Positions 1-42,288 of a stretch of DNA of 42,288 nucleotides are shown one piece after another (position 1 is the first letter of the stretch; the number at the start of each line of letters is the position of its first letter). Both the position numbers and the translations under genes were made by a program. Source of the DNA: a virus (taxonomy: Duplodnaviria > Caudoviricetes); IMG/VR virus record IMGVR_UViG_3300032269_001075, positions 1 to 42,288 of that record; one strand, 5' to 3'. The notes under the pieces are model-generated. The model ran no database searches, was not told where the DNA came from, and saw only the letters and a list, made by a program, of their open reading frames with translations.

Positions 1-123
1 AGTTTCTAAGTCAGAAATTCTTTTAATACCATCGGCAGTTTCCCTTGATAAAATATTATCATTTAAATCTGAAGCATATCTATCTATCCCACTCCTTATA
101 CCGCTAACCCTAGCAGAAGCTAA
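1..123. repeat. Terminal overlap identical to 42166-42288 (circular assembly; unique length 42,165 bp)
   Basis: agtttctaagtcag...gcagaagctaa occurs at both ends, and a minus-strand ORF continues in frame across the join. Confidence 0.97.
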
Positions 124-777
124 GTATCTATTATTTATATCAGTTTGTTCTGTAACCATTTTATCAAATCTTGAGTTAATTGAATCAATCATAGCTTGAG
201 TATTTTCGTCAAGACCAGCCTTTGTAGAATCTAGTATTTCTTGGGCTTTAGCAGTTTGGTTTTTTAATGAAATATTAGCATTTTCAATTTCAGCAGATAT
301 TCCACTGTTATTTGTTGTTGTGTTTTGATTATCTGAAGTATTAATAGGTTTTAAACTATTTTGGTTATTTACTTCAGTAGGAGTCAAACTCCCATCTGGG
401 TTTTTATTGTATCTTACAGTTGATGTTGTACCATCAGACAAAGTATTTGTAGTTGTCCCATCAGGATTATCTTTATAGGAAACCACGTTTACAGAACTTT
501 GTTTTGGGATAATATTATTAGCATTATTTAAATTTGTTACAGCGTTATTATAAGCCTTATTTGCTGTTTCAGAAGTTACAACAGATGGTTGCTGAAAAGT
601 TGGTATGGTTAAATCTTGCCCAGCAAAAATCATATTTTTGTTTGTAATGTTAGGATTTAACTTCATTAAATTATCTACATTGGTACCATATTTATTTGCA
701 TAATATGACAAAGTACCTTGGCCTGTGACTGATGAATATGGGTCTATTTTTATTTTTGTAGTTGATGTAGGGTTCAT
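1..777 (-). CDS. N-terminal part of a LysM-domain virion/ejection protein; continues across the circular join to 41353 (about 529 aa total)
   Basis: ATG at 777; GTLSYYANKYGTNVDNLMKLNPNITNKNMIFAGQDLTIP is LysM-like; in frame with ORF 41353..41922 after circularisation. Confidence 0.8.
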   Translation of the reverse strand, partial: MNPTSTTKIKIDPYSSVTGQGTLSYYANKYGTNVDNLMKLNPNITNKNMIFAGQDLTIPTFQQPSVVTSETANKAYNNAVTNLNNANNIIPKQSSVNVVSYKDNPDGTTTNTLSDGTTSTVRYNKNPDGSLTPTEVNNQNSLKPINTSDNQNTTTNNSGISAEIENANISLKNQTAKAQEILDSTKAGLDENTQAMIDSINSRFDKMVTEQTDINNRYLASARVSGIRSGIDRYASDLNDNILSRETADGIKRISDLET

Positions 778-778
778 G

Positions 779-2755
779 TTATTTAATCATTTTAATTGAT
801 AAATATCCTGTATTTGCGTTTGCAGTACCATTAAGGGTTGCAGTACCATTTGTGATTCTAAATGTTATAGTTGTTGAAGTTATAGATAATATTGCAAAAG
901 GTATAGAAGCATAAAGATTAGGAGTTACCCCAGCGATTCTCATTGTGTTAGATAATTTACACACCCCAATTGAACCATTATTTTCATCGTATGATGACAT
1001 GGTACAAATTATATTACTATTCAATATGGCACCTGTAGAATTGTTAACAATAAAATCACCAGACGATATTGCTGTAACGACAGATAGCCAGTCTGAGATT
1101 GCTATAGCTTGTATTGATATTTTACTTGGAATGAAACCTAAATCGTGAGTAAAAACTACATCTTTAGTCCCAGATGCAGTAAGTACAGTCTGAGTAAGTT
1201 TCAAACTAAAATAGTTAATATCAGTGGTTTTATATATACCACTTGACATATAAGGCAAGCCTATTGTACCAGTACTATCCGTCACTGGTACCTTACCAAT
1301 AGGCAAATTATTTATTTTAAAATACAAATCTTTTGTTTGGCTCTCTCAACCATCTGTAGTATTTCAATGTTTAAGACCACCATTTGTGTAAGCATTGCTA
1401 TTTATAGCTCTAAATTTTCAAAGATTTGTATTATCTAAAACAGAAGTTGAAAGAACAAGTCAATACTTTTTAGTAATGTCAAGTCCTAATAATGCACTTG
1501 ATAAAGTAAAAGTTATTTCTGTATTATTTGAGAGAGCATTGTATGCTGTTGATGTTATTGTAACAGTAGCAAGAGATGTTGTACTTGGGATTGTCTCAGC
1601 TGAACCACCAGCATTATCCTGATAAATATTTAGTATTACATTCCCAGTCACTGTGCCGACAGCAGTACCTTTTTTAAATATTACACTTGAAATATTATCA
1701 CTTACAGGGATAAATGTTTGTGCAATTTTAACTTTTTGAGTTGTAATATCTGTTTGCCCTAAAGTATAGTCTTGGTCTTCTGTGATTTGAGATATTCTTT
1801 GTGTTGAAACATTAATAAGGTCTTTTGTTAAAACAGGGTTTGTAGTAGAAAGTGTGGCTGGGTAACTATTTGATAATCCTAATTTTTCATTATTTAAAAG
1901 TTTTACAGAATTAGAATCAAATAAAATTTCTGTAGTAGAAAAAGCCATACCAATTTGATAAGAATTTGTCCCTGCAGTGTTAGAGACAGCCCCAGTATCT
2001 GAAACATAAACTGGCCCAATAGTAAGCCCACTAAACCCAGACATATAGCCATATAAGAAAACTCCATTAGGGATTAAGTTATTTGCTGTAATTGTACCTT
2101 TTGCTAAACCTAAAATTTTTCCATTAAATGTAGTTTCATTACTAGCTAAAGATTTAAATCACTTGCCAGTCGTCTGGTCTAAATATACAATATTATTTAA
2201 AGTTATGTTTTCTCCAGCTGTACCTTTTATGGTATTGCCACCAACATAAGTTGCACCACCAAGAGCAGCTCTTAAGAGTTGCCCCACAGTTACCAACTCT
2301 TCAGATACAGTAGAATCAGAGTCAAGGTTCAACTTAGGTCTTTGATTATAAGTATAAATACCATTGATAGACTCGTCATTTTCTTTATTTAAAAAAGACT
2401 CATAAAATGGTGTAGAGTTAGAAAGTATAACTGTTACAAAAGCTGAGTGTGTTGTTATAGAGGCTGTATCAGAATCATAAGGGTATACCATACTTCTACC
2501 TCTTACTGCCCCAGTCAATGTAGCCGACCCATCAGAATTTTGTACTACACCAGTAAAAGTAATATTTTCTTCTTTCTTTGATGTCCCAGGCTCAACAACA
2601 ATAGCACCGATTTCTCCAAAATCTTCCATTGTTAGTTTATACACATCTCCATTTGGTTTTGTAATAGAAAAAGATACTAAATTTATTACACTATCACTAA
2701 TACCAAGAGGTGTTTTAAGTTGAAATTTTTGTGCTTGGACTATTCTTATACTCAT
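779..2755 (-). CDS. Tail/tail-fibre-like structural protein, 658 aa with TGA=Trp
   Basis: ORFs 2159..2755, 1460..2044 and 779..1327 share a frame and are separated by TGA (TKKY[W]LVL; KH[W]NTTDG[W]ESQTKDLYFKI); Thr/Ser/Gly-rich. Confidence 0.75.
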
Positions 2756-2766
2756 ATATTTTTTAT

Positions 2767-2783
2767 ATTATAGCATACTTTTT
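2767..2783 (-). promoter_or_regulatory. Extended -10 promoter motif AAAAAGTATGCTATAAT
   Basis: TG-n-TATAAT, 11 nt upstream of ATG 2755; identical 17-mer at 36330-36346. Confidence 0.7.
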
Positions 2784-2787
2784 ATGT

Positions 2788-4560
2788 CTATGTTTTTATA
2801 GAAACATCGTCATTTGGGGATAATCCTGCATTTGGACCATGGGATAAAAGTTCTCATTTTAAATCAATATCATTAGTATTAAAGATTATTTGAAATTCGT
2901 AAAACGAAATTTTTGGGACTGTTTGTTTTGTCCTAAATTTTGGAAAATTGGGAGACCCTGCAATTAAAGAACCAAAAGGCATTTTTGCTAAAGAATTTTT
3001 ACCTAAAGAGGCGTCTTCTTTAGATTCAAAAATTATAGCAGGGTTAGACATGTCTATTACCCTATTTTCAATTTCTCCTTTAGAACCTAAATAATCATAT
3101 TTATATGATACATTTATTTTTGCAGATTTTGTAGCATAACCCTCAATATAATATTCATTAAAATCTTTTTTTCAATCTCTTCTTCCAAAATTATTATAAG
3201 AAAATACAGCAACACAATTTATAGGATTGCCTAAATCGTCTGTAGAGTTTTCATCAAATATTTTATATGACTCATTTCCTGAATAAGAGTGTCCATAAAG
3301 TTTTCCTTTAATAATAGAAAAACAACTTATTGACATTCTTTGTGGTGGTTGTCAATAATTATTTTCATGGTCAAAAATCATCACTAGTGATTGTTTTGGA
3401 AATGTTATAAAAGATTGGTCTCTATAAAAAATCCCATTAGCGTCAGTCATATCTAAAGGATAAAAATCTTTTTTTACAGGGTCAGACAGTGGGCGAGATT
3501 GTGGGGTGTTTATATTTTCCACTCTCCCAAGCTGGTCTAAAACATTTTCATTAGAAACAAAAACAACAGAGTTTTTTATTTTCCAAATTAACTTATGAGT
3601 AATAGCCCCTTGCAATGGACCTGATTTTAACTTTTCTACAGTTAGTGCTTCTTTTAAATTGTCTGAAGACAAAGTAAAAACTGTTTGGTATCAATAACTT
3701 TTACCTGCAGATAGATATACAGCATCTTCATGTGAAACCATTCCGCTTCCATAACCATCAAGATTTAATAACGCTCCCTCTCCAGGAAGTCTACCAGCAG
3801 TGGTTCATGTGAAATCATTATAGTTTGTATTTTTAGAAACATAAGCATTTCTACTTGTTTTACTTTGAACATATATTTGATTTTTATGAACTAAAATAAA
3901 ATTAGCAAGTGCAGTAGAACTGACAGACAAAGCGGAGGTTTTAACTTTCTGAATTGCTAAATCATCTTGAGAAACATTCCCTATGGGAGATGGGGATACC
4001 CCAGTCAAAGTGGCTGTCCCCTCTCCCCCAGTATAAGCATATTCTATATTATTAATTAAAATAATCTTGTCCCTAGAAGCATAGAACCTATTTTCAGCTC
4101 ACGAAGTTGAACCTTGTTTTGTAATAGTAGTAGATGTTACTGAATCCACAACAGCGACACCACCGCTTCACTCAAATAAATTATTTGTGCCATTACAAAA
4201 CAAAAGAACATCTATTTTTTCTGTATTATCTCATCACTCTGCAAAACAAAAGTCAACAGAAGTTAAAGACGATAAAATATCTACTCAAACGTCGTTGTTT
4301 AAAAGTTGTAGTTTTTCACCATAACATCTCAAGTTTAACTCTCCACCAGTATTATTACTTCAGTCATAAGAGGAAACTATTTTTGAGTCAGAATCTTTTT
4401 CTCCCCCCAATAAAGAAATACCACCTCTTGATACAACTTTTTCTCCAGCATTTACTAAAACATTTTGTGAGCCTGTAACTAAAAAACGATAATCAACATT
4501 TGTTATATCTTTTTTTGTTTGGTAACCATAATATTCTGATAGCAATTTAGATTCTTTCAT
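2788..4560 (-). CDS. Putative tail nozzle / DNA-stabilisation protein (P22 gp10 or T7 gp12 position), 590 aa with TGA=Trp
   Basis: Four track ORFs (4360..4560, 3805..4008, 3352..3672, 2854..3051) are in frame and joined by TGA; TAG stop at 2788; function inferred from size and synteny only. Confidence 0.65.
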
Positions 4561-4578
4561 ATTATTTTTGATTAAGTA

Positions 4579-5772
4579 TTATTTTCTGAATCTATAATAA
4601 TTAGACCTTTTTGCTTTATTTTCTGTAGGGTATTTTAATTTGTATTTTTTAATAGCGTCATTACTTTCTTTCTCAAAAAATGGTAAATCAATTTTTGAAT
4701 CTTCCCCTTGTAACTCTTGTGCTAAGAGTTTACAAAGTTCATAAAGAATTACATTTATAGAGTCTTTTCCTAACATAATAACGTCAGAATCTTTTGTTGG
4801 ATAATCTTTAAGTTCTCCAGTATCAGCATCTATTAAATAACAATTAGAGTAGTATTTAATTGAATATTTTACTCCGCTTCTTACCACAAACTCATCTATA
4901 TTTATATAAGATGTAGAATCTATTTTTGTATTATCTACATTAAAAATAAAAGTAAAAAAATAAGTTTGTTCTGGAAAAGGATTATTATATAAATCAAATC
5001 TTACAAGTTGATAACCTGGTATAAATTTAGAAAAGTTATGGGGGGTATTAGCTGTCAAAGTATAGTATTGTAAATCATTAGCACCAAATACTTTTAACTT
5101 TATACTTTGTACTGGTGTATCATTAGAATTTATAGACTTTGGGAGTTTAATTCATACAAAAAAAGAACCCCCATTAAAATATGGTGAAAAGTCAAAAACT
5201 CCATCTATCTGATAATTAACAGTCCTTGTTGTTGGTTTTGAAACTTGGGTACTATTAATATTAAATTTTAAACTATAGTCAGAAGCAATAGTTTCAAAAT
5301 TGTCTAAAGAAAATCCTCCCTCAATGTCGGAATTATCGTTAGTAATTCCTAATAAACTATCAAAAGAATTTATTAAAAGTTTTTTCTGACTATCGCTATC
5401 TAAATTTATATTTAAATATTTTAGACCATTTAAATAATCTACAGAAAAAGTGTAATCAGTATTGTTTAAAGCAATGTCTTCTTCACTTGTTTTAGAAAAC
5501 CTATCCACAGTATCAGAGTAAGTTGGTCTAATAGATATAATTCTATCTCCATTAATATCGTCAGGTGCAAGATAAGTGTCTATGTCGTCATAAACAGCAT
5601 TTACAAGGTCATACTTTTTTTGCAATTCTTTTAAATCTACTTCTAATAAAATATTTCTTAAAGCTTCATCAATTTTTTCATAAATACTTCCTGCAAATTT
5701 ATTTGTAGAAGCATCATGAAATTTACCTGGGAGAGAACTTATTAAGTCTGAAATTGTATATTGTTTTGACAT
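4579..5772 (-). CDS. Putative head-tail adaptor / tail tubular protein, 397 aa
   Basis: 5152..5835 and 4579..5058 are in frame across TGA at 5152-5154; ATG 5772; directly downstream of the capsid gene. Confidence 0.6.
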
Positions 5773-5825
5773 ATTTTTTTTTCTTATTAAGAAGAGACAG
5801 AATATTTGGCGTCCCACATATTCTG

Positions 5826-5847
5826 TCTCCTCCAAACAAGGAGGAGA
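5826..5847 (-). terminator. Hairpin downstream of the major capsid gene
   Basis: tctcctcc-aaacaa-ggaggaga inverted repeat; no strong U-tract. Confidence 0.4.
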
Positions 5848-5866
5848 AGCTTAAAAAATGTTAAGA

Positions 5867-6799
5867 CTATGCAGTTCCGTCAGAACCGACAACATCAACA
5901 TAATCCAAAGCTCCAATAACTTCTCTAAATCCACCTTTGTAGATATAGTTATTGTTTCTTTGATATTTTCAATCAACGACAGTTGTCCAAATAGCTTCAC
6001 GAACTCAACGATTGATAGAGTGGTTTCTACCAAGCAAGAACCAAGCTGTATCTGAACCTCCTGAGGCAAGACCCAAATAAGGAGAAGTTAAAACTTCTAA
6101 TTGGTATATATCTGAATAGACGTTTGCATCATTATTTGGTGTTCCTGACCTAAGAGTTGATTTTGTGATTTCACAAGCAAGCTTATAAATTCTTGGAGGA
6201 ACCAAAAGAGTCGCAGGGACTGAACCTGTCACTACACCATCTTGAGCTTTCATTTCTGCAAGCAAAACAATAGCGTTATTTAGTGAAACTTCAGTAAGGG
6301 CTGTGGTTAACTTATTTGTAATAGTGTCGCCATTAAGATTTTTATGAGCTGACGATACTAATGCTGCACCATCATTTGTTTTGAATACAGTAGTAGTAAA
6401 AGCATTTCTAAAAATACCAAAAGCGTTTCTATCTCTAGTTTTTATAGCATTTATTGCCATATCTTTAACTAGTTTATTAACAACACCGAACTTAGCATCA
6501 GCCTGGAATGTCCTAGGGACATCAATAGACTTTGCAAATTCTGAAACATAAAACACTTGGTTATTTCCAACCTGAACTGAACCAGTAGGGACATCTTGTT
6601 CTTCCCCTTTATTTTCTCAAAGACCTGAGCCTTTGAATATTTCAGTAATAACTGCTGAAGAATCTGCTGTTTCTTGGTTAAAAACAGATGGTGTTAGAGC
6701 TGTAGCTCTACCAGGGATATTTTGAGTATCAAAATTTTGCTGGAACACCATGTCAAGAGCGGTTTTTACTACATTTGGATTTAAATTACTTGTAGACAT
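5867..6799 (-). CDS. Major capsid protein (Mu gpT-like), 310 aa with TGA=Trp
   Basis: 6617..6799 and 6005..6556 are in frame across TGA and extend to TAG at 5867; motifs PATLLVPP, SDTAWFLL, YKGGFREVIGALDY. Confidence 0.85.
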
Positions 6800-6827
6800 A
6801 AGTTTAAATTAAGTTTTATTAATAAGA

Positions 6828-7307
6828 TTAGTTGTTATAAATAATGGAGTCTCTGAACTCAAAAACAACTTTACCATTTGCGGTTATAGATTTAATAATA
6901 ATTCCATTAGTAGAAGCATCAGTGTCGTTTTCTATTATAGAATAAACTCCTGAAGTTAAATCTAGTCTAACTCTTCTTTTTTCTCTTGAAGCATTAAGAG
7001 TATCAGTCCCAATGTTTGCTGGAGTTTTAGGGTTTATTTGGAACTCTACACCTTTAGTAAAATAGACATCAACAAAACCATCAAGTGCAGATGTATTTGT
7101 TGAGTCAGTAGCTGCGACACCAGCAACTATTGTAGATGTTGTTGGTTCACTAGTTGCCATGTTGATAACATAAGGAGAAGCGGCTGCAACTTGCTTTACA
7201 GGCTCACCAGCCTTTATAACAGTAGCAGAAGCCGCGACTCTTCATTTAAATGTTGGAACAGCACTTTTCCCACCTTGTGTGGAAATTGATATATCTCCTC
7301 TAGCCAT
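6828..7307 (-). CDS. Putative capsid cement/decoration protein, 159 aa
   Basis: ATG 7307 (MARGDISI...TFK[W]RVAASATVIKAGEPV) reads through one TGA into ORF 6828..7160; lies between scaffold and capsid genes. Confidence 0.6.
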
Positions 7308-7341
7308 AAATTTATTTAAATTTAAAGATTAATTATTAATA

Positions 7342-8001
7342 TTAACCTTGATATTTATTAGGGTCAACACCGTATCTACTTAACAAGCTTTTTTCAGCAG
7401 GATTTAAATTTGCTGATGGTTGTTTTTTAAAGTCAGAATCAAATGTCTCTTTAGCTTGATTAGCACTTTCAGGAGAATTATTTTTTGAATTATTAATTTC
7501 TTTAATTACACTTTCAAGTTTTGGAGCATTTGCTATAGCTTTTGCTATTGTAAGGTCAGATTTTATACTTTCCCTATCAAGACCACTTTTAACAAGTTTA
7601 TTTTCATAATACTTTTTAATAAGGTCTTTTTCATCAGGGTTAGTACTTATAGAATCTAACTCTTCCTTTAAAACTTCGTGGATACGATACTGTCTATCAG
7701 ATTCAAATTCTTCTGCTACAGCTTTTTTGATTTTATCATCAACATCAGTGTCATCTCCACTTTTGTCTTCTAAACCATCATTAACTTTAACATCAGTCTT
7801 TATCTTCTGCTTTAAGTCTACAATTTTGTACTGAGCTTTTTCTAATTCACTTTTTTTATTATTAAGTTCTTTTTCAAAAGCTTCAGCACGTGCTTTGTAG
7901 TCAATAACCCCATCTTGGTTAACCTTTATTTCATTCTGGTTGTCTCCAGCTTCAGGAGTTTTGTCTCCTAGTGCGGTATTATTTAGATTTTCATCTGACA
8001 T
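7342..8001 (-). CDS. Capsid scaffolding protein
   Basis: Acidic N-terminus and coiled coil, 219 aa, between portal and capsid genes. Confidence 0.7.
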   Translation of the reverse strand: MSDENLNNTALGDKTPEAGDNQNEIKVNQDGVIDYKARAEAFEKELNNKKSELEKAQYKIVDLKQKIKTDVKVNDGLEDKSGDDTDVDDKIKKAVAEEFESDRQYRIHEVLKEELDSISTNPDEKDLIKKYYENKLVKSGLDRESIKSDLTIAKAIANAPKLESVIKEINNSKNNSPESANQAKETFDSDFKKQPSANLNPAEKSLLSRYGVDPNKYQG

Positions 8002-8008
8002 ATTTTAT

Positions 8009-8147
8009 ATGTATGCTTAAGGTGCATACAACCTTTATTATCACAATAACGCTTGTGCTGCTTATAAATGAAGATACTCGTGGGGTTCTTCGCAGATAAT
8101 TCTCTAGCACCGCACGATACTAGGAAATCATCTGCGAAAAATCTCAC
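8009..8147 (-). ncRNA. Structured leader (three hairpins) upstream of the scaffold gene
   Basis: Long imperfect stem of about 68 nt (ttcgcagat/atctgcgaa, ctagtatc/ggtgctag with G-U pairs on the minus strand) plus cacaa/ttgtg and tgtatgc/gcataca hairpins. Confidence 0.5.
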
Positions 8148-8149
8148 CA

Positions 8150-8542
8150 TTAACTTTCAAGTTTTTTATTTGCTAATTTAGCAATTTTTAACTTTAAAAC
8201 TTGTACTGCGAATAAAATTCCTTTTGCAAAATATAAATCATATTCATTGGTTGAATCACTATATAATTTTTTATGACCAACATAATCAACATCATTTAAT
8301 AGTGTTTGCAATAACTCATCTGACTCAAAGAACTTAGCTTCATTTATTATAGCATTTTTTTCTTCCTTTGTTAATATTTTACCATTGTGGATAAGTTCTG
8401 TATAGGACGGAATAATTTTTTTTGTGTTTATATCAATAGATTGTGAATATTTTTTTTCAATTAAATGTTCTGAATATTTAGATTTAAATAAATTGTCTGT
8501 TAAACCATTTAATATTATTTTTGATATTTTCTTTTTTAACAT
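8150..8542 (-). CDS. Hypothetical protein downstream of portal
   Basis: 130-aa ORF tightly packed in the operon, TAA stop. Confidence 0.7.
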   Translation of the reverse strand: MLKKKISKIILNGLTDNLFKSKYSEHLIEKKYSQSIDINTKKIIPSYTELIHNGKILTKEEKNAIINEAKFFESDELLQTLLNDVDYVGHKKLYSDSTNEYDLYFAKGILFAVQVLKLKIAKLANKKLES

Positions 8543-8546
8543 ATTT

Positions 8547-10574
8547 TTATTTAGACATTAAGTTTTTCATAGAACCTGAACCTGTAATTTGTCCAGTAAG
8601 ATTAGTATTTACTCCTTTTTGTGAAAACTGGTTTTTAACTTGACCAGCTACAGCGTCTCCAGCATTTTGACCTTGAGCTTGTTGTGGGGCTTGGGTTTTT
8701 GGCATATATTTATCTGTGTCTCCTGGTCTATAAACATTTAATAAGAAATCTTTTGTTACATTTTCCATAGCTGAAATGTCTTGGCTAATAACAGGGTTCT
8801 GTATAAGTCTGTCATAAGCTTCTAAGTTAAGAGCTTTTTCTAACGACTTACTTTCTCTTTGCATTACATCAGCCTTAACTTTAATTAAAAATTTTACTCT
8901 TCTAAAAATATCAACATTCACTTTGTATATTTTTACATTTCCACCAAGATTTTCTTCTTGGTCCATAATATCTAAAGACTGATTTAATAAATCTTCTTGT
9001 GTTGGAGTTGGTTTGTCGGCGTACTCATTTGTAAATTGGATTTTTTTAGAAATAGTTTTTCCATTATCAACTTTATTGTGGATTAAAACAGATTTAAATT
9101 TAATCCCAGCCCCATTAGTTGTGATTTCAGAAACATCTGCAGCTGTCATATACTGAAGTATATCTCCCACAATAAGATTCCCAGCGTCTTCTACAGCTCT
9201 TTTTATCATTTTACCAAAAAGACCTAACGCTGTTTCAGCATTTTGCTGAACTGTTTTTATTTCTTCAGCTGTCCTTTCTCCTGGTTGTATCATTCCTTGC
9301 TGGAAGTTATCTTGTGACGACTCATTAATTGACTTTTCAATTAATGCAATAGCTGTCATACCGGCTTGTAAATCACTTTTTGGTCCTAATGTTTCTACTT
9401 TTGACTCTGTATCTCTAAATTGGACACTGCTACCAGGTATCATTATTGAAGTATCAACTTCTTCGCTTCCGTAAATTGCTACAGGCGGCATAATCGCCAA
9501 GAAAGAACCATCTATTATCATGTTGTACATAATATCTATAAGGTCTTGGTCATTTGCTAATTTATTTACTGCCGATTTATAATAAAAACAATTTCCATTA
9601 TTTAAAAACTCATATCCAGTAGAAATAAAACCATAACGTTTATCTTTTCTTCTAATTGGGGCATCAGGGTTTGTAACTAATATTCCATTTATAAAAACTA
9701 TTTCTAAATCTAAATATCTATTGTAATAAGTTACAATTTCACAAGTAGTATTATTTATATCAGGGTCTGGGACATCATAAAAAGTATTTGTTACCGCATC
9801 AAACATTGTCCTGCACCCAGGAGAAACATATTTAAAATTTTTATGATTTCCATATTTTGCACGAGCTAAGTCAAAATCAATAGCCTGTCTTAATGAAATA
9901 GACTTTTGTCTTTGAATATTATTTTCTCTAAAGTTGCTAATATATAACTCATTTACCATTACATTATTTTGCAAAAAACCGCTCATGTACTCATCAAGGA
10001 CTTCTTTTATTGTGTAACTCCCATCATCTTTCATTTCTTTAATTTTTCTCATCGTCTCTGCATATTCAACTTTCATTATTGAAACAGGGTCTGTTAAAGC
10101 GGCTAAAACCATTTTAATAAAATTTATAGAGTATTCGCTATTGTCCATCACCCACTCCATAATGTCAGCCATAACAACTTTAGCAGCTTTATCTTCTTCA
10201 TCTCTGTCATTTTGTGCAAAAATTTCAGGGTATATAATAGAAGCTGTGACATGTGCAGCGATAGAAATAATTTTATTTCTTGTAAGTGGTCTAACAGTAT
10301 TACTTCTTCATGACTCTTCAGGTGACTCACTTTTTTGTTCAACAAAAGAATTAAATCTTTTTTGATTATAATCTGTTTCTTCCAAAACACTTCTTCCATT
10401 ATAAAAATCTCTACCAGTCGTCATTATCTCACGACCAACCATCATATCTTGCTGACATAAATTTAAAACCATTTTTTCTTCTTGTGTAGGGATTCATTGA
10501 GAAGCAGAAGCCCCATCAGGGATATTAGTATCTTTATTCCTATTTTGAATTAAATCTTCTAATCTTTTATACAT
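8547..10574 (-). CDS. Portal protein (P22-like size), 675 aa with TGA=Trp
   Basis: ORF 8547..10172 extends upstream through TGA codons (SQ[W]NPT, ES[W]RSNTVRPLTRNK) to ATG 10574; ERTAEEI motif; lies after the terminase. Confidence 0.85.
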
Positions 10575-10578
10575 AAAT

Positions 10579-10755
10579 TTAATATTTTTTTGAATAAGAT
10601 TTTATTTTTTTTGGCTCATCAAGTTTTTTTATTTTTGTACTTGGTAATTTAACTTTAGAATGGAAATTAACTTTTCCAACAAGAGTGTCTTTAGGGATTG
10701 TTACTTTTATTGAAGTAGATGTATTTTTTATTTTAATAGACTTTACTTTTGACAT
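10579..10755 (-). CDS. Small Lys-rich basic protein, 58 aa
   Basis: ATG 10755, 6 nt after the extended -10 motif; TAA at 10579; fills the gap before portal. Confidence 0.55.
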   Translation of the reverse strand: MSKVKSIKIKNTSTSIKVTIPKDTLVGKVNFHSKVKLPSTKIKKLDEPKKIKSYSKKY

Positions 10756-10761
10756 ATTTTT

Positions 10762-10777
10762 ATTATAGCATACTTTT
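10762..10777 (-). promoter_or_regulatory. Extended -10 motif AAAAGTATGCTATAAT
   Basis: Same motif as 2767-2783; overlaps the stop codon of the upstream gene. Confidence 0.65.
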
Positions 10778-11203
10778 AGAATACGAATATAACTCTTCTA
10801 TTATAAAACCATTTAAATAAGCAAAAGTTTCTTTATAGCCTGCACTTTTATTTGCACATATCCCAGCTTTTTCTAAAACATACTGAGTAAGATGTGTCGC
10901 CTCATGAGCAATAGTATTTATATTAACACTTTTAATAGTTAAAATATATCCCACAGGGCAATCAATAAACAATGTCCCACTTGTTGTTTCTTTTATTTGT
11001 GTTTCTTTTATAGTTTTTACAATATAATCTTCCATTTTTTTATAGTGTTCAACTTTTATTTTCTTTTTTGCTTTTCTCCATAAATAAAGAGCATCATTTA
11101 AATTCCCATTTATAACGACAAAAACGCCCTGATTATAAATTGGGATTGAAAGTATATAATATTTTGAATCATTTTTTTTATTTTCTTGTTTTGCCATATC
11201 CAT
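10763..11203 (-). CDS. Hypothetical protein with HExxH zincin-like motif
   Basis: TIAHEATH followed by ETFAYL. Confidence 0.65.
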   Translation of the reverse strand: MDMAKQENKKNDSKYYILSIPIYNQGVFVVINGNLNDALYLWRKAKKKIKVEHYKKMEDYIVKTIKETQIKETTSGTLFIDCPVGYILTIKSVNINTIAHEATHLTQYVLEKAGICANKSAGYKETFAYLNGFIIEELYSYSKSML

Positions 11204-12692
11204 AAAATTGTTTAATTACTACTTTTGCTTTTCCTAGCAAAGGTATGTCTTCTAAAGCTATTATTATAAACGCTTGACAGTCAATTCTGTCATCACGTCT
11301 ACCATTAGGAAAAGCCAGCAATTCAAGCTCATAGTCTGAATCTTTTCCTTTGAGATGCCATATAACTCCATTCTGATACATACCAAGAAGACCCCTTATT
11401 CTTGTTTCTTTGGCACTACGCGGTCTTATTTCATGAATAACGAAGTATTGCCCAGTTTTCTGTTGCCTTTCTTGTATGAGGTATTTTAGAGCTTCCTGAT
11501 AGGCAATAGTTTCTATCCACAACTCACTATGAAATTCTTTTGCATGTACAAAGACTAAATCTATTAATTGTTGTGGAGTATATCTCCCAGCGTCTTCTCT
11601 TAATCTATAAATATTAGGTCCATCAACTTCTTTAGCTACAGTTAGGACCACAGCATTGTCAGCACTTTTTTTCTGACTTATAGCAGGGTCAACCAAAGTG
11701 AAGTATCTGAGATTTTTATATTTTAAATCATCAGGTTCATAATACTTAAACATCTCTTCTTTAAACTCTGCAGTTTCTTTTAAAATAGGATTTTGTTGAT
11801 ACTGAGAAGCATAATAATATAATGATGTAGATTTAATATTGTTTATAAAATCTCAATTAAATTTTTTAGGATATATTAATTCATTTTTTTTTCTTAAAAG
11901 TCTATTATCAATTTTACTATACTCATCTTCTTCAGCAATAAAAGGAAAGTTTATAATCTGCCACCCCTCTACAGATTCTCCTGCCGACGCTCTTCTGTCA
12001 TCTTCCTCCAGTAAGCGCGCCACGAGGTCATTCTGATTCCATCTCTGCATAATTACAATTATAGCCGACGTACCCTCCATACGCGAATATAGTGTAGAGC
12101 GATAATAATCCCATACTTGCTTCTGATATGCTTGTGACTCCGCTGAAGCACGGTCTTTTACAATGTCATCAATCATCAGAATTTTAAAACCCTTTCCTGT
12201 TACAGGGCCACCAAGCCCCACCGCATAAAACGAAGAATCATAATTAGGGTTTGAAGTTCCGTCTTCCTTTAAATGTGATAATTTAAAATTAGTTTTACCT
12301 CTCGTGTCTTTTCTCATCTTTACACTTGGGAATATCGCCTGATAAACAGGGTTGCTTATAATATCACGAGTTTTCTGCCCTATATCTTCCGACAATTCCG
12401 CCCCGTATGTACTTACAATGATTGGTAGTGACTTATATTTTCCTAACGCCCATGCTGAAAAGTTTATAGAAGCAAGTTGTGTTTTACCGCAGCGTGGAGG
12501 AACAGTTATAATAATTCTTCTTGAAAGATTTTTTTCCATTGTATCTTTTAATACTCCCTCTAGGATATGTGAAATCTCTTCATGGAATCACTCAGCTTCA
12601 TATTTTTCATTTATGTATTCTGAAAAAGAAACCAATGAATCCTTAGAAGCCCTTACTGCAAACTTTATTTTTTCTATTTCTTCTTCATTCAT
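11178..12692 (-). CDS. terL: Terminase large subunit, 504 aa with TGA=Trp
   Basis: Walker A VPPRCGKT, Walker B LMIDD, MQRW coupling motif, nuclease motifs VDPA and FPNGRRDDRIDC; two halves joined by TGA at 11853; N-terminal YEAE[W]FHEEI. Confidence 0.93.
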
Positions 12693-12709
12693 ATTTTTAT
12701 AATACTTTA

Positions 12710-13138
12710 TTATTTTTCTTCTAGTAAGGGAGCAGAATTTTGAAAACTTCTTTTCTGCATTTTTTGAAACTTGTCATCTGAGATTCCTAACATATTAAAA
12801 TTAAAAACATTAGCATTATCTTTTTTCTCAGGTTCTGATGTTAACTCTTTAAACAGTTTTAATTCTTCCAGTTTTTTATTATTTGATAAATCTTTTATTC
12901 TTTTATAGCTTAAATGTAGTAATTCAGGAAGTTTAGATTTTGCCCAATTACGAATTTCTTTATCTACGTCATTTGGGAATGTGTCTTTTATTTCAAAAGA
13001 AAGTATATCTTCTTCATCTATATTATATTTCTTTTTGAAAGTGTCTTTTGGTGGTCTTGCGTCAGGGTCTTGACAATATCACTTGATATACATTTTATAT
13101 TTTTGCTCTTGGGTTAAAGTTATTATTTCTTTTGACAT
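12710..13138 (-). CDS. Probable terminase small subunit, 142 aa (one TGA)
   Basis: ATG 13138, MYIK[W]YCQDP..., TAA at 12710; immediately upstream of terL; function from position only. Confidence 0.5.
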
Positions 13139-13144
13139 AAAATT

Positions 13145-13155
13145 ATTATAGCATA
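13145..13155 (-). promoter_or_regulatory. Extended -10 motif TATGCTATAAT
   Basis: 6 nt upstream of ATG 13138. Confidence 0.6.
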
Positions 13156-13853
13156 GAATATGGGACATATTCTTTTACTTTGGATTTGAATTGGTCTAAA
13201 GTAAGAACTTCTATATGATTAAAAATTGGATTTGTGTCCATATATTTTTTTCTTTTTAGATTAAATTCTTTTATTAAAGAGTCGGCATCTTTTGATATTA
13301 AAACATAATATACTTTTTCTTTTGTATTTCTATATTTACTATTTTTAATATTTATAATTCCAACAAAGTTATGAAAAGTGGAAGTCTCTAATACATCTAC
13401 ATGGAAATTATTTGTTTTATTATAAATATAAAAATCAGAACGAGTATTTAAATAATATGTTTTTTGTTGATGTATAAATGGTTCAGAAAAGTATTTTAAT
13501 AACTCTTCATATACCAACGACTCATTTTTTTTATTTTTTTCTATTGATTCTTTAGCTTTTATGGAACGTGGTTTTCCTTTAGTGTAATCAATCACCTCAA
13601 GTCCTAAGTCTTGCCTTAGTTTAATTAAACCACCGAACTTACGTTGTATAGTCCTGGACGACGGCAAATAACTACAGGAGTCAAATTCTTGAGCTGTAGG
13701 GTATCTTCCACATTCTTCATGGAATCTATCCATAGAGAACTTTATAAAGTTTAAAGACACACCCCCCATAGCTTTAATTTGTGATAAACCTGATTTATCA
13801 AAAGACGAAAAACTTTGTATTTCATCTTGATTATTGTTTGTATATAATTTCAT
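13146..13853 (-). CDS. Putative free-standing homing endonuclease (homing-endonuclease-associated repeat plus PD-(D/E)xK-like domain)
   Basis: RFHEECGRYPTAQEF...LPSSRTIQRKFGG resembles the homing-endonuclease-associated repeat; RSDFYI...FHVDV resembles a nuclease core. Confidence 0.55.
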   Translation of the reverse strand: MKLYTNNNQDEIQSFSSFDKSGLSQIKAMGGVSLNFIKFSMDRFHEECGRYPTAQEFDSCSYLPSSRTIQRKFGGLIKLRQDLGLEVIDYTKGKPRSIKAKESIEKNKKNESLVYEELLKYFSEPFIHQQKTYYLNTRSDFYIYNKTNNFHVDVLETSTFHNFVGIINIKNSKYRNTKEKVYYVLISKDADSLIKEFNLKRKKYMDTNPIFNHIEVLTLDQFKSKVKEYVPYSML

Positions 13854-13859
13854 ATATTT

Positions 13860-14905
13860 ATTTTATGTCTTTATAGTGTATCATACGACTTCTTAAAAAG
13901 CAAATATACGACATAGGTTAGAATTTGGAGCGGTGTGCTTAGATGTTGTAGTATAGGGTAGTCTGGCAGGGGCCAAACCCCGTCCCCCTGAAGCCCCCTA
14001 GCGATTAATAGATAATATCTATTGACATATAATATAAAGTATTGTCTTATATAAAATTAAAAAAGAAAGTAAAACAGTGTCGCCATCTTATAATAGCGAC
14101 TAACATAAAATGTATATTCTACGACTACATCCAAAATATCCCTATTTTTCAATGTTTTTTAACATCAAGCATGTTAAAACAAAAAATCAACTAAAAAACT
14201 TGACACAATCAGCCAATCATAGCACAATCAAACAACTCAAAAATCTCTCAAAAAATCATCTCATCGCTCGGGGGGGGTATATATACATCAAAATAATATT
14301 TTTATTAAAAAAAAAAAAAAAAAAAAATAAAAAAGAAACACTAAATACTTGACTTTTTTTAAAAAAATGGTGTAATTTTATAAAGAAAAATAAGCATCAA
14401 TTTATATAATTTATTTTGAAAAAAATCTTTTTTTTCGACGATATATACACCACCCCATAGCAGGGTAAAGTATTTTTTCATAAAAATAAAAGATAACTGT
14501 TGATAACTCATTTTTTATCTTACATCAAAATAACCCTTATTTATCAAGCCCTTTATCAACATCATAATAACACATATTTTAATTTTGTAAAATTATAATA
14601 AAAATCACTTGACTTTATTTTTTTATTGAATTATACTTAAAAACATAAAAATTAAATCAAAAAAAATAATTTTAAAATAATTTTAAAATAAAAATAAAAT
14701 CATTTTTATGTCAAACAATATAATGAAAAAAATAAAAATACAAAATTTTAATAACATAAAATTAAATGATTTGTCAAGTGATATGATTAGATTACTATTG
14801 ACAAAAAGATATTTATAATTTGTTATTATACTATATATTTATTTTATATAGTATAAAATACAGTTTATAAAAATTAATAATATAAAAAATAAACTGTTAA
14901 AAAAA
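13860..14905. other. About 1 kb non-coding, very AT-rich strand-switch region (candidate origin, packaging or early-promoter region)
   Basis: No credible ORF; coding strand switches here; long A run near 14306-14327, G/C runs, several TTGAC hexamers. Confidence 0.6.
14609..14637 (+). promoter_or_regulatory. Sigma70-type early promoter
   Basis: TTGACT-N17-TATACT upstream of the plus-strand small-gene cluster. Confidence 0.6.
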
Positions 14906-15008
14906 AATATGCAAAAAATAAAATATTATAAATTTGGCGGTCTTATGCTAGCAGTTAACAATCGTAATGAGATAGTCTCTCATCTTAAAATAAATAATAA
15001 ATAAATAT

Positions 15009-15149
15009 ATGAATAAAAAAACAATCAACACAAAATTAAAAAGCATAAATGAATACACCCAAAGTGAGGTAAATGCAATGTCTATGAGAGAATACCGCAG
15101 AATAGTTAGCCGAGACGATCTCATCGGGTCAAACAGAATTTTTAAATAA
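15009..15149 (+). CDS. Small hypothetical protein, 46 aa
   Basis: ATG after an A-rich leader, TAA stop. Confidence 0.45.
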   Translation: MNKKTINTKLKSINEYTQSEVNAMSMREYRRIVSRDDLIGSNRIFK

Positions 15150-15159
15150 TTTTATGCAA

Positions 15160-15516
15160 GACGCAAGATTACAATTATAACACTATCATTAAAATAAAAT
15201 AATTATATGACAAAAAAAAAATTACCTAGCATTAAAGGTTATAATAAAGACGGGTCAGTCTATAGGGCTATAGTATATACTAACAGTCAAATTTGAGATA
15301 GATTTAATCTTTATGTAAAAGAGTTATTAGAAAATTCTAACATTACTGATTATGATAAATTATTTTTATCAAAATTAAAAACTCTTAAAGATAAAAAAAA
15401 TATATATAGCAATTTGACTATAAGAGACTATTTTTATAAATTCAACAATTGAGATATGACGCAAGATTACAATTATAACACTATCATTAAAATAAAATAA
15501 TTATATGACAAAAAAA
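15160..15516 (+). repeat. 59-bp perfect direct repeat (15160-15218 and 15458-15516)
   Basis: gacgcaagattacaattataacactatcattaaaataaaataattatatgacaaaaaaa occurs twice; each copy includes a start codon. Confidence 0.9.
15207..15500 (+). CDS. Hypothetical protein, 97 aa (2 TGA)
   Basis: Open only with TGA=Trp; starts in repeat copy 1 and ends in copy 2. Confidence 0.6.
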
Positions 15517-15855
15517 CAATTAATAACATTTTTAGAAAAGATGGAGGTTTCAAGATATAGCACAATAGATGATGACTACACAGCAATATATAATGCTTGT
15601 ATTGAATATCAAAATGAAAGTCGAGATTGAAGTTTGGATGAATATTTTGGAAATTTTATGAATGAAGATTTTGCTGAAGAATACATCGTAAATTCTATCA
15701 AAAACGGTGGGCTTAATAGACTTAAATTTATGATTGAAGGTGTTGATCTAAATGCTGATTTGTTTCTTTTAAATGGTTATGGCAATTTAGAAAATGTGGA
15801 ACCGAGAAATATTGAAGACTTAAAAGATGATTTATTAAGAGAGTTATGAAAATAA
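15505..15855 (+). CDS. Hypothetical protein, 116 aa
   Basis: Extends track ORF 15634..15849 through TGA at both ends. Confidence 0.65.
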
Positions 15856-16460
15856 TTTGTAAAAATAAAATGAAAAAAACATATAAAAAAACAATAGTTA
15901 AAAATAGGTTAGAGATTAGTTTTGATGATTACCCCACAAGTCCGAGAATTTTAATGTCGAATTTAGGGTATTTTATAACATGCGAAAAAGAGTATTGTAG
16001 TCCTGATAGACAAAATGATTTGATTAATATTGTTAAAAATACGGGAGAGATAGCAATGTCTCAAAAAGAGCATATTGAGTTGATAAAAAAAGAGATTAAA
16101 GAAAATTTGAATGAAAAGGTGATAGCAATATATCCGATTACAAAATACGAGCATGGGGGAGTTGTTTATAAATTGGGGTCTTTTAATGGTTTTGATTATA
16201 GTCAGTGTGGCTTTTATATTATCACTGATAAAACACAAAAAGAGTTGGGGGGGTTAAAGAAAAATTTTGAAAAGGTTGTTAGAGTAGAGTTAGAAACATA
16301 TAACAGTTATGTTAATGGTGAAATGTTTAGGTATGTTTTGTTTGATCAAAACGGGAAGGTTAAAGACAGTTGTTGTGGCTTTTATGATATTGAAAGTATA
16401 AGGGAGTATTTACCTGATGAATTTAAAAATGATAATTTACAAAATTACTTTATAAATTAA
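15846..16460 (+). CDS. Hypothetical phage protein (start may be ATG 15870)
   Basis: 204-aa ORF with YEHGG, FDYSQCGF, ELETYNSYVNGE and DSCCGFY motifs typical of early phage hypotheticals. Confidence 0.75.
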   Translation: MKIICKNKMKKTYKKTIVKNRLEISFDDYPTSPRILMSNLGYFITCEKEYCSPDRQNDLINIVKNTGEIAMSQKEHIELIKKEIKENLNEKVIAIYPITKYEHGGVVYKLGSFNGFDYSQCGFYIITDKTQKELGGLKKNFEKVVRVELETYNSYVNGEMFRYVLFDQNGKVKDSCCGFYDIESIREYLPDEFKNDNLQNYFIN

Positions 16461-16464
16461 AAAT

Positions 16465-16881
16465 ATGACACGAACACAATTCTACATAAAAAAAGATAAT
16501 AAATACTATAAAGCATTTTATAGAAACGGCGATAGTTATGAGACACAACCCTTTGGGTTGTCTATTAAAAATACTTTTAATTGAGAGATAAAGTTTTTTG
16601 GTGATGAAACTTTTTATACTAGTATTGATATAATTATATCTAAAATAGCACTAGATTATGCTTGCTATAATGCAAGATACACTAGTATAGATTTATCATT
16701 ACATAATAGTATAGATTTAGTAGCACAAGATTTTGAAAAAGATTATAAGTATGTTATGGATTGACAAAATAGAGAAGTGAAAAAAGAAAGCATAACATTT
16801 GATACATTTGATGATTGAATTTGTATTATGGATTTTGATTTGAAAGTTATTAATTGATTAAATACAATATGATATAAATAA
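16465..16881 (+). CDS. Hypothetical protein, 138 aa (5 TGA)
   Basis: Exactly fills the gap between neighbouring genes when TGA=Trp. Confidence 0.7.
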
Positions 16882-16885
16882 AAAT

Positions 16886-17152
16886 ATGAAAATAAAAGTA
16901 AAAATTATTAAACAAGATTTTAGCAGCAAAATGAATGTTATTGAGGTTGGAGATGTTGTATATTGTTTTTCTTATACAACGTGTATAGCAATTAAAAATA
17001 ACACATTAGATGGTAGGGTGATACTTGATAAAGAGTATTGAGATTACTCATCTACGACGAGGAAGCACCGCAATGCTTTTCTATGTGAAGATAAAAGTGA
17101 GACTTTGAAAAAGATTAAAAGCGGGCAGTATTTATTAGAAGATTTAAATTAA
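16886..17152 (+). CDS. Small conserved-looking phage protein, 88 aa
   Basis: FSYTTCIA...LDKEY[W]DYSSTTRKHRNAFL...KIKSGQYLLEDLN; a recurring phage motif with Trp at the TGA position. Confidence 0.75.
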
Positions 17153-17334
17153 AAACAAAATTATGAAAAGAAAAAAAACACTATCACAATTAAAAAAAGC
17201 ACTTAATACTATAGACAGCATGTATGTTGATGACAGCAAGTTTGATAGCATATTGTCTCATTATTATATAAGATTAGAGCAATTAATAGAAGACTTTGAG
17301 GAAGATAATAGAATATATAACACAAAATAATTAT

Positions 17335-17535
17335 ATGAATGAATTTAAAAAAACAATACTAAAAGATATTATAGATGATATTTTAGAAAGTGAAGAGTAC
17401 AGCAATATTTTATATAATCACATAGAAAAATACATAGAGCAGAATAAAATAACAGATGAGGATTTAATAGATGGGTTAAGAGATAAAATGTGAAGTTATT
17501 TTGATGAGGCTATAACAATATTATTAAGAAACTAA
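17335..17535 (+). CDS. Hypothetical protein, 66 aa
   Basis: ATG 17335, one TGA, TAA stop. Confidence 0.55.
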
Positions 17536-17687
17536 AAAAAAATATGACAAAAAAAGAAAAAGCAATAATATCAGCAGGTTATCGTATAGGGTGTGGCACT
17601 TGTGATGACATACACGCAGTGGTAGGAAAAAGCACAAATTATCAATGTTTTAAATGTTATTATCAAAATTAAAAATAAAATAATTAT

Positions 17688-17900
17688 ATGACAAAAACTA
17701 TAAATGTAAGTTATCAAATTAAAAAAAAGTTATCAAAGCAAGAAGTAAAAGAGCAGGGGATAATAGACAAACCTTGTTTAGGGTTGAAATATTATCTATC
17801 TATTAATAATTTAATAATAGACAGCGATGGAATTATAAGAGGTGAATTAATAAATAATAAAAAACACTACTACATAAAGTATGATTTAGGAGACTTTTAA
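17688..17900 (+). CDS. Hypothetical protein, 70 aa
   Basis: Track ORF with an A-rich leader like its neighbours. Confidence 0.55.
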   Translation: MTKTINVSYQIKKKLSKQEVKEQGIIDKPCLGLKYYLSINNLIIDSDGIIRGELINNKKHYYIKYDLGDF

Positions 17901-18285
17901 GAGACACTGAATTATACACGGCTATAAATAAATTTTTAGATGGTATGAAGTATATAATCAAATTAGAAGATGTTGGTTATAAGATAAATAAAAATTGTGA
18001 AGATGTGTTTAGTGAGGCTTTGTTTGAACTTTATAAGGATATTAAAAAAATTAAATATTAAAAGTATGCTTGATAAAAAAGACTATATAACATTAAATAT
18101 TATTGTAAGAGTATTAGACGATGAGGGTATAGATAAGGGTAAAAGATTTAAAGATAGGGTTAGAAAACTTTTACATGAAGTATATATTTTAACAAAAGAT
18201 TTAAAATAAAAATATAATCAAAAATAAGACTTAAAAAGTGGGGAGAACATATTGGAGATGTTTATGGTTTTAAACATAAAAATAC

Positions 18286-18328
18286 TGTGGATAAGTAGAT
18301 TGACTTTTGAGGAGCACTATCATATAAT
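18286..18328 (+). promoter_or_regulatory. Sigma70-type promoter with an upstream DnaA box
   Basis: TGTGGATAA-N5-TTGACT-N17-TATAAT. Confidence 0.75.
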
Positions 18329-18372
18329 ATAGATGATATATTATTAAACATAAAAATTAAATTAACAATAAA

Positions 18373-18867
18373 ATGAAACAAAAAAAAATAACTACTGTAT
18401 ATTTTACAGAAGAGACGCTGAAAAAAATAGAAGATATAGAAAAAGAAACAGGCGTAACTGGGACCACTTCTGTTGTGGCTATGTGTATAAACTTTTATCA
18501 CAAAAAAGAAATAGACAATTATGTTGGAGCAATTAAAACACGCCCAGCAAAAGCAATGACTGATGATGATAAAATAAAAAAGACAGAAGATAGAAAAGAA
18601 AAAGAATTACAGTATCAAATAGAACAGTGCGAGAATATAGCAAAAGAATTAAACGCTGTGATATTTACAAATGAAACAGGGGTTAAGACCGCGAGGTGAA
18701 ATATCTATGAGAAAGGGAATGAATATAATGTTTCAATCTCGGAAGTATCCAAAGCATTAATTGAGTTAAGCGACTTTGATATTGAGAAACAATATAGAGA
18801 GGCTACAAAAAGTGAGATAGAAGAGATGATGAGCAGAGAGGAGGTTTCAATTAGCAGATATAAATAA
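18373..18867 (+). CDS. Putative ribbon-helix-helix-like DNA-binding protein, 164 aa
   Basis: N-terminal KITTVYFTEETLKKIEDIEKETG...SVVAMCIN; extends through TGA at 18697 to TAA at 18867. Confidence 0.55.
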
Positions 18868-18871
18868 ATAT

Positions 18872-19150
18872 ATGAAAACAAAAAAAATAAAATCACCAGT
18901 TCAACCTATAGAAGAAAAATTTGAAAGTCTTGAAGCAATACTTTTATCTCATGGTAAGATGATGACACTCTTGAATGAAAATCAGGCAAGATTTGATAAT
19001 TGAAGCATTTTTATACAAGAAATGATAAGCAGTATTGCTATTAAATCAAAAATAAAACCTCAAGATGTATATGATATAATGAAAGACAAAGAAAAAGTTA
19101 ATAGGTTTCAAGATGAATTTCTAAAGATTATTAAAGGGATTAAAAATTAA
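18872..19150 (+). CDS. Hypothetical protein, 92 aa (one TGA)
   Basis: Fills the gap before the helicase when TGA=Trp. Confidence 0.6.
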
Positions 19151-19159
19151 TAAAAAATT

Positions 19160-21397
19160 ATGAACACCGCACAAAACATAATAAAAAACGACTACTTAAG
19201 AGACTGGTCTATTAATGACAAGATTACTTTCTGTGAGTATTATCAAAAAAGAATACCACTAACACCAAACTTGTATCCCCATCAGCAGAAAATGTTAGAA
19301 AAGAACCCATCAAAACACTTGCTTGCTTTTTCCACGGGGACAGGTAAAACAATTACTGCTATTGCTCTTGCTAACAAAAATGCTACAGCAAGTTTGCTTG
19401 TGATAGCACCAAAAACAAATGTAAAGATGTGGTGTCAGGAGTTATCAAAGTTTATAAAGCCTGAAACTTATTGTATGGTTTTGAGTAAGGAAGAATTTAA
19501 AAGTCAGGCAAAAACTTTGTTTGCTTTTGATGTTGTGATTGTTGATGAATGTTTTGTCGCTGGAACAAAAGTAAAAACAATAAATGGTTATAAAAATATA
19601 GAAGATATAAAGATTGGAGAAGTGGTTTATAATGCTTGTGGAATTGGGAAAGTTCAAAATGTAGGAGTTAAAGAAGTTGATGAGATATATAAAATAAAAC
19701 TTTCAAATGGAAAAGAAATTGAATGTACTGGGGAGCATCCATTCTTGACGACTAATGGTTGGGTAAAAGTTAAAGATTTAATCCTTGATAATAGTGAGTT
19801 GTTGCATTATTGTAAAGTTTATGATATGATAAATTTATATGATATTAACTTGCGAAGTTTGCAAAAACAAAATAACAAAAATCTCTCGTGGGAGGGTAAA
19901 GAGAACATGCTCAAGGAGTTGTCAGACGAAATTGATGTGGATGGAACATGGGAAAAAAATTCACAAGGGATTACTCAATTCATACAAAAAAGACAAGATG
20001 AGAGCAGTCAATTCTTCGGAGAGAATGAAGAAAAACAATCCCATGAAGAATTTAGAGACAAGATTGAAGATGTCTCAAACATTAAAAATGATTGGACACA
20101 AGCCAAAAATACAGGGTGGGAATGGGAAAGAAATGCCAATTCCACAAAGAGTTTTATTAACAGCGTTAGGGAGTGGTTGGTATGCAGAGCATATTGTAAT
20201 AACAAAAAATGTGTTGGGGGCCCCAAACAATTACAAAATAGATATTGCAAATCCGAAAAAGCATATTGCTATAGAAGTGGATGGTCCAAGTCATTACTCC
20301 ATTTTAAGGAAAAATCAAGACAGAAAGAAAGAAGAAGTTTTGAAAAGATTAGGGTGGAAAGTATTCAGATTCAAAAATCAGGAAGTGATGGAAAATTTAA
20401 AGTCTATAATCTTGAAGTTTCAGGACACCCGTCATATATAGTTGAAGATATTGTGGTTCATAATTGTCATTATTTTTTTGGGATTAAAAGTCAAATGAGT
20501 AAGGCACTAGCATACTATAACAAAAAACACTCTACAAAATATTTATATCTTGCTACCGCCACACCATATCTATCTACACCAATGAATATTTATGTTGCAG
20601 GGAAACTGCTTGGGGCAAACTGAAATTATCAAGACTTTATAAACAAATTCTTTTATTATCTTCCTATGGGGCATAGAAGTATCCCTGTGCAAAGAAAGGG
20701 AATGGAAGAGGAAGTTTCTGCTCTAGTGTCGCAGATAGGGACTACTGTAGATATGGAAGAAGTTGCAGACGTCCCTGAACCCGAACTAAATAATTACTTT
20801 TTTGATAATACTGAAGAACAAAACAAGGCTATATTAGACTTTTTTGACCCTGAATTTATTGTAAGATTTACAAAAAAACACACAATGGAAAATGGATTTT
20901 TTAAAAACGATGATGGCGAGATTGTATATTTAGAAAATAAGAAAGAAGAATTTATTTTAAATTTTGCAAAAGAAAATAAAAAGTTTATTGTGGTTGCTAG
21001 ATACATACCACAATTAAATAAATATAAACAGCTATTAGAGAAAGATGGATATAAAACTTTAGAATTAAATGGCTCTATCAAAGACAGGCAAAGTGTTATT
21101 GATGAAGCCAACAAATTAGAAAAGGTTATATTATTAATCCAAGCATCATGCTCGGCGGGTTTTGAATTACCTACATTTAAGACCATGATTTTTGCCTCAC
21201 TTTCATTTTCACTGGTAGATTATGTGCAAATGATTGGGAGAATACAAAGAATTAATGCACTACAAGAGTGTCAGTATATACACCTGACACAAAATGGAGT
21301 GGATAGGGACATTAAAAAATGTATTGATGAAAAGCAAGACTTTACTCTCGCCATATATGGTAAAGAGTATGGTAATTATAAATTAAAAGAAGAATAA
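19160..21397 (+). CDS. SF2 (SNF2-like) DExH helicase precursor with intein; 745 aa, 440 aa after splicing
   Basis: LYPHQ (Q motif), TGTGKT (I), VIVDE/CH (II, split by intein), ATATP (III), SAGFEL (V), QMIGRIQR (VI); two track ORFs joined in frame by TGA at 20621. Confidence 0.92.
19802..19830 (+). promoter_or_regulatory. Internal promoter for the nested endonuclease
   Basis: TTGCAT-N17-TATGAT with TGn extension; ATG 19839 follows 8 nt after the -10. Confidence 0.6.
19839..20441 (+). CDS. Nested +1-frame DUF559/Vsr-like endonuclease with N-terminal Zn-binding and NUMOD3-like motifs, 200 aa
   Basis: CEVC...TCSRSC; NNPMKNLETRLKMSQTLK; YKIDIA...IAIEVDGPSH...DRKKEEVLKRLGWKVFRFKNQEV. Confidence 0.88.
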   Translation: MILTCEVCKNKITKISRGRVKRTCSRSCQTKLMWMEHGKKIHKGLLNSYKKDKMRAVNSSERMKKNNPMKNLETRLKMSQTLKMIGHKPKIQGGNGKEMPIPQRVLLTALGSGWYAEHIVITKNVLGAPNNYKIDIANPKKHIAIEVDGPSHYSILRKNQDRKKEEVLKRLGWKVFRFKNQEVMENLKSIILKFQDTRHI

Positions 21398-21405
21398 ATA
21401 AAATT

Positions 21406-21654
21406 ATGTTATACACAAATCTAAACAACGAGTTCGGAGAAAGTTATTATCGTAAAGAAAAAAGAGACAAAAAAAGACAATTAATAAAAAACACTATCAT
21501 AACAATAATATTAATAACTCTAGCAACGATATCTTTATCAAAACTTTACATCGCTTATGCCGAAGTAAGAGAAATGAAAGATAAAAATTTATCAATGAAA
21601 GAAGTCAGACAATACTTAATCTGAAAAAAAGTAGTAATGACAAATAACAAATAA
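21406..21654 (+). CDS. Small membrane protein, 82 aa
   Basis: Hydrophobic stretch TIITIILITLATISL; extends through TGA to TAA. Confidence 0.6.
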
Positions 21655-21655
21655 T

Positions 21656-22063
21656 ATGAAAAAATTTATTTTAACCGATGTATCAAAAGAAATCAATGGT
21701 GTAAAATTATATCAAATAAAAGCATTAACTTCTTTTAATAATGTAAAAGCTGGTGATTTGGGTGGTTGAGTAGAAAAAGAAAGTAATTTAAGTCATTATG
21801 GAGATGCTTGAATTTATGGAGATGCTAGAATTTTTGGAAATGATGAAATTTGCTGATTTTCAAAATTTGGCTCATCAAATAGAACAACAACCGCTTTCTT
21901 AAATAAAGAAAAAAATATATTAATAAATTGTGGTTGTTTTTATGGGACTCTTGAAGAGTTTGAAAAAAAGTACAAGAAACTCACGGAGATAACAAGTTCG
22001 GCAGAGAATATAAAGCAATGATTGAACTTATTAAAATTAAATTTGGAAAACAATAATAAATAA
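21656..22063 (+). CDS. Phage protein of the GGWIEKE/AWVYGDA-repeat family; likely -1 frameshift at 21963-21970
   Basis: LYQIKAL...GDLGG[W]VEKESNLSHYGDA[W]IYGDA...CGCFYGTLEEF; the expected tail VQETHGDNKFGREY is in the -1 frame (stop 22056). Confidence 0.75.
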
Positions 22064-22064
22064 T

Positions 22065-22463
22065 ATGAATAGAGAAATAAAATTTAGGGCTTGGGATACA
22101 AGACAAAAGACTATGCTACGAGATGTTTCAACAGGCACAGTTAGAGTATGGTCAGGTGGAGTTGAAGCATTGGCAGAAGATTGCAAGTTTATGCAATACA
22201 CAGGTTTAAAAGATAAAAATGGAAAAGAAATTTATGAAGGAGATATTGTGAAAATTCATAATTACACTAATAAATTTAAAAGAGGTGTTCCTGATTTTGA
22301 TTGGAGAGTATTTGAAGTGGAGTGGAATCAAACAAATTATGCATTTAATAATGCAGTCATTTATTGTCCATTTTCAAGATACAACAGAGAAACACTTGAA
22401 GATTATGATATTGAAATCATCGGCAATATTTATGAAAACCCTGAATTATTAATAATTAAATAA
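22065..22463 (+). CDS. YopX family protein
   Basis: MNREIKFRAWD...MQYTGLKDKNGKEIYEGDIV...EIIGNIYENPELL. Confidence 0.92.
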   Translation: MNREIKFRAWDTRQKTMLRDVSTGTVRVWSGGVEALAEDCKFMQYTGLKDKNGKEIYEGDIVKIHNYTNKFKRGVPDFDWRVFEVEWNQTNYAFNNAVIYCPFSRYNRETLEDYDIEIIGNIYENPELLIIK

Positions 22464-22472
22464 AATAAAACT

Positions 22473-22673
22473 ATGAACACACAAAGACTTGAAGAATGAA
22501 TAAGACAATACAACACGATTGAAAAATCAATAGACGAATGTTTTGTAACTTATGGAGAAGAAAATAGCGAACAAAATACTTTTTCTAAAGAAACAATAAA
22601 AATTTTAGAAAAAAGAAAAGAAGAAATTTTACAAATAATTATAAAAGAAGCAAAAGACGGGAGTTTTAATTAA
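22473..22673 (+). CDS. Hypothetical protein, 66 aa (one TGA)
   Basis: ATG after an A-rich leader, TAA stop. Confidence 0.5.
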
Positions 22674-22778
22674 AATAAATAAAGGTAAAAACTAACTAAA
22701 ACTAAAAATAACTAATTATAACTATCTTTTTTAATTTAACTATATAAATCAAGGAAAAGTTAGTTACAAACTAAAACT

Positions 22779-23327
22779 ATGAAAAAATACAAAGTAATAA
22801 AAGAAATAAAATTATCAAAAGAAAATAATCATATTCTATTAGCAGATAATTATGATGAAACAGAAATGTTAAATTTATTAGAAAAAAATGGCTTCATTGA
22901 AGAAGTAAAAGAGACAAAGAAAAGATGAAGAGCTAAAAAAGGTGAGTATTATTGATATTTAGAATATCATTATAGTAATGCTGTGGGGACTAGTGACGAA
23001 TGAGAATCTGAAATAGACAACATCAGATATCTGACAGGCAATTATTTTAAAACAAAAAAAGAAGCTGAAGAATATAAAAACTATCTCCTAGCAGATACAA
23101 AAATAAAAGACTGAATACTAGAGAATGATGAAGAGGGGCTAGATTGGGAAAATGAGGATGATTATAAATATATAATAATTTATGATTATTACAATGAAAA
23201 TTTAGATTATAATTCTTGATTTAATAGTTTAAAGTTTAGTGACTACTCTGTCTCAAGTGAAGAGTTAGCAAAAAAACTTATCAAAAAATGTAAAGAAGAA
23301 TTGCTAACAGTTTTTAAAATAAAATAA
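22779..23327 (+). CDS. Hypothetical phage protein, 182 aa (5 TGA)
   Basis: KR[W]RAKKGEYY[W]YL...TGNYFKTKKEAE, a common phage motif; missing from the track because of TGA. Confidence 0.75.
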
Positions 23328-23331
23328 AGAT

Positions 23332-23982
23332 ATGACAAACAAAAATATAATAATACTAAAAGGATTACCAAATTCAGGAAAAACTTATTATGCAAATAGG
23401 TTTATACAAGACCACCCTGAATATGTTTCTGTATCTAAACATGAAATAAGGAAAGGGCTTAAGAATTATTTTGCTGACGAAAAGTTGGTTGAAGATATTT
23501 ATCTCCACACAATACAGGTAATATTAGACGCTGGGAACAGTGTTTTGCTTGATGATTATAACCTTGATAATGTAGAAGAAAGATTGAAGTCTTTTGATGC
23601 CACTATCATAACACAATCATTTTTAGATGTGCCTGTAATGGAATGTATTCAAAGAGACCCCACCAAAACTGATGTTATAATAGGGTTATATAAGGAGTAT
23701 TTGTTAAATAAAAAAGAACAAGAAAATGTTGAATTTTTACCAGTGGCTTATATGGACTCAGAAAAAAATACAATTTTTATTGTATCTGGTGGTATGAGTA
23801 AAATAAAACATGAAAAACAGTCTAATGACCAACGCCCTGACTGGCTCTGGAAAGAACAGCTTTTTGAAACAGAAATAAGGGGGAAGTTTTACGTTGACAA
23901 AGTAAATGAATATGGCGACGTAGAAACAGCTGTGATGTGAGATTTAAAAGGTATTGATGTGAGTTATCATTTTAATAAATAA
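23332..23982 (+). CDS. Polynucleotide kinase-like P-loop protein (T4 PseT-like) with a remnant phosphatase domain, 216 aa
   Basis: GLPNSGKT, VLLDDYNL, FLDVPVMECIQRD; C-terminal DQRPDWLWKEQLF and AVM[W]DLKGI resemble the PseT tail. Confidence 0.7.
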
Positions 23983-23986
23983 AAAT

Positions 23987-24217
23987 ATGACAAAAAAAGA
24001 AATACAAAACAAAATAAGAGACGACCTTTCTGTTCTTGATAAAACAAACAAGGAAGAGGTAATAAAGTTTATAAAAAAGCAAATGCCTTATTTAGCATTT
24101 TACTGAGAAACAGTTTATGGTTTTCCTTATGAAATGTTTAAAGAAGAAATTAATACAAAATTTAAATCTAATGGAGAAGTATTGATGTTTATTTTAGATT
24201 TTATGGAAAGAAAATAA
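23987..24217 (+). CDS. Hypothetical protein, 76 aa (one TGA)
   Basis: Open with TGA=Trp; fills the gap. Confidence 0.55.
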
Positions 24218-24232
24218 TACAAAAATAAAAAT

Positions 24233-24496
24233 ATGATAATAAAAGAACTATACAAAGAAGAAGATTTTAAAACAGAAGAAGATTATTTTGATTATCTAAA
24301 AGATGAACTATGGGTCAAAACAGATAAAATTATATATATACACAGTTTATGTAATGAAGAGTGTGAAAAACAGAATGCAGAATATGAGAATAACCCTGTA
24401 TGGTTTTGTAATAAATGTAAGATATATGTATATGCTAAAAATAGTATAATAATTAAAAACTTGTATTATGAAAAAAATAACCCTGGAACAAATTAA
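24233..24496 (+). CDS. Hypothetical protein, possible Zn ribbon
   Basis: HSLC...WFCNKC. Confidence 0.55.
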   Translation: MIIKELYKEEDFKTEEDYFDYLKDELWVKTDKIIYIHSLCNEECEKQNAEYENNPVWFCNKCKIYVYAKNSIIIKNLYYEKNNPGTN

Positions 24497-24619
24497 AAAT
24501 AAGATTTATCACAAAAACAAATTAAAGGCTATACAAAATGCCAAAAAAGTTAAAATTAAAATACCTAAAGTCAATGATAATGCTGATGATGTTCAACATA
24601 AATATGATACAATGAATGA

Positions 24620-24994
24620 ATGAACGAACGAAACTTTTACCCTCAAATAAAAAAGTATTTATCTAACTTTGGCACTTGTGCTTGTGAGGTCAAAATCACA
24701 AAGACAAAAAGATTTAGTTTTAGTGAATTAAAAGAGCATCAAGAGAATGCTCTTTGGTTTTGTAAAAATAGAAGTTTATCTTACAAAATTTCTGACCAAT
24801 CTATGGGCCAGAAGTTGTGTGATTTAATATTTTTTAAAAATAGTGAAGCATATTTATGTGTTATATTTTATGAGTTAAGAAATACCAAGATTCTTTTTAT
24901 AGATATTAATGATTATTTAGAGTTTAAAAAGTCTCACGACATGAAGTCTGCGACTTATAGTGAGTTGAAGCTTATTGCAAAAAAAGAGTTTTAA
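24620..24994 (+). CDS. RecU-like / PD-(D/E)xK Holliday junction resolvase-like nuclease
   Basis: CEVKITKTKRFSFSELKEHQENAL resembles the RecU ExK...HQ motif. Confidence 0.6.
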   Translation: MNERNFYPQIKKYLSNFGTCACEVKITKTKRFSFSELKEHQENALWFCKNRSLSYKISDQSMGQKLCDLIFFKNSEAYLCVIFYELRNTKILFIDINDYLEFKKSHDMKSATYSELKLIAKKEF

Positions 24995-25030
24995 TATTTG
25001 CTACCCCCATATCCACAGTTTTATCCACAT

Positions 25031-25054
25031 AAAAACCCACACCGAAGTGTGGGT
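25031..25054 (-). terminator. Intrinsic terminator with a cUUCGg tetraloop
   Basis: 8-bp stem plus U run on the minus strand, at the junction of convergent operons. Confidence 0.85.
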
Positions 25055-25102
25055 AGCAGTCTATCCCTGCTAGTCAAGATTTATCACCTCCTTTCTGTAG
25101 CC
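25031..25102 (-). ncRNA. Candidate ~72-nt small RNA with an extended Shine-Dalgarno sequence, a hairpin and an intrinsic terminator
   Basis: TGTTATAAT promoter (25117-25109); AGAAAGGAGGTGAT (25096-25083); tagcag/ctgcta stem; ACCCACAC-TTCG-GTGTGGGT-TTTT. Confidence 0.6.
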
Positions 25103-25312
25103 TATGTTATTATAACATAGATTCTTTCTTAATTTCTTCTATGGTCTTTTTAAATCAGTCTTTAATTTTAATTAATATCTTTTCCATTTTTATAATAATT
25201 TTCACATTCAAATTTCATTAACGTGTGCCTTAGCAAGTTCAATTTTTTCTTTATTTTTTATATAATCTTTACAGTTTTTAACCTTAGTTAATTTTATTTT
25301 ATTCATATATTT

Positions 25313-26860
25313 TTATTTTATTATTGTATTACTTGGTAACTCTTTTATTGCTCCTAATTCAGCCTCAAGTATGGCAATTTTATTATTTATTTCTAATTGT
25401 TTAGCTTTTGTGTCTACTGGGTATTTTTTAATCATACTCAGCTCTACATTTAATTTGCTAACCTCAACATTTATTTCCCCTATTCTATCTTTAGCTGTTT
25501 TACTGTGAAGTAACTCCATAAAATTCTCTTCATTTCTTTTAGAGATTTCTGCAGCTTCTTTCGCCGCTCCTATATCGTCAATCTCATTACTATTATGTGA
25601 GATTGATTTTGCGTAATTGTCTAAGTTGTCTGTTGCCATAAAATATCTTGAGTCACTTTCTTCTTCTGACTCTAAACTTTTTGTTTCGTCTATAATATCT
25701 ATTGTAACATATTTCATGATAAGTTCCTTGTGTTCAGGATATAGTCTTCAGTAGTCTTTACCCTCAGAAGCTTTGTGGAATCTTTCACAGATTCTATGTG
25801 CATTTAACTCCTCAAGGGCTGTTTTTGTAGCATCTGTAGGTACTCCAAGTAGCATAGCAGCTCCTTTAGAGGTAATATCTTTATACTGACACATTAATTT
25901 AATTACTCTTCTTCTGTCTCTCGGTATAGAGTCAAAAGACATTTTAAATAATTTTGATTTTATATAATCATTTAAATCCTTTAACTCATATAAAAATAAT
26001 AAAGTATCAGCTAATTTAATTATTTGATTACTGGCTCTCATAGGGACTTCGGGAGAATATATGCTTATAAGCTCACCTCTAAAATTTCTCCTGACTCCTC
26101 CTCTCGCTTTAGTTGTAAAGTCAATCATTCTAATTAATTCTTCTTCTTCTTTTTCTGTTATGTGAGGCATAAGGTTCGCTGGTTTTATTGCTTTTCAATT
26201 TGATTCTATAAACTCTCTAAACATACTTTGAAGCTTCTCTCTTGTGCCTATAATTGAATCTCTGTTTTTAATAGAAGTCTTTGCCATTATAATTCTTACT
26301 TCATCATTTGGGTCTTCCATTTCATAATATAAAGCTCTTCTTCCCAACCCAGCAGTCTCAGAATCATAATGGTATATCTCATCAGTACATGCCATCATTG
26401 CTACGATTTTCCCAGCTCATGATTGAGAGTTCCCATTTCCTGAAAGTTTAGTAAATTTTCCGTCAAATATCTCTCTAAGTTGTGAGTTTATTTGGTCTCT
26501 TGTTTCTTTTGGGGTTGTAATAATAGAGGTAAAATCTTTAAAAATAATCATACCTTTTGTGCCAAGTTTATGAAGTAAAGAATTTTCCACCCCTTTCTTA
26601 TTGGTCATTGATGACAAAAAAGTATTGGCTGTTAAATTTGATATGGTCTCTGTATTCTTTAAGTTGGCTGCCATATTTACTACTTCTGTTTTACCTGCTG
26701 AAGAAGCCCCAATTAAAAATACCCAAATTGCCTCTCCGTCCATTTTCATATTTATACAAAGTGCAGCTAAAAGTTCTATAGGGAAAAAGTCGGTCATGTA
26801 GAAATGTTTTTTATACTCAGCAATTATGTCTTCTATTTTTATACTTTTTTTATTTTCCAT
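25313..26860 (-). CDS. Primase-associated P-loop/AAA+ helicase-like ATPase, 515 aa with TGA=Trp
   Basis: Four in-frame track ORFs joined by TGA at 26417, 26195 and 25748; Walker A GASSAGKT, Walker B-like IIFKDFT, QLREIFDG. Confidence 0.8.
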
Positions 26861-26864
26861 ATAT

Positions 26865-27626
26865 TTATTTGCTTAGTCTTTTAACTGCATTGATAAAGTT
26901 TTCTCCATATAGCTGACCTGCAACATGTATAGCGTCTCCTGACCTGCCACAACCAAAACAGTGTACACTATTTGTTTTTGGGTAATACTTCATTGACCCT
27001 GATTTTTCATTATGTCAAATACACTTAGCAAAAAGCTGGCTGTCAAACTTAATCATTTCTGTTATAGGGTATTGTTTAGCTTTGTAAATATCACTATCAT
27101 CAATAAGGGAATCAGATGGTTTTTTATATGAATAAGTTTTATATAACTTCTTTCAATCTTCTTCTCTCTCTACAGAATCATTAATCATTAATTGTAAAAA
27201 TTCTCTATCGTTATTTTCTCTCTGTTCAATTTGTAACTTTTGTCAATATGTTTTTTCTATGTCTATAAATTCTTTTATTATTTGTTTTGCATGCGGGACA
27301 TTGTATCTTAATAGCTCTCTAGTTATATCTATTTGTTTTTTATGTGAATTGATAAATTCATAATTATTATATGCAAGGTCTGTATTATCACATCTGTAAA
27401 AATCTTTTCCATCTTTGTAATCTTTATAGTGAGCAAATAAAATTATTTTTCTTATTCTGTCAAAAGAAATGTTGTCTCTATTTATTAAAAAAGTTTCTCT
27501 TTCGTCTTGAAACATTGTTATCTTTTCAGTTTCAAGTGACTCGAATTTGTTATTTTTTGTTTTAATATTAAAAATTGGTTTTGATTCTAGCATAATGTTT
27601 ATAATGTTTATCCTTATTGGAAACAT
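26865..27626 (-). CDS. CHC2 zinc-finger (DnaG primase zinc-binding domain-like) protein, about 253 aa
   Basis: C-terminal CI[W]HNEKSGSMKYY...VHCFGCGRSGDAI, reached through TGA codons; no TOPRIM domain recognised. Confidence 0.8.
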
Positions 27627-27632
27627 GAAAAT

Positions 27633-27643
27633 ATTATAGCATA
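27633..27643 (-). promoter_or_regulatory. Extended -10 motif TATGCTATAAT
   Basis: 6 nt upstream of ATG 27626. Confidence 0.6.
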
Positions 27644-27669
27644 GTTTTTTTTGGGACAATAACAAGACT

Positions 27670-27712
27670 TGGGGATAACTAATTTGACTTCGTTTGGGAC
27701 AGGGTATATAAT
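27670..27712 (+). promoter_or_regulatory. Sigma70-type promoter with a DnaA-box-like element
   Basis: TGGGGATAA-N5-TTGACT-N17-TATAAT. Confidence 0.75.
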
Positions 27713-27718
27713 GTATTT

Positions 27719-27850
27719 ATGAAAGAAGAAATTATCAGCGAAACAATATTATTTTTGTTTTTTATAAAAAAACAATCAATCAGAAGTATATCTAGTTTTT
27801 TGAATATGTCAAAATCTTCTGTACATAGAATTATACAAAATAGTAAGTAG
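27719..27850 (+). CDS. Small helix-turn-helix protein, 43 aa
   Basis: QSIRSISSFLNMSKSSVHRII has an HTH pattern; ATG 6 nt after the -10. Confidence 0.65.
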   Translation: MKEEIISETILFLFFIKKQSIRSISSFLNMSKSSVHRIIQNSK

Positions 27851-27985
27851 TATATGGGAACTCCCACCCGTGGATTACTTACTGTGTTGTATGCCAATAC
27901 TGTTAAAAGTTTTTAATTAAATTAGTAAACTTTATTGACCTCACAGTTTAATAAAATTAAAAATAATAAATAAAAAAACAAATAT

Positions 27986-28423
27986 ATGATGAATGAAGAA
28001 GAATTTTTTGGACAAGATACAGAAGTCCAATCTAACTGGTTTAAATTTGAAAAAATCGGTGATAAAGTAAAAGGCACAGTATCACGAATTTTTGAAAAGG
28101 AAGCCACACTTAACCCTAATGGTTCAGTGCTTTATCCAAAACAACTTTGCTTCTCTCTTGAAGATGCTACAGTATATAAAAATGGTGTAGCGACTAAAGA
28201 AGCAGAAATAAATGTCGGAGTTAAATACGAGACATTTTATTCAAGACTTAGAAAAGTTTTGGAGGGCGATATGTTAGGATTTGTTTTTGATAGCGAAATC
28301 CCAGCAAAGACTAAAGGTTTTAGTAATGCTAAAGTTATAGTCCCACACTGGAAACCAGCTCCAGTTATCCCTGGAGGTCTATCATCAGATGCGTTATCGG
28401 CTCCAACTAAAGATGAGTTTTAA
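27986..28423 (+). CDS. Putative single-stranded DNA-binding protein
   Basis: WFKFEKIGDKVKG, beta-rich core, flexible tail ending KDEF; next to the exonuclease. Confidence 0.55.
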   Translation: MMNEEEFFGQDTEVQSNWFKFEKIGDKVKGTVSRIFEKEATLNPNGSVLYPKQLCFSLEDATVYKNGVATKEAEINVGVKYETFYSRLRKVLEGDMLGFVFDSEIPAKTKGFSNAKVIVPHWKPAPVIPGGLSSDALSAPTKDEF

Positions 28424-28431
28424 TTAAATCT

Positions 28432-29343
28432 ATGTCTTATAACCGCACATTTAAAAAGAATAAGGCTGAGAAGATTAAGGGAATCATTAAAGAAAAAGTT
28501 GATGGTAAAATTATTCCTAAACATGATGAGTTTGGTCACCATTATCAGTTTGTAAAGACTGGCAAAATCGTAGATTCAGTTACCACTCAATTAAACTGGC
28601 TAGCTAAACCACATTTAATTATGTGAGCAGTCAAGCTTGGAGTAGAGTGGCTAGAAGTTGGTGATAGGTTTGAAAAACTTAAAAATGTTTCTACAAGGGA
28701 AGATATTATTAAGGGAGCAAAACTTGCACACACTGATGTTAGAGATGACGCAGGAAAGGTTGGTACACAAGCCCATAATGCAATAGAAGAGTATCTCAAA
28801 GAGTGAATTAAAAGCGGTCAAAAACCAAGTGATATAAGACTGTTTTTAAAACACGAAAAAGGAGATACTTTTTTTGGCACATACTTACCTGAGTTAAATA
28901 TAACAATTAGTGATGATACAAGAGCTGTAGCTGGGGCAAGAGCCGCAGAAAAGATAATGTCAGAGATGAACATTGTGCCATTAGCAGCAGAAATACTTGT
29001 GGGAGAAGAAAGTTTGTCCGCAGGGACACTAGACTTTTTATGTTTAAAAGATGATAAAGTAACTATTTTAGATTGAAAGACTAGTAATTCTGTAGATGAA
29101 GTTTCATACCCGATGCAAGTATCAGCGTATAAAAGATTCTTTGAAAAGATGACACGCATAAAAGTTGAGGAGCTTATAATAATGAAACTCTCAAAAGAAA
29201 ATAATTCATTTGAAGAGTATATAGTCCCAAATATGGATAAAGCATTTTTAGGATTTAAATCATTATGTAGTCTCTATAACAACTGATTATCTCTTGCTAA
29301 AGAAGAAAAATTAATTAAAAATAAAAAAGTATTAAAAATATAA
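28432..29343 (+). CDS. PD-(D/E)xK exonuclease (Cas4/RecB-like), 303 aa with TGA=Trp
   Basis: SVTTQL, LIM[W]AVK, GTQAHNAIE, AGTLDFL, LD[W]KTSN, QVSAY; TAA at 29343. Confidence 0.85.
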
Positions 29344-29347
29344 AAAT

Positions 29348-29632
29348 ATGTCTAAAAATAGTAATGCTGGGAAACACCCATCTTATGAAAAAAGAGGCAT
29401 GACACCAGCTCAAATAAAGAATAAAAAAGCTTATGATTCTGAGTATCAAAAGTCTCCAGACAGGGTCAAGTACCGAGAAGAACTTAATGCTAAAAACAGA
29501 GAATTGCAAGCTAAAGGCAAAGGAAAAGTTGGGGATAAAAAAGACGTCTCTCATAAGAAATCATTTAAAAACGGGGGTTCTATTAAAGGCTCAAAATTAG
29601 AATCTCAATCAAAAAATAGAGCAAGAAAATAA
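29348..29632 (+). CDS. Small basic HNH-like protein
   Basis: KDVSHKKSFKNGG...SKNRAR resembles small podoviral HNH proteins. Confidence 0.55.
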   Translation: MSKNSNAGKHPSYEKRGMTPAQIKNKKAYDSEYQKSPDRVKYREELNAKNRELQAKGKGKVGDKKDVSHKKSFKNGGSIKGSKLESQSKNRARK

Positions 29633-29636
29633 AAAT

Positions 29637-29942
29637 ATGAACGATGAATTTAAAGACAAAGTAAAACAATATATATCACTAAAAAGCGATATATCTACAT
29701 TAGAAGCAAAAGCTGATGAGCTTAAAGTTGTCATTGAAGAGATAATGAAAAGTAATAATCTTGATACCCTTGATACTGAACTAGGCAAATTATCAATGGT
29801 AGGCAGAAAGACTTGGTCATACCCACAAGAAATTACAGATTTAGACACCTCTTTGAAAGACAAAAAGAAAGAATCAGAGAGACTAGGGACAGCGACCTAT
29901 ACTGAAAATTTTTCTGTGAGATTCTTTGCAACAAAAGAATAG
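29637..29942 (+). CDS. Hypothetical coiled-coil phage protein
   Basis: 101-aa ORF with TAG stop, just before the terminator. Confidence 0.7.
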   Translation: MNDEFKDKVKQYISLKSDISTLEAKADELKVVIEEIMKSNNLDTLDTELGKLSMVGRKTWSYPQEITDLDTSLKDKKKESERLGTATYTENFSVRFFATKE

Positions 29943-29948
29943 TAACAA

Positions 29949-29990
29949 AAATAAAAATACCACTCATTTATATGGGTGGTATTTTTATTT
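29949..29990. terminator. Bidirectional intrinsic terminator
   Basis: aaataaaaataccactcat-ttat-atgggtggtatttttattt between convergent genes. Confidence 0.85.
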
Positions 29991-30003
29991 AAACAGTATA
30001 TAA

Positions 30004-30456
30004 TTATTGGGTTTTTATATTTTGTTCTAAGGCTGATACTACAGCTTCGCTGTATGCAGATACCATTTCTTCTCTAGTTGATAGAGGAGTTGCTGCATCA
30101 ATATTATTAGCTTCTAAAACTTCTTGCGTAAAGACATCTCCCATTGTAACAGCTGTAGGAGTATTCTCCTGTGTAAGATTTTCTACTATAACTTCTCCTG
30201 CAGTTTTTTTCCCAGTATGTGGAGTAAAGCCTACAGTTTCATCAAGATTAGTAGTTGGGCTTTTAACTCCACCATTACCAATCTTGTCTTTGAAATAAAA
30301 CACTTCTACATCTTCATCAAATTTAGATAATATTTCATTTAAGTGTGAAGAATAATCAACGTTATATTCTTTATAATTTGCACCATTTGAGTTGCCGTCT
30401 TTGTCAATCATCTCAACATCAAAGGCAATTCTAAAATTTGTAATTATAGCTTTCAT
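30004..30456 (-). CDS. Hypothetical acidic protein
   Basis: 150-aa ORF, last gene of the late operon. Confidence 0.7.
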   Translation of the reverse strand: MKAIITNFRIAFDVEMIDKDGNSNGANYKEYNVDYSSHLNEILSKFDEDVEVFYFKDKIGNGGVKSPTTNLDETVGFTPHTGKKTAGEVIVENLTQENTPTAVTMGDVFTQEVLEANNIDAATPLSTREEMVSAYSEAVVSALEQNIKTQ

Positions 30457-30466
30457 ATTATTTTTA

Positions 30467-30763
30467 TTAATTATCAGCAGTTAAATTAACTGACTGATTT
30501 GCAGTTTGACCATCTAAAGTTTGCTCTACATTTGTAGGTTTTACTACTTCAAAATTGTCACCACTGGAAAGTTGATTTGTAATGGCTTTAGAAACTTCTC
30601 CCAGCACTAGACCTATAAAAAGTTTTACTGTTGGGTCAAGCTCTAAAACATTTAAGTGCGATAAAATCGCAGCAATTAAAAATGATAATCCCATCATAGA
30701 AGACCTCCATAAAAAAGACTTTAGACGTTTATCATTTATAAGATATTTTATGAAATTGTTCAT
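30467..30763 (-). CDS. Putative holin, 98 aa
   Basis: Start ATG 30763; two hydrophobic segments (MMGLSFLIAAILS; LFIGLVLGEV); next to the lysin. Confidence 0.55.
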   Translation of the reverse strand: MNNFIKYLINDKRLKSFLWRSSMMGLSFLIAAILSHLNVLELDPTVKLFIGLVLGEVSKAITNQLSSGDNFEVVKPTNVEQTLDGQTANQSVNLTADN

Positions 30764-30806
30764 ATTTTTATCCTTGCCTTTTAATGACATGCGGAGGTCA
30801 TATTGA

Positions 30807-31244
30807 TTAATTAATTGCATCAAACGCATAACACTTATACCCTCCTGTAATCCTATATCTTTTAATCCAATCAGGAAGAGATATATGTTTATCTCATTTG
30901 CCAGTAAGAGAATTATTAGAATAAACTCAGTGTTCTCCATCATATATACCTACATGACCATTTTTCATGTTAGGGTTATTAAAATTTTTATTTACTCCTG
31001 TTGGGGAAATAATTATTGTGCCTTTAGTAAAGTTGGAGACTCTAGCAAATCTGCTTTTTGAAATATCTAACTCAGAGAATAACTTTGCAGTTGAAATTTG
31101 TGGCACAAAGTCTGGGTATAAATATTTTAAAATTTGTGATACAGAATCTGCACACCCAAGCTCATCAGGGGCTTCATCTTTCGGTGAAGCGTCTCTTCCT
31201 AAATTAATAACTGCTAAACTGTATAACTGTTCTTTTTTTGTCAT
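30807..31244 (-). CDS. Putative endolysin (NlpC/P60 or CHAP-like Cys-His hydrolase), 145 aa
   Basis: LGCADSVSQIL...GHVGIY; continues through 2 TGA (EH[W]VYSNNSLTGK[W]D) to TAA at 30807. Confidence 0.7.
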
Positions 31245-31339
31245 ATTTTTATGCAGTTTTCTTTTTGAGAATAACTTTAGATGGTTTGCTAGTATTTACG
31301 ACACTTACTTTTTTAGCTGGAAGCTTTTTAATTGTTACT

Positions 31340-31822
31340 TTAGTTTTCATATCTTGTTACTTGAACATTAAAGTTTTTTAGACATTGTTCAATATTATTT
31401 GGTTTGATTAATAAATATGTTACCAGCCATACAATGAGTGGTACTGTAAATAAGTATATCATATAATAATAAAACTTTTTTAAAGAAGAATACATATTCT
31501 GGGATAAGTCCGCATAAGAAATGCTATCAAATGGGTTTTTACCAGTTTCGGACATATAAGCAAAGATTATAAACTCATGACAAAGCATATATCCTGTAAA
31601 GTCTAAATATTTATTTATATCTATCTCCTGGATCTCTGTTGAAGAGATATATTTGCTAATTCTTTTAAAATATTCTTGCTTTGTAAATACTTTTAATTCT
31701 CTTTTTCCAAGTGGAAACTTCGCTTCAAAAGAATAAACTTTTTCATCGGAGACAATTACTGAATGCATTACTCCTAGACCTAGACCTCATTTACTTTTAT
31801 TTATTGTTGTTAGTATATTCAT
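31340..31822 (-). CDS. Possible permuted papain-like (His before Cys) protein with a C-terminal membrane segment, 160 aa
   Basis: MHSVIV...FEA...MLCHEFIIFAY; TM segment MIYLFTVPLIVWLVTYLLI; start ATG 31822 via one TGA. Confidence 0.5.
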
Positions 31823-31823
31823 A

Positions 31824-32129
31824 TTATTTTTTATAAGATAACTTTTCTATTTCATTTTTTAAATTTCTTTGAGTTTCCATTATTTCTTCGTGGCGTTTAT
31901 CTGCCCTTTCTCTGCCATCTTGTATTTGCACTATCATATTATCAGCTATTTGTTTCATTATCAATACTTGACCCTCTGCTAGTTTTGTGATTTGATTATT
32001 TTTTTTATCTAGCAAATCTAAAAACTGTTTAGAGATAGATTTTAGCAAAAAATATGCCGATAAACATACCACTCCTACTGTCCCATAATTCTTTAAGATT
32101 TGTGCTATTATTTCAGTTTCTATATTCAT
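31824..32129 (-). CDS. Holin-like single-TM protein
   Basis: N-terminal YGTVGVVCLSAYFLL followed by a coiled coil, in the lysis region. Confidence 0.55.
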   Translation of the reverse strand: MNIETEIIAQILKNYGTVGVVCLSAYFLLKSISKQFLDLLDKKNNQITKLAEGQVLIMKQIADNMIVQIQDGRERADKRHEEIMETQRNLKNEIEKLSYKK

Positions 32130-32133
32130 ATAT

Positions 32134-34779
32134 TTATTTAAGTGCTATAAAATTGCTTTTTGTTAATGTTTTTTTAAGTCTAGTCTTTGCCATAACACTA
32201 GTTCCAGCAGAGCTAACGTCATATTCTCACACATTTTTTGCGACAAGGTCCACCTTGTCTGACACATCAAGGGAGATTATAGTCGTGCCATCAATTATGG
32301 TAACATCTTTTTTGGCTTCGGCTGTCCCTGACAAGATATACACTGTGCCAGTGAGACCACCAGTACCATATAAAAACCTGTGGACATTTGTTGTTTGAAT
32401 TAAAAAGCAGTTAGTGTCTGTTCTTCTGTTGCTTGATGTTGCATAATATCTTATTGGTAAATATCCAGTAGCGATTATTTCGCTGTTAATATTTGTTGCT
32501 CTAATTTTAATATCATCTCCAAGTGTTGTCCCTGTCAAAGTAAAGTTTCCTGAGACATAAACTGTTTGAGTACCACCAAAAACTGATGATTTAATAAAAA
32601 CAGTAGTGTTATCTCAATATATTAATTTATTATTGACTAGTGTTGTATTTTTTATCTCCACTGGAGCATTGACTGTGAGTGAAGTAAATTGTTTTGAGAT
32701 AATATTTGACACGTCAATGCCCTCTTGTAAAGTTCTATAATATGATGAATAGTTATATGCTGTTTGCACATCATTTAACTCTGTATAAAGAAGCACATTT
32801 GTTAAAGTATCATCTACAAAAGTATCTGTTATAAAAGAAGCGTTAAATGTGCTTATAGCAGTTCCTGCTGTGGTATCCACCACGAATGAAGATAAAATAG
32901 TTTGTTTTCCAAATTTTGGTACTCTTATAGTATAAGTCCCTTGCTGATTCGCATTAGTAAAGTTTATGATCCCGTCTGAGTTGTAAAAACCTAAAACAGT
33001 GTTATCTGGCTTTTTTATTAAAATACTTCCCCCGTCCAAGTTATATGTAAATGAGACGGGTTTATAAGTCGCGATATTAGTCCCTGCTGTAAATGTTGAA
33101 TTTACATTTATGATTGTTACAGTTGCTGTCCCACTGTTACTTGTAGTGCCAGTAGTCTCACAGTTTGTGTGTGTAACTGAAATAGCAGTGTTTGTATTGT
33201 ATGTTAGGCTTCCTGTGATTGTAACACCAGTTAAATTTGTAGGTGTATTTTGTATCACATTACCTGTTACACTTGCTGTGAATTGTGCTGTGGCAGTTGC
33301 TGTTGATGCTGTTAGTTTGCCACTAGTTAAATATTCAAGTCCTGTCAAAGTTCAGCCACCGATTGTTAAAGTTGTGCCGTCAAACTCTCAAGTATCATTT
33401 GAGCCGAAGTTTGCAAGAGTTGAAATCCAGTTGCGATAATAAGCCCAGACTTCACTTGCTGTATGATTTGATGTTAAAGTGATTACTCCACCAGTAGTAC
33501 CACTTGCAACGAGAGATATGCCTGTGAGTGCGGCCGCTTGAGATTGTGTCAAAGTTAAATAAGGTACTGTGAGTAGTTGTACATCTTCTGTAACTGGTCC
33601 ATTTGTACCGTCACTCAAAAAACTTCTAGCAGTTCATAAATATTGGTCTGCTGTTATATAGTTATATGCTCTTGCTTTACAAGACCATTGATATTTATTT
33701 GATGTTCCGTTTGCTCCTGATTGTCTTCCTATCATCGCAGATAAAAGGTAGTTTGAGACTGTACCTGTGCTTGTAGTTGTAGCATTTTTTGAAAGAGTTT
33801 CACCGATATTACTAATTGTATAGCTAGTCGTGCCTGTCGTTTGTGTACCGAGCCACTGTACCACTATGTTTGCGAGTTTTGTTGAGCCTAATTTAAATGT
33901 AGGAGTGTGAGAATACAGAGCCGCCGCATAGCGATTATCGGCACTCCAATACAAGCCAGCTGATGTGTAAGTACCTGTCCATGTAACTGTTGGGAATATG
34001 GGGTTGTAATTGATATAATTACCCAGCCTTGCGGAAGCACCAATTGCAAAATCAACTGTTCCAGTGTTCTCTGCTCCCCATGCGGAAGAATAAAAACTTG
34101 AGGTATTGGTGACTGATTCACCTGAATGCACCATGATAGGTGACTGGTAGCCAGTATATGTTGTGAGTGCGGTTTGAAATTCTCCTGTTACTCCTTCAAA
34201 ATTTACATTTGATACTGCCGTTACTGTTCTAGCAAGACCAAAATGTGCTTTGCGAGATGCCCCACTTACAGCGTTTTGACGAATTGTTAATCCTGCAATA
34301 TTAATAACCGCAGGAAAAATATTAAGTGGAAAAGTTGGGAAGTCATTACGAGTACTTGTTTGTTGGTAGAAATAAGGATTTCTTCCAGCAGGTGAGCGTA
34401 AAGTGATAAGTGTTCCACCTGTATTGACAATTATCGCGTTATTATCAAAATAAGTCGTGGATGTATTTACATTACAAACCATTTCCATTCCGAGAATAGT
34501 TGAGCCACCATTATTTGCGTTGCTTGAACTCTCTCCGTAAGGGTTATATCTTGTTGAGCCAGTAAATTCAAAAATGGCATAGTCATCTCACTTGACCCAT
34601 GCACTAACTGTATTATCAATTTGCACATTATTTAAGCGGTTATATAGACCATTTTGGTAGCCAGAAGTTGAATCAGCCGCCGCGACAATAGCAACGCCTG
34701 CCGAAAGCAAGTTAGGTGATGCTTGAGTACCACCAGTAGCAGTTAAAATTTTAGTTGTGGAATTGTATGCTCATGCCAT
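32134..34779 (-). CDS. Tail fibre / receptor-binding-like protein, 881 aa with TGA=Trp
   Basis: Track ORFs 33634..34488, 33388..33618, 32614..33348 and 32227..32538 are all in frame; ATG 34779 (MA[W]AYNSTTK); Thr/Gly/Asn-rich. Confidence 0.75.
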
Positions 34780-34784
34780 ATTAT

Positions 34785-35072
34785 TTATGAATAAATATAA
34801 TCTAACCTATTAGACCAAACTAGGTTTTCTGCACCACCATTTGCAAGAGATTTAGGTATAGTATCTGTTGATTTTATTATTTTTCAAGCAGTGTCTGTTT
34901 CAGCTGACCCTGTTGGAGCAAATCCAAAATATGTTACTGTGCCGTCAGTTTCGTCTTGTCTAATGATTTCATCTTTACCATAAATTAGTAAATCTATCTG
35001 CTCTTGAGTAACAGGATTTATTATTTCACCATTGTCATTAAGTATTCATATTTTTGAAATATCAAATGCCAT
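34785..35072 (-). CDS. Small virion-associated protein, 95 aa (2 TGA)
   Basis: TYFGFAPTGSAETDTA[W]KIIK...LVWSNRLDYIY, a recurring phage motif. Confidence 0.7.
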
Positions 35073-35077
35073 ATTTT

Positions 35078-35902
35078 TTATTCTTCATATAATATTCCTG
35101 CTCTTGAATACATTCTTTTTATATTCTCTTCTCTCTTATCTAAATGTTTTATTCTGTCAATGAGAGACATCTTTTCTTTATTTATATTTAAAATATCGCC
35201 ATCTAATAAACTTAATTCTTCTTTAGATTCCAATATTTTATTTGAAATATTTTCTAAATCATTATTTTTATTTGATAATGTTTCATCTAGTTTTAAAAGC
35301 TTTTCTTTTTTTTCAGAAATTATATTTTTATAATTATTTTCTATTTCAGAAATAGAATTAGATAATTTACTTTTTTCAATAGTTTGATTTTTTATATCAT
35401 TTGAAAGATTTAAATTTTTATTTTCTAAAAATTCTTTTTCGGTTTTCAAATTATCTAATACTTCTTTTTCTTTTGCTATATCCTCTTCTATTTTTTTAGA
35501 TTCACTTTTTAATTCATTTTTATTATTTTCTAAAGATTCTAAAATACTTTTAAGATTATCAATTTCAGTATTTAAATTTTCTTTATTAGAAGTTAAATTA
35601 TTATTTAATTCTAATAACTCTGACTCTTTATTTTTTACTTTAGAAATAGTTTCTTGAAGTAATACATTATTTTCATTAATAGTTTCTTTTATTTTTATAT
35701 TTTTTATGTCTAAAATGTTAAACTCTTTTTGAGTATTTTCAATGTTTTGTTTTATAGAGATTAAATCTTTTTCTGTAACAACAATTTTACCTTTTGTATC
35801 TTCTAAAACTATTTTTAAATCATTAATAGAAGAAGTTAAATCATTTAACTCTTTTTCTTGCTCTATATTTTTTTTTATAATTGTATTTACTTCAAATGCC
35901 AT
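35078..35902 (-). CDS. Long coiled-coil protein, 274 aa
   Basis: Heptad-rich E/K/N/L sequence; likely ATG 35902. Confidence 0.75.
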   Translation of the reverse strand: MAFEVNTIIKKNIEQEKELNDLTSSINDLKIVLEDTKGKIVVTEKDLISIKQNIENTQKEFNILDIKNIKIKETINENNVLLQETISKVKNKESELLELNNNLTSNKENLNTEIDNLKSILESLENNKNELKSESKKIEEDIAKEKEVLDNLKTEKEFLENKNLNLSNDIKNQTIEKSKLSNSISEIENNYKNIISEKKEKLLKLDETLSNKNNDLENISNKILESKEELSLLDGDILNINKEKMSLIDRIKHLDKREENIKRMYSRAGILYEE

Positions 35903-35906
35903 ATAA

Positions 35907-36299
35907 TTAATTTCTTTTAAATCTAGTAGCAAACACAGAGACTGTCCCTCCTGTCATACCTGACACCTCCACCCCAATATTTGTTAGACCATTAACATTA
36001 AGTTCCACTAAAACCACACTTGCTGTAGAAATGGTAATCCCAGTGCTGCCTGTTACAATACTACCAGTATTATAATCTTTAATCCCAATATAAGAATAAG
36101 GGTTTAAAAGTGAAGAAGCTGAAGCATAATTTGGGGCTGTAGCTGCGATAGAACCTTTTACCTTTACTGTAGCCAAGACAGTACCTGTAGTAATAATGGA
36201 AAGTACAACAGTCTCAAAGTCTTCTACATCTATCGCCCCACTATTGGTGTTGGCTGTTATACTATCTAAAATTTTTGTATCTTTTATAATAATTGACAT
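35907..36299 (-). CDS. Beta-rich structural protein, 130 aa
   Basis: T/S/G/V-rich ORF, first gene after the promoter motif. Confidence 0.7.
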   Translation of the reverse strand: MSIIIKDTKILDSITANTNSGAIDVEDFETVVLSIITTGTVLATVKVKGSIAATAPNYASASSLLNPYSYIGIKDYNTGSIVTGSTGITISTASVVLVELNVNGLTNIGVEVSGMTGGTVSVFATRFKRN

Positions 36300-36329
36300 A
36301 TTTTTGTTTTATTAATTTAATATATTTAC

Positions 36330-36346
36330 ATTATAGCATACTTTTT
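36330..36346 (-). promoter_or_regulatory. Extended -10 motif AAAAAGTATGCTATAAT
   Basis: Identical to 2767-2783; intergenic. Confidence 0.7.
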
Positions 36347-36367
36347 AATGTATATTTAGCTAGATAA

Positions 36368-39300
36368 CTACTCTCCGTACTTGTCTTTTTTAAGTTCAAG
36401 TATTTGTTTTTTAACTGTATCTGATATTAATTTATTATCTCTTCATGATTTATATAATGCATTTTTTTCTTCTTTAGTTTTTAACTTTTCCATTTGTGTA
36501 AAAATAAAAGTTGCCCTAGTGCCATCACTAACGCCCATTTGCAAGATTAACCTTTCAGTATAATTATAATTTTTCTTTTGCTCATCTTTTACAGACTTTA
36601 TTTTTTCAGCGAGTTTAGGGTCAGAATCTTTAATCTTTTTAAATTCTGCATTGGCTGTATTTTTGTCATACATAGCAATATCATCAAGCTCTTTTAATTT
36701 TTGCTCAGCTTTTTCCTTAAGTAAATCACTCTTATCATGCTGTAGAGTCAAAGCTTTAGCCGCCTCTTGTAACATAGAATCTTGAAAATATGTACTACCG
36801 TAGAATCTTTTAAACACAGGAAGTTCCGAGAGTTTACTTCTCCCCTCTATAGATTCACCTATAGTAAATTGATTTACAAAGCCACCAGTAAGAGACTGAA
36901 CTGCTTGTTCTAATTTTGCTGGGGATTCTCCAAGTTTTTGTCCAGCCCATTTAAAAAATTCGGGGGTATTTTTTGAGTACTGTAGTTCAGGAGAATTATC
37001 TTGTCTCGATTTTGAAACTGTATCAGTATGGAAAAAGAAGTTTCTATTTGTCATATATTCTGCTGGGACTTTTAAGAAAGGATTCATTCCTGCGGCGATA
37101 CTTTCCAATCTTTCACTTACATTATTACCTGAAAAATTAACAGGAGATATGTCACCTAAAATTGAAGACCCCCAATCTAAAAAAGCTTTAGGGTCATGAT
37201 TTTTCATAAATGCAATAGCAGAATTTATTGTAGAGTCGGTCCAAGCCAAAAGACCTCTTTTTGGTATTCTATAATATTCTCTTCTAACAAGACCATCACT
37301 ATCTATATAAGTTTTGCTTGATGGTATCATTATATAATGTTTTTTTTCTGTATCAGTTCTTTGGTTATAATCATCTTTAAATTTATCTGACTGATTTAAT
37401 AATGCCACATAAATTAACGGAACACTAGCAACTGCTGTTCTTGCTCAAACTTTTGCTGTTTGGCTTTTACCCTCTATTCCTGATACCCTACTAACATCTA
37501 CCGCAACTCCTTGGAGTCTAGCATTAAAGAACATAAATAATGTATTTAAGTCTCTTGCTACTGGAGCAGAGCGAGCAAAGTCAGGAGAACCACCAAAATT
37601 TCTAACCTCATATACTATATCTTGCATTACCTTTCCCAGTTCTTCCCCTGAGAGGTTTTTAACATCTTCATATCTCAAAGCTCTTTTTAATGTGGATATT
37701 TTTGTGGCTTCTTCAAGTGTAGAAGAAAAAGCTGCGGCTTTATCAAAAAATAATTTAGGCAAATCTTTTATTGTTGTTGCTGTTGTTTTTTTAACAAAAG
37801 CATCAGGGGTAATTATCTTTTGGAATGTTGAATTTGCAGCACCTGACTTTAAAAATTCTTCATACATAGCATCTCTACCTATTCCAAAGTTTCCCCTAAA
37901 AGACGAAAACAACCCATGAGCTAAATCCATAGGATACCTTGCAATATCAGCAGCATTATTTACTCCATATTTAGATACTAAAGCTACTCTTATATTATCA
38001 CTTATAAAGTTTACTGCAGAGAAACCTAAATTAAATGTTGTAGCTCCATATCTCATTGGTACAGCTATAGCTTTCATTACTTTAACCAAAGCATTTGTTT
38101 GTGCAGCATTATAACTTCTAACAGCTACAGCAACATCTTCAGGAACTTGCAATGCTTTCTCAACTCCATTTTTAAAATATCTTACAATCTCAAATCCCTT
38201 TTCAGGTTTTTGCGTTATAGTAGACACCTGTTTAACAAGACCTGTTTTATCTAAATCCTTAAGCTCACCAAGCATAGACATTATCTTATTCTGTTCTGCC
38301 AATATTCTTGACTTATATATATTCTCTTTTGAAGAAAGTAATATATTTTGTAATTCAAATTCTGAATCATTAATACCAGTGATTGCCTTCGTATAATCAG
38401 ATAAATTTTGAAGAGGTCTTGTACCTTGCTGTGCCCCAGACTCTTCTATATATTTCATTACCTTAAATGGGGCATAAAAGTCATTATCGCCTTTTATATT
38501 ATTATAAACCTCTCTACTTATTCTTCCAGAATCAACTTGTAGTTGAAGAGCCTTATCCATCTGTTCTTGATAAATTTTAGAAGTATCTTCTATTTTAGAA
38601 AACACTTTCCCAGTCTTATCTGATAATTGTTTAAGAGCGGTATTTACATCATCAAGAGTCCATTCTCCAACCTTTTTTACTTCAGGGTTATTTATTAAAC
38701 GAGATTCTGTTCTTTTTAAAAAAAGATAAGTATTAAAATCTTCAAGATTTTGTTTAATCGGAGTAATTACCGCATTATCAAAATCAAGTAAATCAGCATG
38801 AGCTTTTCCTGCAGCTCCGTTTACTTGTTCAAATCTTCTTGCCATATTTAATGCTGGCTTCCCCTCTATATCATTTGCTTTATAAACTTTTTTTTCTAAG
38901 TATTTAATAGGATTATATTCTGAAATAAAAGTAGTATCTACTTTATTTACAATATTTTTTGCTGTCTTAGATATACTGAATGGTTCAGATTGTTTTACTC
39001 CATTTGCTATTTTTGTAGCCTTATCTAGTGGAGTTTCTACTTTTGCTATTTTTGTAGCCTTATCTAGTGGAGTTTCTACTTTTGATATATTATTTGCTTT
39101 CTCCCAAATAGATTTAAGATTTGCAATATTATTAGTATTAGCCCTTCCTAGGGTGGTATCTCTTAACTTATCTATATAATTACCATTTACATAATTTTTA
39201 TATAAATCTCTAGCAACGTCTTTTTTAAATAAAGATTTAGCAGAAGAAACTATATCTAAAAATATATTTTTTAAATACAATAAAACGCTTTTAGAGTTTT

Positions 39301-41347
39301 CATCTAATTTTTTAATGTTATTCAAGTGGGTATCTGTTAGATGTTCAGCAAACCACTCATCTATATTTTTTAATCTATAAGTATCTTTATCAAAGTTAAA
39401 ATGATACTCAGGTGTAATTCTGTCTTTACTTAATTCTGCTGAAAAAAACTTTTTATATGATTCTCCATATTTTTCTATTATAGAGTCATATTCTTTTTTA
39501 CTTATGGTACTTTTAATTGTATTAGCAGCATCATTATATATAGAAGATAATCCTGGATTACTTTTTAAGAAAATACTTATATCTTTTTTATATTGATTTA
39601 TAACACTAGATACTTTTTCTGTAGGTAAATATCTTGAAGCTGAATGCCATAGTTCATGAATCATAGTTCTGTCAAAGTCTCCCCCATTTTTTAATATTGA
39701 ATTTTTATATATAGTTACCAAACCATTACTAAAGTTATATTGCCCTTGTTTTGTCCCTTTACCCCAAATAGAAAGACCAACATCATCAAACATTGAAGAC
39801 CCTAATGTATCTATAAACACAGAGATATTATCTACCTGTTCCCTTGGAATATAATTTAAAGCTGAAGTATTTTTTCCTGTTCTCATAGCTGACATACCAA
39901 AAGAAGTGTCACTTCTTAATCTATTAAGAATTTCTTCTCCACCCCTTAAAAAATCATCTTTAAGCTCGTTAGGAACATATGGCTGTCTTACTCTTGCTCT
40001 ATCGATTCTATTTTCTAGTTCTATTTCACTTTTTTGTAGTTTATAAAAATCTTCAGCTTTACCTGTTATAAAGTTAGAGTCAGCAATTCCGCTTTGTTGT
40101 GATTTAATAAACTCTTCAGGAGTTTTATATTTTTTTGCTTCTTCAAAAAGAGGGGATATTTCTATTTTTGCTGCGGCTTCTTCTATACCCTTATTAATAT
40201 TATAAAGTTTTTGTATAACAGAATCTCTATCTGTAGTTTTAGCTAAGTCTTCAGCAGCTAAATTATAAGCATCTTCAGAAATATTATTTTTAAATATTTT
40301 TTGTAATTCAGGGTTTATTGCATCAGCAGTAGTAGATTTTGTTATAACATTGATTGTCTCTTCTGCTGTCTTGCCTAATATTTTATTTATCACTGGTTTT
40401 ACAGTAGCTCCAAATATCCCCTTTGTCCCTTTTATGGCAGCATTTACACCCACTCCTAAAGGCTCGTCCAGGATAGCTTTTAAACTTGCAAAACCTAATG
40501 CTGGGACTACCCCATTTGGAGACTTGTCCACCACAGTCTTTGCCTGCTCTGAAACCTTTGTCAAATAGTCTTTAACCCCTTGTTCAGTGTTTATGTTTTT
40601 TAAGTCTTCTGCTACTTTATTTATTACATTAGTATCTTTTATATCTGCAATTTTAGAAATATTTTCTTTTATAATATTAGTATCTGATGTTTTAGCAATG
40701 TCTTTAATAATTTGCTCTCCACCATTTTTTAAAAATCCTTTAGCTAAAGCCCCTAAAGCAAATACAGCTTTAGGTCCATAACCAAAAGGTTCGTCTAAAA
40801 TAAAACCCCCAGCACTTTTAGTCCCAGCCCACAAAGGAGAATCTCCTTGATTTTTATATTCTACATTTTTATTTAAATATGATTTCATTGAGCTACTTGG
40901 GTCCTCTTTACTTGGGAAACTAAAATTCTCATTTATTTTATTAAATTGGTTTTCTCTAGTAGTAATAGTATTTGCTGTTCTGCTAAGAGCGTCAGCCCCA
41001 GTAAGGGCAACATTCCCTAAACCTGTAACAGCACTCTTTGTTAAGTCTTTTAGGAAATTTATAATAGGATTAACTTCTAAAGCTGAATTAACAGCGTCTT
41101 TATATTTCCCACTTTGAATATTTTGAATAGTTTCTTGCTGTTTAGGCACACTACCAAAAGCATCATAACTGTCTTTGGTCGCAGAAATAGCAGTGTCTCC
41201 AGTCAGTTTTATTGGCGAAGATGGTTTTGCTGCAATTGTATCTTTATTTATAATAGGTAAGGTTGGGGTAATACCGATATCAGTAGACCCGCTTGTTTTT
41301 GGGATTATATCCTGAGTGAGTTGTGAAAAGAAATCTTGTAGTGACAT
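36368..41347 (-). CDS. Large polyvalent-type internal virion/ejection protein with a zincin motif and LPD38-like C-terminus, 1659 aa
   Basis: 37445..41347 and 36443..37408 are joined by TGA, TAG at 36368; MIHELWH...DEWFAE; FMFFNARLQG, YYRIPKR, NRNFFF, SPAKLEQAVQSLTGG. Confidence 0.8.
39003..39084 (-). repeat. 39-bp in-frame tandem duplication (KVETPLDKATKIA x2)
   Basis: tttgctatttttgtagccttatctagtggagtttctact occurs twice in tandem. Confidence 0.9.
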
Positions 41348-41352
41348 ATTTT

Positions 41353-42288
41353 TTAATATAGTCTATCATCAGATGAGCCTGAATAATTCATATCAGAAGA
41401 AGAGGTTTTTAACAAATCTATTCTCTGAGATAAAAACTTAATATCGTTACTTCCTCTAAACATATTCCACTGAGCCTGTATATCATTAAAAGCTAATCCT
41501 GTAGCAGGGTCAACTGAAGAATCTTTTGGTTTATAATGACCAGCACTCTGCTGACTTTGCAAGAACCAATCAGGAGCCTTAGCTAGATTTACATCTTCTA
41601 TAACAGAAGAGTATGACTTTCCTACAAGGGGCTCGGGTAGGCCATACTTTTTTGCATCACTGTAGGTGAAAACTTGTGACATTTTTGTAGAAAGACTTTT
41701 ACCCATTTGCCTAAACTCATTAAGTGTCATAATTGGAGAAATATATCCGAATTTAAGAGCTTGTTGATATTGTCCAATTTCTCCTGAAGCGGTTTCTTTG
41801 CCAGCCTCTGCAACAGCATTATTTAAATAATCAAAATCTATACCATTTTCTTTAGCAACTTGTCTTATATAATCTTCTTTATCTTGACCTTTTAACCCTA
41901 AATCTTCTATTGTTTGATACACACCTGTACCCTTTCCTTTTGCTATATCAATGCTATTTTTTATATTATCAGAAATAGATTGTCTTTGTTCTCTGGACTG
42001 GGTAAGGGAAGCATTAATTAATTCATTTTGTTGTTTAAATAATTCTGCTACAGCATTTGCTTTTTGTGCATTAATTTGATTAATTTGATTTTCATAATCA
42101 ATAACAGCGGCTCTCTGTTTTTCTGTTCTTGCAGATTCTGCTTGCCTTATTAAATCTTGCCTTTGAGTTTCTAAGTCAGAAATTCTTTTAATACCATCGG
42201 CAGTTTCCCTTGATAAAATATTATCATTTAAATCTGAAGCATATCTATCTATCCCACTCCTTATACCGCTAACCCTAGCAGAAGCTAA
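41353..42288 (-). CDS. C-terminal part of the LysM-domain protein starting at 777
   Basis: The frame runs open from the window end to TAA at 41353. Confidence 0.75.
   Translation of the reverse strand, partial: LASARVSGIRSGIDRYASDLNDNILSRETADGIKRISDLETQRQDLIRQAESARTEKQRAAVIDYENQINQINAQKANAVAELFKQQNELINASLTQSREQRQSISDNIKNSIDIAKGKGTGVYQTIEDLGLKGQDKEDYIRQVAKENGIDFDYLNNAVAEAGKETASGEIGQYQQALKFGYISPIMTLNEFRQMGKSLSTKMSQVFTYSDAKKYGLPEPLVGKSYSSVIEDVNLAKAPDWFLQSQQSAGHYKPKDSSVDPATGLAFNDIQAQWNMFRGSNDIKFLSQRIDLLKTSSSDMNYSGSSDDRLY
42166..42288. repeat. Terminal overlap identical to 1-123
   Basis: Exact 123-bp match. Confidence 0.97.

Follow-up and report, generated by a model that had tools for sequence, protein, structure and literature searches.

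Inteins whose endonuclease is encoded outside the intein's own frame have been described before. In actinobacteriophages, antisense LAGLIDADG, antisense Vsr-like and frame-3 endonuclease VII-like genes lie within inteins (Gosselin, Arsenault, Gogarten; bioRxiv 10.1101/2025.01.02.630785). In the available text of that preprint, these elements resemble the one analyzed here in having a contiguous intein, an endonuclease in another frame, an unstructured in-frame filler and signs of continued transfer, and an origin from free-standing endonucleases is proposed there. Their hosts, supplements aside, are DNA polymerase, minor capsid, terminase and thymidylate synthase genes, their Vsr-like genes are antisense and their same-strand case is endonuclease VII-like; here, in contrast, a Vsr-like gene lies on the same strand in the +1 frame, mostly at motif II of SF2 helicases and in many phyla. 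A cyanobacterial dnaX intein with an out-of-frame LAGLIDADG gene and frame-dependent dN/dS (Phillips, DeSimone, Gogarten; bioRxiv 10.64898/2026.09.14.751524) shares with our element an overlapping same-strand endonuclease ORF and the coexistence of full, mini and empty alleles. Unlike our element, it has a LAGLIDADG enzyme, a single host gene and a proposed Shine-Dalgarno start, and it is called a rarity.

Three other systems come close. In fractured genes, a Vsr-like endonuclease gene lies between the halves of a split intein (Dassa et al. 2009, PMC2677866); in the available portions of that article the Vsr-like gene occupies the endonuclease position and its 3' end overlaps the C-terminal intein part. 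I-Bth0305I, a dimer that cuts the uninterrupted allele only (2011, PMC3239194; PDB 3R3P), has, like the enzyme here, a Vsr-like catalytic fold, the same Asp-His-Asp spacing and a separate N-terminal region that is likely DNA-binding, whereas it resides in a group I intron of recA, is 266 aa long and is only ~21% identical over the domain, as far as the accessible part of that report goes. The ShiLan domain hides an out-of-frame HNH gene in a phage gene insert (Arsenault et al. 2025, PMC11855218); according to the accessible part of that article, it too places an endonuclease in a stop-free insert, with leaderless initiation proposed, but the enzyme is HNH, a splicing domain is absent and the host is a methylase. 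Another article (PMC9403480) mentions a DUF559 gene and no overprinted intein. Our search, which lay outside most subscription literature and preprint supplements, brought up no article describing a Vsr-like gene in the +1 frame on the same strand within helicase motif II inteins. The first-pass annotation of the present DNA knew of no description of the architecture; its suggested novelty is not supported, given the two preprints, which in their available text hold out-of-frame or antisense endonucleases in contiguous inteins. The overprinted-intein architecture is already described, and what is notable here is its abundance, its fixed phase and its tractable cultured members. The abundance of the family contradicts the published rarity of out-of-frame intein endonucleases.

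The window, the whole 42,288-bp stretch analyzed, is a complete virus record with direct terminal repeats, and this 42-kb phage encodes terminase and major head protein genes. The features of the helicase locus, all on the + strand, are:

19160..21397, +, SNF2/SF2-type phage helicase gene (745-aa precursor, 440 aa after predicted splicing)
19160..19549, +, N-extein, terminating in motif II ...VIVDE
19550..20464, +, 305-aa class-1-type intein (Cys1, block F, terminal His-Asn, +1 Cys; from sequence and Pfam)
19727-19738, +, intein block B, TGEH (from sequence)
19802..19830, +, predicted internal sigma-70-like promoter, TTGCAT-17 nt-TATGAT with a TGn extension, 8 nt before the nuclease ATG
19839..20401, +, host-frame filler peptide, stop-free and otherwise unconstrained (no family match)
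19839..20441, +, 200-aa nuclease gene, +1 to the helicase frame (DUF559, Pfam E 1e-11)
20241, 20274, 20292 and 20319, +, candidate catalytic residues D135, E146, H152 and D161
20402..20464, +, intein blocks F and G (VYNLEVSGHPSYIVEDIVVHN), with the nuclease stop TAG 20439-20441 inside
20465..20629, +, possible co-conversion tract, first ~55 C-extein codons (from tree grouping)
20465..21397, +, C-extein, Helicase_C (Pfam E 4e-12)

The intein (CFVAGTKV...TGEHPF...VYNLEV...VVHN|C) splits helicase motif II at DE|CH. Every sequence feature of a class 1 intein is present (C1, TGEH, HN and +1 C). Pfam matched it to PF14890 (Intein_splicing) at E 4e-13, above the cut-off, and to PF07591 at E 6e-7. Excision in silico restores VIVDECH, and Cys1/His-Asn/Cys+1 splicing would give a 440-aa DECH helicase. 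The V/I-HN-C/S motif occurred in none of 101 shorter helicase homologues, so that the insert is absent from them at a conserved site. Coordinates and the PF14890 match agree with the first-pass description of a 305-aa motif II intein whose splicing would restore VIVDECH. The nested +1 ORF at 19839-20441, described there as DUF559/Vsr-like, matches that family, and the host-frame filler (19820-20380) matched no Pfam family at E≤0.1. Both frames are indeed open, with the nuclease TAG falling in block F, 23 nt upstream of the intein end. The NUMOD3-like segment named in the first-pass annotation drew no Pfam match at E≤0.1, a search that short motifs can escape, which leaves the label unconfirmed. 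The intein departs from a canonical full intein, its endonuclease being in +1 and none being matched in its own frame: a separate endonuclease ORF overlaps the open intein frame between the splicing blocks, as in non-canonical inteins. Nor is it a fractured gene or split intein, since the host frame is unbroken through the whole nuclease gene.

The earlier claim that a 745-aa precursor yields 440 aa depends on the genetic code. With TGA 20621-20623 read as Trp it stands, the helicase ORF spanning 19160-21397 (745 aa); under table 11 it fails, the ORF halting at that TGA after 487 aa. Of 104 aligned helicases, 69 have W at the corresponding position. In 13 genes matched to a relative, G001 (terminase 52-54% and capsid 61% identical; matched genes without in-frame stops), TGA faces W at 17 of 29 aligned positions and G at none, which rules out TGA = Gly. 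Trp codons in 29 sampled phage genes comprise 62 TGA and 42 TGG. By these alignments, TGA is Trp phage-wide. No tRNA genes were found in this phage, and a literature search on code 4 in Patescibacteria returned no matching paper. The 29 sampled genes have A-rich, mostly Shine-Dalgarno-free starts. Elsewhere in the window, the same 25 nt (ACTATCATTAAAATAAAATAATTAT) occurs at 15177-15206 and 15480-15504, ahead of ORFs at 15207 and 15505, and is a possible early-gene signal. A 235-aa ORF at 13146-13853 (-), just upstream of genes leading to the terminase, has a weak HNH_repeat match (E 6e-4, below the cut-off) and is possibly a second, free-standing endonuclease.

To gauge dual coding, we compared host-frame stops with two null models. 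No TAA or TAG was observed, against 17-19 after synonymous recoding of the nuclease with phage codon use (minimum 8 in 20,000 draws) and 10.5 in a within-gene shuffle (minimum 4 in 5,000). T-ending nuclease codons numbered 0 of 45 before AA, 0 of 14 before AG and 0 of 16 before GA, and 7 of 12 before GG; in 29 ordinary phage genes, T is the last base of 35-40% of the codons that stand before a codon beginning with AA, AG or GA. This codon-level stop avoidance extends over the entire overlap. Dual coding is more than chance and is under selection. As to indels, which the first-pass annotation had flagged as a check, a contig of run X1 (depth 38.9), which may be the source sample, is identical to 19000-21500, without a gap or a differing letter; runs X2 and X3 gave only short unrelated pieces.

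We identified 56 homologues of the nuclease, 38-69% identical to it, and aligned 36 of them with it (alignment A1). The nuclease alone, used as query against viral contigs, returned no relative; the alignment profile did, and confirmed 457 viral, 355 metagenome and 137 genome contig stretches. We analyzed the best 80 of each collection and required the motif [IV]E[VI]DGxSH, so that decayed copies are under-sampled. The same host frame is open in 211 of 241 loci, our own included, and the other same-strand frame in 0 of 241 (table 11). Removal of duplicates left 216 loci, and removal of 12 weak or partial matches left 204 core loci, with the host frame open, in the same phase, in 185 and closed in 19; clustering at 70% identity sorted the 185, phage and bacterial sequences still drawn from the best 80 per collection, into 160 clusters. 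Host ORFs matched a Hint/intein family in 34 of 35 sampled cases; most are SF2 helicases, and terminases and one DnaX-like clamp loader also occur. Motif-delimited inteins lie at DE|C or DE|S in 155 of 170 cases, several of the other 15 being mis-delimited. The intein itself, used as query, retrieved 32 loci, all but one matching just the generic N-terminal splicing region. The host genes of L061, L090 and L093 have, ahead of the dual-frame intein, another insert of the LAGLIDADG type.

Selection acts on the two frames differently. Among 97 pairs with at least 62% nuclease identity, which are not independent, dN/dS had a median of 0.23 for the nuclease frame (86 computable) against 1.27 for the host frame (96 computable). 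The nuclease was better conserved than the host-frame protein in 92 of these pairs; the other five are all >85% identical. Between this copy and locus L034, amino acid identity is 60% in the nuclease frame and 36% in the host frame. The nuclease frame is under purifying selection, which is relaxed in the host frame, in line with the first-pass expectation of selection on frame +1 and not frame 0. In the observed phase, synonymous changes alone could free the host frame of stops for 202 of 202 nucleases, and the codon-aligned antisense phase likewise allows it for 202 of 202; the remaining same-strand phase allows it for 22 of 202. We infer that the phase is invariant probably because +1 is the sole same-strand phase that can always be cleared of stops synonymously.

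The nuclease combines an N-terminal CxxC...CxxxC motif, a long helix and a C-terminal DUF559/Vsr-like (EDxHD-type) domain. Its structure model has a mean pLDDT of 90. The top Foldseek match was I-Bth0305I (3R3P) at E 1e-3, with none below E 0.001. VIA-align matches, which span residues 92-200 only, gave Z 10.5 for 3R3P (rmsd 2.4 over 89 residues), Z 11.9 for 3HRL, a non-homing DUF559 protein, and Z 10.0 for Vsr (1CW0). The spacing of D135, H152 and D161 equals that of D196, H213 and D222 in I-Bth0305I. Conservation of E146, D148 and H152 is circular, because loci were picked by [IV]E[VI]DGxSH; D135 and D161, outside the search pattern, are retained in 183 of 185 loci. The model thus has the predicted Vsr-like fold with an EDxHD catalytic set, and by analogy with I-Bth0305I the enzyme may possibly act as a dimer.

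How would the nested gene be expressed? The predicted promoter lies just upstream of the nuclease ATG, at which its transcript would begin, and a leaderless transcript is therefore likely here; we consider it likely, from these sequence signals, that the nuclease is made separately from an internal promoter on a leaderless mRNA. Its -35 box fits 3 of 6 consensus positions, and a consensus promoter scan, with 9 sites against 11.9 expected, did not include the 19802-19830 site. The pattern TTGCAT-17-TAnnAT is common to L034 and the free-standing L035. Among loci of this intein type, 6 of 18 have a -10-like box 5-9 nt upstream of the start, compared with 3 of 223 internal ATGs (p 5e-6); the box also occurs in 7 of 132 other loci and 3 of 13 closed loci (16 of 163 starts overall), and TTG occurs at -35 in 7 of the 16 starts with a -10 box versus 21 of 275 background boxes. 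Shine-Dalgarno-like sites precede 58 of 132 other family starts versus 56 of 1108 internal ATGs. An ATG lies at most 22 codons ahead of the first CxxC in 163 of 204 core loci, and at our locus TAA 19830-19832 shuts the +1 frame two codons ahead of the nuclease ATG. In the long helicase transcript, an RNA hairpin at 19824-19840 pairs the -10 region with the nuclease AUG (z -2.9). We rejected an AUG-hiding hairpin as a family feature (z<-2 in 3 of 16 promoter-type starts, p 0.10 versus internal controls).

Cultured phages provide the homing evidence. Phage isolate records matching the nuclease number 41, and in 7 of 7 nuclease-bearing records examined the helicase alone is annotated. In three cultured Vibrio phages the 1068-bp intein is 94-97% identical at the DNA level and the exteins 77-85%. 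Third-position differences in one pair amount to 4 of 90 in the single-coding intein start versus 261 of 544 in the extein; the other two pairs have 14 of 90 each in the intein start versus 235 of 544 and 190 of 544. Hence, dual coding is not the source of the likeness. The same site holds full inteins, 150-aa mini-inteins and empty alleles, the last with DECH in 2 of 4 examined and also DEAH; CP-T1 (intein, DE|CH) and VchM-138 (empty, DEAH) have exteins 96% identical. An insert more alike than its flanks and patchily present is the pattern that homing would leave, and the sequences of the cultured Vibrio members have it. The 150-aa mini-inteins at the motif II site are those of L287 (Vibrio phage PS65A.1) and L286 (K459), and the PS65A.1 helicase has an extra insert near its N-terminus. 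Other cultured members are Corynebacterium glutamicum phage phi673, Pseudomonas phage MR14 and the Nahant Vibrio phages 1.088.O and 1.027.O, and Nahant phage 1.251.O has an empty allele.

The homing evidence is indirect at our own locus. There, the helicase is 55% identical to intein-free alleles versus 49% to that of L034, and intein-free alleles separate the two helicases, while the nuclease forms one three-member clade with those of L034 and L114 (support 92). Of the 101 intein-free relatives of our helicase, just 2 carry DECH and none is >55% identical, so that no true target allele of this copy is among them. The 55 codons past the junction group with L034's clade (99/98) and the remaining helicase elsewhere (SH-aLRT 100). 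For this tract, which was picked post hoc, the conflict gave AU p 0.014 and 0.040 on 27 rows, and the site count was marginal (Fisher p 0.05). Such a conflict could also arise, without homing, from the recombination that is common in phage genes. TGA is absent from the element in both frames (P 0.005-0.008 by genome codon use; P 0.056 by within-gene shuffle), and import of the element from a standard-code phage is plausible on this codon evidence.

The family also exists outside contiguous inteins. The 19 closed core loci comprise 3 split inteins in the same phase, 1 single stop and 15 free-standing nucleases, 7 of these 15 directly upstream of an intein-free SF2 helicase. The nuclease tree needs at least 12 changes of state, and the 8-member clade holding our nuclease (support 98, FastTree) contains 4 nested and 4 free-standing members. 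The free-standing close relatives L035:1531-3373, L038:2812-4579 and L115:1264-2966 have a stop that overlaps the start of an intein-free helicase; these helicases are of the same family with altered motif II (EEIH, DEIH and DEAD). In L102, L225:1924-4203 and L251, which form one clade (support 99), the nuclease lies between split-intein halves in helicases, in the same phase; this is exactly the fractured-gene form as given in the available text of PMC2677866, whereas the intein here is unbroken. Three longer proteins matched: P0161, P0159 (a deletion-type fusion) and one long free form. P0161 (831 aa) is a UvrD-like helicase intein with the catalytic half of the nuclease family in frame, a form that would be the predicted outcome of a frame-restoring indel. 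Stops are not generally depleted in the former host frame of free-standing copies (1 of 15 at P<0.05, L200); recent escape from inteins is therefore unsupported.

We suggest that the motif II intein and the overprinted Vsr-like nuclease form one homing element, with a probability of roughly 85%. The intein would remove its meaningless in-frame filler by splicing and restore the helicase, and the nuclease would cut at or near the joined GATGAA|TGTCAT motif II in the intein-free helicase gene of a co-infecting phage. Homologous repair would then copy the 915-bp insert plus some downstream exon, which can, in this scheme, supply the +1 Cys to DEAH or DEGH targets. The nuclease would initiate independently, through the internal sigma-70-like promoter here and through Shine-Dalgarno sites in most other members. 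The two-frame selfish element of the first-pass annotation gains from the family match, the stop-free host frames of homologues, the purifying selection confined to frame +1, the indel-free X1 contig and the homing-type distribution in relatives.

Other readings account for parts of these data. The nuclease might be kept chiefly as a weapon against the essential helicase gene of co-infecting relatives, with homing a side effect. In its favor, the nuclease stands free in 15 of 19 closed-frame loci, in 7 of them immediately ahead of an SF2 helicase that lacks an intein, and 4 of 8 members of our nuclease's clade stand free as well, which indicates that the enzyme persists without an intein. T4-like phages, though, have free-standing homing endonucleases adjoining their target gene, which is a familiar homing layout too. 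Homing predicts the near-identical inserts in divergent helicases and the mini and empty alleles, and we judge a mainly offensive role unlikely. Less probable again is that this copy is a relic of a family that homes, its nuclease silent or inactive in a TGA=Trp phage. The failed search for a close empty allele would suit a relic; a full-length ORF modeled at pLDDT 90, differences from L034 that are mostly third-position (61/45/101) and retention of all 20 invariant columns, though by definition of alignment A1, would not.

Synthesis of the nuclease as a fusion, by programmed +1 frameshifting from the helicase frame, is a shade more improbable still. P0159 and P0161, with the nuclease half fused in frame to intein/helicase sequence, lend it some color, but TAA 19830-19832 blocks the +1 frame two codons before the ATG, and the family's start signals (ATG near the first CxxC in 163 of 204, Shine-Dalgarno-like sites in 58 of 132 vs 56 of 1108, -10 boxes in 6 of 18 vs 3 of 223) point to separate initiation. 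Two compensating indels in the assembly could have displaced an ordinary in-frame endonuclease, and the matching contig comes from a run, X1, that may be the source sample; this phase is, however, shared by 185 of 204 distinct loci (160 clusters at 70% identity), sequenced phage isolates have it too, and codon-level stop avoidance spans the whole overlap. The conserved phase already refutes such an artefact, to which we give almost no credence.

The homing element favored above belongs to a single family that displays the states proposed for intein endonuclease gain and splitting: free-standing, nested out of frame, split and in frame. A broader proposal, which we hold tentatively and with more doubt than belief, is that overprinting is a normal, long-lived lifestyle of a large endonuclease family, in which a promoter-plus-nuclease cassette would shuttle repeatedly between a free position beside a helicase, a nested one in the synonymous-compatible frame, a split form and an in-frame fusion; being TGA-free in both frames, it could home across genetic codes, as into this TGA=Trp phage. 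Cultured phage members make homing, nested-gene expression and natural overprinting directly testable, and the family may yield compact 200-aa site-specific nucleases. Because the nuclease goes unannotated in the 7 isolate records examined and the family is abundant (at least 185 distinct loci), many 'degenerate' helicase inteins may be active homing elements.

Follow-up and report, generated by a model that had tools for sequence, protein, structure and literature searches.

Small RNAs that bind the ribosome are known in bacteria from few cases. The closest to the element described here are rreB and rreR of Alphaproteobacteria, which, in the portion of Hahn et al. drawn on here (PMC5711450), carry an extended complement of the 16S rRNA 3' tail that includes GAUCC, begin at a weak non-AUG start and are expected to be translated poorly. 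According to the same portion, rreB binds the 30S subunit through a 17-nt Shine-Dalgarno (SD) sequence and is weakly translated; the rreB gene lies on the chromosome, with a GUG start that shares the last base of the complement and a conserved peptide of 14 or 18 amino acids. SprF1 of Staphylococcus aureus is likewise a small RNA that binds ribosomes, via a purine-rich 5' end, and attenuates initiation (PMC8938821, in excerpt), and its system lies on a prophage (PMC10579593, in excerpt). Apart from small RNAs, STAB-SD elements and polypurine 5' stabilisers contain an SD to which ribosomes bind although it starts no ordinary gene (PMC3997798, at the level of its reference list), and in the frameshift signals of dnaX and HIV a stem-loop follows directly on the codon in the P site (PMC7282821, in excerpt). 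Furthermore, in the extended SD-anti-SD pairing of S. aureus, a start-proximal AU/GU extension lengthens the spacing between SD and start, and UUG starts are common; in the sections of PMC13009471 available, this is a general feature of ordinary genes, with neither a fixed word nor a hairpin.

The phage motif reported here resembles rreB and SprF1 in its likely binding of ribosomes and differs from them in several defining features. Its 16S-tail complement spans 10-16 nt, often with one mismatch (14 nt and perfect in the window), as against 16-17 nt in rreB/rreR; moreover, the UUG stands 4-12 nt from it, conservation does not extend to a peptide, a fixed word and a hairpin come behind, and the motif is carried by phages across several phyla. 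SprF1 serves as antisense antitoxin to SprG1, whereas no toxin gene is tied to the motif, 98 flanking ORFs of at least 70 codons showing no shared neighbour. STAB-SD elements sit in 5' leaders and need no conserved fold behind them, whereas the motif precedes a terminator in 169 of 222 members and ends an operon in the window. In dnaX, an internal SD lies upstream of the stem-loop; the dnaX and HIV stem-loops affect ribosomes during elongation over a slippery sequence, whereas the motif has no such sequence and the frames upstream of it vary.

The window, a whole virus record of 42 kb (42,288 nt), gives matches to terminase, capsid, helicase and resolvase. Its genome decodes TGA as tryptophan: coverage by ORFs of at least 100 codons rises from 0.66 to 0.83 once TGA is read as sense, and one TGA of the terminase gene aligns with tryptophan in 80 of 97 homologues, the other terminase TGA being uninformative. 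TGA codons are spread unevenly over the genes: the 504-aa terminase has 2, the 590-aa gene at 2788-4560 has 11. A search of the window for tRNA genes found none. The genes have A-rich, SD-less leaders, as a sequence-only reading of this DNA had held: none of 49 ATG starts reaches an anti-SD energy of -5 kcal/mol or lower, against 11% of random sites, and 2 of 40 ATG starts are SD-led in another ORF set. These leaders and the TATGCTATAAT promoters presumably resemble those of Patescibacteria phages, and the host here may itself be SD-poor. No close relatives were found in IMG/VR through the ATPase of the window; an uncultured carrier of the motif (G456) has helicase, primase and ATPase in common with it. 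A SNF2-type helicase with an intein (Pfam PF14890) is encoded at 19160-21397 (+).

The sequence confirms all the parts that the earlier reading had placed on the minus strand, namely the -10, SD, UUG, 6-bp hairpin and UUCG terminator, together with an 18-codon frame whose stop lies beyond the terminator (Table 1). Absent from that reading were the TGA code, the 25-codon ORF that ends inside the -10 and, above all, the parts that are most conserved, UCUUGRC and the G-RRA(N)AGA-C loop. The 25-codon ORF is probably expressed, to judge by its A-rich leader, and since it stops inside the proposed -10, the element doubles as the 3' end of the primase/ATPase operon. Because the resolvase-like gene is convergent, there is no downstream gene on the element's strand to regulate.

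Table 1. Features at and around the element, in window coordinates
Feature	Position	Strand	Remarks
Primase zinc finger	26865-27626	-	In the operon upstream of the element
ATPase	25313-26860	-	Same operon as the primase zinc finger
38-codon ORF	25190-25306	-	Operon member after the ATPase
25-codon ORF	25110-25187	-	Needs TGA = Trp; last gene of the operon; stops 14 nt before the SD
Extended -10-like TGTTATAAT	25109-25117	-	Overlaps the stop of the 25-codon ORF; candidate promoter, start about 25103-25102
Extended SD AGAAAGGAGGTGAT	25083-25096	-	14-nt perfect complement of the 16S 3' tail
UCUUGRC word	25073-25079	-	UUG at 25077-25075, 5 nt past the predicted SD helix
18-codon UUG frame	25021-25077	-	Stop at 25023-25021, beyond the U tract
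Conserved hairpin, 6 bp	25054-25072	-	Stem UAGCAG/CUGCUA, loop GGAUAGA; family loop RRA(N)AGA
Terminator-like hairpin, UUCG loop and U tract	25031-25054 (hairpin 25054-25035)	-	Read from the sequence
Holliday-junction resolvase-like gene	24620-24994	+	phrog_843, E 3e-7; convergent with the element

AGAAAGGAGGTGAT is the exact complement of the 3' end of a fetched Streptococcus 16S gene, in line with the claim of the sequence-only reading that it matches the 16S tail of many bacteria, and it is indeed the strongest anti-SD site of the genome (-23.2 kcal/mol, against -17.6 for the runner-up). With 0.0004 perfect 14-nt complements expected by chance in the window, the match is not a chance one. 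TGnTATAAT occurs 16 times in the window genome against 5.2 in shuffles, and five TATGCTATAAT sites sit 6-30 nt upstream of ATGs; the enrichment makes a promoter of the element's own plausible, though still unproven. UUCG terminators number 3 against 0.6 in shuffles. Accordingly, the element would either be transcribed from its own -10, giving an RNA of 72-76 nt, or form the tail of the replication operon. A 9-bp palindrome over the -10 was dismissed as within chance (6 entries, against 0-5 in shuffles). Two DnaA-box-like 9-mers, one of them perfect by what we take to be the consensus, stand directly behind the terminator at 25009-25029 (+); such boxes also lie behind the motif in five other loci (L329, L395, L537, L560 and L551), and across the window genome they number 22 against 14.5 expected, barely above chance. 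Elsewhere in the window, small plus-strand genes share a repeated leader (copies at 15207, 15505 and 17688, +) with opposite-strand TGTTATAAT at 15182 and 15480 (-). The 32-40-codon plus-strand frames of the window, looked at as candidate antisense genes, have no typical leader.

The window element is one member of a phage RNA family without an Rfam match. The family consensus comprises a purine-rich GGUG(A/G)UCC, then, 5-13 nt from the GGUG, UCUUG(A/G)C, and a hairpin in which four firm pairs close an RRA(N)AGA loop; a terminator usually comes next. The window element gave no match to Rfam 15 at E up to 10 and 15 further loci matched no family; the best match of members was the rreB-related entry CC2171, at 22 of 75 bits and E 0.19, through the SD part alone. 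In a blastn search with the element, 31 of the 75 records matched were of Streptococcus phages (best E 1e-5), through the core from SD to hairpin only. Pattern scans of IMG/VR listed at least 120 stretches (about 300 estimated) and then 45, 107 and 82, and scans elsewhere gave 64 GTDB stretches and 3 metagenome stretches; of 120 matches to a loose pattern, most were chance ones. Filters on the pairing of the stem and the strength of the SD left 224 distinct members, which represent 53 independent upstream contexts. The two free inner stem pairs are paired in 351 of 360 pattern matches, from 24 unrelated contexts, the other nine, with unpaired stems, being excluded; Streptococcus is strongly over-represented, 280 of the 351 instances forming one cluster. 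A contig from a second run of the study that yielded the window (X2) carries a variant at 25065 that turns the loop into the family's commonest, and the same run holds another, 46-nt motif-like contig.

Carriers in GTDB comprise Streptococcus, Eremococcus, a Clostridiaceae genome, Providencia and Marinobacterium; further carriers are Proteus and Klebsiella phages (a podovirus included), SPN3US-like Salmonella and Erwinia jumbo phages, and uncultured SD-less phages. A covariance model (R1) found the motif in 24 of 151 Streptococcus genomes at E 0.01, 16 of them strong and eight weak ones (E above 1e-4) excluded on inspection, in 5 of 24 Providencia genomes and in 3 of a sample of 151 genomes at the level of Lactobacillales. 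In samples of 151 genomes each at the level of Enterobacteriaceae and from the class of another carrier genome (G455), the centre genome alone was found, which describes the samples rather than an absence from those groups. A plasmid search gave no match; among Escherichia coli genomes, a Providencia member as query found none and another member found only weak 29-nt matches inside a coding sequence. Weak BLAST matches in coding sequence of Streptomyces phage Spernnie and Escherichia phage ECP2304 were not counted. The motif is thus patchy, and phage-linked wherever neighbours were annotated; it is mostly present once per phage, as in the window, SPN3US, G456 and G457. It is undescribed in the literature searched, which for the paper on 224 motifs (PMC5737381) means passages of the main text, and it matches nothing in the readable supplement tables of the Fremin 2021/2023 structured-RNA screens (PMC10690425, PMC8040213). 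An anonymous earlier listing in the large archives of those screens or in the PMC5737381 supplement is possible; as far as checked, within that literature and those tables, the motif is real, conserved and undescribed.

Conservation is concentrated in the hairpin, the SD and the UUG word, and the SD-hairpin-terminator layout of the sequence-only reading extends, in both covariance-model and pattern searches, far beyond close relatives. The four inner stem pairs hold in 48 of 48 rows of an alignment (A1), with covariation at three of the four; two-sided pair changes number 47 against 16.7 in shuffles, and slid controls are at most 47% paired. The rows of A1 were partly chosen for pairing, the unbiased measures being the 351/360 count of free pairs and a table of SD by pairing over 57 relaxed matches. 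Likewise, the patterns fixed most invariant letters, and invariance was tested at single positions and by covariance-model hits. Juxtapositions in 99 cores comprise 48 G-U against 6 A-C, which indicates that the folded molecule is the sense-strand RNA. An SD-like segment is present in 70 of 71 members drawn by an SD-blind pattern, against a 2% background, and a strong SD and a paired stem co-occur in the 57 relaxed matches (22/3/4/28, p 7e-9); the SD is co-selected with the hairpin. A terminator follows within 75 nt in 169 of 222 members, against 4.5% of random sites.

In the sequences compared, the SD also follows the 16S tail of the host: a GAAAG extension is found in 12 of 27 members from Firmicutes hosts, in 0 of 19 from Gammaproteobacteria hosts and in 7 of 13 from SD-less phages, which fits the fetched tails, the host labels of IMG/VR loci being partly presumed from similarity. 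From the end of the predicted SD helix to the UUG there are 4-8 nt in 49 of 53 contexts (range 4-12, never below 4), and longer spacers accompany longer 3' pairing (rho 0.46). The distance from GGAGG to UUG is 9-17 nt with a mode of 12, and at this length the UUG may never reach the P site. A scan of IMG/VR for AUG, GUG or CUG in place of the UUG returned 2 matches only, both with unpaired stems. The UCU of the word could pair with the AGA of the loop in 48 of 48 rows of A1; these pairs, a candidate pseudoknot, are invariant there and show no covariation, and no compensatory change occurs among the variants, a U-G variant (L602) keeping the pairing and a loop variant (L584) breaking it. Against the docking reading given below, the SD is only partly open in predicted folds (mean unpaired 0.41) and the core stem has a probability above 0.5 in only 35 of 49.

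The predicted product, on the other hand, varies. Across members the UUG frame runs from 5 to 238 codons (mode 8 codons, 66 of 222), loops of 6 and 7 nt shift the frame after codon 5, the frame is non-stop in 55 of 169 terminator-bearing members, and a -10 hexamer was seen by eye just upstream in 3-4 of 21 displayed members. Peptide, non-stop frame and promoter are therefore not conserved, and the non-stop RNA and dedicated promoter of the sequence-only reading do not carry over from the window to the family. That reading had also offered a micropeptide as an alternative. A functional peptide M-(T/A)-x-R would draw on the similarity of the first four codons in most members and on the 8-codon mode; it is scarcely credible given that the loop end AGAC is kept in two frames, codon 3 tracks the covariation of the stem and lengths are unconstrained. 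A sigma-70 promoter (TTGAC with a downstream TATAAA) was rejected, the -10 being missing in many members, the window included; a SECIS element, prfB-type frameshift, CsrA sponge, type III antitoxin and ribozyme were rejected for misfits of spacing or consensus and for want of an Rfam match.

Selection on pairing with the 16S tail and on a fixed word and fold at start-codon distance, with none on the product, leads us to infer a ribosome-docking module. It is very probable that the RNA binds ribosomes at all; that a phage RNA module of about 45 nt docks the host ribosome and holds it at the UUG without making a useful protein is the reading that we favour, tentatively. The element would be produced at the 3' end of an abundant phage transcript or, alternatively in the window, from its own -10 as an RNA of 72-76 nt. 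Its SD would pair with 10-16 nt of the 16S tail, often while the ribosome finishes the gene just upstream, and the UUG would land at the P site. The hairpin, 3-5 nt after the UUG, might then compete with the mRNA channel or sit in the A site, impeding accommodation or A-site entry (docking of stem-loops in the A site is on record, in the excerpt of PMC7282821), while in the free RNA the UUG may be masked by pairing of the UCU with the loop AGA. The outcome would be a long-lived 30S or 70S complex. The weakest step is the benefit: the 16S tail might be covered and ribosomes kept intact or occupied, as by an RNA counterpart of a hibernation factor, and an SD oligonucleotide does shield 16S rRNA from RNase R in vitro (PMC10901742, in excerpt). 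Five rival explanations were ranked, in the order attenuator-like micro-ORF, STAB-SD-type stabiliser, protein-binding or rRNA-mimic site, selective decoy and micropeptide.

The decoy is the form in which the ribosome-binding RNA was proposed by the sequence-only reading, according to which it would lower SD-led host mRNAs in trans while SD-less phage mRNAs escape. The ribosome-binding half of that proposal stands as the best reading (the layout is conserved, the SD follows the host tail and no peptide is conserved), and the selective half does not. The window and several uncultured carriers do offer a genuinely SD-less context, and SprF1 provides a precedent for attenuated initiation through a purine-rich 5' end (PMC8938821, in excerpt). 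Nevertheless, selective shut-off of SD-led host mRNA is unlikely because most sampled carriers use SD-led genes: the largest carrier groups, the Streptococcus, Providencia and Eremococcus prophages, bear strong SDs on their own genes neighbouring the element, SD-led head genes among them. The window's host, moreover, may itself be SD-poor. Overproduction of rreB left growth unchanged, and its authors argue that ribosomes outnumber the RNA (PMC5711450, in excerpt); this would also limit any bulk titration or shielding. On these grounds the trans decoy is highly improbable. Since SD-led and SD-less phages both keep the element, covering of the tail or keeping of ribosomes is favoured over shut-off of SD-led messages. 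One SD-less carrier (G457, L612-L613) looks TAG-recoded, its coding cover rising from 0.79 to 0.89; at its motif SD ends a small CxxC-rich ORF that it shares with L357. TGA recoding of another locus (L270) was rejected, coding cover being 0.62 vs 0.65.

The neighbourhood of the element bears on the two cis-acting rivals. The motif lies between minor head and scaffold genes, terminase and scaffold, or spanin and small terminase, inside a head protease coding sequence, behind a DNA polymerase exonuclease gene where the genes converge, after endolysin, or before tRNA arrays; in SPN3US it sits in the non-coding kilobase before gp1. An attenuator-like micro-ORF, initiated at the UUG and coupled to the upstream stop, would melt the hairpin and tune read-through of the terminator, with an AGG, AGA or CGG arginine codon at position 4 as a possible sensor. 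The start-like spacing of the UUG accords with it, as do the terminator in 169 of 222 members and the presence of a downstream same-strand gene (scaffold, capsid or terminase) in temperate phages; in one locus (L275) a tRNA-Arg(TCT) begins right behind the terminator. Furthermore, an upstream ORF of at least 25 codons stops within -35 to +15 in 34 of 53 contexts, against 21% of random sites, a weak control as random sites are mostly coding. The next gene is, however, convergent in the window and three further loci (L066, L362 and L483), where there is nothing to read into; the distance from stop to terminator and the ORF length (5-238 codons, in varying frame) vary freely, and no conserved sensor codons were found, codon 4 being Gly or Trp in some members. 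A start codon should also tolerate AUG or GUG, yet the UUG is fixed, and in one group the element lies inside the protease gene. The micro-ORF is, taken together, unlikely.

Several observations attach to these neighbourhoods. A second SD with an ORF of about 6-10 codons, stopping before or in the motif SD, was seen by eye in six Firmicutes-type members (L003, L121, L271, L412, L437 and L442). tmRNA and tRNA arrays, both with tRNA-Arg(TCT), adjoin the motif at L270:303-601 and 2143-2619 and at L275:1452-1967, and in L270, a relative, a phrog_843 match (E 2e-4) converges on the motif as in the window. In Salmonella and Erwinia jumbo phages further conserved hairpins, with no Rfam match, flank the motif (L477:1-1180).

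As a STAB-SD-type stabiliser, the element would hold a ribosome in the path of exonucleases and thereby spare the downstream scaffold/capsid message or the upstream operon. Such stabilisers are known (titles in the reference list of PMC3997798), and in many Firmicutes prophages the element does stand ahead of highly expressed head genes. Against this reading, there is usually a terminator between the element and the gene that follows, and the element also occurs in Gammaproteobacteria phages and at operon ends. Gammaproteobacteria mostly lack RNase J; to our knowledge, a STAB-SD needs neither a fixed UUG word nor a fixed loop. The stabiliser is accordingly quite unlikely.

The element could also be a protein-binding site, either for nut-like boxA/boxB antitermination or as an rRNA-mimic decoy, the SD only delivering or anchoring it; UCUUGRC and the purine-rich loop closed by G..A presumably resemble boxA and boxB. 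UCUUGAC occurs in 16S rRNA about 540 nt before the tail in the rRNA operons of both hosts, Streptococcus and Providencia (L614 and L615), and GGAAAGAC occurs in the 23S rRNA of the same two, at what we take to be the A2058 macrolide site. These matches are, however, short words picked out post hoc, such as may arise by chance, and loops of 7 nt, the commoner kind, mismatch the 23S sequence. Copies of the hairpin with little or no SD in Acinetobacter phages BS46 (three copies) and Brutus, embedded in longer non-coding stretches that are conserved (L482:799-825 and 1189-1215; L605; L475:1498-1524), suggest that the hairpin may have a ribosome-independent partner. No N-like or RNA-binding gene is shared among the neighbours by PHROG hits, and the tight co-selection of SD and hairpin also speaks against a site to which the SD is incidental, leaving this reading very unlikely.

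The docking module remains the preferred reading. One compact motif recurs in temperate Streptococcus and Providencia phages, in a lytic podovirus, in jumbo phages and in recoded phages without SDs, with its SD retuned to the 16S tail of each host, which points to a conserved host target and to a phage function that is yet to be described. Cultured carriers exist (SPN3US, PH15 and Klebsiella phage Asterion), and the core amounts to a 45-nt oligonucleotide. In a bolder form, which we regard as rather unlikely, the motif would represent a new class of phage accessory RNA that clamps the small subunit, with the SD over the whole tail and a pseudoknotted hairpin in the decoding channel, as an RNA-only hibernation or counter-defence factor. 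If true, such a clamp RNA would park ribosomes and shield them from tail-directed decay or ribosome-targeting defence, and unrelated phages, ranging from prophages of streptococci to jumbo phages of the SPN3US type, would retain it much as they retain a tRNA or tmRNA gene.
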